From the IMG/VR virus record IMGVR_UViG_3300037067_021792: DNA of 64,000 nt. One strand, given 5' to 3'. This document shows positions 1 to 64,000 of this stretch, piece by piece. The notes under the pieces were generated by a model. That model did not search any database. It was given only the letters and a program-made list of their open reading frames with translations, and was not told the origin of the DNA. Numbering within the stretch: the stretch's first letter is position 1; each line of letters begins with the position of its first letter. Source of the stretch: a virus (Duplodnaviria; Caudoviricetes). The translations under genes and the position numbers were made by a program.

Positions 1-2
1 GT

Positions 3-242
3 TTTTCAAAAGAAAAGCAGGGTAGCCCAGAGGATCTTTGTTATCTTTTGATTGAAAATCTTCAACAGTATAGAAAGTCAGAAAAATCCAAGCAAATAGA
101 TAAGGGCAAGAACAAGAGCCCGATTGGAGACGATGAGGTTGACGATTTCCTTAAATTTTTATACAATAACGACGACTACCAGGAGTTTATGAATTTCATT
201 GGAGCACAGGACATACCCAACGAGGATATAGATGAAACTTAG
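3..242 (+). CDS. hypothetical protein, 5'-truncated by window edge
   Basis: Frame of ORF 48..242 is open back to position 3; stop overlaps next start. Confidence 0.6.
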   Translation, partial: FSKEKQGSPEDLCYLLIENLQQYRKSEKSKQIDKGKNKSPIGDDEVDDFLKFLYNNDDYQEFMNFIGAQDIPNEDIDET

Positions 243-1359
243 TGATATACAGTTTGCAAAGTATTTTTTATCACCGATGCTACCCAGCGAAGAGTTGTGT
301 AATGTGTTAGATAAAAAAATTGATATACAAAGCGGAGAGACAGACTCTGTTGTAGTTAGAGATGGTTCTATTTCTTATTGTAGCCCATCTTCGATTACAA
401 TGTTTTTGTTTACTCTTCTTTATAATATTCTCTCCCCTCGGGCAATAAATGGAACAACCAGGGATATGCTCGGATTGGGATTGTTGCAAATGTGTCATGA
501 GTATATCTATAACGACGGCAAATTAAAGGCAGATCGTCCTCCGGTGGTAGTCAGCATGGACAAACTACCCATTCCGTCAATTATAATCAGAGAAATTGTT
601 GAGCCAATAGTTGGTAAAATAAATGTTTGTCAAATATTGTTTTCTCCTTGTAATTTTACCGATGCTGCTCGTATAATTGATTCGTCTAGCCAACTGAGTA
701 GCGAATACGACAATTATAGGTTAAGGAGAGACTTATTCCCAGTTATTTTAGTTAATGATAAAATTGACAATCACGCTGCAGTTCAATCTCATTTGTTCAA
801 AAAAATTATGGATTGCTCATTTGGGTCAGAAAAATCCAACGGGATGATCAGAAGTATTCTATTGAATGACAGCATAATGTCTCATCTAATATCTATTCTA
901 AAAATGCTTAATGGAGATCCTGGTTTTATAGTGGATTTTATGGAGTATTTAGAGAGTAATATAGATATCCAGTCAGAAGATTTATCGAGCATATCAGATG
1001 TAAAATTTAATATTTTTTCATCTGATGATTACCTTAGAAAATATGTTAAGGTCGCGGACCAAACAGGTCAGTCTATTCAGATAAACAAGCAATGGTCGCA
1101 GTGGTCGATGTTAATGGGACTAATTGAAAAACAACTGGAGCCGATGAGAGGATCTATGTGGCCGGCATCTGAGAATATAAAACCACATGAAGATAAATTA
1201 AGGGCCATAATTAAAGAGAGGTCTGACCAAAAAGGAAAGAACCAGGCGAATTTTGAGGAAATGCTTCAATGTGCCAGGGACACGTATAATCATAATGCAG
1301 TCGAACCTGGACATCTAATTGAGATGATGTTGAAGGAGAATAGAGTATGGAAGCAGTAA
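232..1359 (+). CDS. hypothetical protein
   Basis: 375-aa ORF, GAGG upstream, coupled to neighbours; no recognised motif. Confidence 0.8.
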   Translation: MKLSDIQFAKYFLSPMLPSEELCNVLDKKIDIQSGETDSVVVRDGSISYCSPSSITMFLFTLLYNILSPRAINGTTRDMLGLGLLQMCHEYIYNDGKLKADRPPVVVSMDKLPIPSIIIREIVEPIVGKINVCQILFSPCNFTDAARIIDSSSQLSSEYDNYRLRRDLFPVILVNDKIDNHAAVQSHLFKKIMDCSFGSEKSNGMIRSILLNDSIMSHLISILKMLNGDPGFIVDFMEYLESNIDIQSEDLSSISDVKFNIFSSDDYLRKYVKVADQTGQSIQINKQWSQWSMLMGLIEKQLEPMRGSMWPASENIKPHEDKLRAIIKERSDQKGKNQANFEEMLQCARDTYNHNAVEPGHLIEMMLKENRVWKQ

Positions 1360-1559
1360 AATTGTGCAATGCGCTGTATGAACTCTTAATAGAAATTCAA
1401 AGAGCAAAAAATCTTGTCGATGATGGGAAAGAGGTTTTGTGCTCAAATCGTTTACAAGGTTCATTTACAAAATGTAGAAACCTTTATATCACAGTCAAAG
1501 AGGAAATAGAGAGTGCAACCAACATCGTGGCTGAGCCGAATATCGAAGATAAGCCCTAG
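1347..1559 (+). CDS. small hypothetical protein
   Basis: AAGGAG SD upstream of ATG. Confidence 0.65.
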   Translation: MEAVKLCNALYELLIEIQRAKNLVDDGKEVLCSNRLQGSFTKCRNLYITVKEEIESATNIVAEPNIEDKP

Positions 1560-1663
1560 GACTGAAACAGGTCTACAGGATGGGGGTGCTAACATAAGCT
1601 ACACCGGAGAGAGCAGTGGTGTTGGTGGTATGTTTACTGTTCCTGAAAAAAGAAAGAATAGAT

Positions 1664-1828
1664 ATGTTAATAAAAAGATCAAACCCAAAACAGACAAACG
1701 TCAAGGTGAGCCGGAAATTAAAAAAATGTTGCAAGTGCGGTAAACCAATGGCTAGTGATGCTGAAACTGAAACCATCTGCGATGAATGCTTGAACAGGGA
1801 CAATGACAAAAAATCCAATAGAAATTAG
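1664..1828 (+). CDS. small Zn-ribbon protein
   Basis: CxxC...CxxC (CKCG..CDEC); ATG 1664 chosen within ORF 1616..1828. Confidence 0.5.
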   Translation: MLIKRSNPKQTNVKVSRKLKKCCKCGKPMASDAETETICDECLNRDNDKKSNRN

Positions 1829-4787
1829 AATAGGAAATGTTGTTTCAGATATTCTGGGTGATCTATCTCCTATCCATTGGAAAGAGATAGAGAAAAGAAT
1901 GTCATTTCGCCCCCAGAACTATATTTTCACTCCATCGTATAATAAAATCATCCACACAAAGGATGGTCGAAGATTTAGAATGTGGGATGGATGGAAAAGA
2001 TTAATACACAAAAACACTAAGCGAACCTATTTTCCAACTGGACTTTATTCTATAGCATCTTCTTTTTTTAAAGAAGAATTAATACCATATAAAGTGGTCG
2101 ATACTAGAGTAAAACCTTGTCCCAATTTAAATTTATCTCTTTCAGAATATTTGATACCCAGAGATTACCAAAACAAAGTTGGGTTAGATTCTGTTATAAA
2201 GGAAAGAGGAATAATTCAGGCGGCAACTGGAAGTGGCAAAACCGCAATATCGGCGATAGTTATTGCTAGTTTGAAGGTCTCCCCGTTTTTATTTTTTGTC
2301 ACATCTATCGACTTATTAACACAAGCCAAGTCGGAGCTTGAAAAATTCCTCCGAATAGACGGAAAACCATTTGAGGTCGGTCAGATCGGTGGTGGAAGTG
2401 TCGAAATTAGAGATATTAATGTTATTACGGTCCAAACCGCTGTGCGGGCGCTGGGCAAAAAGTGGGACAATAAAACTAAATTCGATGATGATGACACAGA
2501 CGACCCAACTCCCATAGAATCTAGATCAGAAGAAATAAAATCACTTATTCGACACGCAAAGGGTGGGGTTTGTGACGAAACCCAGCATTGGAGGTGTGAC
2601 ACATGTCAAATTATAGCAAAGGAATTGGTTGAGTGCTATTATATTTACGGCACAAGCGCCACACCTTATCGAGATGAAAGCGATGACTTGATGATTCAGT
2701 CTTGCTTTGGTAAAAAAATTGCCGAAATTACAGCCAGTGAACTGATACAAAAGAATTGGCTGATAAAACCATCTATAAAAATGGTTCATATTCGACAACC
2801 TAAGACCAAGTTCAGACAGTGGCATTCAATTTACAAAGAATGCGTAACAAATAATGACTACTACAACAACGTAATATCAAATATAGCTAATGCCTACATT
2901 GAGCAGGATAGGTTAGTTTTAATTTTAGTCCAACAAATCAATCACGGGAAATTATTGGAAAGTATGATACCTGGATCAATGTTTTTATCAGGGAAAAGTC
3001 CCAAACAAAAAAGAATAAACACGCTTAATAAACTACGAAATAAAGAAATAAGTTGTATTATATCGAGCAGCTTACCCTATAATGAATTATTGTTAATTAA
3101 ACAAAATGGAGTTATAAAACAAATAGAGATTGGTGACTTATGTCACAATTTCGCTCCCCAAGTGAAAAATAATGAAATAGATGTTTGCTGTTCTTTTGAT
3201 GGTAAAAATGCATCTTGGAGTAAAGTAACAGACATTCATATACATCGAAGATCAAACAACATTGTTCGAGTCGAAACGAATCGAGGAGAGGACATATACG
3301 TAACCGAGAATCACTCGCTAATTAAATCAGATTTATCTCCCGTCCTCCCCCAAATATCAGGGGGCGCATGCGTACCAATCAATGTGCCACCTCTTGATTA
3401 TCCTGTTAATATAATTAACGTTGCCGAATTGCTTAAAGATATAAACGATCCATCAATAGAGGTAGAGGTTCTAGGTATTACACAGCCTATGATTAGAAAG
3501 ATTAAAAGTGAGTACACTTATGTTTATGGCGGAAATCATAAGATATCAAAATCAACTCGATGGTTGGTAAAAAATCGTATTCATAATAAAAACCAGGAGT
3601 ATTTTACTGCAATATATCAATTGATTAACAACTTCAAGTATTATAAATATAAGTACAGAGCAAGGTTATCCGATGTTTGGTGGTGTAAGGAGCTTTTTAA
3701 TGAATTTAAATGTCGTATTTATATTAGACGAAGCCGAAAAGAATTCTCATTACCCGTGCTGATTCCCATAACAGATGATTTGGCAACTCTTTCTGGACTA
3801 ATGTGTGGTGACGGTCATATTAAAAATCACACTAGAGGAAAATCCTGCAAATCAATATATTCCTTTGAATTTGCAGGATTAAAAGATATGTCAACATCTC
3901 CGGAGGGGCACAATGATCCCAACAAACTAGCGGTTCGGGATATATTTAAAAGATGTTTTCACGGTGTTTTTGGTGACACGAAATTAAGAGAAACAGATAC
4001 ATTAATTTTGTTTAGGAGTAAATTAATGTACTATTTATTTTGGAAACTGGGGCACATTGATACATATGGGCAAAAAAGAGTTCCAGACTATGTATACAAC
4101 TCGGCACCTTCGATACAAGAGAAATTTTTATGGGGGATGTACTTAAGTGATGGAAGTCTAAAAATAGACTATAATAGTAAATCTAGAAAAACATCAGCTT
4201 TTATTATTCATAACACTAGTCGCCCTTTAGTAACCGGAATACAATATGTTCTAAGAATGTTGCGACTTCCTTTTTATGTCAATACCAGTTATTGTTATAA
4301 TCCTAAACGAAAAAGAGTATACAACATAAGTATCGTAAGGTCTACCTGTGATGTTAAAATAGACAGAACTGGTCGAGATAAATTAAACTATAACGATTCA
4401 AATCGTTATCAGAAAACAGTGGAGTTTATAAACAGTACGCCTGAATTTGTGTATGATATTTCGGTTGATAAATGTCATAATTTTATCGCAGGATGTGGAG
4501 TTTTAGCACATAATTCGATCTTTGATGAGGGGATTGATGTTAAGCCGCTTGATACATTATTGCTGGCCGGACAGGGAAAAAGCAGAGTTCGTGCTATGCA
4601 GAGAATCGGGAGAATATTAAGGCCATTTAAGGATACCAATGGACGAGAAAAAACCACTGCTACAGCCATTGATTTTTGTATTCATCAGAAATATCTGGAA
4701 GATCACGCCAAAGCTAGGGAAAAAATGTATTCAACAGAACCCGAGTTTGTGGTTGAGAACATAGACAACAAGGCAATCCACCTATGA
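1803..4787 (+). CDS. SF2 (UvsW/XPB-like) DNA helicase precursor containing an intein
   Basis: AATGSGKT Walker A, DETQH, SAT motif III, FDEGIDV motif V, QRIGRILR motif VI; interrupted just before motif V. Confidence 0.92.
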   Translation: MTKNPIEIRIGNVVSDILGDLSPIHWKEIEKRMSFRPQNYIFTPSYNKIIHTKDGRRFRMWDGWKRLIHKNTKRTYFPTGLYSIASSFFKEELIPYKVVDTRVKPCPNLNLSLSEYLIPRDYQNKVGLDSVIKERGIIQAATGSGKTAISAIVIASLKVSPFLFFVTSIDLLTQAKSELEKFLRIDGKPFEVGQIGGGSVEIRDINVITVQTAVRALGKKWDNKTKFDDDDTDDPTPIESRSEEIKSLIRHAKGGVCDETQHWRCDTCQIIAKELVECYYIYGTSATPYRDESDDLMIQSCFGKKIAEITASELIQKNWLIKPSIKMVHIRQPKTKFRQWHSIYKECVTNNDYYNNVISNIANAYIEQDRLVLILVQQINHGKLLESMIPGSMFLSGKSPKQKRINTLNKLRNKEISCIISSSLPYNELLLIKQNGVIKQIEIGDLCHNFAPQVKNNEIDVCCSFDGKNASWSKVTDIHIHRRSNNIVRVETNRGEDIYVTENHSLIKSDLSPVLPQISGGACVPINVPPLDYPVNIINVAELLKDINDPSIEVEVLGITQPMIRKIKSEYTYVYGGNHKISKSTRWLVKNRIHNKNQEYFTAIYQLINNFKYYKYKYRARLSDVWWCKELFNEFKCRIYIRRSRKEFSLPVLIPITDDLATLSGLMCGDGHIKNHTRGKSCKSIYSFEFAGLKDMSTSPEGHNDPNKLAVRDIFKRCFHGVFGDTKLRETDTLILFRSKLMYYLFWKLGHIDTYGQKRVPDYVYNSAPSIQEKFLWGMYLSDGSLKIDYNSKSRKTSAFIIHNTSRPLVTGIQYVLRMLRLPFYVNTSYCYNPKRKRVYNISIVRSTCDVKIDRTGRDKLNYNDSNRYQKTVEFINSTPEFVYDISVDKCHNFIAGCGVLAHNSIFDEGIDVKPLDTLLLAGQGKSRVRAMQRIGRILRPFKDTNGREKTTATAIDFCIHQKYLEDHAKAREKMYSTEPEFVVENIDNKAIHL
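3069..4514 (+). mobile_element. intein (482 aa) with LAGLIDADG homing endonuclease
   Basis: Starts SLPYNE, block B TENH, LAGLIDADG-like LSGLMCGDG and LWGMYLSDG, ends VYDISV..AHN followed by Ser; removal restores CIISS-SIFDEGID. Confidence 0.92.
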
Positions 4788-6214
4788 AAAGGCTGCAAGA
4801 ATTTACTAATATTGCGGGCAAATATAACCCTAACATAGAAACCCACATCAGAAGAGTGTCCAAACTTCCTCTTCCTTACACTGGAAATAAAAAGAAAATA
4901 TTATTTCAGATATATAAAGTCATATCAAACATCGACATGGAATTTAATACAATTATAGATGCATTTTCTGGCAGTTCTTGTTTTTCCATGCTCATGAAAC
5001 TAATGGGAAAAAGAGTAATATCTAACGATATTCTCACCAGTTCCTACTTAAACTCAGTGGCATTTGTCGAAAATCCGGGCATTAAATTATCAGATGATGA
5101 GAAATCCTTTCTATTAAATAACAACAACCCCAACAAATCAACCTTCGTAGAGGATAATTATCTGGGCGGATCTTCTACGAGTAGGTTTAGTAAATTTACC
5201 CTGAAAGAGTGTAGACATCTTGATAATTTTAGAGCCAATATAGATGAACTATGTGGGCTATATAGACAAAGCATAGGGATGAGCGCAAATGCTGCGGTAA
5301 TAATGCGGCTGCCCTTTGGAAATGTAGACGCAAGCGTGGATGTCCTAAAGCACAGAGTAAAACAAGAAGAGCATTACGGTAAGTTATCAAAAAACCACGA
5401 CAGAAGAATTGGCATCTACTATGATGATAAGTTAAATTTACTATTCAGTAAGTGGTTCGTTAAATATCTAGATGATTTTACATCTGGGATTAACTCAGAG
5501 TGTGCCCCAGAAAAAATCAAAAGAGCGTCTTTTCTCGTAAATCTTCAACAACATATATTACGAGATTGCATGGTTCAAGGAAGACTTAATAACGGACAAT
5601 CCCTTGCGGAGTTGGATGTCAGGTTATCTCATCCTAAGAATCAGTCGAAAAACAATTGGGACAGGAAGTCTACCGAGATGGATTTCCACACTAAATCAGG
5701 AAAATGTGCATCGGGCGGCACCGGTGGAGCGCCGGGGCAAGGGTTAAAATGGTGGACGTTTTCAGACATCAATACGGATGGATCCTGCGTATCTACGAAC
5801 ATGGATGTCATAGACCTCTTGAGAATGAATATCAAAGCCGACTGCATATACTTTGATCCTCCATACGGTGGGCAAAGTTCCGATTATGCAACTATATACA
5901 GATTCCTGGAGGAGTATATATATAGTGAGCAATTGGAAAACTTGCCGCATATACAATCTGCCAGTAGATTCTCCAAAAGAGCAAACTATGAGGATAATTT
6001 CATCGAAATGCTGACATGTGCAAAATACATACCTATATGGTTGTTTAGTTATAATGACTCATCTTGGAAAAGTATCGAATACATATGGGATATGATACGG
6101 CAGTTTAAAACAAATGTAAAAGTAGAAACACTAAATGATTCATATAGATACAACTATCGTAAGAAACAAGGTAGAGAAAAACGCAGTATAGAGTATTTGA
6201 TAGTAGCATATTAA
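4784..6214 (+). CDS. N6-adenine DNA methyltransferase (D12/Dam-FokI-like class)
   Basis: PYTGNK, DAFSGS, NDI and YFDPPY motifs. Confidence 0.85.
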   Translation: MKRLQEFTNIAGKYNPNIETHIRRVSKLPLPYTGNKKKILFQIYKVISNIDMEFNTIIDAFSGSSCFSMLMKLMGKRVISNDILTSSYLNSVAFVENPGIKLSDDEKSFLLNNNNPNKSTFVEDNYLGGSSTSRFSKFTLKECRHLDNFRANIDELCGLYRQSIGMSANAAVIMRLPFGNVDASVDVLKHRVKQEEHYGKLSKNHDRRIGIYYDDKLNLLFSKWFVKYLDDFTSGINSECAPEKIKRASFLVNLQQHILRDCMVQGRLNNGQSLAELDVRLSHPKNQSKNNWDRKSTEMDFHTKSGKCASGGTGGAPGQGLKWWTFSDINTDGSCVSTNMDVIDLLRMNIKADCIYFDPPYGGQSSDYATIYRFLEEYIYSEQLENLPHIQSASRFSKRANYEDNFIEMLTCAKYIPIWLFSYNDSSWKSIEYIWDMIRQFKTNVKVETLNDSYRYNYRKKQGREKRSIEYLIVAY

Positions 6215-6224
6215 TATATCACAA

Positions 6225-6508
6225 TCCGGGTCTTGGTCCTCGTTCCCCGAACCAATGTCGAGGAGTTTGTAGTACTGTAACTATGTGGGAGAAAACCCAT
6301 AAAAAACAAGGGAGATATAGGAGCACCTATATGACCATAGGAACACGGGCTCTAAATCCAGGCTACGGGGCAGTAGTAGATCTGCCAACAACAACGACGT
6401 CCTGGTCCAAAGTGGTTGAGATAATCCCTTACGTGTAAAAACGAGATTGTGCGATCAGCCAGGCGAAGAAGGTTATGACCACAAGGGACGTTGTACGCGA
6501 ACTTGGCG
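6225..6508. ncRNA. candidate structured non-coding RNA (family unknown)
   Basis: About 290-nt gap between + strand genes, more GC-rich than flanks, with several stems: CCTCG/CGAGG, ATATAGG-agca-CCTATAT, GGCAG/CTGCC, long-range ACGACGTCC/GGACGTTGT and TGGTC/GACCA. Confidence 0.4.
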
Positions 6509-6537
6509 TTGATTATTGCTCTTAGGAGTAGTATAAT
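6509..6537 (+). promoter_or_regulatory. sigma70-like promoter
   Basis: TTGATT-17 nt-TATAAT followed by GGAG and ATG 6554. Confidence 0.7.
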
Positions 6538-6553
6538 GCCTGTGGAGAAACGT

Positions 6554-7405
6554 ATGGATGAGACTCGAATTATTTTGGGGTGCTTATTGGGCGATAAGCA
6601 TGGTGGAAAGAACAAACGGAAGAAACTCAAGATCAACGAGATAGACCCAATAAGCAATGATTGCGGTAGTGGTGACGCCATTACGAGAATGGCAGATAAG
6701 GCTGTTGCATCTAAGAGAAACAGAAAAGATTTTAAGTATAAAGTGATAGATAAATGGGGCAATCGTGATTTTCTAGTATATATTGATTCTCTTTTATCTC
6801 AACACGGTTTGGAACTAAAAACTTCTGGCATTCATGATCAGGATTTAGTAAATAAACTATACGACTGTTTGCTAATAAAAGTGGGAGAATCTATGAATAA
6901 TAAGATTCTCAAAGAATATATTGAATGGTGGATTGCATCTAAATCTCGTAAATATCAACACAAGGATATTTATATGCAAAGTCTTTTGCGAGACAGTTTT
7001 ATAGACGAATATATCACGGATATAGTTGGAAATGAAACGTGCGTTGTGCAGCCGCCTATTGGTTCTGTTAATGTGTTAGATCTTTATAAAGCAGGCGGAA
7101 TAAGTGCCGTGCTATTATCCAAGGGAATTGTTATTTGCTATAATCTGTTGAAATCAAGGCAGGAGCGAGATATAATAAACAGAATATCAGCATCGTTGCG
7201 GTCGTTTTCAAAAGAAATGATTCAAACATCAATGGACGCGACCGTTGGGAATGCACCTTATGATACTACAGATATTGTTGATTTTATGTCCATCGCAAGG
7301 CAATCTCTTGAATATCACGGGATAAAGAAATATAGTTTCATAGAATATAAAAACATGTTTGTAAATCAAAAAGAAGGGAACAATGAGGTGTTACGAAGTG
7401 ATTGA
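6554..7405 (+). CDS. hypothetical protein
   Basis: Long ORF; start moved to ATG 6554 after promoter and SD. Confidence 0.75.
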   Translation: MDETRIILGCLLGDKHGGKNKRKKLKINEIDPISNDCGSGDAITRMADKAVASKRNRKDFKYKVIDKWGNRDFLVYIDSLLSQHGLELKTSGIHDQDLVNKLYDCLLIKVGESMNNKILKEYIEWWIASKSRKYQHKDIYMQSLLRDSFIDEYITDIVGNETCVVQPPIGSVNVLDLYKAGGISAVLLSKGIVICYNLLKSRQERDIINRISASLRSFSKEMIQTSMDATVGNAPYDTTDIVDFMSIARQSLEYHGIKKYSFIEYKNMFVNQKEGNNEVLRSD

Positions 7406-7883
7406 AAATAATGTGCTAGTTATAGACCATAATGGTTTAAATTTGGGGGCCATGTCTTATTCACAGGCAAAAGTACTGTCAGATCAATTGGGACTTGATT
7501 TGGTTGAAGTGAGCAAAAAAGGCGAAACCCGAGTCCTGCGAATTATGGACAAGGGAAAATGGGAATTTGAAAAGAGAAAAAAAGAGAAAAAAGACAGGCA
7601 CCACAACAGCGCACAAACCATAAAGGAAATTAAATTCCGACCAGTTATTGAATCGCACGATCAACAAACAAAAGTAAAACAGATTGAAAAGTTTCTCGAA
7701 AAAGGATATGGTGTAAAAATATTAGTGTATCTAAAAGGTCGGGAAAAATCTTCTCCGGAAAACGCAGACATAAAACTGCAAGAAATATTGTCTAGTTTTG
7801 AAGGAAGGATCAGAATTGATAACGTGTCCAAATCTAAGAGCAACAACGGTTGCAGTGTTATTGTATATCCAAACAAACATTAG
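7383..7883 (+). CDS. infC: translation initiation factor IF-3
   Basis: VLVID..G.NLG, LGLDLVEVS, RIMD.GK..FE, KEIKFRP.I..HD..TK, FLEKG..VK, LKGRE. Confidence 0.92.
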   Translation: MRCYEVIENNVLVIDHNGLNLGAMSYSQAKVLSDQLGLDLVEVSKKGETRVLRIMDKGKWEFEKRKKEKKDRHHNSAQTIKEIKFRPVIESHDQQTKVKQIEKFLEKGYGVKILVYLKGREKSSPENADIKLQEILSSFEGRIRIDNVSKSKSNNGCSVIVYPNKH

Positions 7884-7900
7884 TAATTGCAAGGATTGAA

Positions 7901-9616
7901 ATGCAAGAAAAACAAACCATCATCTCCAAAGAGGAACAGAAGAGTCTTCGACAACACTTGTTGACAATAGGAGATGGAAATATAGGTCGAGATTTATTTC
8001 ATTTTATCAAGAGTCGATATAGAATACTGTATATCAGGTCCCCTGAAGAGAAAAGAATTATCGAAACGTTTAAGATTATATCCAAATCCGAAGGTTATGA
8101 TCTGTTCCAATGGGATACCAGCAGAGGAATGTTAAATTCCTTCACAATGGAGAGTGTCACATCAGATGGAAATGAGGTAAATACTAGCGAAGAAGCTGTT
8201 CTTGATTACATCATTCAGCAGGCCAAGAGCGATAATGAGAAAATGAATAAACAAAAGGCCAATAAACAACAAATTAAGAGCAGTGGTGGTCACATTTATC
8301 TTTTGCTAGACTATCATTATTTTCTAGAGGGGCAACCAGTTATTGAGCGCAAGTTCAAAGAATTTGCGTCCTTTTCTTCTATTTCGCACATAATAATCGT
8401 ATCTCCGGTATTTATTTGCCCGCCGTCACTTAATAAAGAGTTTACGCTAATAGATTTTCCTCCACCATCACAAGTGGAAATTGCAGCTAAGTTTGATGAA
8501 ATATGCAGTGAAATTCCCGCTAATTTCCCCGATGCAAAATTAGCTGCCAAGCATCATCGAGAAGAACTCTTAAAAGCAACTGCTGGTTTGACACTGCCAG
8601 AGGCTGAGAACGCATATGCTAAATCTCTTATTAAAAAGAAAACATTCGATGTTCCAACCATCCTTGATGAGAAAAAACAGATTATTCGTAAGGGTGGAAT
8701 ATTAGAGTGTAGGGACTCTAAATTTAACTTTGATCAGGTCGGTGGTTTGGAGTCTTTAAAAGAATGGTTGGCTACCAGGCGTTTGGCATTCAAAGAAGAT
8801 GCTGCGGCTTTTGGCATTGACTCGCCAAAAGGTGTGCTTCTCGTTGGAATTCCTGGAAGCGGTAAGAGCATGGTTGCCGATGCTGTCGCTAATTTATACC
8901 AAATGCCATTACTTCGATTAGATATTGGGTCTATATTTTCAGCTCATATCGGAGAAAGCGAGATGAATACTCGCACCGCTATTCAGATAGCTTCCGCCGT
9001 ATCCCCGTGCCTTCTTTGGATCGACGAAATCGAAAAAGGGCTAGGGGGAGTTCAAAGTAGTAATTATACGGATGGCGGTGTTACTAACAGGGTTTTCGGA
9101 ACTATATTGACATGGATGCAAGAAAAAACTGATCCCGTATTTGTTATTGCTACTGCAAACAATGTGGAATCTATTCCACCGGAGTTTATGAGAGCAGGAA
9201 GATTTGATGAAATATTCTTCCTAGATCTACCCGATAAAGATCAGAGAATCGACGTTTTGACCTGTCTTCTTAGAAGAAAAAAAAGAGATCCAGAAAAATT
9301 TGATCTTGGAAAAATTTCTGAATCTGCACCCAATTATTCTCCTGCCGAATTAGAGAAGGGCATTAACAATGCCTTGTTCGTGGCATTCGCCGATAATTCC
9401 AGAGAGGTCACCACCGAAGATATAGTTTCTGAAATACATAAGTTTCAGCCGCTGTATAATTCTAGGCGCGAGGAAATTGAAGCGATGAGGGCATGGGCGC
9501 TGGGAGAAGGTGGGAAGGGTGGCAGGGCCAGGTTGGCCAATGAGATAGGTAAAAATAAACCATATACAACTAAAGAGATTGGCCGACAAATAGATTTAAC
9601 GGCAGAGGATCTCTAA
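7901..9616 (+). CDS. Ycf46-like AAA+ ATPase
   Basis: EKKQII, VGGLESLKEWL, GIPGSGKS, LWIDEIEK, LTWMQEK, RAGRFDEIFFLDLP; inactive N-terminal AAA-like domain. Confidence 0.88.
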   Translation: MQEKQTIISKEEQKSLRQHLLTIGDGNIGRDLFHFIKSRYRILYIRSPEEKRIIETFKIISKSEGYDLFQWDTSRGMLNSFTMESVTSDGNEVNTSEEAVLDYIIQQAKSDNEKMNKQKANKQQIKSSGGHIYLLLDYHYFLEGQPVIERKFKEFASFSSISHIIIVSPVFICPPSLNKEFTLIDFPPPSQVEIAAKFDEICSEIPANFPDAKLAAKHHREELLKATAGLTLPEAENAYAKSLIKKKTFDVPTILDEKKQIIRKGGILECRDSKFNFDQVGGLESLKEWLATRRLAFKEDAAAFGIDSPKGVLLVGIPGSGKSMVADAVANLYQMPLLRLDIGSIFSAHIGESEMNTRTAIQIASAVSPCLLWIDEIEKGLGGVQSSNYTDGGVTNRVFGTILTWMQEKTDPVFVIATANNVESIPPEFMRAGRFDEIFFLDLPDKDQRIDVLTCLLRRKKRDPEKFDLGKISESAPNYSPAELEKGINNALFVAFADNSREVTTEDIVSEIHKFQPLYNSRREEIEAMRAWALGEGGKGGRARLANEIGKNKPYTTKEIGRQIDLTAEDL

Positions 9617-9637
9617 TCGAAATATAAGCGAACAACT

Positions 9638-10465
9638 ATGGTATCATACGAACAATATTGTAACTATTTTGCAAATAAATGTAAAACCTGTAAAGGCGAA
9701 AAAAGAATAAATATTGATGGGTTTTGGAGATGCTGTGCGTGCCAGCACATAGCATCTACTAAGTGGGAATACGACCAAATCAAAGTTGACCCTCCATCGT
9801 TAAAGTGCTTAACATGGGACGATTTTACAGGTGCTATCAAAGGGAAAAAATTTGGCATATTAGAAGAAAACTCCTTTGTTCAAGCAAAAGAAAAATCCAT
9901 GCGATATTGTTTTGGGGATGCCTGCTACGATGGCCCCAAAAACAGACCAGATAATCTGATAATTCAAAACAAAATCACTTCCGGTCAGAATGTGGTCATT
10001 TCTGGTAGTTCAAACACAGGAAAATCATTAATAGCCCTGCTGATAATAAAAGAAGTTATATACACCTCTATTATTCATAAGAGTAATATTAAATTTAAGT
10101 GGACACAAAGTACAGAATTGGCCCATGCTGGGAGGTGGGATAACACGTCTGGCGTCGATCATGATTTTCTAAATGAAATATCGGAGGTAGAATTTTTAGT
10201 TCTAGATGGACTGGACATGTCGTTTGCAAAGGGACATACCACACCTCCTGATGCCATTGCGATGGATATGATTTTTGAAGCCCGTCGAATGTCTGGTCAT
10301 CCGACTATTTTTATATGTTCATCATCATTCAAGTTCACAGACAAGTATATATCCCAAACGATATCTAAATTTTGGGGCAACGGAATTTTGAGATCGATGG
10401 TATACTCTGATAATGTTTTTATAGACTTACACAAGAAAGAGGCAGAATTAGATGTCAAAGGATAA
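9638..10465 (+). CDS. DnaC/IstB-like helicase loader ATPase
   Basis: N-terminal CxxC/CxC, GSSNTGKS Walker A, FLVLD Walker B; directly upstream of DnaB. Confidence 0.7.
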   Translation: MVSYEQYCNYFANKCKTCKGEKRINIDGFWRCCACQHIASTKWEYDQIKVDPPSLKCLTWDDFTGAIKGKKFGILEENSFVQAKEKSMRYCFGDACYDGPKNRPDNLIIQNKITSGQNVVISGSSNTGKSLIALLIIKEVIYTSIIHKSNIKFKWTQSTELAHAGRWDNTSGVDHDFLNEISEVEFLVLDGLDMSFAKGHTTPPDAIAMDMIFEARRMSGHPTIFICSSSFKFTDKYISQTISKFWGNGILRSMVYSDNVFIDLHKKEAELDVKG

Positions 10466-11906
10466 TTATTTAAATATAGAAAGACAAATAATTCATCTAA
10501 TGCTACATAACCTTCCATCTATAGATGAAATGCTTGAAGGCGGATTCGGTCCAGAGTTTTTTGATCCAATCCATCAATATCTTGTCCGTGCTATTTTTGA
10601 TGAGTATGATTCAAGTGGGCACAAGAGACTATTGACAAGAGACGCATATCGGCAGAAATTGAAAGATGATAATATTTTAGGTGACTCGATTGCAAGATTG
10701 AGTATTCATGATAAATGTAGCGTAGGAGTATACACTGACTCAAACGATTTGGGGATGCTTAAAAAACAATTAGTAGAAGCGTTCATGGCTAGAAATGGAC
10801 AAAAATATATCCAGCAATTTGCCGATGAATCAAAAGACAAAGGGTTTCTCGCCGCATCTCAAAATCTCATGGATAGAATGCAAACGTCTCTTGGGATAAC
10901 CGAGACAAGAAGAGTGGTGTACTCATCTGTTAAAGATTTAAAATCCGAGTATATTAAGGAAATAAACGAAATGAAAGAAAATCCATCTGCGTTGATTAGG
11001 TGTGGTATACCAGAAATAGATGATGTTGTAAATATTGGATTTAAACCACAGCATTTAACTTTGTTCGTGGCCGATGTTGGTGGTCACAAAAGCAATATGA
11101 TGATTAATATTGCAATAAATCTCGCTAAATTAAAACACGATGTATTATTTGTTCCACTAGAAATGAATCGATTTGATTTAATGAACAGAATAATATGTAA
11201 TGAAACCGGGATTGACAACTCTTTATTATTTCATCCAGAAAAAATGTCTGCCGAAGATATGCATCTGATAGATTCTCACGAAATGTGGAACGGGTATATG
11301 CAATATTTCCACATTTTGGATGCCGATGAGCGAACTACTGTTTCTGCACTAAAAAGAGAAATAGAAAATAAAGCTATGATTGTTAAACCAAAGGTTGTAA
11401 TAATAGATTACGTTGATAATCTGCAATCTGATATATTGTATGGTCAAAAACACATAGAAATAGGTGAAATACTCAAATCATTACGATTTCTTGGTAAAAA
11501 ACACAAGTTTCATACTATTAGCGCCGCCCAAATGGGACGGGCAGCAATCAAGGCTTTGCGTGAGGGCAAATCAGATGCGGTTGATTCTACGTCAATACAT
11601 GGGTCACATCAATATTCGGCGGATTCCGATACCATATTTGCATTAATGAAAGTTCCTAACGAAATAAACAGAATAAAAGTATATACCATTAAAGCCAGAC
11701 ATGGTCCGTCGGGTCAAACTCAGGAATTAAAAGTAGATCCAACAAAATTTAGAATATATAGTACCAAATATGCGGTGGATAGTTTGGTTGATACGGGCAT
11801 AGATATTGTTTCGTCAATGGATATTTCGGAGTCAGAGATAAAATCTGGTACTTCTGAGGAGATAAGTTTTAACAACATACTAGACTTAGATGATGAATTG
11901 TCATGA
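10452..11906 (+). CDS. dnaB: replicative DNA helicase DnaB-like
   Basis: GIPEID, LEM, VIIDY, AAQ..R, DSD, KARHG motifs; Walker A variant ADVGGHKS. Confidence 0.88.
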   Translation: MSKDNYLNIERQIIHLMLHNLPSIDEMLEGGFGPEFFDPIHQYLVRAIFDEYDSSGHKRLLTRDAYRQKLKDDNILGDSIARLSIHDKCSVGVYTDSNDLGMLKKQLVEAFMARNGQKYIQQFADESKDKGFLAASQNLMDRMQTSLGITETRRVVYSSVKDLKSEYIKEINEMKENPSALIRCGIPEIDDVVNIGFKPQHLTLFVADVGGHKSNMMINIAINLAKLKHDVLFVPLEMNRFDLMNRIICNETGIDNSLLFHPEKMSAEDMHLIDSHEMWNGYMQYFHILDADERTTVSALKREIENKAMIVKPKVVIIDYVDNLQSDILYGQKHIEIGEILKSLRFLGKKHKFHTISAAQMGRAAIKALREGKSDAVDSTSIHGSHQYSADSDTIFALMKVPNEINRIKVYTIKARHGPSGQTQELKVDPTKFRIYSTKYAVDSLVDTGIDIVSSMDISESEIKSGTSEEISFNNILDLDDELS

Positions 11907-12529
11907 GAATTATATTATTAAACGATGTAAGTACCGATTTGGAACAATTTAATAGTAGCATTGTGCTAGGTGATATTGATGTTCCAGTGAATGATGTCGG
12001 GAGACAAGAATCGATAATTATTGGCAAACACTTGTCAACAGAGACAATTCATTTAGTTGTGTCTAGTCCTGCTGATAGATTAATCAAGCTTCTACATAAT
12101 CTGCGGCAACGTGAGGACTCGCCCGTATTAGCCCGAACGAGTTCATCAATTCCTGTTTATATTAGCTCTGACCTTAAAGAGAGAAGCTTCGGAGTTCTTA
12201 ACGGAACAAATATTCAATCAGAATCCAGTATATTTACGCATACGAGAGTATGTGCAGAGGGTGGCGAGTCGGTTGAACAATGTCGGATACGAGTGCGCAA
12301 TTGTATCGATTCTTATTGTGACAAATATATCGATAAGAATATAGTATTTGTGTCTCATCCACATTTGTGCCAAATCTTATTTAATTCACTTACGAACAAA
12401 GACCCGAGTTATGTATCTGGTTTTTGGAAACTTAAAGGTTCCTGTGCGTTTTTTGACTATAGTGATTCGACATGGAATCTTGAGAAGTCATATAATATAG
12501 TGCAACACGAGAAGAGAGTTAACCCATGA
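11903..12529 (+). CDS. histidine phosphatase (PGM) fold protein lacking the RHG motif
   Basis: G..D.P.N..G, SSP..R, LKERSFG, GGES, VSH present; N-terminal RHG replaced by NDV. Confidence 0.75.
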   Translation: MRIILLNDVSTDLEQFNSSIVLGDIDVPVNDVGRQESIIIGKHLSTETIHLVVSSPADRLIKLLHNLRQREDSPVLARTSSSIPVYISSDLKERSFGVLNGTNIQSESSIFTHTRVCAEGGESVEQCRIRVRNCIDSYCDKYIDKNIVFVSHPHLCQILFNSLTNKDPSYVSGFWKLKGSCAFFDYSDSTWNLEKSYNIVQHEKRVNP

Positions 12530-13137
12530 GTGAACAATCTCTAATACATGCGATCCTTAAAAAGAAATCGATAGTTGAGTATCTAGAGAAAAGAGGTCAT
12601 CAGCCATATAAGTCACTTAGCGGCGGAAAACTACAATATTTGTGCCCATTTCCAGACCATAAAGAAAACAAGCCATCTTTTGTGGTTTGGACTAATGATG
12701 AATTTGAAAAATTCTATTGCTTCGGATGCCAGAGAAACTATAATATAATTAATCTGGTTGCTGGATTAGAAGGAATATCTTTTAGAGACGCCGTTGAAAT
12801 CTTGGGCGACGGCATGGAAATAGGCATACATGAAAGCATCGAAATAGAATTAGAACGTATATCAAAACATACGGGCAACATAGACAGGGATATGGGCATG
12901 CCAGAAACTCTACTTTCGATTAGTAATTTGTGCCGATCTTATTTAGACGGAGTAAAAAACGATCCAGAAGAGCAAAATCTGATAGACAAACTGTTTTCTG
13001 TAATAGACAGCGATGTTAGAGAATTTAAATTTGATGAAGTATCTCAAACGCTTATTAATCTCCCGTCCGTGTTATATAAGAAGCAACAGAAGTTCTATCG
13101 CGAAAAGAAATCTAACTATGTGCCAGAAGATAGATAA
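12526..13137 (+). CDS. primase CHC2 zinc-binding domain protein (no TOPRIM)
   Basis: CPFPDH.E.KPSF, FYCFGC, EGISF.DAV. Confidence 0.85.
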   Translation: MSEQSLIHAILKKKSIVEYLEKRGHQPYKSLSGGKLQYLCPFPDHKENKPSFVVWTNDEFEKFYCFGCQRNYNIINLVAGLEGISFRDAVEILGDGMEIGIHESIEIELERISKHTGNIDRDMGMPETLLSISNLCRSYLDGVKNDPEEQNLIDKLFSVIDSDVREFKFDEVSQTLINLPSVLYKKQQKFYREKKSNYVPEDR

Positions 13138-13714
13138 TTATACGAAATATGGCATTACCAGAAGTAAGTTCGATAAGGATTCGTATGACAAATACGACCA
13201 TAAAGCACGGTCTGTTGTAAGACGATTCGCGGAATCTTATGGATGGGATGTTAAGGACAACGATTTGATCGACTGCCAGCAGCCAGATATTTTGGCTATC
13301 AAAAATAATCGCCAAGTTTATATAGAAGCAGAAATGAAAAACAAAAGAAACTGGAGCAAAATAGAAAACGATGGATATATCCAGATTCCAGCAAGAAAAA
13401 TGGATTATATTCCAGGGAGTGGAGAAAAATTATTTGTCCATTGCATGGTTTGTAGTGATGAAAAGGAAATATATATAACAACACAGTTGGCGTTTTACGG
13501 GATGGGATTTGATAAGAACAAAAATGGATGCTGGTTACATTGCAGAAAGTGCAAGCAAGTGGACCCGGACGGAAAAGTAAAAGACAGGGGTAACGACACT
13601 TTTATGTGCATTCCTTATAAATACTTGTCATTATATAAGTTTGTCGATGAGAAATGGATCAAATTCAAGCAGCCAGAGAAAGTTCCGTATGATTATAAAA
13701 CGTGTAGGAGGTAA
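13118..13714 (+). CDS. putative PD-(D/E)XK nuclease
   Basis: PDI...YIEAEMK motif. Confidence 0.55.
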   Translation: MCQKIDNYTKYGITRSKFDKDSYDKYDHKARSVVRRFAESYGWDVKDNDLIDCQQPDILAIKNNRQVYIEAEMKNKRNWSKIENDGYIQIPARKMDYIPGSGEKLFVHCMVCSDEKEIYITTQLAFYGMGFDKNKNGCWLHCRKCKQVDPDGKVKDRGNDTFMCIPYKYLSLYKFVDEKWIKFKQPEKVPYDYKTCRR

Positions 13715-14567
13715 ATACAAAATCACTGATTGGATTTGTGACAATATTCCATCCGGAAATATTTTTGTGGATGTTTTCGGAGGATCTGGTGTTGTTTTGG
13801 ATTCTGTAATGAGTAGGTTCCAAAACGTTCCTCGTCAGGATATGAGGTTTGTGTTTAATGATCTTGACGACAAGATTTACAATTTGTTCAAAGTACTACG
13901 GGATAATCCGCTAAAATTGGCATATCAAATATTATCAACACCCTATAGTCGTAAAGAATTCAATGCTGCAATAGGTATTTTGAGCAGCTCTCAATACCGG
14001 TTGCTTGATGACATTGAAAGGGCAAGAATTTTCGTAATCGCCAACCGCCAGAGCTTTGGTGCCACAATGTCCAAACCCTGGAGTATAACCAAAGATGGGG
14101 AGATTAATTACAAAACCTGGGATCAAATGCCTGATATAATAGTTGAAACTGCAAAGAAATGGAAATCAGTATATTTAGAATGCTTGGACTATAAACAAAT
14201 CCTTGATAAATGGGATAGTGAAAGGACAGTATTTTATTTAGATCCTCCATATGAGGGGGTGGAAAAATCATATTATGATGTTAACAAAGACCACGGGTTT
14301 GATCATATTGAAATGTTCAAGGCATTACAGCAGATTCGAGGATCATATGCTGTGAGTTATTATGGCGGCGACGATGAAAACCATGATACAGATGTGGTTA
14401 GAAAATATATCGAATCTGGATGTAGGGATATTAGACTAGCAGTTAAAAAACACCTAGCTAAATCTGACAAAAAAACATCGGCCACGGAGATTCTACTTGT
14501 TAAGGGTAAACACCGTCGCATTAAAGCGAAGAACGGATACCAGGTTGGGGATATTTTTGGAGTATAA
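13689..14567 (+). CDS. Dam-family DNA adenine methyltransferase
   Basis: VGGK, DVFGGSG, NDLD, YLDPPY. Confidence 0.9.
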   Translation: MIIKRVGGKYKITDWICDNIPSGNIFVDVFGGSGVVLDSVMSRFQNVPRQDMRFVFNDLDDKIYNLFKVLRDNPLKLAYQILSTPYSRKEFNAAIGILSSSQYRLLDDIERARIFVIANRQSFGATMSKPWSITKDGEINYKTWDQMPDIIVETAKKWKSVYLECLDYKQILDKWDSERTVFYLDPPYEGVEKSYYDVNKDHGFDHIEMFKALQQIRGSYAVSYYGGDDENHDTDVVRKYIESGCRDIRLAVKKHLAKSDKKTSATEILLVKGKHRRIKAKNGYQVGDIFGV

Positions 14568-14568
14568 A

Positions 14569-14865
14569 ATGTGGATGAAAATAAAAGATAGAAAATGGGA
14601 ATTAAAACATAATAATGTTGTATTGGCAACCATATTTCACAGGCCCACTGATGGGTTGTGGTCCTTGTATATTTCATCTCCAATAATATATGAGTATCAC
14701 CATATAACAGGAAAAACCCATAGATTTCAGTCAATGAAAGAGGCACAGCAGGCATTTCTGGAGTTAGGTACAAAAATGGCGCTACCTTGGTGTAGGTCAA
14801 TGGTAGATTATTTCTCATCAGAGCAAAAGGAACACTATTGTTTTCAGGAAAACTCCGAAGTATAA
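14569..14865 (+). CDS. hypothetical protein
   Basis: GGAG SD before ATG 14569. Confidence 0.6.
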   Translation: MWMKIKDRKWELKHNNVVLATIFHRPTDGLWSLYISSPIIYEYHHITGKTHRFQSMKEAQQAFLELGTKMALPWCRSMVDYFSSEQKEHYCFQENSEV

Positions 14866-14871
14866 TATGGC

Positions 14872-15603
14872 ATGGACTATATCCGCAGAAATATTAACAA
14901 CCCGTCAGATGAGTATTATAAATTCTGCGAAGAGAAACTCAAATGTCAGTGTTGCCAAATATTTGATTGTGCAAAACAGCCTGTCATCTCAGAGGGCAAT
15001 GGGAATAACCCAATTTTTGTTATAGTAGGCGAATGCCCCGGCAAGGATGAAAGCGATGCTGTTAGGCCATTCATAGGTCGTGCCGGACAGCGACTAAGGG
15101 AGGAACTCCGTAAGTACTCAAAAACTTTTAACCGGAAGACTTGTTTAATTACAAATGTTATGGCATGTAGGCCGGAAAATAATGAATTTCCGCGTATCTC
15201 TGAATGCTTCGAAATTAGATGTGGAGCCAAATATACAGTCAAAGGACGAGAATTGGTAAACTTCTGTGCAACCAAGTGGCTGCGTAAAGAAATCAAAATG
15301 TTGAATCCCAAGGTTATTATTACACTTGGGTCTAAGTCTCTAGAATATGTTAGAGGGGATTCCGGAATTACGTCTAATCGTGGTGCTTGGAAGTTTTTAC
15401 CCGAATATAAAGCATGGTCTTTTGCTACTTATCACCCATCATATGTTCTGCGTTGTAGCAACGACCCAAACAAAGAATACGTCGTAGAGCAGTTCGAAGA
15501 TGATTTTAAAACAATATCCGAAACGTGGTTTTTGACGGTCAATAATGATCCGTGTATAAAAATGTCTCCACAGGACTGGGAGCTTGAGAAGTCGATAGTA
15601 TGA
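14872..15603 (+). CDS. uracil-DNA glycosylase family 4
   Basis: Fe-S Cys cluster, GECPG..E, PFIGRAG, TNVMACRP..N, TYHPSY. Confidence 0.9.
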   Translation: MDYIRRNINNPSDEYYKFCEEKLKCQCCQIFDCAKQPVISEGNGNNPIFVIVGECPGKDESDAVRPFIGRAGQRLREELRKYSKTFNRKTCLITNVMACRPENNEFPRISECFEIRCGAKYTVKGRELVNFCATKWLRKEIKMLNPKVIITLGSKSLEYVRGDSGITSNRGAWKFLPEYKAWSFATYHPSYVLRCSNDPNKEYVVEQFEDDFKTISETWFLTVNNDPCIKMSPQDWELEKSIV

Positions 15604-16034
15604 TTGAGTTTAGTGATCCAACTGTTATTGAAGGACATGGAAATTATCTTTTAATAAAAGAAATCATGAATGCTCCACAGTGGATGCTAGAGACAAATGC
15701 TACAGTAATAGAGTCGGATATAATCGGGAATTACGTTTTGCATCTGTGGGAAAATGGTACGGTTATGATAATGAATACAGATCATCCAATAATAATCGAT
15801 GCTCCGGATAGTGACTTGCGCCGCATTAGAGAGTGGTGTGAAATCAATGGATGGAATCTACCATTAATTAGTAATTATTTAATAGATGATCAGCAGGGTT
15901 TTGATTTTTGGCTGAGAATGTATCAATCTGGAATTATTCGTAATGATAAATTACAAAAATACGATGATGATGATATGAAAAGATTGTCTGATATAAACAA
16001 GGAGACAGAAGATGTCCATCAAAGAGAAGTCTAA
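15600..16034 (+). CDS. hypothetical protein
   Basis: ORF with ATGA overlap. Confidence 0.7.
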   Translation: MIEFSDPTVIEGHGNYLLIKEIMNAPQWMLETNATVIESDIIGNYVLHLWENGTVMIMNTDHPIIIDAPDSDLRRIREWCEINGWNLPLISNYLIDDQQGFDFWLRMYQSGIIRNDKLQKYDDDDMKRLSDINKETEDVHQREV

Positions 16035-16587
16035 ATTTGTGAAACATGAGTTTGAATATTCCAGTCCAGATGGGGACAAATGGGATTTTGTTATTGTAGA
16101 GTATCTCGGCAACAAATTTGTTCAATTTCAAAAAATAGCGGATGATCCGCAAAATCGCCCCGATCCAACTACCATTGATGGCAATATGCTATTAGACATG
16201 GCAGATGCTTACAGGAAGGTATTTTCTATGATCTCATCGTCTTTGACATCAAATCCGGCAGCAGTGGCGGGTTTGAGAACCCCTGTTATACAAGATCATC
16301 GATTGTCGGCAGCAATACAATCTAGTGTTGATGAAACCATGAAAAACCAAGATCCGGATGTTAAACCTTTTCAAACTCTTTCTAATGAGAAGGCAGAGTA
16401 TGCTAAGTTTAGAACCGGACTTGATATAGAGAACAGAGGAGACGTTCCAGAAACACCACCAGAATACGAAATAAAAGAAAACGAAGGGGTCCAATGGAAA
16501 AAAGATGTTATAGACAGAAAACACAAAAAAATTCAGATTAATCCAGAATCAGAAATTAAAAGAGTGGGCGCAGGGGATCTAATATAA
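16012..16587 (+). CDS. hypothetical protein
   Basis: AAGGAG SD. Confidence 0.75.
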   Translation: MSIKEKSKFVKHEFEYSSPDGDKWDFVIVEYLGNKFVQFQKIADDPQNRPDPTTIDGNMLLDMADAYRKVFSMISSSLTSNPAAVAGLRTPVIQDHRLSAAIQSSVDETMKNQDPDVKPFQTLSNEKAEYAKFRTGLDIENRGDVPETPPEYEIKENEGVQWKKDVIDRKHKKIQINPESEIKRVGAGDLI

Positions 16588-16863
16588 ATGGATTACGATT
16601 GTCAACTGGCCATAATTGACAAACTACCAGTTGGAGCAATTGGGACAATACCCCCATTATGCAATGACTGTAAAACGCCGGACTGCACCAATCCTATAAG
16701 AGAATTTACCATTTCTGTTTTTGGAATTCCCCGAAAGATGCGACTGTGGGTTGTGAACAATCAAATCAGGCAGGTCGTTTCATGCAAAGGATATGTTGGA
16801 GAAAAAGATGTCGTTTTGGACCCAGAGGATGAATTTGAAGAAGAACCTGATAAAACAGTATAA
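16588..16863 (+). CDS. small Cys-rich hypothetical protein
   Basis: CxxC..C motif; abuts upstream stop. Confidence 0.65.
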   Translation: MDYDCQLAIIDKLPVGAIGTIPPLCNDCKTPDCTNPIREFTISVFGIPRKMRLWVVNNQIRQVVSCKGYVGEKDVVLDPEDEFEEEPDKTV

Positions 16864-17632
16864 TGAATATGTATCGGAATTAAATAGCAATGTTGATAAA
16901 ATAATCAAAAGCAAATCTACAGTCAGAAGACACATTGTTGATTTTCCGGCAGTTCAGCAATATTTACATGGAGTATTTCCCGATGTTGATGTGTCTGATA
17001 TTCCCATATATTTGACCACACCTGGGATTATGAGAAAGTATGGGATGTATGGGTGTATGGGATGTTATGTCACCAATTTAAAAGTTATTGTAATGCAGAA
17101 TATTATCACAACAAAATACAAATTGAGTGACAAGTTCAGTCAATTGCTTCAAGACGAGATGAAGATACAAGTAGATGTCGAGGATGTTGTCGTGCATGAA
17201 ATGCTTCATGCTATTTCCCATAAAATCAATCGTCCCGGCAGAAAGTTTACATTTAATGAAGAGGAATTCGTGTATACTAATTGCGTGGACTTTTATAGAA
17301 AAAAAATGTCAGAAGATGCGATTGTGTCCGGAACTATGCTGCCATTCTGTGTGAATGATATTATGAAGGATAAATCAGCGATGATAAAAATATGGGAAGA
17401 CATTGGATATCCGAAGATATACTCATTACCAGCAAAAAAGATAACAGAGATAGCCAACAGGCACCCTGTCGCTCTAGTCCATCGTATTATTGATGCTGCC
17501 AAAGACAGAGCAGCAAAAATGATTAAACTTTACGAACAGTATGGCAGACAATCCGTGAATGCCAATGTTGCACCAGACGATGGCGCATCACTAAGGATAC
17601 AATTTTTGGACATAGACGATTGCGATATCTAG
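16829..17632 (+). CDS. putative zincin-like metalloprotease
   Basis: VVHEMLHAI (HEXXH) plus downstream EEE; start uncertain. Confidence 0.6.
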   Translation: MNLKKNLIKQYNEYVSELNSNVDKIIKSKSTVRRHIVDFPAVQQYLHGVFPDVDVSDIPIYLTTPGIMRKYGMYGCMGCYVTNLKVIVMQNIITTKYKLSDKFSQLLQDEMKIQVDVEDVVVHEMLHAISHKINRPGRKFTFNEEEFVYTNCVDFYRKKMSEDAIVSGTMLPFCVNDIMKDKSAMIKIWEDIGYPKIYSLPAKKITEIANRHPVALVHRIIDAAKDRAAKMIKLYEQYGRQSVNANVAPDDGASLRIQFLDIDDCDI

Positions 17633-17641
17633 GGAAACAAA

Positions 17642-18049
17642 ATGCCAATATATGAATATAAATCGATAGATGCGGACAAAGGTTGTGAATTTTGCATAAA
17701 TATATTTGAAATTCAACAAAAAATGTCAGATAATACACTAGAGAAATGTCCACAATGCGGAGCTGACATTGTCAAAATTATGTCTCTTATCGGCGGTGTT
17801 ATTATGAGTGGCAAAGAAATAAATCAATACAGCGATGTGAAGGGTGCAAAGTATTGGAGAGACAGCAACGGAGTGAGACATAAAGTCACAAATAGTGATG
17901 GCAGTTCTAAGTCGCCGACAATTTCAAATAGGAATTCAGCACCGCAGGAAACGATCAAACGGCGTAAGATGATAGATGCAGCAAAGGATAAACGAAAGAG
18001 GCGAATAGAATCCTATAATCGGGCAAAGAATGCGATATGTGGCAAATAA
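17642..18049 (+). CDS. FmdB-family zinc-ribbon protein
   Basis: MPIYEY..C..C..FEIQQKMSD..L.KCPQCG. Confidence 0.8.
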   Translation: MPIYEYKSIDADKGCEFCINIFEIQQKMSDNTLEKCPQCGADIVKIMSLIGGVIMSGKEINQYSDVKGAKYWRDSNGVRHKVTNSDGSSKSPTISNRNSAPQETIKRRKMIDAAKDKRKRRIESYNRAKNAICGK

Positions 18050-18380
18050 AATAACAGTGGTTAAAATTGTGGATCAACAAATTACCGATATTGATCTAAT
18101 TCGGGATATTCTGGTATTTATTAAAGAAAAAGAGCTAGATTGTGCTGTAAGGCTCCTAGAGCAAAACTTATTTAATAAAGTTAGAATTGTAAATATCGAT
18201 GGAGACGATATTACTTGTCATATTATTAAATCCAGTGCCTGTTTAAAAAAACACATAAAAATTTCTGATATAGCATATTTAGAATTAACAACCGAAGATA
18301 GGATATTGAATAACTTTAAACCAGGCACCACTAGATGGAATTTATTGAGTGCTAGTGATATAGATGAAACAGGAATTTAA
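18030..18380 (+). CDS. hypothetical protein
   Basis: Coupled ORF. Confidence 0.65.
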   Translation: MRYVANKITVVKIVDQQITDIDLIRDILVFIKEKELDCAVRLLEQNLFNKVRIVNIDGDDITCHIIKSSACLKKHIKISDIAYLELTTEDRILNNFKPGTTRWNLLSASDIDETGI

Positions 18381-19672
18381 TGGTAGATTTTGTACATATA
18401 CATTCGCATTCGTCATTTTCAAAATTCGATGGCTTTTCTAAGATAGATGATACCCTAGACAAAGATGATAACATCGTCATGCCTGGCATAGTTGGCACAG
18501 CCAAGCGAATGGGCATGCCAGCAGTCGCGCTAACAGACCACGGCACCGTTGCCGGAGCAATTACATTCTTAAAAGCTTGTCGTAAGGGTGATGTAGGTAT
18601 CAAACCCATTCTGGGAATGGAAGCATACCAATCCAGAGATCACGCGTGCCATTCTACGGAAGGGCAACCAGATAAACGGCGAGGCAACAGGCATGTAATT
18701 ATCTTGGCGAAGAACTCTCAGGGATATGCCAATCTGTGCACATTATCTCAGATAGCATCCCTCGAAGGATACCATTATGATCCTCGTATTGATATCGATC
18801 TGCTCGATAAATATAAAGAGGGGCTGATTGTTTCGACCGCATGTTTATCAAATGTTGTTAACTGGAATCTATCCATAGACAGATACGAAAAAGCAAAAGC
18901 AGCAGCAGCAATCTACAAGGATATTTTTGGAGATGATTTTTATCTTGAAATGATGTATCATGGACTAGATTTGGAAGCAAAAGTATTGCCAGGTATACAA
19001 AAAATTTCCAAAGAACTCAATGTCAAATCTATTGTGACAAATGACTGTCATTATGTTGAAAAATCGCATGCTAAGTATCATGAAACGCTTATGTGTATGA
19101 GTTCGGGACGATCCATTAAAGACCCTAAACATATTAAGTTTCCATACGATGAATTTTATTTCAAATCTGGCGACGAAATGGCTGAGGTGTTCGGCCATCT
19201 GCCAAGGTCAATGGCTAATACATTAGAAATTGCTGAAAAATGTGATTACTCTGATATGAATCTCGGGCAGAGAATGTTATTGCCTAAATTTGATCTACCA
19301 GAAGGATATGCGCTTTCATTTGATTATCTAAAAGACATGGCGTGGAAAGGACTACAATCGAAAGGATTAAATGATTCAGTTCCTCACCGAGAGAGACTTC
19401 AGAGAGAACTTGATGATGTCAAGTTGATTTGGGATACACAAAAATTTGGATTTGATACATATTTTCTAATAGTGCGTGATATAATTGAATTTACTCGCAG
19501 AAAGAAAATACCCGGCGGTATTAGAGGTTCGGGATACGGATCTTTACTTTTGTACTGTCTCGGTATATCAGAAGGCGTAGACCCAGTGCGATACAATCTC
19601 CTTTGGGAACGGTTTTTGGGATTTGAATGGGCTTATAAACTATTTCGATCTGATTTTGGCATAAAAGATTGA
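18380..19672 (+). CDS. dnaE: DNA polymerase III alpha, N-terminal part (PHP domain + start of palm)
   Basis: FVHIHSHS, ALTDHG, KPILGMEAY, TNDCHY, RGSGYGSL, LLWERFL. Confidence 0.92.
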   Translation: MVDFVHIHSHSSFSKFDGFSKIDDTLDKDDNIVMPGIVGTAKRMGMPAVALTDHGTVAGAITFLKACRKGDVGIKPILGMEAYQSRDHACHSTEGQPDKRRGNRHVIILAKNSQGYANLCTLSQIASLEGYHYDPRIDIDLLDKYKEGLIVSTACLSNVVNWNLSIDRYEKAKAAAAIYKDIFGDDFYLEMMYHGLDLEAKVLPGIQKISKELNVKSIVTNDCHYVEKSHAKYHETLMCMSSGRSIKDPKHIKFPYDEFYFKSGDEMAEVFGHLPRSMANTLEIAEKCDYSDMNLGQRMLLPKFDLPEGYALSFDYLKDMAWKGLQSKGLNDSVPHRERLQRELDDVKLIWDTQKFGFDTYFLIVRDIIEFTRRKKIPGGIRGSGYGSLLLYCLGISEGVDPVRYNLLWERFLGFEWAYKLFRSDFGIKD

Positions 19673-19697
19673 TACGAATGTAGAAAATTTTTAGAAA

Positions 19698-20090
19698 GTG
19701 AACATGCTTAATATAGTCGTGACAACACCAAAATCTGAATTAGAAAATTCCAAACAAGAAGCTACTCGATGTCTCAATAATGGGGGTGGATACTATTTTC
19801 GCAGATTACCAACGCGTCCCAAAAATATAGATGTTGGGAGCAAAATATTCTATGTGGAGGATGGGTATATTCGCGGGTTTGGTGTCATAAGTGATATTGA
19901 AGACAAATCAGACGGTATGGAATGTTCTACAACGGGGACTAAGTGGCGTCCCGGCACATATGTTACCATCCCGGCTGATTCGTGGAAATGGATTAAACCG
20001 ATTCCAATGAAGGGGTTTCAGGGCTGGAGATATTTAAATAATGTAGAAGTTGAGATTGTTGGGGGATGGAAAGATCCTAAACCGGAGTGA
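19698..20090 (+). CDS. ASCH/PUA-like domain protein
   Basis: VGSKIFY..G.I.G.G.I and C-terminal PIPMKGFQGWRY resemble ASCH/PUA superfamily signatures. Confidence 0.55.
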   Translation: MNMLNIVVTTPKSELENSKQEATRCLNNGGGYYFRRLPTRPKNIDVGSKIFYVEDGYIRGFGVISDIEDKSDGMECSTTGTKWRPGTYVTIPADSWKWIKPIPMKGFQGWRYLNNVEVEIVGGWKDPKPE

Positions 20091-20092
20091 AT

Positions 20093-23000
20093 ATGTCTAA
20101 AGAACGAGATAGGGTAGTATCTATAGTAAAAGAAATAAATCCACCCGAGCTGATATCTCAGAAAGATAGATTAAATTCTGAATTATCCAGAATGGATGAT
20201 ATGGGGGTTCTGCCTAATCTGCTATCAATATACGACGATATTAAAAAGAATCCAAATCTAAAAGGAAACACAAACGTCCCTAATTCGCTTCTAGTATATT
20301 GTATGGGTATCACATCAAAACATCCGGATGGGGAATTTACTCTTGAAAAACGACGAGTTTATGGCAGAGATGGATGGCCAGATATTGATATGGATTTCTG
20401 TTATGAACGCAGGCATGAGGTTATAGAGTATTTAATTGAGAAATATGGTCGAGATAAAGTTGCAAATATAGGAACCGTGCAAACTCTAAAAACTAAATCT
20501 GCTTTGCGTCGTGTCATCCGGGCAGTAGATCCGGAAGGGTCTGTGGCCCAGGGTGATCCGAGTAGAAATTTTCAATTTCAAAATGAAATTCTTAATACTC
20601 TTCCCAAATCCAGTATCATGAAAAGAGCGGATGGAACAATCATAGAAGATCTACAGCAAGCATATGATGAGTTCTCAGAATTTCGAAGATATATGGACAA
20701 ATATCCACAAGTATTCGAAATGGCAAAAAATTTAGAAGGTGGCATTTCTGCATGGGGCGCACATGCAGCCGGAATTGTAATATCTCCAATACCCCTGTCT
20801 GAAATATGTCCGTTGCATGTCACAAAAGGAATGGCAGATGATGACACGGCAGAAAAGACCGAATACCAGCCAGAAAAAATGGTTGCTACTCAGTTCTCAA
20901 TGAGCGATGTGGAATCTGTCGGACTTATTAAAATGGATATCCTCGGTTTATCTACCAAGACTGCTATTAATTTAGCTGTAGAGTTAATCAAACAAAACCA
21001 CAGCATCGATGTAGATGTCGCTAATATTCCATTGGATGACAAATTGACTATCAATTTGCTGAAATCAGGACACACCGATGGATGCTTCCAATTAGAAGAA
21101 GTTGGCATGAAGCAAACTATCCAACAAATTGACATAGACTCTTTCGGCGATTTAATGATAGCAATAGCAATGTATAGACCGGGGCCCAAAGACTATATAC
21201 CAGAGATTGCCAGTCGTAAAAAGGGGCAGAAAAAGATTGATTATCCCCATCCTCTTATGGAAAAAATAACCAAAGAAACCTACGGTATTATGTCTTATCA
21301 AGAGGAGGTTATGCAAGTTTTTATGTCACTTGCTGATCTACCACCATCAGAGGGATACACTTTCATGAAAGGTTGTGCTAAGAAGAAAAAGAAATTAATT
21401 CAAGATGCTAAGGATAAATTTATTAAAGGAGCTGTTGCCCGTGGTGTGCCTAAACAGACAGTTCAAAAAATATGGGGGGACATGGAAAAATTCGGTGGAT
21501 ATGCCTTCAACAAGTCACTGTCCCACAACGAGAAAATCATAACCTCCGAAAAGGACCTCTCTATCCAAGAATTGTATAATAGAAAGACCAGAGGAGAAAA
21601 ACTGCCGAATGTATATAGTCCAGACGGAAAATCAATTAGAATTGCAGATGTATACGATCATGGTGTAATTCCTGTTTGGGAGGTTATATTTAGTGACGGA
21701 AGTATTCATAAATGCTCGATGAATCACAGATTTTTAACCACTAGCGGCGTTCTGCCTCTGCATGATATTTTAAAACATAAAGTATCAGTTATACAGAATG
21801 CGGAGATATTACATGCCCAAAAGGAAAGATTGGATTTGTTCAGGATGCCAGGCTCTTTTGACGAACCGCCGGCTTTTCGATGTCCACAAACGGGAATGCA
21901 AGAAGTACCATCTAAGCAAAAAACACTTCGAATGCCAGGGTTGCTATCAGAAGTTTACAAAAAGGGGACTGTGGAAGCACAAGAGAGAATGTGCTCTGTG
22001 GAAATCTCTCAAATCAGACCACTACTCACAACCAAACTCAATAAATTCAAGAAAATTTTGGGATCAAATACACCAGGATCCTACACAAATGGAGGCATAC
22101 AAAAACAAGGTGTCGATATCGGTATCGTTGTCGATTCTTGCAAATCAAACAGAGAGACAGCGCAGGTCAATATTGATGTCCAAATTAAACCAGAATTATT
22201 ACGATCTATTTCAAAAAAATCGATCCGACACAGCAGCAAAAACATCCGCAAGACCGGACATACAAAAGCAAAGAGCCATGCGATTGAAGAAATGGAGAGA
22301 AGAGAATCCCGAGAAGTTTATGAAAATAATCAGCAGTTGGCAATCAGCCCCGGAATGCATGCTCAAAACTATATTGTTGCCAATGGGATTCAAACATTCT
22401 CAAATAGTGAAAAGTCAAAAGTTTACATCCAAGTCAAAAAGAAGACAAATAGATTTTATGGATCAATCCCGCAAAATAGTAGTAGAATACGATGGACAGT
22501 ATCATTTCTCGAACAGAGATGCTCTCAGATTCAACCAAGAGAAACAAAAGGATTTGGAGGTAAATCAGGTTCTTTGCAGCAGAGGATATCTAGTGATACG
22601 AATGTCTTACGATGTATGGAGGTATTCCAAAAAAGAGTTCAAAAACGAAGCTTTAGGAATTCTTTTCAACCTGATTTGCAATTGCTCAGAAAGAAGTATA
22701 GTCAAAACAATTGGAAAGAAGTACAAATCATAGGTATAAAATACGTAGGGATGGAACAATGTTATGATTTGGAAGTGGACAGTCCAGAGCATCTTTATTG
22801 TTTGTCATCGGGTATTATTAATAGCAATTCTCATGCCTGCGCTTATGCATATGAAAGTTGGAAAACTGCGTATCTAAAGGCCCACTTTCCTGTTGAATTT
22901 GTTTCGGCCCGTATGACTGTTGAAGCTAAACGCAGAAAATTTGATTATGTAGAGAAGTGCGAAAGAGATGCCACTAGTCATTTTGGCATTAAAATACTCC

Positions 23001-23341
23001 CTATAGATTTGAATAAGTCCAAGATGTCATATACAATAACAGGGGACAAAGAGTTGCGTAGACCTTTGATTATTAAAGATATTGGTGATAAGGCTGCTGA
23101 AGAGATAATTAAACACCAACCTTATGATGTTCAGGACTTGTTTTATTCGTTTGCTTCTGTGGTTGGTCCCGCTGTTAACACCAGAGTTATTGAGGCATTA
23201 TGTGATGCCAAATTATTCGGTGACATAAAGAAAGCTAAAGCTTTGAAAGATTTCGATGATATCAAGAACGATAGAAAGAAATCAGTGGGCAGGCAAACTG
23301 GGGATATTTTTGGCTCTAACCGTGTATCCCGGAAAAAATAA
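20093..23341 (+). CDS. dnaE: DNA polymerase III alpha, catalytic part, intein-containing precursor
   Basis: PDIDMDF, HAAGIVI, GLIKMDILGL, GCFQLE, YRPGP, YQEEVMQ, YAFNK|SHA, YLKAHFP; GGAG SD before ATG 20093; no C-terminal OB domain. Confidence 0.92.
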   Translation: MSKERDRVVSIVKEINPPELISQKDRLNSELSRMDDMGVLPNLLSIYDDIKKNPNLKGNTNVPNSLLVYCMGITSKHPDGEFTLEKRRVYGRDGWPDIDMDFCYERRHEVIEYLIEKYGRDKVANIGTVQTLKTKSALRRVIRAVDPEGSVAQGDPSRNFQFQNEILNTLPKSSIMKRADGTIIEDLQQAYDEFSEFRRYMDKYPQVFEMAKNLEGGISAWGAHAAGIVISPIPLSEICPLHVTKGMADDDTAEKTEYQPEKMVATQFSMSDVESVGLIKMDILGLSTKTAINLAVELIKQNHSIDVDVANIPLDDKLTINLLKSGHTDGCFQLEEVGMKQTIQQIDIDSFGDLMIAIAMYRPGPKDYIPEIASRKKGQKKIDYPHPLMEKITKETYGIMSYQEEVMQVFMSLADLPPSEGYTFMKGCAKKKKKLIQDAKDKFIKGAVARGVPKQTVQKIWGDMEKFGGYAFNKSLSHNEKIITSEKDLSIQELYNRKTRGEKLPNVYSPDGKSIRIADVYDHGVIPVWEVIFSDGSIHKCSMNHRFLTTSGVLPLHDILKHKVSVIQNAEILHAQKERLDLFRMPGSFDEPPAFRCPQTGMQEVPSKQKTLRMPGLLSEVYKKGTVEAQERMCSVEISQIRPLLTTKLNKFKKILGSNTPGSYTNGGIQKQGVDIGIVVDSCKSNRETAQVNIDVQIKPELLRSISKKSIRHSSKNIRKTGHTKAKSHAIEEMERRESREVYENNQQLAISPGMHAQNYIVANGIQTFSNSEKSKVYIQVKKKTNRFYGSIPQNSSRIRWTVSFLEQRCSQIQPRETKGFGGKSGSLQQRISSDTNVLRCMEVFQKRVQKRSFRNSFQPDLQLLRKKYSQNNWKEVQIIGIKYVGMEQCYDLEVDSPEHLYCLSSGIINSNSHACAYAYESWKTAYLKAHFPVEFVSARMTVEAKRRKFDYVEKCERDATSHFGIKILPIDLNKSKMSYTITGDKELRRPLIIKDIGDKAAEEIIKHQPYDVQDLFYSFASVVGPAVNTRVIEALCDAKLFGDIKKAKALKDFDDIKNDRKKSVGRQTGDIFGSNRVSRKK
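21515..22828 (+). mobile_element. intein (438 aa) in DnaE at FNK|SH, no in-frame endonuclease
   Basis: Starts SLSHNE, block B CSMNHRF, block F CYDLEV..HLY, ends SGIINSN then Ser; excision restores GYAFNKSHA. Confidence 0.92.
21813..22733 (+). CDS. Zn-finger + Vsr/DUF559-like endonuclease overprinted in the +1 frame within the DnaE intein
   Basis: GGAG 21802-21805, 7 nt before ATG 21813; two CxxC-x12-H-x3-C repeats; SAPE, IDF, IVVEYDGQYH, KD, GYLVIR nuclease motifs. Confidence 0.85.
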   Translation: MPKRKDWICSGCQALLTNRRLFDVHKRECKKYHLSKKHFECQGCYQKFTKRGLWKHKRECALWKSLKSDHYSQPNSINSRKFWDQIHQDPTQMEAYKNKVSISVSLSILANQTERQRRSILMSKLNQNYYDLFQKNRSDTAAKTSARPDIQKQRAMRLKKWREENPEKFMKIISSWQSAPECMLKTILLPMGFKHSQIVKSQKFTSKSKRRQIDFMDQSRKIVVEYDGQYHFSNRDALRFNQEKQKDLEVNQVLCSRGYLVIRMSYDVWRYSKKEFKNEALGILFNLICNCSERSIVKTIGKKYKS

Positions 23342-23383
23342 TTTCAAAAATTTTCAGATTTTTCGCCAAATCGTAAAATTCTG

Positions 23384-23398
23384 TTGTATAATAGAAAG
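23384..23398 (+). promoter_or_regulatory. putative promoter -10 element (TTGTATAAT)
   Basis: Intergenic, upstream of AGGAG and GTG 23423; same motif at 29663 and 47695. Confidence 0.55.
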
Positions 23399-23422
23399 TA
23401 TTAAGTAAATAGGAGATATTCC

Positions 23423-23785
23423 GTGGGTAATGAAGGATTGCAGACTGAAAAAGATACTGACGTAGATCACACCTCTCAAGTAATCGAAACAACAAAAAAA
23501 CGACAAGGTAGAATCAGGATGGGTATTCAGCGCACCCTGCCTACTGCTCGTTTTGAAAGCGTTGTTATCCATTATGAAATTGATGAAGAAATTGCTTGGG
23601 ATAAGACAGAAGAACGATACAGTAAAGTAATGAATTGGGAGGCAGTTTTGGCCAAAGAATTCAAAGTGATTCATGATAAGGTATTGGAAGAACTGGAATT
23701 GACACACAAGAGAGCCTACTTCAAAGACAACAGACCAGAACCTTATCCAGAGAATAGACTTGACGATCTTGATTCACTAGACTAG
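23423..23785 (+). CDS. hypothetical protein
   Basis: AGGAG SD, GTG start. Confidence 0.75.
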   Translation: MGNEGLQTEKDTDVDHTSQVIETTKKRQGRIRMGIQRTLPTARFESVVIHYEIDEEIAWDKTEERYSKVMNWEAVLAKEFKVIHDKVLEELELTHKRAYFKDNRPEPYPENRLDDLDSLD

Positions 23786-23793
23786 GATATAAC

Positions 23794-24990
23794 ATGGACA
23801 AAGACCAAATGGCGTTGTTGTTTGATATCGATATTAGTGATTCACCAAATGAAAAAAAGGATGAATCATCGGATTATTCAACAACCGCAGAAGACAAGGC
23901 CGTGCAAGAATTCGGCGAAAAAATTAAAGATATGAGAGTATTTATGGAACCAGAAACAGATAATGATATAATCAATAAAGCAATTGAACAAGCTGATAAT
24001 CCTGCCGCTAAAAAACCAAAGCGTCAGGTAGAGGAGATTGAAAGCGACGGAAATATTGTAACTGAAGACTTTACAGATGAAATACGTAAAGACATGAAAG
24101 AGTTTGAAGTTAGTGATGACAGCAGTTTTCAAGATGCATCTCCGGAAATACTAGATGGACCCGGTAGCGATGAAGATATCCCTGATCCCGAAGTTATTAT
24201 TCCGGATGATTCAAACGATCTAGATGAAGATATTCCAGATTCAAATTCAGGTGAGAGTGATTCAAATCCGCTAGGACTTTTTCCTTCAGAACTGAAAGAA
24301 TATGATAGAATTAAGAAAGACTATCCAATGTTTCCTCTTTATGATGGGTCCGTGACTTTCAGAGAATTTTATCATTATAAATTTATTACATTGAAATCCT
24401 TACTCAATAGATTTAGACTTTTAGATTTGAAGTCTATTAAAGATGAAGTGTGTGAGATAAATCTAGATCACTACGTTGGCGATGACTACATTTCCCCTGA
24501 AATTCTACAGCGTAAAATAGACCAGACTTATCAAGCAAGAGTACGTTTGTCATCTCTTTTAATTTCGATATTTGAGCAGCAACCCGCATGGGTTAGATGG
24601 TGCGAGATGCTACGATCGAAGTTGTGGAAAGACCACGACTTAAAAGGGGCGCATCGTAGAGATGGATTAACTATTGAGCACATGGGAGATGTAGAGGATT
24701 ATGTATCGGTTATGCAGGGTGTTTTAGAGTCCGCAAAACATGCTGATACAATGTTAAAAGCTGCGTCTGAAAGTCTCAGCAGACAGCTAACTTGTTTGCA
24801 GATTAAACAGGCAACAGGATTCATAGATGAACCTGTTCATTCTAAGAAGAAAAATACCTCAAATAAATTGGACGGTTTTGATGATATAGAAACCGGAACA
24901 TCAATTAGCGCACCTAAAACAGACAGGAAGCCAGATACAATAGCATTTGGCAGCGATATTGAGGTCGATGATCTTTCACAACTAGGTTAA
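23794..24990 (+). CDS. hypothetical protein, acidic N-terminus and helical C-terminal region
   Basis: 398-aa ORF; lies upstream of SSB/RecA. Confidence 0.75.
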   Translation: MDKDQMALLFDIDISDSPNEKKDESSDYSTTAEDKAVQEFGEKIKDMRVFMEPETDNDIINKAIEQADNPAAKKPKRQVEEIESDGNIVTEDFTDEIRKDMKEFEVSDDSSFQDASPEILDGPGSDEDIPDPEVIIPDDSNDLDEDIPDSNSGESDSNPLGLFPSELKEYDRIKKDYPMFPLYDGSVTFREFYHYKFITLKSLLNRFRLLDLKSIKDEVCEINLDHYVGDDYISPEILQRKIDQTYQARVRLSSLLISIFEQQPAWVRWCEMLRSKLWKDHDLKGAHRRDGLTIEHMGDVEDYVSVMQGVLESAKHADTMLKAASESLSRQLTCLQIKQATGFIDEPVHSKKKNTSNKLDGFDDIETGTSISAPKTDRKPDTIAFGSDIEVDDLSQLG

Positions 24991-25003
24991 ATGGAGAAAA
25001 ATT

Positions 25004-25639
25004 ATGGCTACTGAAATTGATTGGAATTCCGTAGGAGGAAAAGAGTCCAAGTCCAAAGTCCGATTCATCAAATTCGCTAGTGGGAAACTGGTTGTATTTC
25101 GCCCGATTGGCAAAGGCGTAGAATTTGTTAAGTTCTTCGTTAAAACACCGTCAGGTTCCAGGTCAGTTTGCGTCAACCCTGCCGATGGAGAACAGGCCGC
25201 AGCTATGCTCACCGAACATACTGGGCAAGAATACACATCACAGCCACGGTATGCAACCAATGTAATTGACCGCGCCGATGGCGTTCTTAAAATTCTTGAA
25301 GGTGGGTCATCTATCTTTAAGCATTTCCGGAATTGGGTTGTGGCCAACAAAGTACATCTTGGACATCGAGCTGGTGGGGATTGGGCCATTACAGCCGATG
25401 GCGAAGGAAAGGCCCGAAGATATACAACTTCGCTCGTAAAACTTTCTCCTATTACCGAGAAAGAAGAAGCCGATTTTAAAGCTCTTAAAACGAATGGATG
25501 GGTTCTAGATGAGGTTTACAAGTCTGTTCCTTTGGAAGATTTAATTGAGACTGTATTTGGGGAGAAAAACACCAGTAATTCAACAAAAGATGCTGGTAAA
25601 ACTGTCGGCGGAATCGACGACGATCCGATTGACTTCTGA
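25004..25639 (+). CDS. putative gp32-like single-stranded DNA-binding protein
   Basis: RYATNVIDR, KILE.G.SIF, G.D..I...G.G..RRY, acidic tail DDDPIDF; adjacent to recA. Confidence 0.7.
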   Translation: MATEIDWNSVGGKESKSKVRFIKFASGKLVVFRPIGKGVEFVKFFVKTPSGSRSVCVNPADGEQAAAMLTEHTGQEYTSQPRYATNVIDRADGVLKILEGGSSIFKHFRNWVVANKVHLGHRAGGDWAITADGEGKARRYTTSLVKLSPITEKEEADFKALKTNGWVLDEVYKSVPLEDLIETVFGEKNTSNSTKDAGKTVGGIDDDPIDF

Positions 25640-25653
25640 TTCTGATTGCTGTG

Positions 25654-25687
25654 CAGAGATGCCAGTCTTAAATGGTTGGCATCTCTG
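25654..25687 (+). terminator. stem-loop between SSB and recA (terminator/attenuator or stabiliser)
   Basis: Perfect 11-bp inverted repeat CAGAGATGCCA/TGGCATCTCTG; only a weak U-tract. Confidence 0.55.
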
Positions 25688-25713
25688 TTACTATGAATAT
25701 TTAGGAGAAAGAT

Positions 25714-26955
25714 ATGTCTACCAGAAATCTGTCCAAAAAAGCTAGGGATGAAGTTCTCAAAAAGTTGGTACAAAAATTTGGAGAGGGATTCATTGAAACA
25801 GGAATACCCAACCGAAAACTAGAGGCCTGGCCAACCGGAAGCGATGATCTTGATGAGGTTCTCACTAAGGGTGCAATGGGGTTTGCCAAGGGTGCCATTG
25901 TTGAGCTTATTGGTGGTGAGGCTGCTGGAAAATCTTCTGTGGCTTTACGAACTGTGGGGTTGGCCCAAAAAGAAGGGAACCAATGTGTTTGGTTTGATGC
26001 TGAGGCATCATTTAGCAATGACCTTGCCATAATTAATGGTGTTAAACCGGAAGAATTATTAATGCCGAGCATGTCCACTGCTACCGAAAAAGCCGATGAT
26101 GGCGCATTTTTTAATTCATCGGAAGTGTTGAATATGATTTATATGGCAGTTGTGTCGAATGCTTTCGGAATTATTGTTCTTGATTCGGTTGCAGGATTAC
26201 TTCCAGATATGGCGATAAAGGATCCCGATCCCAATAAGCAAAAACCAGGCGAAGTAGCCAATAGCATGTCAAGGCATTTGGGTAAAATAGCCCAAGCCTG
26301 CAAAGCTACGTCTACAACTGTTATTTTTATTAATCAGCTCCGAGACAAAATCGGAGAATACAATAAGCATTCTATGGCGGCGAGATTTCACTCCCCTGGT
26401 GGACGTGCTCTCAAGTTCTTCGCACATCAAAGAGTGGGATTAATACAAAAGGGTGGTGACGCTGGTAAGATATGGGCACCAGATGAGGACGGGTCGTCAA
26501 TATTAATTGGACATTATGCTCGGGCATCTGTAATCAAGAACCGGATGGCTCCTCCAGTTCCTCCCGATGTGAATATTGAGATTCCGATTTATTATCGGCA
26601 CTATGATCCGGATAACGCAAAGAAGTGCTATGATGCAGCCAGATTGTTGAAAGTAATTACGATTCGTAATGGCATTTTAACATGGAAAGATGACAATCGC
26701 AATATAATTCTTCAGGTAGAGGGCGAAGGTTCTATGCTTAAACTAATTAGAGACAATGGTCTTGAACCTCGATTAGCATCAGTATGTGTCGTCGCCGCAG
26801 CAGAAGGTAAAAAGTCTAAAAATCCGGTTAAGATACCAAAATCAGTTCAAGATTTGGCTGGGACGTATGTGGATACTGGAGAAAAAATATCAATTAAAAG
26901 CGATGTTCCACAGCCAGACGAAACAGAGGTTTCCGAACACGACGACGATCTATGA
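25714..26955 (+). CDS. recA: RecA/UvsX recombinase
   Basis: TGS..LD, GGEAAGKS, FDAE, IVLDSVA, FINQLRDKIG, PGGRALKF, KNRMAPP. Confidence 0.93.
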   Translation: MSTRNLSKKARDEVLKKLVQKFGEGFIETGIPNRKLEAWPTGSDDLDEVLTKGAMGFAKGAIVELIGGEAAGKSSVALRTVGLAQKEGNQCVWFDAEASFSNDLAIINGVKPEELLMPSMSTATEKADDGAFFNSSEVLNMIYMAVVSNAFGIIVLDSVAGLLPDMAIKDPDPNKQKPGEVANSMSRHLGKIAQACKATSTTVIFINQLRDKIGEYNKHSMAARFHSPGGRALKFFAHQRVGLIQKGGDAGKIWAPDEDGSSILIGHYARASVIKNRMAPPVPPDVNIEIPIYYRHYDPDNAKKCYDAARLLKVITIRNGILTWKDDNRNIILQVEGEGSMLKLIRDNGLEPRLASVCVVAAAEGKKSKNPVKIPKSVQDLAGTYVDTGEKISIKSDVPQPDETEVSEHDDDL

Positions 26956-27650
26956 AACGGTTTAGCGAAGCTCACCGCGAAGAATTGCTATTGAAATCCC
27001 AAAACTGTCTACTGACAAAGGAAGGTGCCCCGGGGATGGAGTATCTTACGGAGCACCGTAAATTGGATTTGGAGACTATACAATCTTTTGGACTTGGATA
27101 TATCCCATCAAATGTAAAACATCAATTAGCCGGGCGGATCGTTATTCCACTATACGATCCAAGTGGAAATTTGATCGTTCTTGCGTCAAGGATGATAAAT
27201 GATGAACCATCTGATCTGCCAGTATATTGGCATGAAAGCTATGAAAAAAGTTATTATCTATATGGGTGTAATTTAGCTAAAAATTGGATGCGGAAATGGA
27301 ACGTAGCTGTGTTGTGCGAAGGGCAATTTGATGTTATGCAAATGCACAAGAACGGAATTAGAAATACGGTTGGCCTTTGTTCCAACAAATTTTCTGATAT
27401 ACAATTATCTGTAATACTCAGGTATTGTGATGAAATCGTCGTTTTGTTAGATTGTGATGAAAATGAAGCCGGACAATTGGCATCCGAAAAAATAATATCC
27501 CACCTAGTTCCGAGAGGATACAAGATTATATCTGCTGAGATAATCAAGGGATATGACCCAGATGACTTCCTTAAAGAATTTGGCGATCGTGATTTGAAAA
27601 AAATAATTAATAACAAAGTTAAAGAGTTAAGGTACAATGCCGAAAATTAG
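26952..27650 (+). CDS. dnaG: DNA primase catalytic/TOPRIM part (no Zn domain)
   Basis: FGLGY, RIVIP, LYG, CEGQFDV, LDCD..G, DPDD. Confidence 0.88.
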   Translation: MKRFSEAHREELLLKSQNCLLTKEGAPGMEYLTEHRKLDLETIQSFGLGYIPSNVKHQLAGRIVIPLYDPSGNLIVLASRMINDEPSDLPVYWHESYEKSYYLYGCNLAKNWMRKWNVAVLCEGQFDVMQMHKNGIRNTVGLCSNKFSDIQLSVILRYCDEIVVLLDCDENEAGQLASEKIISHLVPRGYKIISAEIIKGYDPDDFLKEFGDRDLKKIINNKVKELRYNAEN

Positions 27651-28554
27651 TTTATTGAAGGGTGTCGAAAAATACCTCACTGAGAAAGCAAAAAACAATC
27701 CTCGTGATAATTCTCATTTTCATCCGTCTTCCTGGGATGATTGTAAACGCAAAATTGCTTATCAGTTTTACGAAGCAAAAGGATATATTAGTGTCCAAGA
27801 TAATGCCATAAAAGTAAGTCCGCAATTGGAGCGTATTTTTGATAATGGGCATTTTGTTCATGCTCGTTGGCAACAGTATTTGTCTTGTGCTGCTCCGCAG
27901 GCTGTATATGGTAGGTGGTTATGCGCCAATCCTTTATGTGGTTTGGTATATGGCACTAATAGCAAATTGGGCATTCCTAGGCCCCAGAAATGTACTACAT
28001 GCGATAGTCCGGAATTTAAATATCAAGAGGTAGGATTTTTTGACGAAGAAACAATGTGGGGAGGGCACGTCGATGCCATTGTAGATGTTCGTAAGTGGAA
28101 TGAGGCCATAGTCGGGCGACTGAATCCGCAGAATTCAGACGAGATTGCAGACGAGATTGCAGACGAGATGATTGCAGTTAATGTTTTCCAATACCCAGAT
28201 GAAGATGATAGTATAGCAATTCTTGATTATAAATCGATGAATCCATTTGATTTTAAAAAGCTAGATAAGCCAAAAAGTGAACATATAACCCAAATACAAA
28301 TATACATGTATTTGTCTGGGCTGAAATACTCAAAATTCATATATGAAGATAAATCGAATCAGTCAGTAAAAGAGTTTCTTGTAGAGAGAGATGATAATCT
28401 TCTGCAAGTTAAAATAAACGAAGCCAAGGAGTTAAAATATGTCGTATTGAACATGAAATCATCTGGGAAAAGAGCACTTCCCGATAGAGGATACCGAGAA
28501 AAAAGCCATAAAAAATGCCTTCGATGCAAATATCGAGGACATTGCTGGAAATGA
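27637..28554 (+). CDS. Cas4-like PD-(D/E)XK exonuclease
   Basis: PSS..C.R, G..VH, GHVD, ILDYKS, QIQIY, C-terminal CxxC..C. Confidence 0.82.
   Translation: MPKISLLKGVEKYLTEKAKNNPRDNSHFHPSSWDDCKRKIAYQFYEAKGYISVQDNAIKVSPQLERIFDNGHFVHARWQQYLSCAAPQAVYGRWLCANPLCGLVYGTNSKLGIPRPQKCTTCDSPEFKYQEVGFFDEETMWGGHVDAIVDVRKWNEAIVGRLNPQNSDEIADEIADEMIAVNVFQYPDEDDSIAILDYKSMNPFDFKKLDKPKSEHITQIQIYMYLSGLKYSKFIYEDKSNQSVKEFLVERDDNLLQVKINEAKELKYVVLNMKSSGKRALPDRGYREKSHKKCLRCKYRGHCWK
28136..28169 (+). repeat. 12-bp tandem repeat (CAGACGAGATTG, about 2.8 copies), in frame
   Basis: Encodes DEIA-DEIA-DEM. Confidence 0.85.
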
Positions 28555-28568
28555 TATGGAGAATTTAT

Positions 28569-29675
28569 ATGTCCAGAATGCACTATTGTATGAATGGAGT
28601 TCCTGTAACTCAACAGGTTGTAAAATACCAAAAGACCCATGATAACAGGGATTATTTGCCCATACAGTTGTATTATGAGAGGTATAAAGACAAGTGGTAT
28701 AACAAAATTAAAGACCATATTGATCGGGTTTCTTTTGATTCTGATTATGATTATCGTCTTGTAAAAGCGGTTGACAGCTTTAGTATGTCAAAAGCCAAAC
28801 TTATTGCAGATAAAAAGGGATATGGTTCTTTGGCCGCGTTTAACGGATGGTTTTACTCATGTCTTTCAAATTGGAGCAACAATATAATTACATCATCGTA
28901 TCGTATGAAAAAAAGGCCATCTGTTTCATGCCCAATTTGCGGTCGAATGGTGACAAATATCACTGAGGATCATTTAAAGCACTACAAAACAATTGGCGAT
29001 TTACCTAAATTTGTAACATGGAAAAATAAAATATACGAGGTATGCCCGATCCCTAAAAATGTCATAACATGCTGGGGCGATTATGCCATAACCAAAATGA
29101 GGAATCTGAATAAAGGCATTTCGAAACCTTATTTAAATGACAAACACAAGGTATTGTGGCCTTGGCATGATTCCAATGGTGACCCGCGGGTCATATGTCC
29201 GTTTACTCGCAAGATGGTCAAACAAATTGATGATGAGTATATTCAATCTTTGCCAAATGAATATAACCGATATTCAGAACACATAGAATGGTCATCATTT
29301 ATTGAAAAGTATCCTGGAACTTTACTTCACGCAGATATATATAGTTTAGACCATTTATCATCGTCTAATGATATATCTCTTGCTGACTATGTGTCTACAG
29401 ATTTAAGGGTAGATCAAGGGAATTCCTATATGGACTGGCAAATGATTAGGAATGGAGTAAGTAATACAAAATACGACCATGTGTTTAAAATTATTGATAG
29501 ATATGTAGATGAATCTGACAGAGATATATTCAAGCTACTTGCAATTGGTTATACTGTAGATGACATAGCTGACACTTTAAATATCGACAAAAAATCAATT
29601 AAGGATTCAATGAAAACCGCAAAAAGCCTCGATGAAATGAAGCAAATGCTGATTGAATCTTGTTGTATAATATAA
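28569..29675 (+). CDS. sigma-factor-like transcription regulator with internal Zn finger
   Basis: Region-2-like AFNGWFY..L.N, CPICG...HLKH, C-terminal HTH GYTVDDIADTLNI. Confidence 0.55.
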   Translation: MSRMHYCMNGVPVTQQVVKYQKTHDNRDYLPIQLYYERYKDKWYNKIKDHIDRVSFDSDYDYRLVKAVDSFSMSKAKLIADKKGYGSLAAFNGWFYSCLSNWSNNIITSSYRMKKRPSVSCPICGRMVTNITEDHLKHYKTIGDLPKFVTWKNKIYEVCPIPKNVITCWGDYAITKMRNLNKGISKPYLNDKHKVLWPWHDSNGDPRVICPFTRKMVKQIDDEYIQSLPNEYNRYSEHIEWSSFIEKYPGTLLHADIYSLDHLSSSNDISLADYVSTDLRVDQGNSYMDWQMIRNGVSNTKYDHVFKIIDRYVDESDRDIFKLLAIGYTVDDIADTLNIDKKSIKDSMKTAKSLDEMKQMLIESCCII

Positions 29676-29689
29676 CAGAGGAGAAATTT

Positions 29690-30205
29690 ATGAAAACCGA
29701 AGAACAAAGTATGCCAGATATAGTGAATGAAAACGAGGAAATTCAGAAAAATTTTGAGTCTTTTAGGGACCACAAATCTGATCCAGGTTTTTTGGTGGCC
29801 AAGGGTCGATTTGATGCCAGCAACGACGATGAGCGACAGGAAATGCGCAGAAAGCATGTTAAAAAACTTGCGTCAGCCATTTTTATGGCAATGACAAATC
29901 ATGGTTATGCGACAATTCGGGCTGTCGGACCATTTGCGAACGACAATGCTGTAAAAGCACTGACATTGGCAACTGGATATTGCGTTTCTAGGGGCATAGA
30001 GTTATGTTGGACATCATCCGAGTCTACAGGGAATCTCGGAAGACTCCGAAAAGAAGGGCATGTTGATTCAGTGAGTGCTACTTGCTATACAGTTAAAGAT
30101 TGGAAGGACTGGAAAGAAACGGACCTATCTAATATTCCCACTAATAATCTAGAGGATGAACTTGCTCGACGTAAACGCGCTGTAACTAATATAACAGGAG
30201 AGTGA
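29690..30205 (+). CDS. SpoVS-like (Alba fold) protein
   Basis: KKLASAI...G.ATIRAVG..A.DNAVKAL.LA.GY...RGIEL. Confidence 0.8.
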   Translation: MKTEEQSMPDIVNENEEIQKNFESFRDHKSDPGFLVAKGRFDASNDDERQEMRRKHVKKLASAIFMAMTNHGYATIRAVGPFANDNAVKALTLATGYCVSRGIELCWTSSESTGNLGRLRKEGHVDSVSATCYTVKDWKDWKETDLSNIPTNNLEDELARRKRAVTNITGE

Positions 30206-30798
30206 TGATGGAATATATGGATAAAATACCAGAATTTTTGCAGCCGGATTTGCCCGTTGATTATGTTTTAAGTTCCGTATTTGAAATCGAGAATGTAATG
30301 CTACATTTGGAGGAACTTGGGAAGAGGCTTGAGCACTTAAAGGGGCTCAAGAAATACCGAGCACAGACGATTGATCAGCAAATTCATACGATTGAGTCCG
30401 ACGTGGACTATTTTAGAAATATTATTTTGCGAACAATGCAAAAGGCCAATGAAAAAACTCTTCAATTCCCAGATGTTGGCAAAGTCAGTAGAAGAAAAGT
30501 TGGCGCTGGATGGTCTATTGAAAATGAAAATGATTTAATCGCATTTTTTGATAGCCGAGGAGAAAAGGGCTCGATTGTCAAAGTCAAAGAAGTGTTAGAT
30601 GTTCGAATTGCAAAGAAATTAGCTGAAACATATATCGAGTCTGGTGTTACAGTTCCTGGTGTGGCGGAAATCCCAGAAAGTGAAAGTATTAGCATATCAT
30701 TTGAAAAAGAAGATGCGAAGCCGCAACCTAAGTTATCAGTAAAACCAAAAAACAAGGCTGCGGTTGATGCGGTAGAATTCAACGAGTCTGAACTATGA
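30202..30798 (+). CDS. Gam/Gp157-like coiled-coil protein
   Basis: Coiled coil then KTL.FP..GKVS.RK, K.KE.LD, G..VPGV. Confidence 0.7.
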   Translation: MMMEYMDKIPEFLQPDLPVDYVLSSVFEIENVMLHLEELGKRLEHLKGLKKYRAQTIDQQIHTIESDVDYFRNIILRTMQKANEKTLQFPDVGKVSRRKVGAGWSIENENDLIAFFDSRGEKGSIVKVKEVLDVRIAKKLAETYIESGVTVPGVAEIPESESISISFEKEDAKPQPKLSVKPKNKAAVDAVEFNESEL

Positions 30799-31577
30799 GT
30801 AACGTCCATATTTTTGGTGGAGAGAAAAAAGATACCCCCAGCAAGAATCCATATGGCATACCTACAACCGACGATAATATAGGTGCGCCTGTTGTATCCC
30901 TTAATATTTTGTACGAATCACTCCCGGCAACGGAAGGGTGTGAAAATTGTCTATCTTGTCATTCAGAAAAGGATTGGTGTTGCCTTCATATTAATCCCAG
31001 TATGTACTACGTTGAATTTTTAAATGTTTGGAAAGAAGTCCAAAAATGGAGCAAAGAAAAACGACTCCAGATAATTTTGCGTGCGATTAAAAACTATTTA
31101 AGTAATAATGACAGCAAAGGATGTATTTTTTACGATTCAAAATGTTTGGTCTACAAATCTAGACCTTTGCAATGTAGGTTTTACGGTGTTATATCCGAAG
31201 AGAGCTGGAACAAAAGGTCGGAGTCTATAAAGAAGCAATATGATGTCGAAAATATGTCTGAAGAATTTAGGGCTAAATTAGTTCAATGTAATTTAGTAAA
31301 ATGCAAAGGTGAAGATGATTGTATATCAATACAAAATGAGAATAAATGGTTTATCCACGCTGCGAAATGTGAGGCCAGAATAGGAGTTAATCCTAAGACC
31401 ATATTAGAGCACGATGGTCCCAAGGGTTCTTACAGAACATTCCACGACCATATTATGCTAGAATTTTTTGAAAATGAGTCTCTGAATAAATTAACTCAAT
31501 TTAAAATGTCTATGCCAAGCGACGATGATATAGATAAATTTGCTAATATTTTAGTCGGGATGCTGAACAATGAGTGA
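30795..31577 (+). CDS. YkgJ-family Cys-cluster protein
   Basis: CxxC...CC, C.F....C.VY..RP.QCR.Y. Confidence 0.8.
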   Translation: MSNVHIFGGEKKDTPSKNPYGIPTTDDNIGAPVVSLNILYESLPATEGCENCLSCHSEKDWCCLHINPSMYYVEFLNVWKEVQKWSKEKRLQIILRAIKNYLSNNDSKGCIFYDSKCLVYKSRPLQCRFYGVISEESWNKRSESIKKQYDVENMSEEFRAKLVQCNLVKCKGEDDCISIQNENKWFIHAAKCEARIGVNPKTILEHDGPKGSYRTFHDHIMLEFFENESLNKLTQFKMSMPSDDDIDKFANILVGMLNNE

Positions 31578-32016
31578 GCCGTATCTAGTAAAATGTCTTC
31601 AGTCGAAATTTGATCCAGACAATGGTATGCTCGTATTGGACTGCCTGTTTGAGCACCAGAATATTCGGAGAATTGTTTATTTTTGCAGGGATGATTTTCA
31701 TTATCATGGGAATCCAGTGCCTGACAATGAGATGCACAAGACCGCATCCCTTTTTAAAGGAAAGCGATTTAATTTAGTAGTTGAAAATGATCCTGAACTG
31801 GAATCTCTTACTCCCGAGAAACAACAAGAGTATGCGGCGACATTCAACAGCAGAATTGCGCAAGAAATGAAAGATGTGCAGGAGGGGTTATCTAGCGAGG
31901 AAGGCCAAATTCAGCGGAAATTGGGTAGACTTATGGATGCCGGCAAACTAAAATTAGATGCAGGGACTCTTTTGGGTAAAGAGATAGCTATTAGAGCTAA
32001 GTTGGGTAATATATGA
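31570..32016 (+). CDS. hypothetical protein
   Basis: Coupled ORF. Confidence 0.7.
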   Translation: MSEPYLVKCLQSKFDPDNGMLVLDCLFEHQNIRRIVYFCRDDFHYHGNPVPDNEMHKTASLFKGKRFNLVVENDPELESLTPEKQQEYAATFNSRIAQEMKDVQEGLSSEEGQIQRKLGRLMDAGKLKLDAGTLLGKEIAIRAKLGNI

Positions 32017-32195
32017 TAAGCCAAGATGACGATGCTTTGATTGAGAGATGCAACGAATTAGAGGATCTATTGAGATGCGTTTTGGAAGATGCTCGTGCAG
32101 ATTATGAAGATGAGAAGGGCAAATGTTTTGTTTCTTCCGAGTTAATTGAGAAAATTTTTCGATTTCTTAATATTAAAGATCAAACTTTTGAATAA
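32013..32195 (+). CDS. small hypothetical protein
   Basis: ATGA overlap. Confidence 0.55.
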   Translation: MISQDDDALIERCNELEDLLRCVLEDARADYEDEKGKCFVSSELIEKIFRFLNIKDQTFE

Positions 32196-32198
32196 TAT

Positions 32199-32474
32199 AT
32201 GATAGTCCGTATTATAAGCTCGAAGAATTGCTCAAAATGTAAGGGGTATCTTTCTCGACTAGATAAACAGGGATTTAAATATCAGGTTTATGATTCTGAC
32301 GACCCTGCGAACAAGAAACAATTAGATGAATGGAGAATAACCGACCTACCTGTTATCCAAATTGTTGATGATGGTGGAAACGTTGCATATCCGTTTCCAG
32401 CTGGGACGTATTCCACTAGATTTATCAACGCAAAAATAGACGAATTAAAGGAGAGAAGAAATGAACAAAATTAA
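32199..32474 (+). CDS. glutaredoxin-like protein
   Basis: CSKC, I..LP.I. Confidence 0.75.
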   Translation: MIVRIISSKNCSKCKGYLSRLDKQGFKYQVYDSDDPANKKQLDEWRITDLPVIQIVDDGGNVAYPFPAGTYSTRFINAKIDELKERRNEQN

Positions 32475-32721
32475 AATCAAGTGCCCAACGGACGGGCTAT
32501 TAATGGCTGAAGCACAAGAGTTGTTTGATAAGTTATATTATATAGGATACATATCTTCTGATTCTTATCTTAGCACTTGGGGATTTGAGCCAGGTTTTGT
32601 TTTCGCTCCGGCAATGGAAACAGCAGCTGTTTGTTCACAGTGCAATGGAACCGGCATTGAAAAAGTTCAGCTTCTCACATCTGCCAGGGAATATCCGTGT
32701 TCTAAGTGTCAGGGGAAATAA
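32461..32721 (+). CDS. small protein with DnaJ-type Zn finger
   Basis: CSQCNGTG...CSKCQG; AAGGAG SD. Confidence 0.65.
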   Translation: MNKIKIKCPTDGLLMAEAQELFDKLYYIGYISSDSYLSTWGFEPGFVFAPAMETAAVCSQCNGTGIEKVQLLTSAREYPCSKCQGK

Positions 32722-34632
32722 GTGGATTTAAATCCCGAACAACAAAGTGCAGTGGACCATTTTTACGGGCCATGTTTGGTAACAGCGGTCCCTGGAAGCG
32801 GCAAAACGGCCACTCTGACATCCAGGGTTATTGAGCTTGTTAAAAACAAAAACATTAACCCGGGACATCTGTTGTGTTTGACTTTTACCAACAAAGCCGC
32901 CAACGAGATGAAGTCAAGAGTTGCGGATACTGTCGGCCGACTATCGGAAAAGATATGGATTAGTACATTTCACTCTCTGTGCTTAGCTGTTTTGCGTAAA
33001 TATGCAGATCGTGTTAATCTGACACCATCATTCTCGGTCTATTCGGAGAACGACCAAATAGAGTTAATGACCAAAGTTGCTCGTATGCATGAGTATACCT
33101 GCCAGCCATACCAAATTAAGCAGTTAGCCAAAATATCAAATGACTTCCGAGAAGATATAGAAGATTTTGATAAATATGTAGAACCCCTATCTATTATTGA
33201 AAAAGGGATACTAAAAGAATATTTGCATCTTTTAGATGAATTTAATGCTGTAGATTTTAGTGGAATATTATATAAAACATGGACACTGCTATCGAAGAAC
33301 TTAGATGTAGTGGAAAGATTACACTCTAAGTTCCAATTTATAATGATCGATGAGATGCAGGATACTAATACAATTCAATATGAGATCGTCAAGATAATTG
33401 CTGATCCTAAATCTGAAGGCGCTGGAAATATATTTTGTGTCGGAGATTTCTGCCAGGCAATTTTTTCTTGGAGGGGAGCAAAGCCAGAAAACATTAATTT
33501 GTTCAAAAAGGACTTTAAAAATGTATTGGAAATAATCTTGCCGAGAAACTACAGATCCACTAAGCGCATTTTAAGAGCTGCTCAGTCTCTAATTAGGAAT
33601 AATCCAGGTGCCGAGTCGGTCGAACTAATTTCAGATAAAGATGAGGGACATAAAGTTAATATTAATAGCCATACCTTTCCAGAGGATGAAATTAAATATG
33701 TTATACAAAACATAAAGATGTTGAGAGAACAATATAAATTTAATTGGAGTGATTTTGCGATATTATATAGAGTGAACAGTTTTAGTAAAACTCCGGAAAT
33801 GTTTTTGAGAAGTGCGGGCATCCCATATAAAATAGTAGGTGGATTCTCATTTTTTGACCGAAAAGAAATAAAAACCGCAATGTCGTATCTGTCGTACTTA
33901 TCTAACCCGCATGATACTGTGGCATTTGCAAGGGCCATTTCTTCGCCCCGCCGTGGGATCGGGGATGTGGCAATTGGCAAGCTAGAAAGAATATGTCACA
34001 AAGATAAGGTTGACATGATTGAATCCTGTAATCGTGCCAGTGAAATTAAACTTGGTGCGTCTGCTCTTAAAAATTTGAACGATTTTAATCATTTTGTAAA
34101 ATACTACCGAGATAAAATGCCAGATATGGGTATGTCTGAGATTACGACCGGATTTTTGTCAGATACAGGATATTATGGCGATATCCAAAAGGCAAGCCTA
34201 AATGATGCCCTGGAATCAAAACGAATAGAAAATTTAGATGAGTTTTTGAAAGGTGTATGTGAATTCGAAAAGCAAAAGCCAAATGCTAAATTGGGAGATT
34301 ACTTACAAAGTATACAAATACTAAACGATTTTGGTAGTGAATCTGATGAGGATGCAGTCACTATGCTGACTATGCACTCCGCAAAAGGATTAGAATTCCC
34401 GGTTGTATTCATCATTGGTGCAGAATCCGGAATAATACCTCATAAAATGGCTCTTCAGGAACGTGGTCCAGATGAAGAAAGAAGACTCCTATATGTGGGA
34501 ATGACGAGGGCACGTCGTATTTTATCTATAAATTACTGCACATGTAGAAGTGTATTTAATAAAAACGCCCAAAAGAACAGTATGATGAGATGCCGACCAA
34601 GCGAGTTCTTGTCGGAAATTGATGTTGATTAA
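32722..34632 (+). CDS. uvrD: UvrD/PcrA SF1 helicase
   Basis: PGSGKT, TFTNKAA.EM, DEMQD, NYRS, TMHSAKGLEF, EERRLLYVGMTRA. Confidence 0.95.
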   Translation: MDLNPEQQSAVDHFYGPCLVTAVPGSGKTATLTSRVIELVKNKNINPGHLLCLTFTNKAANEMKSRVADTVGRLSEKIWISTFHSLCLAVLRKYADRVNLTPSFSVYSENDQIELMTKVARMHEYTCQPYQIKQLAKISNDFREDIEDFDKYVEPLSIIEKGILKEYLHLLDEFNAVDFSGILYKTWTLLSKNLDVVERLHSKFQFIMIDEMQDTNTIQYEIVKIIADPKSEGAGNIFCVGDFCQAIFSWRGAKPENINLFKKDFKNVLEIILPRNYRSTKRILRAAQSLIRNNPGAESVELISDKDEGHKVNINSHTFPEDEIKYVIQNIKMLREQYKFNWSDFAILYRVNSFSKTPEMFLRSAGIPYKIVGGFSFFDRKEIKTAMSYLSYLSNPHDTVAFARAISSPRRGIGDVAIGKLERICHKDKVDMIESCNRASEIKLGASALKNLNDFNHFVKYYRDKMPDMGMSEITTGFLSDTGYYGDIQKASLNDALESKRIENLDEFLKGVCEFEKQKPNAKLGDYLQSIQILNDFGSESDEDAVTMLTMHSAKGLEFPVVFIIGAESGIIPHKMALQERGPDEERRLLYVGMTRARRILSINYCTCRSVFNKNAQKNSMMRCRPSEFLSEIDVD

Positions 34633-35384
34633 TGCAGAAATCAGCTACTCGAAAATCTAGGGATTTGCAACCAGAGTACGATCTGTTTGACCTGAAAAAT
34701 GTTCACGCGGGAAGCAAGTGCTTTATTTGTGGTGCAGGTCCTTCGATTGGATTTTTGAAACTAGATGAGATTCATAAACATGTGGTTATCTCCGTAAATT
34801 CATCAATACTATTAATGTCCTGGAAAAATGGAGATACAAAAAATAGATATTGGGTATCGAACGATTCCTTGTGCATGAAGTGGGACTATTTTTGGAAGTA
34901 TGTATTACGGTCTAAGTGTAATAAAATAGTGAGAACAAGTTGGTATCGGCAGGATGATAGATTGCGAGGACATAATTTTCGGTATTTTAAACCTCGGCTT
35001 TCGCAGAATCCGCCGCTATCTAATGATGGTAGCCGTCTATGTAAGGTGAGTTCTGTTCCAACGGCAATTGACCTGGCTATTTTGATGGGATGTAAGAACA
35101 TCTATTTGCTAGGTGTAGATCATAAATTGCTTCAAGGAAAATCTCATTTTTGGCAATTCTTTTCGGCCTCTCAAATGCCACAAAGGATAGATAAAATGGG
35201 TGTTTATTACGTTCCTGATGTTTATCAGCAATTGCAAACGTTCAGTGAAAATATTCCTGTCTATAGATCACTGCAGGAATTATCCAAAAGATCTGGTTCA
35301 AATATTTATAATTGTAGCTATAGGTCCGCCGTTGATGTGTTCGAAAAAATTTCTCTGGAAAAGGCTTTAACTGAAAATGAGTGA
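34632..35384 (+). CDS. Maf/DUF115 (MptE-like) putative nonulosonate transferase
   Basis: LKN.H.G..CFI.G.GPS, SVN, A..MG.KNIYLLGVD, IYNCS. Confidence 0.72.
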   Translation: MQKSATRKSRDLQPEYDLFDLKNVHAGSKCFICGAGPSIGFLKLDEIHKHVVISVNSSILLMSWKNGDTKNRYWVSNDSLCMKWDYFWKYVLRSKCNKIVRTSWYRQDDRLRGHNFRYFKPRLSQNPPLSNDGSRLCKVSSVPTAIDLAILMGCKNIYLLGVDHKLLQGKSHFWQFFSASQMPQRIDKMGVYYVPDVYQQLQTFSENIPVYRSLQELSKRSGSNIYNCSYRSAVDVFEKISLEKALTENE

Positions 35385-36168
35385 AATTGATTGGAATTCC
35401 GTGAAAGGCAAGTTAGCACCAGCACCGACGTTTTTTCGGTTTTACCAGGGAATGTATGAAATTAGGCCAGTTGGTCCTGCTATCGAATTTGACAGGTTTT
35501 TCCTACCTCATGATTTTTCGCCAAGAACAATATGTGTTGATAAATCGATCACGGATGAAATTGTTACATCCGCTCAAAAAATTTCTATACATTTAGCTCC
35601 GAACCGGAGGTATGCAATTAATGCAATTGATATGTCAAATGACCAATTAAAAGTGCTTGAAGGAGGAAAGTCTATTTTTTCTCCCCTGGCTACATGGTCA
35701 GTTAGTACGAATCGAGATCCGGGAGGATTCGAAGCTCCAGTATGGCAAATCCTGGTGGCAGGAGAAGGTATCGCTCGAAGATATTCAATGGCGCAATTGG
35801 GTTATAAACATTTACCGAGTAAATATATTCTCCATTTCGCACATCCGGAAGTATCTTCGAGTATTGATTTCTCTACTTTATATGATTTAAAATCTTCGTG
35901 TAAAATTATTAGCTCCATTAAAATGGCAAATAAAATTTTGTTTGATAAAGAACCCTCTAACTATAAATATTCGAATCTTGGGGACTTTTGCCCTAACTAT
36001 AAATATTCGAATCTTGGGGTCAATACATCTAGCAATAATAGCGATAAGCATGATTATGATGGAATAATAGATGAAATAAACGCATTGAACGAAAATCCGG
36101 ATGATATAATACCTCAGTGCAGTAGATTTACTGGATTCATGGATGATATAGATGAATGCGAAATTTAG
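35377..36168 (+). CDS. paralog of the gp32-like SSB
   Basis: Shares EIDWNSV, RP.G...EF, RYA.N.ID, LK.LEGG.SIF, GEG.ARRY with 25004..25639. Confidence 0.72.
   Translation: MSEIDWNSVKGKLAPAPTFFRFYQGMYEIRPVGPAIEFDRFFLPHDFSPRTICVDKSITDEIVTSAQKISIHLAPNRRYAINAIDMSNDQLKVLEGGKSIFSPLATWSVSTNRDPGGFEAPVWQILVAGEGIARRYSMAQLGYKHLPSKYILHFAHPEVSSSIDFSTLYDLKSSCKIISSIKMANKILFDKEPSNYKYSNLGDFCPNYKYSNLGVNTSSNNSDKHDYDGIIDEINALNENPDDIIPQCSRFTGFMDDIDECEI
35957..36019 (+). repeat. 27-bp direct repeat, 36-nt period (NYKYSNLG x2)
   Basis: CTAACTATAAATATTCGAATCTTGGGG at 35957 and 35993. Confidence 0.85.
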
Positions 36169-36884
36169 AGGAATTTAATCAAATACATCGGGGAGAATGT
36201 GCCTTTGTTTTGGGTAGCGGTCCCTCCCTTGCATTTCAGAATCTTGAACCTCTGCAAAAACATGTCACGATAGCTGTGAATTCATCTTACGTTGCCATGC
36301 CAAATGCAACATATTTTCTGTCTGATGACCACGATGTTGCCAATTGGTCATTTTTTGCGGAAAATTTACGAAATAATATTTCAACTACGGTTTTGCTTTA
36401 CGAAAACAAACTATCGCATGTTGTAAATTGGTTTGGAGGTCGGTCGGTAGTATTCCGGCATCGTACAGGATATAATTTAACCGATGAGTATGAGCACGAT
36501 AATTATAAAAATCATATTTGCCAGGCCCGAACAAGTCTTGGCAGTGCTATTCATGTCGCGCATATAATGGGGTGCGACCCTATTGTTATATTGGGCCTTG
36601 ATTGCTGTAGAACATCGGATGGTGTTCGTTGGTTCTGGCAGTTGCTCCCCAAAACCATGCATCCTAAAAGGTTGGACAAATATCCGATTGATAGATATAA
36701 GAAAATTAGGCGTAAAAATGTAATATCTGATATGGACCTCGCAGATATTTTAGATTATTGGAATATCAGATCTGATGAAATGAAAAAGAAATGCCGTATC
36801 ATCAACGCTTCCCCAGTAAGCACAATCGACTGTTTTGACCGAATGTCTCTGGATGATGTTTTTCGAATGTATAATATTACATGA
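36156..36884 (+). CDS. Maf/DUF115 (MptE-like) putative nonulosonate transferase
   Basis: H.GE.AFVLGSGPSL, AVN, A..MG.DPIVILGLD, IINAS. Confidence 0.72.
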   Translation: MRNLEEFNQIHRGECAFVLGSGPSLAFQNLEPLQKHVTIAVNSSYVAMPNATYFLSDDHDVANWSFFAENLRNNISTTVLLYENKLSHVVNWFGGRSVVFRHRTGYNLTDEYEHDNYKNHICQARTSLGSAIHVAHIMGCDPIVILGLDCCRTSDGVRWFWQLLPKTMHPKRLDKYPIDRYKKIRRKNVISDMDLADILDYWNIRSDEMKKKCRIINASPVSTIDCFDRMSLDDVFRMYNIT

Positions 36885-37615
36885 TCGATATTGATAAATT
36901 TTTATGTGTCATTCCTGCTAGATGTGGGTCTAAGGGTATAGCCAGAAAAAACATGCAAATTGTTGCCGGCAAACCATTAGTAGAACATTCAATTACACAA
37001 GCCATTCGGGATGGAATATCCAAGAAAAATATCGTTGTATCATCAGACAGCCAGGAAATTCTAGATTTAGCTCTCAGCCTTGGCGTTATGACTCGGGATC
37101 GTCCTGCTGAAATATCAACAGATACATCGTCTACTGAAGCATGCCTAATTGATGCATATTATTCTTACCCATTAAAACATAATATTCATTCAATAATTTG
37201 CCTACAGCCAACGAGTCCTATTAGATTTAAAGGGCTCATAAAAAGGTGTATGCGTGAATACGCCGATGGAGGATACAATTGCCTTGTTACCACAACAAAA
37301 CTAAATGATTTTTACTGGATAGAAAGATTTCACGAAAATTCTTATATGTGGTATTCAACTTATAATGTGCACGACAGACCAATGAAACAACAATTAAGTC
37401 GTGAAAATTGGAATTATTTTGATAATGGGAATGTTTACATATCGAATGTTGAGATGCTATTAGAAACTAAGTGTAGACTGGGAGATAATCCCCGTGTTTT
37501 TGTCATATCTGAATTAGAGGGAATTCAAATCGATACAATGCAACAACTGTATATGTGCGATGCAATACTACGATCAATAAACCTAGATGACATGCGGTTT
37601 GAGTGGGAGATATAG
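36881..37615 (+). CDS. neuA: acylneuraminate cytidylyltransferase (CMP-nonulosonate synthetase)
   Basis: IPAR.GSKGI.RKN, VSSD, RP.EIS.D, LQPTSP.R, IDT. Confidence 0.9.
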   Translation: MIDIDKFLCVIPARCGSKGIARKNMQIVAGKPLVEHSITQAIRDGISKKNIVVSSDSQEILDLALSLGVMTRDRPAEISTDTSSTEACLIDAYYSYPLKHNIHSIICLQPTSPIRFKGLIKRCMREYADGGYNCLVTTTKLNDFYWIERFHENSYMWYSTYNVHDRPMKQQLSRENWNYFDNGNVYISNVEMLLETKCRLGDNPRVFVISELEGIQIDTMQQLYMCDAILRSINLDDMRFEWEI

Positions 37616-38496
37616 TGACACTGCATGAATGCAAAATTGTCGCTGAGATAGGAGCATCTCACGCTGGGCAGATAGAACGTGCTAAGATACTTATAAAATT
37701 GGCCGCCCTGGCTGGTGCTGACTATGTAAAGCTTCAGAAAAGAAATCCCATTGAGTGCGTCCCGCCAGATTTACGACATAATCCTCATCCCAACAATCTT
37801 TTTGCTTACGGCAATACATATTTAGAACATCGAATTAATCTGGAACTATCGATTGAACAGCACAAAGAACTGAAACAGTTTTGTGAAAATATAGGCATAG
37901 GATATAGTTCATCTGTTTGGGATATGACTTCTGCCAAAGAAATAGTGAGTTTAAATCCAGACTTTATTAAAATTGGTTCCCCTACTAACGGCAATTTTGA
38001 TGTTATTAAATTTTTACTATGTAATTATTCTGGGCAAGTGCATATTTCTACAGGGATGTCGAGTTCTGATGAAATTTCTTCTCTTCTGCACTTTATCGCT
38101 TGTAATTGTGATAATTTGAATCGTATTGTGATGTATCATTGCACATCAGAATACCCCTGTCCGTTTGATAGGTTGTATTTGTTAGAAGTAAGTAATCTAC
38201 GGGAAAAAGCAGCGTTTACATGGAACAGACCCTCAGACGAAGTCTGTATAGGATTCAGTAATCATGGTTACGGGATTGCATCAGATATTGCTGCTTATAT
38301 TTTAGGTGCGGAATGGATTGAACGACATTTTATTGACGACAGGACATTTAGGCATTCAGATGCTGCGGCATCTCTGGAACCAGATGGGATGAGACGATTA
38401 TGTCGAGATATAAAAGCAGTTCGATTGGCGCTTTCTTATAAATCTGCTATTACTGAAGAAGAAATGAACCAAAGAAAGAAATTGAGGATAAACTAG
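37615..38496 (+). CDS. neuB: nonulosonate(-9-phosphate) synthase, no C-terminal SAF domain
   Basis: VAEIG..H.G, VKLQKR, SSVWD, STGMS, HCTSEYP, GFSNH, IERH, D..ASLEP. Confidence 0.9.
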   Translation: MTLHECKIVAEIGASHAGQIERAKILIKLAALAGADYVKLQKRNPIECVPPDLRHNPHPNNLFAYGNTYLEHRINLELSIEQHKELKQFCENIGIGYSSSVWDMTSAKEIVSLNPDFIKIGSPTNGNFDVIKFLLCNYSGQVHISTGMSSSDEISSLLHFIACNCDNLNRIVMYHCTSEYPCPFDRLYLLEVSNLREKAAFTWNRPSDEVCIGFSNHGYGIASDIAAYILGAEWIERHFIDDRTFRHSDAAASLEPDGMRRLCRDIKAVRLALSYKSAITEEEMNQRKKLRIN

Positions 38497-39014
38497 TGAC
38501 GAAATGTATTAAGCTATTTTTGACAGATCTTGATGGATGTCTTACTGATGGCGGGTTTTATGTTCCTTCTTCTAATAATTTTGACTTATTTCTCAAAAAA
38601 TTTAATTCTAGAGATATGATGGGATTGGAACTACTATATAGATCAGGGATTAAAATAGGAATTATAACAACCTCAGTTAATGTGTGCCAGAATCAATTTT
38701 CACGATCTTGCCCGTATGCTACAATATTAAGTGGGCAAAGACACAAAGATAAGATAATTAAAGAAGTATATATCGATAAAGGTATTGCAGAATGGAGTGA
38801 TGTGGCTTTTATAGGAGACGATATCAATGATATTGATTTATTGAAATTAGTTGGTTTGCCGGCCTGCCCGGTTAATGCTGTGCCAGAAGTGCAGCAAACT
38901 GTAAGATCGCACAAAGATGGGTATGTTTCAATGCTAAGAGGCGGCGAGAGCGTGGTTAGGGATTTTGCTGATTATGTAAGAAGTATTTGCAATATTCCAG
39001 CGAAGTGGGAATAA
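38496..39014 (+). CDS. KdsC-family HAD phosphatase (KDO8P/KDN9P phosphatase)
   Basis: DLDGCLTDG, FNSRD, FIGDDIND, GG...VRDF. Confidence 0.88.
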   Translation: MTKCIKLFLTDLDGCLTDGGFYVPSSNNFDLFLKKFNSRDMMGLELLYRSGIKIGIITTSVNVCQNQFSRSCPYATILSGQRHKDKIIKEVYIDKGIAEWSDVAFIGDDINDIDLLKLVGLPACPVNAVPEVQQTVRSHKDGYVSMLRGGESVVRDFADYVRSICNIPAKWE

Positions 39015-39163
39015 TAAGAAGAGGTGTTTCGTGATTGAGCCGTTTGTATTTGAAGACAGAGAGTGCTGGATTGATATTCACAGGGGGAATATCTCTAAAG
39101 TGGGCATGGGGGTAGAATATAAAGTGAAGATAAAATATGGAGAACAAATTCATAAACTTTCAT

Positions 39164-40532
39164 TTCGCTGCAGTCAAGGAAACCGCTTGGTCTTCAGCCA
39201 AGCGGAGGAATTGACTGTCTCTCCTTTCTCTCAAAATATTTTGAACTTTTCTCAAATTCCACAAAGGAACTTGTATAATTTCTCCGTATGTAGTAATTAT
39301 GAGTAACTTAACCTACAACATTCAGTTACACACTCAATCAGCAGAAGACCATGTTCTCCTTCTGCAAACTCTTGTCGAACATCAAAAAATCTGGAACCAT
39401 ATCTCTAAAGATACCTTTCAACACCAGATGTTTAATAAGAAGATTATGTATGACCGCAACTACCATAAGTGCAGAAAACTCTTTCCTGATGCTCCCTCTC
39501 AAGTTATTATACGAGCAAAAGACTCTGTCTACGCCACCTACAAAGCTCTAAAAACCACAAAAATGCTCAACCAACTAGAAGAACCGTGTCAGCAAACCAA
39601 CTTAAGCATTCGGCTAGACAAGCGGCTCTACACCTTTCTTGACGGTAACAGAATTAAACTGACCACAACTGGAAAACGTATCATCTGTTCCTACCAGCCT
39701 TATGATAAGTTCGAGGAACTATTCTCAAAGTATTCTGCTTGTGATCCTCTCATCTTTATGAGGGACAACGAGTTTTGGCTCTCTGTGTCATTTGAAGTTC
39801 CAGAACCAACTTTTGTAGAAAACACCTGTCTCGGGGTAGACCTTGGCGAAAGGCGTTTCGCCGTGACATCAGAAGGTCTGGCTCTCACTGATAAAGATTT
39901 CCTCAGACAGAAACGTTCTCTCCGTTATCTCAAACGAGTCTTAAACTCCAAAAAGCAAAAGACTAACTCACACTCATCAAAGAGAAAACTGCACAAGCTT
40001 CGTAGACAAGAGAGAAACAAAAATAAGAACTTGTCTCACCATCTAGCTAACAAAATTCTTGAAACTAGTTCCAATACAATTGTTCTGGAAGACTTGTCCA
40101 ATTTGAAGAAAAAGAAATTGAAGAAGGATAATTACAAGAAGAGCAAGTCGTCCAAGAATAGACTTAGTCAGGTCCCCTTTGGGATGCTGTTGAGCATCCT
40201 GACCTACAAGGCACCTCTTCGAGGGAAGAGGATTAAAACGGTTAACCCTGCTTATACCAGTCAAAGAGATCATAGAGGTTTGGCTGGAGGAGAGCGTAAG
40301 GGATGTGGGTTTATATCTTCTGATGGAGTTATATTTGATGCAGATTGGAATGCAGCTATTAATATAGCTCGTAAGTATGTTCAGACTCAAGAAGCGAAAG
40401 GAGCTAAACACCCTGTCTCCTTTAATTTGCCGCTACGCGGCAGGTTAAACGTTACAGGCAGGCTGCTATCAACCAGCCAATCGTTCCTGTTAAGGAGCAA
40501 ACCCGACCGTCTTTAGCGGTTGGGTAGTTGAT
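39164..40532 (+). mobile_element. IS200/IS605-family tnpB-only element (IS1341-like), 1369 bp
   Basis: Left hairpin CCGCTTGG-tcttcag-CCAAGCGG, right hairpin CCCGACCG-tctttag-CGGTTGGG then TAGTTGAT; guide tetranucleotides fit the IS608 pairing rules. Confidence 0.82.
39299..40516 (+). CDS. tnpB: RNA-guided endonuclease TnpB
   Basis: RuvC I GVDLG, II IVLEDL, YKA..G, VNPAYTSQ, III DADWNAAINI. Confidence 0.92.
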   Translation: MSNLTYNIQLHTQSAEDHVLLLQTLVEHQKIWNHISKDTFQHQMFNKKIMYDRNYHKCRKLFPDAPSQVIIRAKDSVYATYKALKTTKMLNQLEEPCQQTNLSIRLDKRLYTFLDGNRIKLTTTGKRIICSYQPYDKFEELFSKYSACDPLIFMRDNEFWLSVSFEVPEPTFVENTCLGVDLGERRFAVTSEGLALTDKDFLRQKRSLRYLKRVLNSKKQKTNSHSSKRKLHKLRRQERNKNKNLSHHLANKILETSSNTIVLEDLSNLKKKKLKKDNYKKSKSSKNRLSQVPFGMLLSILTYKAPLRGKRIKTVNPAYTSQRDHRGLAGGERKGCGFISSDGVIFDADWNAAINIARKYVQTQEAKGAKHPVSFNLPLRGRLNVTGRLLSTSQSFLLRSKPDRL

Positions 40533-40754
40533 TTCGAATCCCAATAGATAATAGATCCGATGAAATTACAAACGTCTGAAATGATTTGGTGGAACGAACA
40601 TACTCTGATTCCGACGGCATACCCATAGGACTCCTTGAATCTGCTCGTGAATCTGTTGAAAATAGAATTAACATAATCAAAAGCCTGAAAATATGAGTAA
40701 AATTTGTAATAAATGTGGCGCAAAATTAGATAAGACACCGAAAGGAGGCGTAGA

Positions 40755-41165
40755 ATTTCAGAATATTCATTAATTGAACTTGCTATGAATGATGGTGATT
40801 GCATCAAAGCTGCACTTGAGGAGCTAGGGTATGTCTATGAAGAACACAAAGAAGCATCGCATTTGAATGGATATATGGGGGACCAAAGAGAACAAGTGGC
40901 CAATATTATCGTGCGAAGGCGAAATGTTGGAAACGCGTCAAATGATATTGGATTTCTTAAAAAGCCCAATGGCAATTATGAAATGATAATTTCCGAGTTT
41001 GATAAAGGTGGAAATAAAAAACAAGCTGTTGATTTTATGAAAAAGTTAAAGCAGATTTATGGCAAGCATAAAGCTATTAAGCAATGTGCAAAAATGGGAT
41101 TCAAAAAAATTAAAGTTCAGAAAACAACAGAAGATGGAAAAATTAAGATAAGAATAAGAGCATAA
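40755..41165 (+). CDS. DUF1257 (Ycf35-like) protein, probable ATT start
   Basis: AAL.ELGY, SNDIGF....G.YEMIISEFD; AGGAGG 6 nt upstream of in-frame ATT 40755. Confidence 0.75.
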   Translation: MSEYSLIELAMNDGDCIKAALEELGYVYEEHKEASHLNGYMGDQREQVANIIVRRRNVGNASNDIGFLKKPNGNYEMIISEFDKGGNKKQAVDFMKKLKQIYGKHKAIKQCAKMGFKKIKVQKTTEDGKIKIRIRA

Positions 41166-41217
41166 TATCATCTACTAAAGACGCAGATTTCTATTGTCGG
41201 AATCAGAGAGGTAATGA

Positions 41218-42024
41218 TTGGATTGGTGCATCGGCGACATTCACGGATGTTTTTATACTCTACAAAGATTAATCGATAGAATAAGTAAAGTCGATTCAAG
41301 TGCTCGATTTATTTTTCTGGGTGATTATTTTGATAGAGGACTGCACTCTAACAAAGTCGTTGATTTATTAATTCAATTACAATCTGGCGGTGCGGTCTGC
41401 CTCAGGGGCAACCACGATGATGTGATTGATGAAATAATAAACGGCGGATCTTGCACGGTTGCTGTTTATTTTCCACAAAAACCACCAGAAATGCAACAAT
41501 TAATTGAATGGTGGAAATGTAATGGCTTCGACGAGACGGCCATAAGTTATGGCATGAAATCACATTTGTCTTTAGGTGCAAATTTAGATCAAGTAGGGAT
41601 TGAATTTCGTAAAAATATTCCAGATTCTCATAAAAAATTCGTAAAGGATGATCTTGTATTATGGTGGGAGAATAAAACCCATTTTGCGTGTCATGGTTAC
41701 TATCCCCCTCATTGGGGATTGGAAAATAATAGTCTGAATACTACTAGCCCTAATTTACAATTATTATACGCATCTTTATGGGATAGGTTTATGCAAGATG
41801 TGTCTGGGAATTTGCTTATACAAGATCACGTTTGGGACAAAATTGGAGTATTCGGTCACTCACCGGTAAAATGCTATAATTCGCCGACGCCAATCGCATC
41901 CGGAAAATTGCGATTAATAGATACCGGCGCATGCAGTAACGACTACCTTTGTGGATATTGCTGCCAAAATGATAATTGGATACTTCAATCGACTGAAAAA
42001 GAAGACATTCAGATGGAGTTTTGA
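41218..42024 (+). CDS. metallophosphoesterase (Ser/Thr phosphatase-like)
   Basis: GDIHG, GDYFDRG, GNHD, FGH.P, IDTG. Confidence 0.9.
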   Translation: MDWCIGDIHGCFYTLQRLIDRISKVDSSARFIFLGDYFDRGLHSNKVVDLLIQLQSGGAVCLRGNHDDVIDEIINGGSCTVAVYFPQKPPEMQQLIEWWKCNGFDETAISYGMKSHLSLGANLDQVGIEFRKNIPDSHKKFVKDDLVLWWENKTHFACHGYYPPHWGLENNSLNTTSPNLQLLYASLWDRFMQDVSGNLLIQDHVWDKIGVFGHSPVKCYNSPTPIASGKLRLIDTGACSNDYLCGYCCQNDNWILQSTEKEDIQMEF

Positions 42025-42025
42025 A

Positions 42026-42892
42026 ATGGCATGCATTGAAAAGATTTATAGCGTTTCAGCAGTTGTGGGAACTGGCAAATGCAATGCAAATTGTTCATTC
42101 TGTGCCGGAAAATATCTGCGGTCGCAGTTTTGCGACGTGATGAAATATAATAAAAACCTCGAATCCGCTATAAAATTATCTGCAAGATATGGTGGATGGT
42201 CACTATCCCTTACTAGTTCCGGAGAACCTACGTGTGAGCCAGATGCGGTCACTAATGCGTTAAAAGTATACCAAAAATGCGCATATCAAGGCGCTTATTT
42301 CCCCAATGTAAACTTGTTTACAAATGGAATATTAATAGGCGATGATGTCTTCTGCAGAAGTTATTTACCAATTTGGAAAGAATTAGGTATGACAAATATC
42401 GCAGTTTCTATCCATAGCCCTATTCGGTATAGACAGGCAGAGGCATATAATATTTTTGAATATCCAGAATTTAGCCATATATTTAGTAATATTAGTGCGT
42501 ATGGGTTAGGTGTTAGGTGCACTCTTCTTTTAAGGAAAGGCGGAATTGATTGCGCCGATGAATACGCATGTGCTGTTGAACGACTGATTCGATATGGAGT
42601 TGACAATATCACATCATGGGCGATTGGAAATCCAGATGGGACTCGCAACAAATATACTCCATCGAGATTGGGTATGTGGGGGATTAAATGGTGGTTGAAT
42701 AGAAACGCCAAATTGTGTCATAGCCATTCGTGGGGCGGTGGAGTATTTGATTACAAAGGAAATATATTAAGGTTTACTGATTACGTAACTAAACATAATA
42801 GGCACAAGGATTTTGTTAGGCAATTAGTTGTATTTGGCGATGGAACGGTTGCTTACTCATGGATACGAGAGGGAGCACTATGCTTAAAATAA
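42026..42892 (+). CDS. radical SAM protein
   Basis: CNANCSFC, GEPT, TNG. Confidence 0.82.
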   Translation: MACIEKIYSVSAVVGTGKCNANCSFCAGKYLRSQFCDVMKYNKNLESAIKLSARYGGWSLSLTSSGEPTCEPDAVTNALKVYQKCAYQGAYFPNVNLFTNGILIGDDVFCRSYLPIWKELGMTNIAVSIHSPIRYRQAEAYNIFEYPEFSHIFSNISAYGLGVRCTLLLRKGGIDCADEYACAVERLIRYGVDNITSWAIGNPDGTRNKYTPSRLGMWGIKWWLNRNAKLCHSHSWGGGVFDYKGNILRFTDYVTKHNRHKDFVRQLVVFGDGTVAYSWIREGALCLK

Positions 42893-42905
42893 AAGGGAGA
42901 ATAAA

Positions 42906-44075
42906 TTGAACACATCTATAGTGGGCTTGTTTTTCGGCGACGAGGCCAAAGGGAAAATTACTGATTTACTCTCATCCGACTACGATATTGTAGTTAGATA
43001 CTCGGGTGGCGCTAATGCTGGACATACAGTTCGATTTAATGATAAAACCTATAAATTACATCAATTACCGACCGGATATTTATCAGGCAAGGAAAGTGTA
43101 TTGGCCAATGGCATGGTTTTAAACCCAATTTCTCTGGCCAAGGAAATCCAAAATTATAAAACTTCCGCTCCGCTATTTATCAGCGATAGAGCACATGCTG
43201 TTATGCCTTGGCATATAGTATGTGATGCAAAACAGGGGGATGGAATAGGGACTACCAAGAAAGGCATAGGTCCATGCTATGCAGATAAGATGCACAGATG
43301 GAACGCAATTAGAATGGGGGATTTGGTTCGAAAACTAATCGATGCGAAATTTCAGAATTTTTTTGCTACTGACGAAATATTTCATGGAAACAAGTTGTGG
43401 ACAGATTATAAAACCGCTGCTGATATGCTGTATCCGTTTATTTGTGATACTGGCGAGAAGCTTCGTAAAGATGTAAAAGATGGCCGAAATATTCTTTTTG
43501 AGGGAGCGCAAGGTATCGGATTGGATGTCGATCATGGATTTTCATATCCATATGTTACAAGCTCTGGAGTTGGCCCATCTGCGATTCCTCAATCCTGTGG
43601 TTTGCCTAATCTTCATTTAGATCGTATTATAGGAGTCATGAAGTGTTATACCACCCGAGTCGGAGAAGGACCATTTCCTGGTGAACTTGGTATTATAAAT
43701 TCATATCATTTAGATCTAAGGTTTGCTCTATGCAAAGAAATTGCTGATCGTATTAGAGAAAAAGGCAACGAATATGGCACAACAACAGGACGGCCTCGAA
43801 GAATTGGATGGGTAGATTTCCGATTATTGAAATATGCCATTGATGTTACTGGAACAACAGAAATCGCCCTTATGCATGCGGATACATTATGCGGGATAGA
43901 TAGAATTGGGTTTATCGATACCGATGGTGAGTTGAAATATACACCTGGCTGGAATACAATAGAGGATCCGGCATTAATGAAATATATTGAAATAATTGAG
44001 GAAAAATCCGGAGTACCCGTGACAATATTAAGTTATGGTCCAGACAGAAACGACACGAAGTATCTTAACCTATGA
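42906..44075 (+). CDS. purA: adenylosuccinate synthetase
   Basis: GDEAKGK, GGANAGHT, GTTKKGIGP.Y.DK, EGAQG, YPYVTSS, TRVGEGPFP, GTTTGRPRRIGW. Confidence 0.92.
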   Translation: MNTSIVGLFFGDEAKGKITDLLSSDYDIVVRYSGGANAGHTVRFNDKTYKLHQLPTGYLSGKESVLANGMVLNPISLAKEIQNYKTSAPLFISDRAHAVMPWHIVCDAKQGDGIGTTKKGIGPCYADKMHRWNAIRMGDLVRKLIDAKFQNFFATDEIFHGNKLWTDYKTAADMLYPFICDTGEKLRKDVKDGRNILFEGAQGIGLDVDHGFSYPYVTSSGVGPSAIPQSCGLPNLHLDRIIGVMKCYTTRVGEGPFPGELGIINSYHLDLRFALCKEIADRIREKGNEYGTTTGRPRRIGWVDFRLLKYAIDVTGTTEIALMHADTLCGIDRIGFIDTDGELKYTPGWNTIEDPALMKYIEIIEEKSGVPVTILSYGPDRNDTKYLNL

Positions 44076-45052
44076 TAGTTAACAAAGTCATATCTCCAGT
44101 TGCATCGGCTCCTATTGGGTGGGTCGGCGGCAAGAGCAAAATGCGCCCGACAATTTATTCAATTATGCCAAAACATGAGTGCTACTGCGAAGTGTTTGGT
44201 GGCTCTTTTACAATATGGGCTGGCAAGCCGCCAAAAATGTCTAAACGAGAAGTAATTAATGATATAAATCTAAATCTCGTACACTTAATGAAAGTTATTG
44301 CCGGTGTTTATCCTTTTACGTCTGCCGATACCGATGAATTTATAAACTACGTTCGCACTATGCCATCGTCTAGGTCCTATTTTGTTGAAATACAAAAAAT
44401 TTCACAAGAAGAAATAGATAAAATGTCTCCTGCTATGAAGGCATTTCGATACTATTACTTAGTTAAGAACAGTTTTAGTTCGCAATCATCTGCCGGTTAT
44501 TCTATAAAACCTCGTAATAATATGAATTATGATTTTGAGCCATTAGTGGAAAGGTTTAGAGTTAATAATGCAATAATTGAGAGTCTTGATTTCCGTGAAT
44601 TTATTGAAAGATATAATAAAAATAATAGTGGAAAGGAATATGGTGGTGTGTTTTTTATAATGGACCCACCGTATTTTGTAGCTGATGATACAGGGTACTA
44701 TGAATTTACATTTGGAGCACAGGACCATAAAGATCTAAAAAAATACTGTGACAATATACACAACCTGGGGAATAAGTTCATGATTACGTATGATGATGTT
44801 CCAGAAGTATTGGAACTTTATCAAAATTACCACATTTTTAGAACAAGTCCAATGTTGTATTCTTCTGCCGCAGAATCTGGGAAAAGAGAAATAGAAGAGA
44901 GCGAACTTGTCGTGGTTAATTATGATGTATTTTCAGTAGTTCGAAAGCGAAATAAATGTGACTCATTTAAGAGTAAAACTTCTGAATGTGAAGATAATCA
45001 GATAATTATTCCAGATGGTTTGACGCTAACCTTGGTGGAGAAACAACAATGA
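44072..45052 (+). CDS. Dam-family DNA adenine methyltransferase
   Basis: WVGGK, EVFGGS, NDIN, DPPY. Confidence 0.9.
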   Translation: MIVNKVISPVASAPIGWVGGKSKMRPTIYSIMPKHECYCEVFGGSFTIWAGKPPKMSKREVINDINLNLVHLMKVIAGVYPFTSADTDEFINYVRTMPSSRSYFVEIQKISQEEIDKMSPAMKAFRYYYLVKNSFSSQSSAGYSIKPRNNMNYDFEPLVERFRVNNAIIESLDFREFIERYNKNNSGKEYGGVFFIMDPPYFVADDTGYYEFTFGAQDHKDLKKYCDNIHNLGNKFMITYDDVPEVLELYQNYHIFRTSPMLYSSAAESGKREIEESELVVVNYDVFSVVRKRNKCDSFKSKTSECEDNQIIIPDGLTLTLVEKQQ

Positions 45053-45270
45053 ACGAAGAGACAAAGGGAATGGTCGAGGCACAATTATCTGCTGGAGCCA
45101 TATCTATTGAAGAATTAAAAGAGATACAAAAAGAGAATCGGCATGTCGCTGCCGGTCGATATATTGAATTGAACGACGTTGATTTTATAAAAGTTCGACG
45201 CTGTGTTTACTGTAGAGGATCTGGGGATGAAGATATTTTTAATCTTCTGGGGGGATGGAGTGAAAATTAG
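45049..45270 (+). CDS. small hypothetical protein
   Basis: GGAG SD, ATGA overlap. Confidence 0.55.
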   Translation: MNEETKGMVEAQLSAGAISIEELKEIQKENRHVAAGRYIELNDVDFIKVRRCVYCRGSGDEDIFNLLGGWSEN

Positions 45271-45672
45271 AGGTCACGATCCGGTTCATAATTTTACTAA
45301 GCGCACATCTGGCACTGTATATGGAGAAACTGATCCAGGATTTTCTGGCGGGGGTTCTACTGAAAGATATCCCACATCGATTCTGTATTTTCCTGTTGTA
45401 AATAACGATTCTCCACAAAAGATACATCCTAATCAAAAACCAGTAGAACTATTTGAATATCTTATCAGAACGTACACTAATCAAGGAGATATTGTTCTAG
45501 ATAACTGTATAGGAAGCGGCACAACTGCCGTTGCCTGAACAGTAAAAGAGTGTTTGTGGGGATAGAAAAAGAAATATCATTCTGTGAATCCGCAATTGCC
45601 CGAATTGAGACATTTCGTCGAGCAAAACGAATAAACGAAATTAAATTTGATGTGGGAGGTACCGATGGCTAA
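45260..45672 (+). pseudogene. N4/N6 DNA methyltransferase C-terminal remnant, frameshifted
   Basis: HP.QKPVEL, VLD.C.GSGTTAVA then TGA; shifted frame continues NSKRVFVGIEKE; no N-terminal DPPY part. Confidence 0.75.
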
Positions 45673-46375
45673 TGTCGCAGTCCATTTGGATGATTGGATC
45701 AAAAGAGATAGGCAGGGGTTTAATCGCAAAGAGCATCTGATATCAGATGCTCTAGTTAATTTTACAACGGGCATGTTAAACAAAGTTGATGAAAGCACTC
45801 GCAGAGATGTTTTTTACATGCTAGTATTCTGCCTTTTGGTTCCTCAGAGCAGGCAGTCTGAGGCCGAGAAGGTGTGCGATAAATTGCGAACTTTGAAATA
45901 TTATGAGGAAGATATACCTATAAAACAGCTGTCAGAAATATTGCGGGGTAAAGTTCGATTTCATAATCGGAAGTCGGAATATATATGGAAGTCCCGAGAA
46001 AAATTCTATCGTACCGATTTTTGGAAAATTTTAAAACAAAAATCTGAAGAATATCATAAATCAGAGAAAGATGTCAGATACAGAGTGCTGCTTCGTGCTC
46101 GGACATGGCTCATAGGTGAAATTAACGGTATGTCTTTTAAGCTGGCTAGTCATTTCCTCAGGAATATAGGTATGCGAGGATTGGCCATTCTTGATGTGCA
46201 TATATTAAGATCCATGCAAGAGCGAGGATTAATAGAAAATTACTCGCCTTTGACTCGTGACAAATACTATAATATTGAGAAGAAACTGCAAGATTATGCT
46301 AAAGCATTAGAAGTAGGGATAGACGAACTAGACCAATTGTTTTGGAGTAATGCAACGGGGTATGTCGGAAAATAA
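45665..46375 (+). CDS. 8-oxoguanine N-glycosylase/DNA lyase (Ogg2-like, HhH)
   Basis: FCLL.PQ, RFHN.K..YI, G...K.ASHFLRNIG, AILDVHILR, Y..IE, LD...W...TG. Confidence 0.85.
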   Translation: MANVAVHLDDWIKRDRQGFNRKEHLISDALVNFTTGMLNKVDESTRRDVFYMLVFCLLVPQSRQSEAEKVCDKLRTLKYYEEDIPIKQLSEILRGKVRFHNRKSEYIWKSREKFYRTDFWKILKQKSEEYHKSEKDVRYRVLLRARTWLIGEINGMSFKLASHFLRNIGMRGLAILDVHILRSMQERGLIENYSPLTRDKYYNIEKKLQDYAKALEVGIDELDQLFWSNATGYVGK

Positions 46376-46388
46376 ACGGGAGCGACAA

Positions 46389-46757
46389 ATGATGGAGAAC
46401 TTTTTAAGTCGTGTTTTAACTCGGTATCGAAGTGCAGTGCAAGAGCAACAAGCATTCGAGGCAGAGCAAAAAACAAAGGACGAAGCAGAGAAAGAGAAGG
46501 AAAAAACAGCCGAGCGAGATAGAATTAATTCCTTAGTAGAAAAATATGGGGATTTAATTTGGGAAGCATCCAACAATGGATATTGTCTAATTCATGTTAT
46601 AATAAGCAACGACCCTATATATGAAATAGTAAAACAAGAATTCTTAGATATGGGATTCATGGCAAGTATTAACACTTTAGACAGCGGAGATGATTGGGGA
46701 GACGTAATATCAACAACATGGCTAAATATTAGATGGGACAACATTGGAACGAAGTAA
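46389..46757 (+). CDS. hypothetical protein
   Basis: GGGAG SD. Confidence 0.65.
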   Translation: MMENFLSRVLTRYRSAVQEQQAFEAEQKTKDEAEKEKEKTAERDRINSLVEKYGDLIWEASNNGYCLIHVIISNDPIYEIVKQEFLDMGFMASINTLDSGDDWGDVISTTWLNIRWDNIGTK

Positions 46758-47694
46758 TTGTCACATATGTCCACACAATTGTAGCCTATTACCTGGCGAG
46801 ACAGGTAAATGTCTTGTTAGACAAAATGTTGGCGGCAGGATAATTCCCATATACGAGGGTGAATGTACCTTGTTGGCAACCGAGCCAATCGAGAAGCGCC
46901 CTCTTTTTCATTTTTTGCCAGGTGAAGATTTTCTTGCAGTTGGCCTACTAGGATGTTCGCTGGCCTGCAAATTTTGCCAAACTTTTGAAATTTCACAGTC
47001 AGTTCAATCAGAAACAACCCACCGATCTCCAAGGGAATTGATAGATTTGGCTCTATCTAAACAGGTCTCAGGTATTGCATTTACATTCAATGAACCTACC
47101 ATTCACTATGAATATATCATGGAAGTAGCCAATGGAGTAAAGAATACAGACCTTAAAATTGTGATCAAATCCAATGGTTTCATAAACAAACATATTCTTG
47201 ATGATTTAGACATGGCGACGGATGCGTGGAATATTGATCTAAAAGGCGATCATATTGCGTATGAGTCGATATGTTCAGGGTCTATTCAGCCTGTTCTTGC
47301 GACAGTAGAATCTTTAATTGGTAAAGGTAGTCATCTAGAGATTAGCTATCTAGTGCTTCCAGAACAAATTGATAATATGCAACATCATACATTGATGCGA
47401 GATTGGCTATCTAATTTATCTACATCTATCCCAATTCACTTGATTTATTTCTATCCATTTTATCAAAAGCAAGAGGGTAGATATAATCCTGGGCAATTAT
47501 TGGTTATTCGGGATTTGTTTGCCCAAAAATTGGATTATGTGTATATATCAAATATATTTAATTCTGAGATAAAATATTACAGGGATACTCGGTGCTCAGT
47601 GTGTGATAATGTTTTGATTTCTCGGCAATCAGGGGCTAGGATTCAACAATTAGATTGTTGTGGTGTATCTCTTGCAGGTATATTCAGAAAATAA
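46744..47694 (+). CDS. AmmeMemoRadiSam-type (AmrS/PflA-like) radical SAM enzyme
   Basis: CxxCP..C....G.C.VR, PIEKRPLFHF.PG, GCSLACKFCQ, FTFNEP. Confidence 0.85.
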   Translation: MERSNCHICPHNCSLLPGETGKCLVRQNVGGRIIPIYEGECTLLATEPIEKRPLFHFLPGEDFLAVGLLGCSLACKFCQTFEISQSVQSETTHRSPRELIDLALSKQVSGIAFTFNEPTIHYEYIMEVANGVKNTDLKIVIKSNGFINKHILDDLDMATDAWNIDLKGDHIAYESICSGSIQPVLATVESLIGKGSHLEISYLVLPEQIDNMQHHTLMRDWLSNLSTSIPIHLIYFYPFYQKQEGRYNPGQLLVIRDLFAQKLDYVYISNIFNSEIKYYRDTRCSVCDNVLISRQSGARIQQLDCCGVSLAGIFRK

Positions 47695-47734
47695 TTGTAT
47701 AATAATACGGTTCAGTAATAAAGGAGATACAGTT

Positions 47735-48058
47735 ATGGCAGAAGCACCTAACACTGCCGCTCAGATTAATGCACAATTTTTAGAGTGGCTACAAAGCATG
47801 CCGGAGTTGTTCGGCAAATTCCTTGAGATTGCCAAGGAATGGTATAGGTTACAGAACACTGCTCCAGGGGCAGTGAAACCCGCTGCGGGTCCAGAGCATT
47901 TTCAAATTGGTGGCACTGTTACGATTCAAACTGGTGGAGGCATTTCCGATGAGGATATTAATGCCGTCTATCAAGGGTATGCAGAAGCCATCCAAAAAGA
48001 AAAGGCGATTGAATACATCAAAGGTTTCATAGCCGGATTCATGATGAGAGGTGCATAA
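47735..48058 (+). CDS. hypothetical protein
   Basis: TTGTATAAT upstream, AAGGAG SD. Confidence 0.75.
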   Translation: MAEAPNTAAQINAQFLEWLQSMPELFGKFLEIAKEWYRLQNTAPGAVKPAAGPEHFQIGGTVTIQTGGGISDEDINAVYQGYAEAIQKEKAIEYIKGFIAGFMMRGA

Positions 48059-48059
48059 T

Positions 48060-48488
48060 ATGAGAAATTATATAATTATTTCAGCTATTTTTAGTATGGT
48101 AGTAATGTTAGGATGCACAGCTCCTACTCAGCCCATTGCTGCAGATGCTCTCAGCCGCGGTGTGTCTGGGTTTAATAAGACGTTCGATGATATGGGACGC
48201 GTAGCAAAACAAGAAGTTCTTAATTCCACTGCTAACAAAGTCAATTCAGCAGTTGAAAAGCAAGACTCCAAATCGGCGGCAGCTGCATTACAGGAAGGAT
48301 TTAATAAACGCGATGATATTGAGTGGCTATATATACAAAAAGAGCGATCCATGGCGTTTATTCGCGTGGGACAAGAATTTGTTTGGTCCCAGAAGGGCAT
48401 ATTAAACATAATATGGGATGATTGGCAGAAGGCAAAAGAAAACGTTGAAGAGCCCACCAGTCAGCCATCTACCCAACCATCTAATTAA
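48060..48488 (+). CDS. putative lipoprotein
   Basis: Signal peptide MRNYIIISAIFSMVVMLG-C (lipobox). Confidence 0.7.
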   Translation: MRNYIIISAIFSMVVMLGCTAPTQPIAADALSRGVSGFNKTFDDMGRVAKQEVLNSTANKVNSAVEKQDSKSAAAALQEGFNKRDDIEWLYIQKERSMAFIRVGQEFVWSQKGILNIIWDDWQKAKENVEEPTSQPSTQPSN

Positions 48489-48502
48489 TTTCGGATAGAG
48501 GT

Positions 48503-48547
48503 CACAAAAGAATCTCGCGATTATTGATGTCGCGGGATTCTTTTGTG
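48503..48547. terminator. intrinsic (probably bidirectional) terminator
   Basis: CACAAAAGAATCTCGCGA-loop-TCGCGGGATTCTTTTGTG. Confidence 0.75.
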
Positions 48548-48559
48548 GTATAATGAATT

Positions 48560-48811
48560 ATGCCGTCTAAATCTTTGATTATTGAAGATGGGTACTTGAT
48601 TAATACCTGCAAATATAGACAGAGCGAATGCTGTAAGTACATTGTGGCCTTTCCGACGGGAGACGACGGGGCGGTAGAGTTTTTTTGTGTAAAAAATATT
48701 CCTGATCTAAGAAAAGTTATTGACAACCAATCCCAAATGAATGCCAAAGGGGACAATTGCGAAGGATTGATTTATGCGCCGCGGCAAAGCCCTGAGGGAA
48801 CATCGGAGTAA
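48560..48811 (+). CDS. small Cys-rich hypothetical protein
   Basis: ORF directly after TGgTATAAT. Confidence 0.65.
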   Translation: MPSKSLIIEDGYLINTCKYRQSECCKYIVAFPTGDDGAVEFFCVKNIPDLRKVIDNQSQMNAKGDNCEGLIYAPRQSPEGTSE

Positions 48812-50162
48812 ATTATTAGCTCGTCGCAAGGTTTTGTCTATTGCTGAAAGGCGCAGGATCTCGCAAGATAAGGCAGACAAGCGCAAACGATCTCATGTAG
48901 TTAATGCACCTTCCTATCATGGTTCGAACGTTCAATCTAATGATTCAATTGGACAATCGGATCGGCGAGTAATAAAAAATCGATCTCGACTAGAACAACA
49001 AAAAAGAAGAATAGCAAATAAGACTTCGAAATCTAGAATCTCGCAAGTTGCAATTCTGCCGTCATCATCTCCTTTAAAATTAGAATTCAAGCATTACAAT
49101 GACTATACTCCCAATAAACACATTAATATATGCCACGTCATAGAAAGTTTTGGCATGGGAGGTGCCCAAACCATGATGATGGAGTTGTTCAACGGACTAA
49201 ACAAATATTTTGGGGAATTTACAACTAATCATTTGGTAGGTATTACCAGAAATGGGAAAATTGCTCTTGCAAAAACCCTTGTCAATTCATATGGGTGCAA
49301 AGCAAACATGGTGGAGTCTCAAAATTTTCATCAATATTTAACCGAAAATTGTGTGGATGTGGTTCTTCATCATAGAATTGCGGTTTCGTCCTGTTTAAAA
49401 AAATATATTCCAGAGAAATGTAAATATGTTTTATTGAATCATACATGGAATAGTATGAATAGGGTTAGGGGGTTTACTCAATGTGACGCATATGTTTCTG
49501 TATGCAAATTTTTACACGATAGAACGATTTGGTTGGATGCCATCCATCCGACTAGAAGAATAATCATTTTGAATGGAATCGAAAATGATTATATTAGTAG
49601 TATAGAACCATTTGGGTTGTCGGGCGAATTTAAAACTGGCAGGTGCCACAGATTAGTTTCTGGGAAATTCAGGATAGATTCTCTTTCATGGATGGACAAA
49701 AAAATACACAAAATAGTTCCAGGATTTTCACACCATTTGTTGGGTTCAAACAAAGAAGCCAGACTAATGTCGCCTAAATATAAATCGTGGCTTACTTATC
49801 ACGGTCCTATAGAAGATCGGAATATGAAAATGTCAATTATTAAAGACCTAGATATTTATTTTTATGAAACCTTTAGTGACGAAGGAGCTAGCGTGGCGAT
49901 ACTTGAGTCCCTTGCTGCTGGTGTCCCTGTTCTTTGTAAGAAGTACGGCGGCTGCTCAGAACTCGTCGTGGAGGGAGAAAATGGATTTTTATGCAGAGAT
50001 AGGGACATATTTTGTCTTAGAATATCTCAGTTGGCGAAAAATTCAAAATATTTGGAGGAAATACGTGAAAAAACAGCAAAAGATTTTGATGCCCGACTGC
50101 ATGTTAGGCATACTGCCTGCAAATATGCACAATTATTTGAGTCCGTCGTAGATGCTAAATAA
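48774..50162 (+). CDS. glycosyltransferase family 4 with basic N-terminal extension
   Basis: GGAQ, NGI, EG....ILESLAAGVPV, ELV..GENG. Confidence 0.85.
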   Translation: MRRGKALREHRSKLLARRKVLSIAERRRISQDKADKRKRSHVVNAPSYHGSNVQSNDSIGQSDRRVIKNRSRLEQQKRRIANKTSKSRISQVAILPSSSPLKLEFKHYNDYTPNKHINICHVIESFGMGGAQTMMMELFNGLNKYFGEFTTNHLVGITRNGKIALAKTLVNSYGCKANMVESQNFHQYLTENCVDVVLHHRIAVSSCLKKYIPEKCKYVLLNHTWNSMNRVRGFTQCDAYVSVCKFLHDRTIWLDAIHPTRRIIILNGIENDYISSIEPFGLSGEFKTGRCHRLVSGKFRIDSLSWMDKKIHKIVPGFSHHLLGSNKEARLMSPKYKSWLTYHGPIEDRNMKMSIIKDLDIYFYETFSDEGASVAILESLAAGVPVLCKKYGGCSELVVEGENGFLCRDRDIFCLRISQLAKNSKYLEEIREKTAKDFDARLHVRHTACKYAQLFESVVDAK

Positions 50163-50907
50163 GAATCCTAAATTTTCTATAATAACTGCTTGCTATAATA
50201 GTCATAAATATCTTCGAGATTGCGTGCGCAGTGTGATGTCTCAAAAATATTCTAATATAGAATGGATTATTGTGGATGATTGTAGTTCTGATGGTTCGGG
50301 TGATATTTTGAGAAAGTTTAACGATGATAGAATAAAGGTTCTTTTCAATAGTAGTCGCATGTTCTGCTCGTCTGCATATGCAAAAGCTCTAGAACATGCA
50401 TCTGGCGAAATATGCGGTGTTTTGGACGCAGATGATGCGATAGATAATAATGCTGTGGAAATTATTGTTCAGAAGTATATTGAGCATCCAGAGGTAGATT
50501 TTATTTATACTCAACATTATTGGTGCGATATTAAACTAAGACCAATACGTGGTGGAATCTCCTCTTTGCCGACTAAGGGACATTCTTTGGTTAGTGCCGC
50601 TATAGGGTCTAAAAAACATTGCTTTTCGCATTGGCGAACTTTTAGAAAATCAATTGCAAGTGCATCGGAGATTTTTCCGGAAGGATTAAAATATGCAGTT
50701 GATAAGAATATGGGGTTTGTTCTAGAGGAATTGGGACAAGGAGCTTTTTTGAACAAAAAACTATATTTATACAGGTATTATAATGGCAATATGTCCCTGC
50801 TAAATGCAAAGGACCAAAAATCAACGTGGTTAAAAATTGCCCACGAAATGAACAATAAAAGGAATAAAAACGGAGTTAGAGTAAGAAATATTCAGAGAAT
50901 ATCATGA
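50152..50907 (+). CDS. glycosyltransferase family 2
   Basis: SIITACYN, IVDDCSSD, LDADD. Confidence 0.9.
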   Translation: MLNKNPKFSIITACYNSHKYLRDCVRSVMSQKYSNIEWIIVDDCSSDGSGDILRKFNDDRIKVLFNSSRMFCSSAYAKALEHASGEICGVLDADDAIDNNAVEIIVQKYIEHPEVDFIYTQHYWCDIKLRPIRGGISSLPTKGHSLVSAAIGSKKHCFSHWRTFRKSIASASEIFPEGLKYAVDKNMGFVLEELGQGAFLNKKLYLYRYYNGNMSLLNAKDQKSTWLKIAHEMNNKRNKNGVRVRNIQRIS

Positions 50908-51707
50908 TAGAATTTCATAAATACAGGACCAGAATTATTGATAAATATAATAACAAAGATAGTAAAGCATTTGTAATTTTGACTGCCTGTCATAACAAAT
51001 TTAAATATATAAAAGATTGCCTGAACTCTGTTATTTCTCAAGATTATAGGCCCATCTGCCTGACATGGGTGGATGACTCATCGACAGATAATAGCCTTCA
51101 ATATATTATTAATTGCAGATCATTACTTAGGGACAATGATATTGGATTTACCATTATATCAAATGTGTCTAAATCGGGTTGTTCAACGGCTTACCGTATT
51201 GCAGCGTCGCAGTCAATTGGGAGGTATTTCGGGGTTTTAGATGCAGATGATATGCTGATGCAACACTCGTGCTCTTTTGTTTCTAGTATTTATGAAAAAA
51301 ATAAAGACTTAACGTACTTATGGACTCAATTTCAAATATGTAATAGTGATATGGTATACAAAAAAAGTGGAATATCCCAGCCTCCCGATCCTGGCGAATC
51401 TATGTTGAGCATGGGAAAAGTTCATACTTTTTCTCATTGGAGAACATTCTCCAACAAGATAGACAAAGACACAGTATTTTGCTCAGGGCTAAAACGCGCG
51501 GTTGACAAGTATATGGGATATAAGCTTGAAGAAATGGGGCCGGGGGCGTTTGTTAATAAGGAATGCTATAAATATAGAGAAGGAGTGCGCAGCAGTGTGA
51601 CTAATAAAAATTCTAAACCAACATGGGAAATGGTAATCCGCGGGGCTAAGAAGCGAAGAATGATACATCATATAAATCCTTTTCCAATTAGGTCGATTAA
51701 TGTCTAA
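50904..51707 (+). CDS. glycosyltransferase family 2
   Basis: VDDSSTD, LDADD, SHWRTF shared with neighbours. Confidence 0.88.
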   Translation: MIEFHKYRTRIIDKYNNKDSKAFVILTACHNKFKYIKDCLNSVISQDYRPICLTWVDDSSTDNSLQYIINCRSLLRDNDIGFTIISNVSKSGCSTAYRIAASQSIGRYFGVLDADDMLMQHSCSFVSSIYEKNKDLTYLWTQFQICNSDMVYKKSGISQPPDPGESMLSMGKVHTFSHWRTFSNKIDKDTVFCSGLKRAVDKYMGYKLEEMGPGAFVNKECYKYREGVRSSVTNKNSKPTWEMVIRGAKKRRMIHHINPFPIRSINV

Positions 51708-52494
51708 GAACAAATATATTAAAACCTTTTCTCTACTGACGTCTTGTCGTAATGGTGAAGAATATTTAGATTGTTGGTTTGATTCCATATTAAATCAGGG
51801 GTATAGGCCATTAGAAGTCGTTTTTGTAGATGACAGTTCTAGTGATAAGTCGGTTGATAAATTATGTTCTTTAAATGCAAAATTTCGCGATGCTGGCATC
51901 AACCTCCTAATATTGCGTCACAGGAAATTACTCAAATATGGTAGTGGGTTATTGACGGCAGCACAACATGCTACGGGGTATTTTATGGGAGTGCTAGATG
52001 TTGACGATGCTCTTACCCCCAAATCAGTGGAGCATGTTATGCGACTTTATCGTAAGTATGCCGACATTGGATACATATATACTCAATTTGAAATATGCGA
52101 TCAGGATATGAAAACTATTAGAATTGGTTTTAGTAGAGAGCCAAGAAAAAAAGAGACTATTCTATCAGAGGGTATTAAGTTTAATGAACATATTTACTCT
52201 CATTTTCGGACTTTTTCGAAGCGAATTCCGAACTATCTGGACATTTTTCCTAGAAAAGCTCGATATGCCATAGACCAATTTATGGGATTGTCATTAGAAG
52301 AAAAAGCAAAAGGGATATTTACCGACAGAGTGTGCTATAGATATAGAACGGGTCACTCTAATAGTATATCATCTAAATACGGAGGTCAACGAAGAGAATT
52401 TTGGCATAAATTGATGGGGCAATTTGCAGAGAATAGGGAAAGGAATAATATATCTGCATATAAAATTATACGGGTGGCGAATAAGGGAAAATGA
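51700..52494 (+). CDS. glycosyltransferase family 2
   Basis: VDDSSSD, LDVDD, SHFRTF. Confidence 0.88.
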   Translation: MSKNKYIKTFSLLTSCRNGEEYLDCWFDSILNQGYRPLEVVFVDDSSSDKSVDKLCSLNAKFRDAGINLLILRHRKLLKYGSGLLTAAQHATGYFMGVLDVDDALTPKSVEHVMRLYRKYADIGYIYTQFEICDQDMKTIRIGFSREPRKKETILSEGIKFNEHIYSHFRTFSKRIPNYLDIFPRKARYAIDQFMGLSLEEKAKGIFTDRVCYRYRTGHSNSISSKYGGQRREFWHKLMGQFAENRERNNISAYKIIRVANKGK

Positions 52495-53198
52495 TGGAAG
52501 TTAGTGTTATAACAACTCTATTTAATTATAAAAAATATATTGGAGAGGCAATTATCTCTTTTTTGGGACAAAATTTTTTGGACTCAGAAATGATAATTGT
52601 GGATGACGGCTCAAGAGATAACCCGTATTCTGTCATTAAAAAATTCGATAATAAAAGAATTAAATATATAAGACTTAAAAAGAATAGGGGATATTCTCAC
52701 GCAAAAAATGTTGGAATTATGTCCGCAAAATCTGAAATACTTGTCATGCTAGATGCAGATGATATGTTAACTACTAACAGTATATCTTGTAGATACAATA
52801 AAATACAGAAAGGGTACGATTTCGTGCATGGCCCAGCCATAGATTTAATTGATGGCAAAACGTCTAAATCCAGATTGTGGGAGAAATGGCTAAAAAAGCC
52901 TACATATAAACATGTTCACGCACAGGGTGTGATGCTTCGTAAAGACATACATAGAAAAATAGGATTATATGATGAGAAGTTACGATGCAAAAGTGACCGA
53001 GAAATGTGGGCCCGAATATTTAACTATGGTTTTAATATTGGCACTGTATCGGAATTTGTATCTTATTACAGAATACACAAAAACCAAATGAGCAGGTCGT
53101 CTCAGAAGTTATCTGAAAACAAAAAATTACAAAAAACTGTTTTAAGTCTAATTGAAAAGAGAAAAACAGACTTGTCTGGTGTTCGGATGTTGGATTAA
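52491..53198 (+). CDS. glycosyltransferase family 2
   Basis: VSVI...FN, VDDGS.D, LDADD, YDE. Confidence 0.9.
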   Translation: MMEVSVITTLFNYKKYIGEAIISFLGQNFLDSEMIIVDDGSRDNPYSVIKKFDNKRIKYIRLKKNRGYSHAKNVGIMSAKSEILVMLDADDMLTTNSISCRYNKIQKGYDFVHGPAIDLIDGKTSKSRLWEKWLKKPTYKHVHAQGVMLRKDIHRKIGLYDEKLRCKSDREMWARIFNYGFNIGTVSEFVSYYRIHKNQMSRSSQKLSENKKLQKTVLSLIEKRKTDLSGVRMLD

Positions 53199-54112
53199 TG
53201 GTACTATATATTAATACAAATGGTTTTTCTGGTGGGCCAAAAGTTTTTAGAAAAAGACTAATTAATGGCTTTAATAAGTATAGTGATGTGCTGCTGGTTT
53301 CTGATCCTAAAAAATATTTTGACGCAGAAATTTGTTTTGTAAATATTAAAAACAAGTCTCACAAAAAGCCGTGCATACTTAGATTGGACGGATGTTATTA
53401 TGATAAAAAAAGAATAAAAATGAATAAATCTTTAAAAAAATCCATCCTTCTAAGCTCTGGAATAATATTTCAATCTAATTTTTCCAAGAAAATGTGTAAT
53501 AAATTTATTTCAACAAATATCAAAAAATCATGTGTAATTTATAATGGAATAGATTTTGATGAGATAAATGAAATTACTCCTAGCACAAATGTTGTTCCTG
53601 GCTCATTTGTGGCATGTGCCGGGTGGAGGAGTAATAAAAGACCCAATTCGATCGTGAGAGGGTTTTTGGCGGCGGGCATTTCAGAGCATTTATATATGAT
53701 TGGCGATGGCATCAAAAATCCGATTAAACATCCGAATATTCACTATCTCGGTAATTTGTCGTGGCGAAAAATTATTTCAATAATGAAATCTTGCAGCTAC
53801 CAAATTCATTTATGCCATATTGATTCATGTCCCAATGCAGTCGTAGAAGGACTGGCGTGCGGACTTAATATTTTATGCTCTAATCTTGGGGGTACTCCAG
53901 AAATTGTTAGATCAAACGGTGTTATTATGGATATTGATCGTTGGGATTTCCGACCAGTTGATAATATGAAGTTTGATAATTTAAAAGATGATGTAGTCGC
54001 CGATGGTATTAGTAGACTCAAAACAATTACCGTAAGAGCAGATAGACCAGATTTACACATCAAAAACATAGTTAAACAATATTTAGATGCAATATTAGAG
54101 ACTATTAAGTGA
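53198..54112 (+). CDS. glycosyltransferase family 4
   Basis: IYNG, DSCPNAVVEGLACG, GGTPE. Confidence 0.85.
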   Translation: MVLYINTNGFSGGPKVFRKRLINGFNKYSDVLLVSDPKKYFDAEICFVNIKNKSHKKPCILRLDGCYYDKKRIKMNKSLKKSILLSSGIIFQSNFSKKMCNKFISTNIKKSCVIYNGIDFDEINEITPSTNVVPGSFVACAGWRSNKRPNSIVRGFLAAGISEHLYMIGDGIKNPIKHPNIHYLGNLSWRKIISIMKSCSYQIHLCHIDSCPNAVVEGLACGLNILCSNLGGTPEIVRSNGVIMDIDRWDFRPVDNMKFDNLKDDVVADGISRLKTITVRADRPDLHIKNIVKQYLDAILETIK

Positions 54113-54930
54113 AAAAAACCGTACTAATTCAGTGCCCAAGAAAGTTTTGCACAGTAATACCCATATTTTGTAAAGAATGCCTTAAGCATGGCATATTTGA
54201 TAAAATTTACTGTGTCACCGATGGATCTATTTCGGTGAATGACAAAAGATGCCAAATAATAACACACGCAGATAAACAATTTTCTGCAAATCTGTTATTT
54301 GCTTTGGATTATATTGAAGAAGATGTTTTCCTGTTATGCTGCGAAGACCATATTATGATAGAACGACATAATAAAGAAGAGTTTGAACAAACCTGGAAAT
54401 TTATGATGGACAATCCTAATGTTGGGTCATTAAGACTGACCCATAACAGGAATGTAAAATTTTCTGGTAAATCTGATATCAACGTCAATTTCTCCAGCGT
54501 TGACAGTGGGCTTATTAAGGAACTTAGCAACAAATATTCCTATCTCTGGAGTGCGCAGCCGTCGTGGACCCAAAAAAAATATTTGTCAAGAATTCTGAAA
54601 GAAGGGGAAAACGCCTGGCAAGCGGAGGTCTATGGGTCAAAAAGAGCAAGAAAAGGACAATTTAAAAAATATTGTGTCACTAGAGATATCTATCACGCAA
54701 CCAACTTTTATAAGAAGGGCCAATACGTTAGGAGCCATTTTGTGGATTATTCTATAAAAAATAAACTAGGAATCAAGTTTACCCTTCCCGTTTTTGTGAA
54801 ACAGTTAGTGCCCATCGATGGTGTAGATACTATGATAAAAAGCATTGTTCCAGTGAGTGAGTATATACACGCAAAAAGAAAAGGTACTCTAAATACCATT
54901 TTATGGCAATACAGAATTGTTAAAAGATGA
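54109..54930 (+). CDS. putative glycosyltransferase (GT-A-like)
   Basis: LL..ED motif, QPS.....L, GE.AW.AE; cluster context. Confidence 0.55.
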   Translation: MKKTVLIQCPRKFCTVIPIFCKECLKHGIFDKIYCVTDGSISVNDKRCQIITHADKQFSANLLFALDYIEEDVFLLCCEDHIMIERHNKEEFEQTWKFMMDNPNVGSLRLTHNRNVKFSGKSDINVNFSSVDSGLIKELSNKYSYLWSAQPSWTQKKYLSRILKEGENAWQAEVYGSKRARKGQFKKYCVTRDIYHATNFYKKGQYVRSHFVDYSIKNKLGIKFTLPVFVKQLVPIDGVDTMIKSIVPVSEYIHAKRKGTLNTILWQYRIVKR

Positions 54931-55847
54931 GAATTGGATTTAGTGAAAATCTTGATAAACTGGATGGTTCCGGGAAGCATAAGTTTTTATATAGACTCAA
55001 AACCGAATTTGAGAGAATGGGCGTTTCGGTTGTAAACAAAAATCCCCACATATATTTACTTTTGCCTGGGCATAGCATAAAAAAGGGGGCCAAAAACATA
55101 TTAAGATTGAATGGAATTATTATTGATAACAAAGTAGACCGGTCCAAAAATAAATCAATATTAAAATTAGCGCATAAATCAGATGGAGTGGTATACCAGA
55201 ATAAATTTTGCATGCAGGCATACGAACGATTTTTGGGTTTAAATCATAGAAATTCTGCATGCATATCTAACGGAGCTTCTCCTGAAGAGTTTTTGCCAAG
55301 ATCCCCTCAAAAAATATTTTTAGCAAGCTGCCGATGGAGGCCACATAAAAGATTGGATGATATCATTTCTGGTTATCTGAAATCAAAGAAATTCGGTCTA
55401 CAATCGAACTTAATTGTTGCCGGTAAATTAGATGGTATTAAACATAAAATAAATAAAAATCCTGGGATTAAATATGTGGGATGGCAAAATTCAGCACAAC
55501 TAAATGTTTTGTTGTCACAATCTCTGGCTTCACTACACTTGTCTTGGATTGATTGGTGCCCAAACTCGATGGTAGAATCAATAGTAGCTGGATGTCCGGT
55601 TATATATTCTGACAGTGGTGGGCATTCATATATTGCAGATAAATGTGGCATACCGATTCGTGATCAGCAATGGAATTTCAAACCATGTGATTATTACAAT
55701 CCGCCGAGGCTGGATGTTACAGAGATTGCTAATGCGATGATAGAAATGGAAAATAAACCTATTAGTATTGTTAATGGCAATCTATATATAAGCTTTGTAG
55801 CAAAAGAATATTTATCATTTTTTCTCAAGGTGCTCGATGAAAGTTAG
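54927..55847 (+). CDS. glycosyltransferase family 4 (paralog of 53198..54112)
   Basis: LRL.G, WR..KR, D.CPNS.VE..AG.P. Confidence 0.85.
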   Translation: MRIGFSENLDKLDGSGKHKFLYRLKTEFERMGVSVVNKNPHIYLLLPGHSIKKGAKNILRLNGIIIDNKVDRSKNKSILKLAHKSDGVVYQNKFCMQAYERFLGLNHRNSACISNGASPEEFLPRSPQKIFLASCRWRPHKRLDDIISGYLKSKKFGLQSNLIVAGKLDGIKHKINKNPGIKYVGWQNSAQLNVLLSQSLASLHLSWIDWCPNSMVESIVAGCPVIYSDSGGHSYIADKCGIPIRDQQWNFKPCDYYNPPRLDVTEIANAMIEMENKPISIVNGNLYISFVAKEYLSFFLKVLDES

Positions 55848-56820
55848 TTCAAAACAATACCTACCCCTCATTGCCTTAAATGGCGACAATAAGATTGTTA
55901 AAATAAATAATCACATTCTTCGTAAACCGATGGATGTCAATAGCCAACGGAATGCTCTCAATGAGAACTCTGCGCTGATTACATGCAATTATATATTCAA
56001 TGAGAAAGTTTTTGAATGGTCATCTCATATTAAGGCAATTTGTCACCCGTATAAGAAACCAGACAAGTTTCCGGACCATATTCCTAAATATCTTCTGTCA
56101 GAATCTGACTTCTGTGATAAATATACCACTCCGACAAATTGCGGTTCAGCCAAAAAAAGATGGGATTTTGCTTATTTTACGATTAATTCTATGCAAGGGA
56201 TAAATTGTAAGGGATTATATATGCTGCCCAGTATAGAAAAATCAGCCACAATGGCTGGTTTAAAAGGAGTAGTCATTAATTATGGCCCGGAAATTAAACA
56301 AGGAGATATCGAAGAAGAATATTTGCGTAGAACAAGAAAGTATATAAGAGACAGCAAATTGCATATCAAAAATAAAATTTTGAATCAGAAGCAAATATGT
56401 CAATTGGTATCGTCGGTTAAATTTGTAATAGTTCCTAGCACCAGAGATTCTAGTCCAAGAATAATTCCAGAAATGTTGGTGCGCAATGTTCCCATTCTGT
56501 TAAATAAGCACATTTACGGTGGGTGGAAATATTTAAATGCTGATACTGGATTATTTTTTTCTGGAATTAGTGTAGAGGATTATTATAAAAATAGCAATAG
56601 GGATGATATAGAGCTATTTGAATTTGATTTGTCGGAGAAAATGAAAATAATGATGAATTCCGAATTCAGAAATGTGAGTGCATCATATTATACACAGTTT
56701 GGTTTTTCAAAAACCGCACAAAGATTAGCAGATATTTTTAACAAAATGCAAACAAGTGATTATAAGATGGTTTGTTACGCTGAATGGAGAAACATCCTAG
56801 AAAGGTTCAAAAATGCGTAA
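55837..56820 (+). CDS. putative GT-B glycosyltransferase
   Basis: PS.RDSSPRIIPEML..NVP. Confidence 0.6.
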   Translation: MKVSSKQYLPLIALNGDNKIVKINNHILRKPMDVNSQRNALNENSALITCNYIFNEKVFEWSSHIKAICHPYKKPDKFPDHIPKYLLSESDFCDKYTTPTNCGSAKKRWDFAYFTINSMQGINCKGLYMLPSIEKSATMAGLKGVVINYGPEIKQGDIEEEYLRRTRKYIRDSKLHIKNKILNQKQICQLVSSVKFVIVPSTRDSSPRIIPEMLVRNVPILLNKHIYGGWKYLNADTGLFFSGISVEDYYKNSNRDDIELFEFDLSEKMKIMMNSEFRNVSASYYTQFGFSKTAQRLADIFNKMQTSDYKMVCYAEWRNILERFKNA

Positions 56821-57241
56821 GTGGCTACCACATTTTGCGGAGTTGGTGGATAGGCTGTCTATACATCAGCTGAAAGAAATTTTTATATCAGAACATAAAG
56901 AAAAATATCGTTCAGAGATGGATGATATTCTTCACGACATGGGAAAAATAATTGAGGAAAAAGACATTAAAATTACTCCTCGCCTTATACATTGTATTGT
57001 TGCGCTATCTCAAATGAATGCTCACATTTGGTATAACGAATCAGCTGCCAGAAAAGGGGAAGACCAATCTCTTGAGAAATTGCGGTTATCGCATAGCTTA
57101 AACGGAGTTCGAAACAATTTGATGAATATCATATTGAATTTGATTAATGATAAAAATAGGTCGGATTATAAAATAGACTGTCTGGCATCCGAGTTTAAAG
57201 ATCAGTGGCAGATAGGGATAATTGAGGACGCCAATAAATGA
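56813..57241 (+). CDS. small helical protein (DUF6165-like)
   Basis: ELVDRLSI..LK, N..IW..E, N..R motifs. Confidence 0.55.
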   Translation: MRKWLPHFAELVDRLSIHQLKEIFISEHKEKYRSEMDDILHDMGKIIEEKDIKITPRLIHCIVALSQMNAHIWYNESAARKGEDQSLEKLRLSHSLNGVRNNLMNIILNLINDKNRSDYKIDCLASEFKDQWQIGIIEDANK

Positions 57242-58212
57242 TAGATTTTAATAACATACCAAATGCTAAGATATTAGTAATTGGGGATATTATACTAGAT
57301 CATTATAAAGTTGGGAAAGTGGAAAGATTATCGCCGGAAGCTCCCGTGCCATTGGTGAACATTGACAATGAATTGTGGAGAACGGGTGGTGCGGCAAATG
57401 TTGCCTGTAATATTAAATCGATTGGTTGTAATGTAGATTTGGCTGGTATTATTGGCAATGATTCTAATGGTAAAATAGTTAAAAAATTACTTTCAGACTG
57501 CCAAATCAAAACGAGTGAAATAGTAGAATCAAGTAACATAAAGACCACTGTTAAAACCAGAGTTATAGGCAGCGACCAACACATAGTCCGTTATGATAAA
57601 GAAGATGTGTTAAGTGATATTCACCCAGATAAACATCTAATGTTTGGCCTGATTCGTGATATTATTAATAAGCACGAGTATGATATGGTTGTTATATCTG
57701 ATTATGGGAAGGGAATTATTTCTAATAGTACTATGGAATTTTTGAGAACTGTGCTGGATGCAAGAAAGATTATTGCCGATGTGAAGCCTAAAAATAAGGA
57801 TTTATACAAGGGAATATTTTGTATAACACCTAATCGTATAGAATCTTATCAAATGGTCCATGTAGATGATTCGGTAGATATGATTGCGAAGCGACTTAAA
57901 GAATATCTAGATTTAAAATGTATAATTATCACGCTATCTACCGAGGGAGCCTTGTTGGTTGATGAGGATGACAATGTTCATTTTATTAGTCCACATTTTT
58001 ATCAGCCATCGGTTGAAAGACATTACAGAATCGATGTAACTGGAGCAGGTGACACATTGTTAAGTGTCTTTTCGGCAGGAGTAGCTGCTGGCAACTCCTT
58101 AATAGACTCACTTAGATTGGCAAATATTGCTGCAAGCATAATTGTGACGAAACTTGGACCTGCCTCTTGCACGCTAGAAGAGCTTAAAATTGAAAGTGGG
58201 AAAACCCAGTGA
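57238..58212 (+). CDS. hldA: HldE/RfaE domain I heptose-7-phosphate kinase (PfkB family)
   Basis: GDIILD, RLSPEAPVP, GGAANVA, SDYGKG, TPN..E, DVTGAGDT. Confidence 0.88.
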   Translation: MIDFNNIPNAKILVIGDIILDHYKVGKVERLSPEAPVPLVNIDNELWRTGGAANVACNIKSIGCNVDLAGIIGNDSNGKIVKKLLSDCQIKTSEIVESSNIKTTVKTRVIGSDQHIVRYDKEDVLSDIHPDKHLMFGLIRDIINKHEYDMVVISDYGKGIISNSTMEFLRTVLDARKIIADVKPKNKDLYKGIFCITPNRIESYQMVHVDDSVDMIAKRLKEYLDLKCIIITLSTEGALLVDEDDNVHFISPHFYQPSVERHYRIDVTGAGDTLLSVFSAGVAAGNSLIDSLRLANIAASIIVTKLGPASCTLEELKIESGKTQ

Positions 58213-58895
58213 TTTTTACTCAGAAATGCAAAGAATTTATACCCGATTTCATAAAATGTTGCTGTGAAGGATCGAATAGAATTCCGTATGTTGAAAAAGG
58301 AATACTCAATATTGAAGCATTTTATTGGTGGTCTTTAATTGCTTTTTTTGAGCCAGATATTATTTTGGAATCCGGAGTGTCCAAAGGACGTAGCACAGAA
58401 ATTATTGCTAGGGCTCAGAAATACTATAATATTCCTAAACATTATGCTTTTGATATAGACAATAGACATGAAAGGTTTGTTCGACAAAAATTACGTCCAT
58501 ATCAGACAGTTTACTCCATTATGGACAGCACTGAGGGATTTAATGGAGTATTAAGCAAAGACTCCGGGACTACTGTGATTATTATGGATGGCCCCAAGTC
58601 ATCGTTGGGTATTAAATCTGTTTTTAGAATGCTGCATAAATTTAGCGATAGAATTTTGGCGGTAGGTTGTCACGATTGCGAACCGAATTCTAAAGTGCGA
58701 AATGCATTTGCTATTAATGCAAAAAAATTTATAATAAATAATGAATTGATATTTACAGAAATAGATCACAACTTTGATTTTTTAAACAATTATATTAAGG
58801 AAGATATTGCAAAATCCAAAAAATTATGTGAATTATTTGAAAAATCATATTTTGTAGGAATATCTTACCAAAAGGTACCAAAAGGTATAAAATGA
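58209..58895 (+). CDS. putative class I SAM methyltransferase-like protein
   Basis: ILESGV.KG.ST, IMDGPK, HD. Confidence 0.55.
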   Translation: MIFTQKCKEFIPDFIKCCCEGSNRIPYVEKGILNIEAFYWWSLIAFFEPDIILESGVSKGRSTEIIARAQKYYNIPKHYAFDIDNRHERFVRQKLRPYQTVYSIMDSTEGFNGVLSKDSGTTVIIMDGPKSSLGIKSVFRMLHKFSDRILAVGCHDCEPNSKVRNAFAINAKKFIINNELIFTEIDHNFDFLNNYIKEDIAKSKKLCELFEKSYFVGISYQKVPKGIK

Positions 58896-59833
58896 GAGAT
58901 AATAAATTAACAGTTATAGAAATGAATGATAGTAAAAAAAACTCTATCCCTATTTCTTGGATAACAGCCTATGATCTTCCGTTCGCTTTTGCTGCTCAGC
59001 GAGCCGGAATTGATATGATTTTAGTCGGGGATTCTGGCGGGATGGTACAATTAGGATATGAAACCACAAACCCAGTAACGATGGACGAGATGATATTGTT
59101 GGCGTCAGCTGCTCGTCGAGGCGCTACAAATACGTTTATAGTCGGAGATATGCCGCAAGGATCATATGAAATTTCCACAGAGGATGCCGTAAGAAATGCT
59201 ATTCGTTTTATTAAAGAATCTAGGTCTGATTCTATCAAACTTGAAGGCGGCGAGCGAGTTGCCGATAAAGTTCAAAGTATTGTTAATGCTGGGATATTGG
59301 TTTTCGGGCATTTGGGGCTTACTCCTCAGAGCACATCGTCTTTTGGGGGATATAGAGTTCAAGGTAAAACTAAGGAGAGTTTCGAATCGATACTAAGTGA
59401 TGCCATTTGTTTACAGCAAGCCGGTGCATGTGCTATCTTGCTGGAGGCGATGCCGTCAGAAGTTGCTGGGCAAATAGCTAGACGACTAACTGTGCCGATA
59501 TATGGCATTGGCGCAGGAAACGAAGTAGATGGGCAATTGGTTATCATGCATGATATAATGGGATTCTATCAATCATTCCGCCCTTGGTTTGCAAAGTGCT
59601 ATGTTCCACAAGTTCTTCCCGATTTCCAGAAATACTTATTATCAATCGAAAATATTAGGGAGGAAGGCAGAAAAAATAGATCCGATGGTTTGCTCAGACT
59701 GGCTGAAATGTGTATATCTAAATATATCGAAGAAATAAAAAACGGAATATTTCCCGGAAAAGAATATTCATATCCAATTAAACATGATGATTTAATTAAG
59801 ATTAAATTATCCAACAAGTGGATGGATGTATAA
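58892..59833 (+). CDS. panB: ketopantoate hydroxymethyltransferase-family protein
   Basis: TAYD, LVGDS, DMP, KLEGG, GHLGLTPQ, GIGAG, DGQ. Confidence 0.9.
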   Translation: MRDNKLTVIEMNDSKKNSIPISWITAYDLPFAFAAQRAGIDMILVGDSGGMVQLGYETTNPVTMDEMILLASAARRGATNTFIVGDMPQGSYEISTEDAVRNAIRFIKESRSDSIKLEGGERVADKVQSIVNAGILVFGHLGLTPQSTSSFGGYRVQGKTKESFESILSDAICLQQAGACAILLEAMPSEVAGQIARRLTVPIYGIGAGNEVDGQLVIMHDIMGFYQSFRPWFAKCYVPQVLPDFQKYLLSIENIREEGRKNRSDGLLRLAEMCISKYIEEIKNGIFPGKEYSYPIKHDDLIKIKLSNKWMDV

Positions 59834-59855
59834 TTTCATAAGATTGGAGAATTGC

Positions 59856-60608
59856 ATGGATCTAGTTAGTGAAAAAGGCTATTGTTCTGACACTGAAAAA
59901 AGTGCACTCAGTGTTTTAACGGGAATGTTATTAAAATCTCCCATACCAGAGGATCAAATTTTATCTAATTTAGGACTTTTCCTTACATCGAAAAATCTCG
60001 CTCGATTGCTATTTTTTAATTATATTTATCAACATATTGTTAATATTCAAGGACAAATATTTGACTTAGGAACTCGATGGGGAAATAATATGGCTATTTT
60101 AAATTCTTTGCGGAGTATTTATGAGCCGTTTAACCGTCATCGAAAAATTGTTGGGTTTGATACTTTTTGTGGGTTTCCCGGTGTCTCTCCTGAAGACGGA
60201 AACTCCGATTTGATGGTGAAAGGAAATCTATATACAGCCGATGGGTATGTGGATTATTTACGATCAATTATGCAACATCACGAACAGCTAAACCCAATGA
60301 GCCATGTATGTAAATTTGAAGTCATTAAAGGCGATGCCTGTAACACAGTCAAACAATACCTAGATAACAACAAACATTGTATCATATCATTTGCTTATTT
60401 TGATTTTGATATATATAAGCCAACAAAAGAATGTTTGACCATTATTAGGGATAAGCTGGTTAAAGGTAGCGTTGTAGCTTTTGATGAGCTAAATGACCAG
60501 GATTCTCCTGGCGAAACAATTGCCCTAGATGAGGTGTTTGGGTTAAATAGCATAACTTTATGTAGGGTTCCATTTGTTTCTAGAATATCTTATTTTATAT
60601 TGGAGTAG
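59856..60608 (+). CDS. TylF/MycF-like sugar O-methyltransferase
   Basis: G.I.D.G.RWG, GFDTF.GFP, KGD, FDFDIY.PT, FDE, PGE. Confidence 0.78.
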   Translation: MDLVSEKGYCSDTEKSALSVLTGMLLKSPIPEDQILSNLGLFLTSKNLARLLFFNYIYQHIVNIQGQIFDLGTRWGNNMAILNSLRSIYEPFNRHRKIVGFDTFCGFPGVSPEDGNSDLMVKGNLYTADGYVDYLRSIMQHHEQLNPMSHVCKFEVIKGDACNTVKQYLDNNKHCIISFAYFDFDIYKPTKECLTIIRDKLVKGSVVAFDELNDQDSPGETIALDEVFGLNSITLCRVPFVSRISYFILE

Positions 60609-60611
60609 ACT

Positions 60612-62705
60612 TTGAACGCACTGATTACTGGAATTACTGGATTTGTAGGCAGCCATTTGTCTGAATATTTATTGTCTTTGGGTGATATGCAAATTCATGG
60701 CTTAGCTCGATGGCGGTCTCCAAAAGACAACATAAAACATATTGAGAATGAAATTCATTTACACTATGGCGATCTGACAGATTATCCGTCAATATTTGGT
60801 ATTATAAATGATGTCAAACCAGATTTCGTTTTTCATCTGGCTGCGCAGTCGGTGGCAGAAGATGAATTTATTCCAATTTTAAAATCAAAAAGCATGGAAT
60901 TAATCACCTTTGGCGAACTTTGGAAAACGTGCTCAAAAAGAAATAATATTAAATCTACTGTTCATAATGGAATCGAAACAGAAATAATAAATATAAAAAA
61001 CTCACAGATACGGGCTATAAGCTTTTTTTCTGGGATGGGAAATTGGTTACCAATCCAACAGATTACACGACATAAATATAATGGTGACATTGTTGAATTA
61101 AAGCAAAAATTTGGATCAATAAAAGTTACCCCCAATCATTGTGTAATAGATAAATATGGGCAATTGGCGTCTCCGATGGATAATCCAGAACTCCTGCCTA
61201 TGAGAAAGATTAATTATTATAATAAAAATGAGATAACGGAAGTACGGATCAAAACTACACGAAAGTATAAAAAATACAAAGATTGCTTTTTTATTCCAAA
61301 TATTCCCAACAAAAGAATTCCAGTTGTCTTGTCGGGAGAAAAACTTGATAGTTTTACAAGATTTTGTGCCGCTTACATATCGGAGGGATGTGCGCACTCA
61401 AGGGTAAAAAGAAAAAATTTTACAGTTACAATTAGTAATCAAAATAAGGAATGGCTAGCAGAAAGAAACAAAGAATTGCAGCATTTCAGCGAAGGCATAA
61501 CTGGTAGATATAGTACTGGTAAAAAGTCTGGTTATAAAGATGTTTTTAGTTTAACAATTACATCGGAATTACTTTATGATATAATAACAAAATATTGTGG
61601 AAGACTAAGCGAATTCAAACAAATTCCGAATTTTATTTTCCGTCTGCCGAAAGAGAAACAGCTTGATTTTCTAAGAGTTTTGGCTGAAGGTGACGGTTGC
61701 TACGAGGAAAGACAACGTTATGATATTTTAAGATATACTACGTCATCTAGAAAACTTGCTGCGCAATTGTGTTTACTATTAACCCTTATTGGAAAAGATT
61801 ATACAATATATGAGAATGGAGCGTTTTTTATTCGTGAGTGTGGTTTTTATCAGCCACGGCAAGGAGTAACCAAAAGAACAATTACCACTATGCCATACGA
61901 AGGTTATGTATATGATATTTCAATCGGAGGCCCAGAGATTTTCGCAGCAGGTGTAGGAAATCTTATAATTCATAACTCTTATGTTCCATACAGTTTCCAG
62001 GCTCCTGTTACAACTTTAGATGTTAACTGTCAGGGCACATGCAACTTATTAGAAGCTATTAAATTATCCAGAGTAAACGGAATAGATCCAATCATACTTG
62101 TATGCTCATCCTCAGAGGTGTATGGTCAGGTTCTTCCCGATGAAGTGCCTATCAATGAAAGCTGTCAGCTCAGGCCGGCCTCTCCGTATGCTGTTTCAAA
62201 AGTATGTGAGGATATGTTAGGATTTCAATATTATTTATCATGGGGATTGAAAGTTATACGAAGCCGTATGTTTACTCATTGTGGCCCAAGAAGAGGTGAT
62301 GTTTTTGTCGGATCTAATTTTGCCAAACAAATTGCCCAAATAGAGAAAGGCAAGCAAGAACCAGTAATTAAAGTTGGTAACCTTGACAGCATCAGGACCT
62401 TTGCTGATGTTCGAGATGTTGTAAAAGCATATTGGTTAATGGTAAATAAATGTTCAATAGGCGAAGTGTATAATATCGGCGGGAATGAAACAATGTCTAT
62501 AAAAGAAATGCTCAATCGGTTAATGAGCTTTTCTACACGAGGTGATATTAAGATAGAAGTAGACGCATCTAGATTGAGACCTTCAGATGTAACTCTTCAG
62601 ATACCAGATTGTTCCAAATTTAAAAAGGAAACTGGATGGCAACCAGAAATTAGTATTGACCAGATGTTAAACGACATGTTAAATTATTGGAGATTACGAG
62701 TATGA
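60612..62705 (+). CDS. gmd: GDP-mannose 4,6-dehydratase precursor containing an intein
   Basis: ALITGITGFVG, HLAAQ|SYV..SF, SSSEVYG, SPYAVSK, F.H.GPRRG, GNL.S.R. Confidence 0.9.
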   Translation: MNALITGITGFVGSHLSEYLLSLGDMQIHGLARWRSPKDNIKHIENEIHLHYGDLTDYPSIFGIINDVKPDFVFHLAAQSVAEDEFIPILKSKSMELITFGELWKTCSKRNNIKSTVHNGIETEIINIKNSQIRAISFFSGMGNWLPIQQITRHKYNGDIVELKQKFGSIKVTPNHCVIDKYGQLASPMDNPELLPMRKINYYNKNEITEVRIKTTRKYKKYKDCFFIPNIPNKRIPVVLSGEKLDSFTRFCAAYISEGCAHSRVKRKNFTVTISNQNKEWLAERNKELQHFSEGITGRYSTGKKSGYKDVFSLTITSELLYDIITKYCGRLSEFKQIPNFIFRLPKEKQLDFLRVLAEGDGCYEERQRYDILRYTTSSRKLAAQLCLLLTLIGKDYTIYENGAFFIRECGFYQPRQGVTKRTITTMPYEGYVYDISIGGPEIFAAGVGNLIIHNSYVPYSFQAPVTTLDVNCQGTCNLLEAIKLSRVNGIDPIILVCSSSEVYGQVLPDEVPINESCQLRPASPYAVSKVCEDMLGFQYYLSWGLKVIRSRMFTHCGPRRGDVFVGSNFAKQIAQIEKGKQEPVIKVGNLDSIRTFADVRDVVKAYWLMVNKCSIGEVYNIGGNETMSIKEMLNRLMSFSTRGDIKIEVDASRLRPSDVTLQIPDCSKFKKETGWQPEISIDQMLNDMLNYWRLRV
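60849..61976 (+). mobile_element. intein (376 aa) with LAGLIDADG endonuclease
   Basis: Starts SVAEDE, block B TPNH, AAYISEG and LAEGDG, YTTSS..LA, VYDISI...IHN then Ser. Confidence 0.92.
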
Positions 62706-63607
62706 TATTAGTTACGGGCGGAAAAGGTATGGCAGGAAAGTCTTTGCAAAAGTTCCTGCCTGATGCAATTGATGCAATATACACCAGCAGAGAAGATTAT
62801 GATTTAATGGATTATGATCAAGTTGAAAATATGTTTAAAAAATTTAATCCTAAAACAGTTATTCATCTTGCGGGAAAGGTTGGGGGAATTCCAGACCAAT
62901 TACAGCATCCCTATGACTTTTTCTATCAGAACATTATAATTAATAGTAATATCATTAATGCCTGTTTTAAATTTAAAATTGAATATCTAGTTGCAATGTC
63001 AAGTGTTTGTGTGTATTCTCCTGAGATAAATAACTTTCCGATATCTGAGGAATTATCCCAATATGGAGAACCAGATAAGAGTATCTATGGATATGCATAT
63101 GCAAAGCGAATGATGCCAATTCAGCTTAAATGCTTAGATAAGCAATTCAACAGTCCGATGAAATACACTGTGATTCATTCCAGTAATTTGTATGGTCCAT
63201 ACGATTGTTTTGAGACAAACAAATCACATGTTGTAGCTGCACTAATGCGAAGATTCCACGAGAATATTAATTCTCCGGCTGTGGAATTGCTGGGCACGGG
63301 TAAAGCATTGCGACAAATGACTTTTGTTGACGATTTATCAAAATTTATAATGTTCTGCCTGAAGAATAAACCAACCGGGGAAATAAATTTTGCACCGCCT
63401 GAGAATCTTTCTATTAAGCAAATTGCTGCTGTAATTTCTTCAAAAATTGGATTTTCTGGAAAGATTTTATTTAAAGGCGGTTCAGATGGAGTGCTGCGAA
63501 GGGACGTATCTATTGAAAAAGTAGAAAAATTAGGTTTCCATGATTTTACTTCCTTTGAATATGGCATCCAAAAAACCTATGAATGGTTCAAGGATAATCA
63601 ATGTTGA
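62702..63607 (+). CDS. fcl: GDP-L-fucose synthase-like epimerase/reductase
   Basis: VTGG.G..G, HLAGKVGGI, SS.CVY, YAYAKR, NLYGP.D, SHV..AL, GTG.A.R. Confidence 0.88.
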   Translation: MILVTGGKGMAGKSLQKFLPDAIDAIYTSREDYDLMDYDQVENMFKKFNPKTVIHLAGKVGGIPDQLQHPYDFFYQNIIINSNIINACFKFKIEYLVAMSSVCVYSPEINNFPISEELSQYGEPDKSIYGYAYAKRMMPIQLKCLDKQFNSPMKYTVIHSSNLYGPYDCFETNKSHVVAALMRRFHENINSPAVELLGTGKALRQMTFVDDLSKFIMFCLKNKPTGEINFAPPENLSIKQIAAVISSKIGFSGKILFKGGSDGVLRRDVSIEKVEKLGFHDFTSFEYGIQKTYEWFKDNQC

Positions 63608-64000
63608 TAGAAAAATTATATCATGATATTTATCTGATTAGGGCCTGCGAAAAGGCCATAAAGACTTATTACAAAGAAAATGAAATGAAAACCCCCATGC
63701 ACATGTCAGAGGGAGAAGAGGCAATTGTGGTTGGAATTTGTTCAGCTTTATTTCCATCGGATCAAGTATTTGGTACTTACAGAAGTCATGCTTTGTATCT
63801 ATCTAAGACAGGAGATGTTCACTCATTTTTTGGAGAACTATATGGAAAATCGACCGGGCTAGCAAGGGGCAAAGCGGGGTCGATGCATTTATCTGATCCT
63901 GATCATGGATATATGATTTCCTCCGCTATCGTAGCAAGCACTATTCCGGTGGCAGTAGGAAGCGCTTTTTCGAATAAAATTCTAAAAAATAATAAAACAA
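63601..64000 (+). CDS. TPP-dependent dehydrogenase E1 alpha-like protein, 3'-truncated by window
   Basis: My translation from ATG 63601: IR..E, TPMHMS.GEEA, TYRSHA.YL, ELYGK.TG..RGKAGSMH. Confidence 0.85.
   Translation, partial: MLIEKLYHDIYLIRACEKAIKTYYKENEMKTPMHMSEGEEAIVVGICSALFPSDQVFGTYRSHALYLSKTGDVHSFFGELYGKSTGLARGKAGSMHLSDPDHGYMISSAIVASTIPVAVGSAFSNKILKNNKT

Follow-up and report, generated by a model that had tools for sequence, protein, structure and literature searches.

A predicted cis-splicing intein in a phage dnaE gene with a Vsr-like nuclease gene nested in its +1 reading frame

Inteins with a homing endonuclease in an overlapping alternative frame have already been published, namely the cyanobacterial DnaX intein (Phillips et al. 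2026, bioRxiv 10.64898/2026.09.14.751524; Gorbalenya 1998, as cited in Phillips et al. 2026) and inteins of actinobacteriophages (bioRxiv 10.1101/2025.01.02.630785). In the dnaX case the endonuclease is a LAGLIDADG enzyme in a +2 ORF; the other published cases have an endonuclease VII-like enzyme in frame 3 or, encoded antisense, Vsr-like or LAGLIDADG enzymes. In fractured genes, a free-standing gene for a Vsr-like endonuclease is flanked by split inteins (Dassa et al. 2009, PMC2677866). IntN is followed there by a stop and then by an intergenic gap or short overlap (6–69 bp), and IntC has a new start. A related nuclease, I-Bth0305I, is an EDxHD homing endonuclease located in a group I intron of the recA gene of phage 0305phi8-36 (PMC3239194, PDB 3r3p). 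Hidden out-of-frame HNH endonucleases are also known from ShiLan-type insertions in phage methylase genes (PMC11855218); these insertions have no splicing domains and remain in the host protein as a loop, whereas the insert described here is a true intein, which should be removed.

The window, i.e. the whole stretch of 64,000 nucleotides analysed (IMG/VR record IMGVR_UViG_3300037067_021792), comes from an uncultured phage. Its dnaE ORF (positions 20087–23341 of the plus strand, on which all features below are located) encodes 1,084 aa with the Pfam domains DNA_pol3_alpha, finger and HHH_6. Alignment with the DnaE of an intein-less relative (L001) revealed a 438-codon insert (21515–22828) between GYAFNK and SHACAYAY, in frame at the conserved dnaE site GYAFNK↓SHA (arrow, insertion point); the relative reads GYSFN-LSHAVAY at this site without an insert, and the host protein is thus uninterrupted there. 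By this alignment and Pfam (PF07733 and PF17657), the N-extein (20087–21514) is the DnaE polymerase core with the NTPase and finger domains up to GYAFNK, and the C-extein (22829–23341) is the remainder of DnaE from SHACAYAY, including HHH_6. Between 21798 and 22733, frame 0 contains no stop in 311 codons, frame +1 is closed only by its own terminal TAG, and frame +2 has 20 stops. Over the whole dnaE gene, 53 and 94 stops per about 1,084 codons were counted in frames +1 and +2, respectively.

A profile built from 10 contiguous inteins and compared with PDB matched the Npu DnaE intein (2keq, E 4e-20) in two stretches flanking the canonical split or endonuclease-insertion site, with profile positions 2–90 corresponding to Npu residues 4–97 (IntN) and positions 379–419 to residues 100–139 (IntC). 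In the AF2 model of the intein, pLDDT was ~90 for residues 1–105 (IntN, 21515–21829) and ~88 for residues 397–438 (IntC, 22703–22828, with no start codon of its own). The best Foldseek matches to this model were DnaE and DnaB mini-inteins (E ~1e-6), the Ssp and Npu DnaE inteins superposing with an rmsd of 1.6–2.8 Å over ~100 columns. The N-terminal nucleophile is Ser1, directly after GYAFNK, and the same position is Ser, or Thr once, across 10 contiguous relatives; H71, D418, H426 and N438 are invariant in the contiguous-intein alignment. Block B reads S-x-x-H, ending in the invariant H71, with S68 occupying the T position; D418 and H426 are the Asp and His of block F, and Asn438 is followed by Ser as C-extein residue +1. 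The usual penultimate His is missing, the last two residues being SN instead of HN, and Ser is present instead of Cys at both junctions. The Pfam intein models gave no match at E 0.1 or better to the single window sequence; assignment to the inteins is based on profile and fold. By these, the insert is a genuine contiguous intein with Hint ends, for which splicing is predicted.

The 291 residues between the two ends (residues 106–396, 21830–22702) are of a different kind. They found no accepted match in Pfam, where the sole weak one was far below the cut-off, none in PHROG and no significant one in PDB; they are predicted to be disordered (AF2 pLDDT below 50, mean ~26), and they contain no invariant column in the alignment. 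Amino acid identity between relatives over this region is 0.23–0.37, equal to that of the non-coding +1 frame. The polymerase-frame middle is filler, which would be translated within the precursor and is constrained only by the absence of stop codons.

Nested in this linker, the +1 frame carries a gene of 306 codons plus TAG (21813–22733). Its product matched Pfam DUF559 (PF04480; 24.3 bits against a cut-off of 20.6) and phrog_559, annotated as "HNH endonuclease" (4.8e-8). Exhaustive HMMER search retrieved 188 homologues at E<=1e-3, the best being 47% identical over the full length, and the homologues share the start MPKRK. Relatives on viral contigs were recovered with alignment queries; a viral contig search with the single protein returned nothing, as did a word-indexed protein search, and GenBank phages gave no match by tblastn with the protein or blastn with the gene. 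Among 40 family members, D219, E230, D232, D252 and R268 do not vary and H236 hardly does; these include the conserved catalytic Asp, Glu-x-Asp, His and Asp, and the window protein has all of them. The AF2 model (mean pLDDT 89) consists of two zinc fingers, helical linkers and a Vsr-like/EDxHD catalytic domain of the PD-(D/E)xK superfamily (22335–22721). The last of these scored VIA-align Z values of 12.1 and 11.4 to Vsr (1cw0 and 1vsr), 10.6 to 3hrl and 9.9 to the catalytic domain of I-Bth0305I (3r3p), and in the same comparison unrelated PD-(D/E)xK structures scored below ~7. The two CCHC zinc-finger-like modules (residues 9–29 and 41–60, within 21837–21992) are likely the DNA-binding part. 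Their ligands, C9/C12/H25/C29 and C41/C44/H56/C60, are invariant among the three closest relatives (alignment A2), and C44, H56 and C60 also across ten contiguous loci. Comparison of the family profile with PDB sequences found the Ros/MucR zinc finger (2jsp, E 1.2e-4), zinc fingers only and no Vsr, which emerged by fold alone, and Foldseek with the nuclease model also matched C2H2 fingers. The +1 product is thus a free-standing nuclease with a Vsr-like fold, and its activity is predicted from sequence and model.

As a measure of chance, synonymous nuclease codons were resampled in 3,000 draws. Frame 0 then had 28.7 stops on average (sd 3.8) and never fewer than 16, against none observed. The signature of stop avoidance was found in the codons themselves. 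In the window, nuclease codons ending in T occurred 0 times in 106 before codons beginning with AA, AG or GA, versus 58 in 199 elsewhere (Fisher p 7e-13), and for ten contiguous loci pooled the counts were 0/1,046 versus 626/2,077. The avoidance is absent from fractured relatives (797/2,451 in the 18 counted). Distances by codon position in the nuclease frame followed the order n3>n1>n2, in pairs down to 49% identity. Both frames are therefore held open by selection, and substitution patterns reveal that protein-level selection acts on the nuclease frame only; the openness of the linker is paid for solely at synonymous third positions of nuclease codons. Stop avoidance in frame 0 implies that ribosomes must read through, as it would otherwise serve nothing.

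These results agree with a preliminary description of this DNA, which had placed a contiguous intein with splicing ends on both sides at 21515–22828 and a separate 306-aa nuclease gene in its +1 frame, with GGAG 7 nt upstream of an ATG at 21813 and a stop at 22733; all of these coordinates hold. Its assignment of two CxxC..H..C zinc fingers and a Vsr-like/DUF559 domain to the nuclease was borne out by the conserved ligands, the Pfam score and the fold match, and its view of the intein middle as filler by the predicted disorder, the lack of invariant columns and the conservation at the level of a non-coding frame. The domain search of both frames and the per-frame comparison of homologous inteins that it had proposed gave DUF559/Vsr for the +1 frame and nothing significant for the intein middle, and selection in the nuclease frame next to non-coding identity in the host-frame middle. 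The description was written without knowledge of the published inteins with out-of-frame endonucleases.

The nuclease gene has its own start signals. A Shine-Dalgarno sequence (SD), GGAG at 21802–21805 in the window, is located 6–9 nt 5′ of the ATG in all ten contiguous loci examined, and while the intervening sequence varies freely, the spacing and the ATG are conserved, the pattern expected for initiation. The SD is also part of a predicted RNA hairpin (21756–21805), in which an outer stem pairs 21756–21762 with 21799–21805 and an inner stem pairs 21763–21772 with 21778–21787. RNAfold gave a probability of 1.00 that the SD of the window is paired, and when sequences were folded one by one, with a shuffle control that is weak, 11 of 12 contiguous loci showed the SD paired at P>=0.8, by stems of differing sequence. 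No consensus emerged from RNAalifold when the SD regions were aligned without gaps, the hairpins being out of register. The hairpin probably limits translation of the nuclease, a role that is suggestive only, given the weak shuffle control and the location of the hairpin within protein-coding sequence; possibly, passage of dnaE-translating ribosomes through it gates the amount of nuclease made.

The contiguous two-frame layout recurs in 13 other metagenomic phage loci, which form two well-supported clades. These are independent contigs from different samples, with nuclease identities down to ~25–30%; the nuclease is invariably in frame +1 of the host frame, and every contiguous locus examined retains its SD, its ATG and the length of its ORF. 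At the same dnaE site, 35 related elements were compared, of which 21 have their intein halves separate. Twenty of these have exactly the fractured layout, L003 among them with a stop after IntN and a separate IntC start, and in the remaining one (P0014) IntN is fused in frame to the nuclease. The frame relations among the fractured relatives are mixed, which indicates that these did not arise from the contiguous form simply by gaining one stop.

Compared with the published out-of-frame inteins, the window has the same contiguous intein ORF, well folded at its splicing ends and disordered in the in-frame middle, the same kind of confidently folded endonuclease in another frame with its own SD, and the same restriction of purifying selection to the endonuclease frame. 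The marks of an overprinted intein are all present: the ORF is contiguous, a complete endonuclease ORF in another frame lies between the halves and is under selection, and the in-frame middle is unstructured. The window differs in its enzyme, which is Vsr-like/EDxHD and sense-encoded in the +1 frame, in its host, a phage dnaE intein, and in that its close relatives are fractured genes at the same site. With fractured genes it shares the nuclease family, the kind of Hint halves, the location in phage replication genes including dnaE, and a hairpin upstream of the endonuclease start; unlike them, it has no frame-0 stop across 21515–22828 and no IntC start, and the complete nuclease gene overlaps the intein ORF by 921 nt. 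I-Bth0305I and E. coli Vsr have the same catalytic fold as the window nuclease (Z 9.9 and 12.1, respectively) and the same acidic and His residues (D, ExD, H, D). However, the former is intron-encoded and the latter is a repair enzyme, both are 17–19% identical to the window nuclease, and the N-terminal zinc fingers and helical region differ. The general kind of element has thus already been published, and the layout is rare; the novelty of the window is in its nuclease family and host gene, and in its kinship with fractured genes.

From what was seen directly (the two open frames, selection on each, the folds and the conserved layout), we infer splicing, cleavage specificity and regulation as follows. 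It is very probable that the element is a mobile, non-canonical phage dnaE intein whose DNA is read twice, in frame 0 for a cis-splicing precursor and in frame +1 for a separate nuclease that homes. Ribosomes initiated on dnaE would read through and produce N-extein, IntN, a linker of ~290 residues, IntC and C-extein. The Hint halves would fold together and splice in cis, using Ser1, the block-B His, the terminal Asn and Ser+1, to yield intact DnaE. The linker, presumably disordered and without a function of its own, would have to meet the sole demand of containing no stop codon, through nuclease codons none of which ends in T before an AA, AG or GA codon. The internal SD and ATG would launch the separate 306-aa enzyme, with the hairpin probably restraining its translation. 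By analogy with the fractured-gene relatives and I-Bth0305I, this enzyme may cut intein-less dnaE near the sequence encoding GY(G/A)FNK↓SHA, and recombinational repair would then copy the whole element in.

One other reading, that two compensating indels from sequencing or assembly conceal a canonical intein with an in-frame endonuclease, has nothing positive in its favour and can be regarded as negligible. It would require frame 0 to be open over 311 codons by chance, where about 29 stops are expected and at least 16 occurred in each of the 3,000 resamplings; moreover, the same layout and relative frame are seen in 13 other independent contigs from different samples, and the nuclease gene comes with a conserved SD, ATG and stop of its own. 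The preliminary description had itself raised such an artefact as a possible objection, which the recurrence of the layout and the codon signature exclude. Alternatively, the +1 ORF could be the silent relic of an invading free-standing endonuclease gene and the element effectively a mini-intein with a long linker, as might be suggested by the predicted sequestration of the SD. But a silent ORF would accumulate stops in its own frame, and here the purifying-selection pattern persists in pairs down to 49% identity, the invariant catalytic and zinc-binding residues are all retained, and ORF length, SD and ATG are kept throughout the contiguous loci examined; we consider this reading improbable.

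As 21 of the 35 related elements have separate halves that must trans-splice, and the Hint halves are homologous to those of split inteins, the gene might be functionally split despite its open frame, with IntC and the C-extein made from an internal start. This is most unlikely: avoidance of every frame-0 stop (0/1,046) would be pointless without read-through, and neither the window nor L004 has a Met where a separate IntC must begin, the sole Met being inside the IntC strands. At the place where IntC starts in the fractured relatives, and where fractured L003 has an ATG, both lack any ATG, GTG or TTG with an SD. The SD-like GGAG inside the translated dnaE frame could stimulate a programmed +1 frameshift near 21800 that yields a DnaE-N–IntN–nuclease fusion, reminiscent of the in-frame fusion in P0014. 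No conserved slippery or hungry-codon site was found, however, frame 0 has no stop to stall ribosomes, and the variable SD–ATG interval with fixed spacing fits initiation, so that a frameshift has very little probability in our estimate.

As to origin, the preliminary description had viewed the element as a plausible intermediate on the way to split inteins. In the tree, which is unrooted and without an outgroup and thus cannot distinguish gain from loss of contiguity, the clade of the window is nested among fractured forms, and by this nesting a re-fusion origin of the clade appears at least as parsimonious. Tentatively, and with rather less than even confidence, we suggest that a single mobile family occupies this one dnaE site in two interconvertible states, overprinted and fractured, the overprinted one being a viable bridge, in one direction or the other, between a contiguous and a naturally split intein.

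The two-frame layout represents a third stable architecture for an endonuclease and its intein, besides the in-frame domain and the fractured gene, and in phage replication genes it has been conserved over deep divergence. It is a clean case of overprinting, in which one frame need only stay open and the cost is borne at the synonymous sites of the other. Annotation pipelines will overlook such a nested gene or label the intein "degenerate", and the Ser-dependent, cysteine-less Hint halves may be of interest to protein engineers. As the same nuclease and intein family is both contiguous and split at one site, the origin of split inteins becomes directly studiable. If the two forms are interconvertible, one third-position C-to-T change in the linker together with an IntC start would fracture the gene, and the family would be a natural series for reconstructing the birth of split inteins or their re-fusion.

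The dnaE polymerase ORF of the window (bp 20087-23341, plus strand) encodes 1084 aa with the Pfam domains DNA_pol3_alpha, DNA_pol3_finger and HHH_6. Alignment with the intein-less phage DnaE of a related locus, L001 (33% identity), which is uninterrupted at the insertion point (GYSFN-LSHAVAY), delimited an insert of 438 codons on the same strand (bp 21515-22828) between GYAFNK and SHACAYAY. The preliminary description had placed here an intein with its endonuclease overprinted in another reading frame, and this was confirmed: between bp 21798 and 22733, the dnaE/intein frame (frame 0) contained no stop in 311 codons, frame +1 contained only the terminal TAG of an intact 306-aa ORF starting at ATG 21813, and frame +2 contained 20 stops. 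Over the entire dnaE gene, frames +1 and +2 had 53 and 94 stops, respectively, per approximately 1084 codons. A Shine-Dalgarno (SD) sequence, GGAG (bp 21802-21805, plus strand), was located 7 nt before the ATG of the +1 ORF.

In an alignment of ten contiguous inteins, i.e. those open throughout with the nuclease nested in +1, invariant columns were confined to the first ~85 and last ~27 residues. The alignment profile matched the fused Npu DnaE intein (2keq; E 4e-20) over two separate segments, positions 2-90 corresponding to residues 4-97 of the intein and positions 379-419 to its residues 100-139, indicating that the middle is inserted exactly at the canonical split or endonuclease-insertion site. 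AlphaFold2 pLDDT was ~90 for residues 1-105 and ~88 for residues 397-438, and below 50 (mean ~26) for residues 106-396, which had no significant match in Pfam, PHROG or PDB. Top Foldseek matches of the intein were the Ssp and Npu DnaE and DnaB mini-inteins (E ~1e-6), and the splicing residues Ser1, block-B His, block-F Asp and His, terminal Asn and Ser+1 were all found. Normal splicing blocks at both ends and a center devoid of a recognisable domain, as previously described, were thus both borne out.

The +1 protein matched Pfam DUF559 above the gathering cut-off, and an exhaustive HMMER search detected 188 homologues at E<=1e-3, mostly of ~300 aa, the best being 47% identical over the full length; all columns invariant in 40 family members were retained. 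Its predicted structure (mean AlphaFold2 pLDDT of 89) had Vsr as the top Foldseek match, and the C-terminal domain could be aligned to Vsr (Z 12.1 and 11.4), to 3hrl, which is DUF559-like (Z 10.6), and to the homing endonuclease I-Bth0305I over its catalytic domain (Z 9.9), while two CCHC zinc-finger-like modules were present at the N-terminus. The Vsr/DUF559-type nuclease with two zinc fingers expected from the sequence was therefore recovered.

Thirteen additional, distinct loci of metagenomic or viral origin shared this overprinted layout (L004 [=L018/L050], L019, L020, L030 [=L031], L032, L033 [=L056], L034, L035, L036, L037, L054, L055 and L057); in each locus the host ORF was open throughout over 900-1700 aa, except for 384 aa in the short L037 contig, where it is cut off. 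All 13 shared the dnaE insertion site, Y(G/A)FN(K/R/A)|S/T...SN|SH, and encoded the nuclease in frame +1 relative to the host ORF; an SD sequence lay 6-9 nt before the nuclease ATG wherever the start was examined (11 of the 13, plus the window). The L037 contig (1153 bp) comes from a 'Candidatus Omnitrophota' MAG and probably represents a phage fragment that was binned with bacterial sequences. Another 21 relatives compared had the intein halves in separate ORFs at the same site. In the fractured genes (L003, L005-L012, L021-L029, L051 and L052), a stop closes the N-terminal splicing half (IntN), the nuclease gene stands alone and the C-terminal half (IntC) has its own ATG, the same organization as described by Dassa et al. 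2009 (PMC2677866). A third arrangement is represented by the homologue P0014 (779 aa), a DnaE fragment with a mini-intein, in which IntN is joined in frame to the Vsr-like nuclease at a GYGFNR|T site.

A stop in frame 0 can arise only where a T-ending nuclease codon precedes a codon starting with AA, AG or GA. Such T-ending codons numbered 0/106 in the window, compared with 58/199 elsewhere (Fisher p 7e-13); the corresponding values were 0/1046 and 626/2077 in ten contiguous loci, and 797/2451 and 1310/3773 in 18 fractured relatives. When synonymous codons of the nuclease were resampled according to the codon usage of the window itself, 28.7 frame-0 stops were expected on average (sd 3.8, minimum 16, 3000 draws) versus none observed. 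Nucleotide distances among relatives, split by codon position of the nuclease, followed n3>n1>n2, and the host-frame amino-acid identity of the middle was 0.23-0.37, not above that of the non-coding +1 frame nor above the same measure in fractured relatives of similar divergence. These results indicate protein-level purifying selection on the nuclease frame, whereas openness of the frame is all that is selected for in the intein-frame middle, in agreement with its proposed role as filler. The constant +1 register is explained by the fact that, in it, synonymous T-to-C changes can remove every potential stop. The complete avoidance of stop-making codons and the 13 further loci support the contiguous, dual-coding intein at the core of the preliminary description. 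In the larger contiguous clade, the C-terminal tail of the nuclease (consensus CPW..C.ILK.P..PT) overlaps well-conserved IntC strands (L030, bp 4870-4986, and correspondingly in L032-L036 and L057); this is real coding sequence under both frames, in which the tail looks like a passenger.

An unrooted maximum-likelihood tree of 35 nuclease sequences grouped the contiguous forms into two clades, one of 10 rows (support 100/100) and that of the window with 4 rows (99/96), the latter being sister to the fractured L003 (98/98) within an otherwise fractured group. At least two state changes are needed, or at least three if the ancestor was contiguous. The rates of change are probably asymmetric, because a stop is made by one mutation whereas re-fusion needs ~30 stops to be absent; hence, with the tree unrooted, no direction of evolution was assigned.

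In 11 of 12 contiguous loci, the predicted RNA fold placed the SD sequence in a hairpin directly before the nuclease ATG, paired at P>=0.8; the shuffle control was weak. In the larger clade the predicted hairpin was a local stem of 10-13 bp differing in sequence between loci. RNAalifold, applied to a gapless alignment of the SD region, gave no hairpin consensus. Of 16 fractured-gene endonucleases, Dassa et al. found 15 to be preceded by such hairpins, which they tied to sequestration of the ribosome-binding site, as shown for Aeh1 mobE (PMC2677866). The predictions are suggestive of regulation of nuclease translation; as the hairpin sits within translated dnaE sequence, ribosomes passing along dnaE could occlude it, or open it.

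The window appears to come from a large uncultured phage. All of its long ORFs lie on the plus strand; DnaE, a UvsX-like recombinase and two helicases, one of them DnaB-like, are among their products. It was also noticed that dnaE itself is broken into pieces at bp 18380-20090, with the PHP/N-terminal part as a separate ORF (bp 18380-19672) and a 130-aa DUF1489 ORF (bp 19698-20090) before the polymerase part, both on the plus strand. About 70 residues around an LLxYCxGI(S/T) motif are duplicated at the end of the first dnaE piece and the start of the second, as if the gene had been split and its junction duplicated; in L004 the gene is divided likewise, with another intervening ORF. The DUF1489 (bp 19698-19706) and polymerase (bp 20087-20095) ORFs open identically with GTG-AAT-ATG (VNM), and translation may in fact begin at ATG 19704 and ATG 20093, respectively. 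The L004 DnaE (bp 1861-5532) carries a second mini-intein (CLAKDT...LVHN|C) at a GSISAYG|HAAG site, of which the window has the uninterrupted allele (GGISAWGAHAAG). Also in phage-like surroundings were a TnpB-like ORF (bp 39299-40516; Pfam OrfB_IS605 and a Cas12f1-like TNB domain) and an adenylosuccinate synthetase gene (bp 42906-44075; Pfam E 1e-110), likely an auxiliary nucleotide-metabolism gene.

Inteins with an out-of-frame endonuclease are rare and already published. An overlapping ORF in the cyanobacterial (Synechocystis) DnaX intein encodes a LAGLIDADG enzyme, a finding that Phillips et al. 2026 (bioRxiv 10.64898/2026.09.14.751524) credit to Gorbalenya 1998; Phillips et al. described the intein's folded +2 ORF, frame-specific dN/dS and disordered in-frame middle, the last being common to the window intein. 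Actinobacteriophage inteins contain an endonuclease VII-like gene in frame 3, or antisense genes of the LAGLIDADG or VSR-like type (bioRxiv 10.1101/2025.01.02.630785), and the ShiLan insertion hides an HNH endonuclease but itself lacks a splicing domain (PMC11855218). Our literature search revealed no earlier description of a Vsr-like/EDxHD endonuclease encoded on the sense strand in frame +1 of a phage dnaE intein, nor of a close relationship between such inteins and fractured dnaE genes sharing their insertion site. The window element is a real, selected, dual-coding intein, and represents a new variant of a rare known architecture rather than a new kind; overprinted inteins of this type may be an intermediate towards split inteins.

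Follow-up and report, generated by a model that had tools for sequence, protein, structure and literature searches.

A nuclease gene nested in the +1 frame of a phage DnaE intein, with synonymous codons keeping the host frame free of stops

The dnaE gene, its intein and the nested nuclease

The window, which is the whole 64,000-nucleotide stretch of phage DNA analysed here (37% GC), carries a gene for the C-terminal part of DnaE, the alpha subunit of DNA polymerase III, with its palm/fingers and HhH regions (Pfam matches: DNA_pol3_alpha, DNA_pol3_finger and HHH_6). An intein is inserted in the product at ...GYAFNK / SHACAYA..., and a second gene of the homing endonuclease type is nested within the intein. 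The ORF of this nuclease is open from 21798, has an ATG at 21813 and ends at 22733. Its coordinates and its frame relative to the intein were given correctly in the original prediction, as judged from the ORF list and the sequence. Since the nuclease frame is +1 to that of dnaE and the intein, each intein-frame codon consists of the third base of one nuclease codon and the first two bases of the next. The features are as follows.

20087..23341, + strand: dnaE C-terminal gene, host of the intein; a single unbroken frame of 1084 codons in the ORF list
21515..22828, + strand: intein of 438 codons, from Ser1 to the terminal Asn (alignments A1 and A3, motif search)
21515..21817, + strand: N-terminal splicing domain with blocks A and B, intein residues 1-101 (AF2, Foldseek)
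21572..21586, + strand: 15-nt motif TTGTATAATAGAAAG within the part that codes for the intein, 227 nt ahead of the nuclease ATG; may act as an internal promoter element
21802..21805, + strand: Shine-Dalgarno-like GGAG, 7 nt 5' of the nuclease ATG (from the sequence)
21813..22733, + strand: homing-endonuclease-type gene, 306 amino acids and a stop, in the +1 frame relative to dnaE and the intein
21818..22693, + strand: host-frame read-through linker, intein residues 102-393; stop-free, predicted to be unstructured, sequence not conserved
21825..21998, + strand: two C2H2-like zinc fingers, nuclease residues ~5-62, a putative DNA-binding module (profile and Foldseek matches)
22305..22721, + strand: Vsr-like/EDxHD nuclease domain, nuclease residues ~165-303 (VIA-align, catalytic residues)
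22694..22733, + strand: dual-coded 3' end, where the C-terminus of the nuclease shares its DNA with the strand that opens the C-terminal splicing region of the intein
22734..22828, + strand: remainder of the C-terminal splicing region with blocks F and G, Asn last (identity, invariant residues)
22829..22831, + strand: codon of the +1 Ser, with which the C-extein SHACAYA begins (S915, invariant in A1)

The splicing regions carry most of the residues expected of a class-1 intein. The first residue, the nucleophile, is Ser1 in the window and Ser, Thr or Cys across 11 loci; the block B motif (T/S)xxH reads S-M-N-H in the window, and its His is invariant in A1 and A3. The Asp/His of block F and the terminal Asn are invariant in A3, as are N914 and the +1 Ser (S915) in 15 proteins, and the C-terminal region (22734..22828) shows 81% amino-acid identity among close loci. 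A penultimate His is usual in inteins, though not universal; this residue is Ser, Arg or Ala in the lineage of the window, and L017 ends in His-Asn. In the AF2 model, pLDDT per ten-residue block was 79-96 for intein residues 1-100 and 90-95 for residues 400-438, and Foldseek matched the host-frame model to the Npu and Ssp DnaE and the DnaB mini-inteins (E about 3e-6, probability 1.0). The joined N- and C-terminal regions are thus predicted to form the Hint fold of a class-1 intein, which would probably splice.

The nuclease was modelled with a mean pLDDT of 93.3 and matched DUF559 in Pfam (E = 3e-5). Its zinc-finger region matched the CTCF zinc fingers by profile (E = 1.6e-4) and also by Foldseek, and the Cys/His columns are invariant in five aligned embedded nucleases (A2). 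Residues 61-173 form a helical middle region, followed by the nuclease domain, for which a wide VIA-align search found the folds of Vsr, DUF559 and I-Bth0305I (residues 165-303: Vsr 1cw0, Z 11.8; 3hrl, Z 10.4; I-Bth0305I 3r3p, Z 9.7). Vsr was matched weakly by Foldseek (E = 2.4e-3), and a profile search of PDB sequences with the nuclease matched the zinc fingers and neither 3R3P nor Vsr. The catalytic set D214, E225, D227, H231 and D247 is invariant in alignment A4 (40 sequences) and kept in all embedded loci. These structural matches and residues suggest that the protein is a nuclease and may function in homing.

With regard to expression, in every close locus an ATG marks the conserved nuclease N-terminus, and GGAG-type motifs 6-8 nt upstream of it were also found in L002, L004, L005, L015 and L016, while those in L001 and L003 are weak. 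Both frames are probably translated, the nuclease by internal initiation. The motif TTGTATAATAGAAAG has a second, exact copy at 23384-23398, in the intergenic stretch that follows dnaE. The nucleotides of the TGTATAAT core are conserved at this place in the intein in 6/6 close loci, and the core occurs again just downstream of dnaE in all six, 27-82 nt before the next gene. This recurrence suggests a possibility that TTGTATAATAGAAAG is an internal promoter element. A consensus promoter and terminator scan of 21300-23500 gave nothing above shuffles. In 21200-23100, Rfam detected neither a group I/II intron nor any other RNA family; a snoRNA match in this interval was below threshold (E = 0.39).

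Codon choice and the open host frame

A stop in the host frame would arise only where an NNT codon of the nuclease precedes AA, AG or GA, and a synonymous NNC would always be available in its place, so that an open frame need not cost the nuclease any change of protein sequence. The original prediction was that such pairs are absent over the ~307 nuclease codons and that C-ending codons stand in their place, in a genome otherwise favouring T. The counts bear this out. None of the 106 nuclease codons before AA, AG or GA ends in T and 33% of them end in C, as compared with 29% T and 12.5% C in the remaining contexts (n=200); the genome prefers T at the third base (35.6% vs 14.6% C), and all nine C-ending dicodons named earlier were found (9/9). 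In the two-fold Y-ending boxes, C and T numbered 22 and 0 before AA/AG/GA vs 19 and 37 in the other contexts (Fisher p = 1.8e-8). The rise in C3 was confined to the risky contexts, so an equal elevation everywhere, the pattern named beforehand as contrary to dual coding, was not what we found.

The intein frame contains 0 stops over the 307 nuclease codons, and the third frame contains 20, as expected. Synonymous resampling with the codon usage of the window (50 long ORFs, 15,964 codons) gave a mean of 29.4 stops and a minimum of 15 in 20,000 trials. Permutation of the gene's own synonymous codons gave a mean of 15.5 and a minimum of 5, again in 20,000 trials, and neither null model produced a stop-free frame (0/20,000 in both). 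Stop avoidance in the host frame is confirmed, far beyond chance. The frame is free of stops across the nuclease gene purely through synonymous codon choice, showing that both frames are used.

The same arrangement, with a homologous nuclease in the +1 frame inside a DnaE intein, was found in 10 other assemblies (L001-L005, L013-L017), with nuclease identities to the window as low as about 27-30%. The insertion site in DnaE (FNK|S/T/C ... N|SH) is common to all embedded loci. Each of the 10 has 0 host-frame stops vs 12-24 expected, and no shuffle was stop-free (0/3,000 in each of the 11 embedded loci). When the 11 loci were pooled, T3 before AA/AG/GA was 0/1120 vs 717/2319 elsewhere (Fisher p about 1e-142), with C3 at 29% vs 13%. 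On the other hand, seven free-standing homologues carry 27-56 stops in the equivalent relative frame, and their T3 is 35% in risky vs 37% in safe contexts.

Other alleles were found as well. At this DnaE site, L019 is a fractured allele with a split intein; its nuclease is 47% identical and has 32 stops in the corresponding frame, and its C-intein ORF restarts with Met in another frame. In the relative P0028, the N-intein is joined in frame to a homologous nuclease. Mini-intein alleles of about 150, 184 and 215 amino acids occupy the same DnaE site and are devoid of most or all of the linker. The closest relative is P0002 (69% identical over the intein region). The embedded arrangement is present in two deep nuclease clades, and a quick tree is compatible with one or two origins of the embedded state.

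How far relatives were detected depended on the search. A single-sequence scan of IMG/VR gave no match, and an alignment-based scan gave 14 loci. The nuclease also went unmatched in a protein search at near length, as gene calls in the relatives omit the nested ORF, and an exhaustive HMMER search found 188 nuclease homologues at E <= 1e-3. By blastn and tblastn against GenBank phages, the nuclease was unmatched and dnaE was matched over just 55 nt; the nearest DnaE of a cultured phage is <40% identical. Two sequencing runs (depths 33 and 82, one possibly the source of the window) have an identical 74,552-base contig in common, and their contigs agree without a single difference or indel. Together with the independent assemblies, this agreement excludes an assembly frameshift.

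Selection acts differently on the two frames. The codon-position identity of the nuclease frame is 0.62/0.73/0.41 (amino acids 53%), comparable to that of the extein (0.65/0.75/0.37), as is typical of a normal selected protein. The host-frame linker shows 0.39/0.61/0.72 and 26% amino-acid identity, so its amino-acid sequence is not under selection, and purifying selection acts on the nuclease frame only. AF2 gave the linker (intein residues 102-393) pLDDT <50 and no secondary structure. Compared with a stop-avoiding synonymous null, linkers were richer in S/G/Q/N/P/T (mean z +1.6) and poorer in K/R (mean z -1.5), deviations that are weak and model-dependent, and their hydrophobic content equals the null. 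Thus, the proposal of long-term dual coding holds in that both frames have been kept open, also in the 10 further loci, without any assembly frameshift; over the ~290-codon core, it holds for the openness of the host frame and not for its amino-acid sequence.

Two structured proteins would be truly dual-coded only where the overlap begins and ends, over some 2 codons on the 5' side and some 13 on the 3' side, according to the models. At the 3' end, ..KTIGKKYKS of the nuclease lies over ..NNWKEVQI.. of the intein; both translations are conserved in six loci, and the intein pLDDT climbs above 90 from about residue 400.

Explanations for the open frame

We consider it very likely that a homing endonuclease gene (HEG) of the free-standing type has been overprinted in a contiguous intein, and that read-through is needed for cis-splicing of the essential polymerase. 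The HEG, whose product would have a Vsr-like/EDxHD nuclease domain preceded by two zinc fingers and a helical region, would occupy the place where a class-1 intein, here that of the phage's essential dnaE, usually has its endonuclease inserted, and would be read in the +1 frame from its own Shine-Dalgarno site and ATG. The polymerase would be made only if ribosomes pass through the nuclease gene in the dnaE frame, and selection would therefore purge every host-frame stop codon. In the precursor, the N- and C-terminal splicing domains would be linked by the ~290-residue unstructured linker, and the intein would splice in cis; inteins tolerate large inserts at the endonuclease insertion point, which is the basis for assuming splicing with such a linker. 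Points against this reading are that the penultimate residue of the intein is not the usual His, that the Shine-Dalgarno motifs of L001 and L003 are weak, and that the origin of the state is hard to explain. A fresh AT-rich nuclease insert is expected to bring about 30-50 stops into the host frame, and their stepwise removal has no obvious benefit until the last one is gone. One possibility is a GC-rich ancestor in which the host frame was open by chance.

Long alternative-frame ORFs do arise by chance, mainly in GC-rich DNA, and the second frame might merely reflect the composition of a gene rich in Lys, Arg and Glu. This is practically impossible here: the window has 37% GC, the third frame carries its expected number of stops, free-standing homologues of similar composition have tens of them, and no shuffle was stop-free under the two null models or at any of the 11 loci. 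A sequencing or assembly frameshift, with the nuclease really an in-frame domain of a canonical intein, might be suggested by P0028 and by canonical inteins, which have their endonuclease in frame. This artefact is scarcely conceivable, for it needs two compensating errors, leaves the lack of stops in the 'wrong' frame unaccounted for, and would have to recur in 10 assemblies from different samples and in two runs without indels. If the polymerase were instead assembled by trans-splicing of two halves, as the fractured allele L019 with its restart Met may suggest, the open frame would be a recent relic. However, stops would build up fast (about 30 per gene at equilibrium), and the frame is open across lineages whose nucleases are only about 27-55% identical; moreover, the lineage of the window has no conserved restart Met before the C-terminal splicing region. 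We regard this relic as very improbable.

Two further explanations are also unlikely, though less so. One is that the linker is a functional polypeptide (for example a disordered stretch serving splicing modulation, polymerase maturation or partner binding), with both frames selected throughout. The composition bias noted above and some nearly invariant host-frame columns could be read in this way, but those columns lie beneath conserved nuclease residues, the codon pattern is inverted with the first position least conserved, AF2 finds no structure, the hydrophobic content does not differ from the null, and the mini-intein alleles do largely or wholly without the linker. The other is that ribosomes enter the nuclease frame from that of dnaE by programmed +1 frameshifting and produce the nuclease, with no initiation of its own, as a fusion with the N-extein and N-intein, similar to the in-frame fusion of P0028 and perhaps fitting the weak Shine-Dalgarno motifs of L001 and L003. 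Against this stand the conserved ATG of the close loci and the GGAG-type motif in six loci, and no slippery site was identified. In addition, frameshifting would alter only the way in which the nuclease is expressed and not the reason for the open host frame.

Related systems and implications

Non-canonical inteins with a homing endonuclease (HEN) in a separate frame or strand have been described in actinobacteriophages, with the proposed origin that a free-standing HEG invaded the intein, and with the remark that such ORFs escape gene callers (Gosselin, Gogarten et al., bioRxiv 10.1101/2025.01.02.630785). Our locus belongs to this class of inteins with an out-of-frame nested HEN, and out-of-frame intein endonucleases are thus already known. 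As in the actinophages, a stop-free splicing frame crosses a nested endonuclease ORF between the splicing blocks. Theirs occur in GC-rich phages and in other extein genes, the same-strand case being endonuclease VII-like ('frame 3') and the VSR-like case antisense, whereas the gene found here encodes a zinc-finger VSR-like/EDxHD protein on the same strand, in +1 and in DnaE, in AT-rich (37% GC) uncultured phages with contigs up to about 270 kb. A term search of the preprint text found no synonymous-codon or codon-usage analysis.

Fractured genes, in which a split intein has a free-standing Vsr-like or GIY-YIG endonuclease gene between its halves (Dassa et al. 2009, PMC2677866), share with our loci the Vsr-like family, phage-type metagenomic origin, DnaE among the hosts, and the HEG at the endonuclease insertion point of the intein; L019 is a fractured allele of the present element. 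Their host frame is interrupted and the intein acts in trans, while here the frame is continuous under selection: the host gene lies in two ORFs, each with one half of the intein, only in L019, not in the window or its 10 relatives. In their model, the gene becomes contiguous again only when the endonuclease is fused in frame, and overprinting is not the route. I-Bth0305I, the prototype EDxHD homing endonuclease, resides in a recA group I intron and has NUMOD/HTH motifs (Taylor et al. 2011, PMC3239194; PDB 3R3P). The nuclease of the window resembles it in the Vsr-like catalytic fold (Z 9.7, 96/98 residues aligned), the E-D-x-H-D set and the bipartite build with an N-terminal DNA-binding region, putative in our case, but carries a pair of C2H2-like zinc fingers and is encoded out of frame within an intein. 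The ShiLan domain, an HNH endonuclease read out of frame in a DNA methylase gene of a Mycobacterium phage (Arsenault et al. 2025, PMC11855218), is also a nested alternative-frame ORF with a stop-free host frame and a predicted tolerated loop. Unlike our nuclease, it is of the HNH type, starts with GTG without an RBS and is accompanied by no self-splicing domain; the read-through peptide in our locus would leave with the intein.

It is possible, though rather doubtful, that overprinting is a stable third state of the intein-HEG symbiosis, beside in-frame fusion and the split intein. If so, NNT-to-NNC changes alone would let an invading free-standing HEG persist long in an essential gene. Any indel in the HEG would also break DnaE, so selection on the host would shield the HEG from frameshift decay. 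This one DnaE site, with its overprinted, fractured, fused and mini-intein alleles, would then offer a natural series tracing how inteins gain, retain and lose endonucleases.

The codon data provide quantitative evolutionary evidence that a ~290-residue out-of-frame read-through is translated, around which the intein would splice, with the free-standing and fractured homologous alleles as built-in controls. The locus also provides a missing intermediate for models of the entry of free-standing endonucleases into inteins (Dassa et al. 2009; the 2025 preprint). Gene callers keep the long dnaE ORF only, and for this reason the nested nuclease is missing from databases built on called proteins; overprinted elements are therefore probably undercounted. 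Finally, an intein with a large unstructured insert and a nuclease joining zinc fingers to an EDxHD domain may be of interest to protein engineers.

The dnaE locus and its nested nuclease

The window seems to belong to a large uncultured phage. Its long ORFs are all on the + strand, its GC content is 37%, and the contig carrying it is 270,634 bp. The Pol III alpha subunit (DnaE) is encoded in pieces:

18380-19672, + strand: PHP/N-terminal dnaE gene (ORF list, Pfam)
19698-20090, + strand: 130-aa DUF1489-like ORF (ORF list, Pfam)
20087-23341, + strand: dnaE C-part, 1084 codons, with palm, fingers and HhH domains (ORF list, Pfam)
21515-22828, + strand: intein, 438 codons, between ...GYAFNK and SHACAYA... 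(alignments, motif search)
21813-22733, + strand: nuclease ORF, 306 codons, nested in the intein in the +1 frame (sequence)

The intein has Ser1, a block B S/T-x-x-H motif, conserved Asp and His in block F, a terminal Asn and a +1 Ser. GGAG lies 7 nt upstream of the nuclease ATG, and SD-like motifs precede this ATG in most of the loci with the embedded arrangement; no intron signature was found at the locus. The DUF1489-like ORF is wedged at the DnaE break between the PHP/N-terminal gene and the C-part, and no intein ends were visible there. In the contig encoding the related protein P0002, a DUF1489-like gene is found ~1 kb ahead of the dnaE C-part, with an AAA_28 gene between them.

The nuclease matches Pfam DUF559 (E = 3e-5) and has 188 homologues at E <= 1e-3, mostly of 250-350 aa. 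Structural matches to its C-terminal domain are 1cw0 (Vsr, Z 11.8), 3hrl (a DUF559-type protein, Z 10.4) and 3r3p (I-Bth0305I, a homing endonuclease, Z 9.7). D214, E225, D227, H231 and D247 do not vary among 40 sequences and occur in every embedded locus, a residue set consistent with the definition of the EDxHD family in PMC3239194. The N-terminus carries two C2H2-like zinc fingers. The catalytic residue sets are intact in intein and nuclease alike.

Avoidance of host-frame stops

In the +1 relation, a stop in the host (dnaE/intein) frame is possible only where an NNT codon of the nuclease is followed by AA, AG or GA. Across 307 nuclease codons the dnaE frame has no stops and the third frame has 20. 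In two null models of 20,000 trials each, recoding with the window codon usage gave 29.4 stops on average (minimum 15) and permutation of the gene's own synonymous codons gave 15.5 (minimum 5). Before AA/AG/GA, none of the 106 nuclease codons ends in T and 33% end in C, whereas the values for the 200 codons in other contexts are 29% and 12.5%. In the two-fold Y-ending boxes, the risky contexts hold 22 C and 0 T versus 19 C and 37 T elsewhere (Fisher p = 1.8e-8). Genome-wide, T is favoured at the third position (35.6%) and C is rarest (14.6%). The original prediction, that NNT never precedes AA/AG/GA here and that C-ending codons replace it in a genome otherwise preferring T, was thus borne out, including all nine dicodons it had named (9/9).

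Querying with the intein region of the DnaE protein brought up 17 further proteins, 14 of which align straight across the linker (the host-frame stretch read over the nuclease), namely with a continuous frame; the DNA sequence was retrieved for four of them (L001-L004). An IMG/VR scan with the nuclease alignment added 14 further loci. Ten loci beside the window (L001-L005, L013-L017) have a homologous nuclease ORF in the +1 frame inside a DnaE intein that occupies the same insertion site, and each has no host-frame stop against 12-24 expected. Pooled over the 11 embedded loci, T-ending codons number 0/1120 before AA/AG/GA and 717/2319 elsewhere (p ~1e-142), and C-ending codons make up 29% and 13%, respectively. 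By contrast, in seven non-embedded homologues (L006-L011, L018) the frame with this relation to the nuclease holds 27-56 stops, and T is not avoided (risky contexts 35%, safe contexts 37%). L019 is a fractured gene at the same DnaE site, in which the N-part frame terminates shortly past the start of the nuclease and the C-intein begins anew at a Met in a different frame; its nuclease, 47% identical to that of the window, has 32 stops in the corresponding host frame. These results show that selection against host-frame stops is strong and present only where the intein is contiguous.

A stop-free frame by chance is excluded by the shuffles together with the non-embedded and fractured controls. 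Assembly error, which the original prediction had already argued against, is likewise excluded, because 10 further assemblies share the arrangement. Moreover, contigs from two sequencing runs (depth 33 and 82) show no differences, though the runs share an identical 74,552-base contig and one may be the source of the window, so that they are possibly not independent.

The embedded arrangement spans two deep nuclease clades in a quick tree. Other alleles occur at the same DnaE site: P0028 has the N-intein fused in frame to the nuclease, and P0018, P0014 and P0016 are mini-inteins of ~150, ~184 and ~215 aa. P0011 misses ~45 alignment columns near the linker start. With their linkers shortened or missing, the mini-inteins and P0011 seem to have lost nuclease sequence by in-frame deletion, as would be expected towards the end of a homing cycle. 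In addition, the low-depth contig X4, a variant from a different landfill study, carries T21997C and C22019T. As read from the sequence, the former changes nuclease Leu to Pro, as in relatives, and is synonymous in the host frame, and the latter turns GAC into GAT ahead of a CA codon, which is a safe context; no stop arises from either.

Selection on the two frames

Pairwise identities among six close loci at codon positions 1/2/3 were 0.62/0.73/0.41 in the nuclease frame (aa 53%), 0.65/0.75/0.37 in the extein, the DnaE sequence flanking the intein (aa 57%), and 0.39/0.61/0.72 in the host-frame linker (aa 26%). Judged by codon positions, the nuclease evolves like the extein, with purifying selection on its protein. 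The linker pattern is inverted, so that the apparent homology of linkers among relatives follows from the conservation of the nuclease; on this evidence its amino acid sequence appears free of purifying selection, and openness alone is selected. AlphaFold2 models agree with this pattern. The nuclease frame is predicted with a mean pLDDT of 93.3, and for the host frame the model is confident at intein residues 1-100 and 400-438 (ten-residue block means 79-96), with modelled ends matching DnaE/DnaB mini-inteins (E ~3e-6), while residues 102-393 have pLDDT <50 and no secondary structure. Overlap of two structured proteins is limited to the ends; on the 3' side, KTIGKKY at the C-terminus of the nuclease and the intein strand NNW.EV.I share ~13 codons, both conserved.

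A functional linker polypeptide is therefore unlikely, given the inverted pattern, the unstructured model and the existence of mini-intein alleles; compared with a stop-avoiding null, small polar residues are slightly up and K/R down, a weak and model-dependent deviation. Thus, the long-term dual coding originally proposed holds in that both frames are kept open, in relatives as well, but not for the linker amino acid sequence. If DnaE were made by trans-splicing, an open host frame would not be needed, and ribosomal frameshifting is a possible but unnecessary assumption for nuclease production. Instead, ribosomes would translate dnaE straight through the nuclease gene, the intein would splice in cis around a junk linker, and the nuclease, probably produced by internal initiation, would drive homing into intein-less dnaE. 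NNT always encodes the same residue as NNC, and so keeping the host frame open in the +1 relation costs the nuclease protein nothing. An AT-rich gene freshly inserted would bring in 30-50 host-frame stops; one idea for how the frame came to be open is a GC-rich origin.

A possible internal promoter motif, and known systems

The 15-nt TTGTATAATAGAAAG at 21572-21586 has an exact second copy at 23384-23398. At the corresponding intein position, the nucleotides of its TGTATAAT core are conserved in 6/6 close loci, each with a second copy just downstream of dnaE. L001-L005 have exactly these two copies, the downstream one 27-82 nt before the next gene, and the + strand of the window has the core at eight other places as well. 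The motif may be a promoter of this phage family, the internal copy serving the nuclease. This reading is weakened by the lack, in the internal copy, of the T-rich upstream element common to intergenic copies, and by conservation of synonymous sites throughout the intein N-domain (21515-21812 and relatives), where four-fold third-position identity is 0.50 versus 0.31 in the extein at similar aa identity. Such high identity could reflect later common ancestry than the extein (horizontal spread) or nucleotide-level constraint.

Vsr-like homing endonuclease genes (HEGs) between split-intein halves, with DnaE among the hosts, were reported (Dassa et al. 2009, PMC2677866), and actinophage inteins carry endonucleases either antisense, of LAGLIDADG and VSR-like types, or in a different frame, of an endonuclease VII-like type, with origin by HEG invasion argued (2025 preprint, 10.1101/2025.01.02.630785); a term search of that preprint's text found no codon-level analysis. 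The kind of arrangement is thus already known. The ShiLan element has an out-of-frame HNH gene without an intein, unlike the intein-nested nuclease here. The variant seen here is new: an EDxHD nuclease with zinc fingers, in +1 on the same strand, sits in a DnaE intein of AT-rich large phages, extends over the two nuclease clades of the quick tree, and shows a very clean selection signature alongside fractured, fused and mini alleles.

Other inteins were also seen in this DnaE family. A second site (...EGSISAYG | C...VHN | (C/S)HAAG) is contiguous in P0004, P0010 and L005 and split in P0003, P0005, P0008, P0009, P0018 and L004, where the C-part gene begins with the C-terminal intein half. In L004, the C-part follows a PHP gene and a 105-aa ORF that lie upstream, and this site looks like a classic fractured gene. 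The DnaE of L013 (L013:204-5237) has an extra LAGLIDADG-containing intein upstream of the overprinted one, and the DnaE ORF of L017 (L017:357-4781) has a uracil-DNA glycosylase domain at its end (PF03167, residues 1323-1449).
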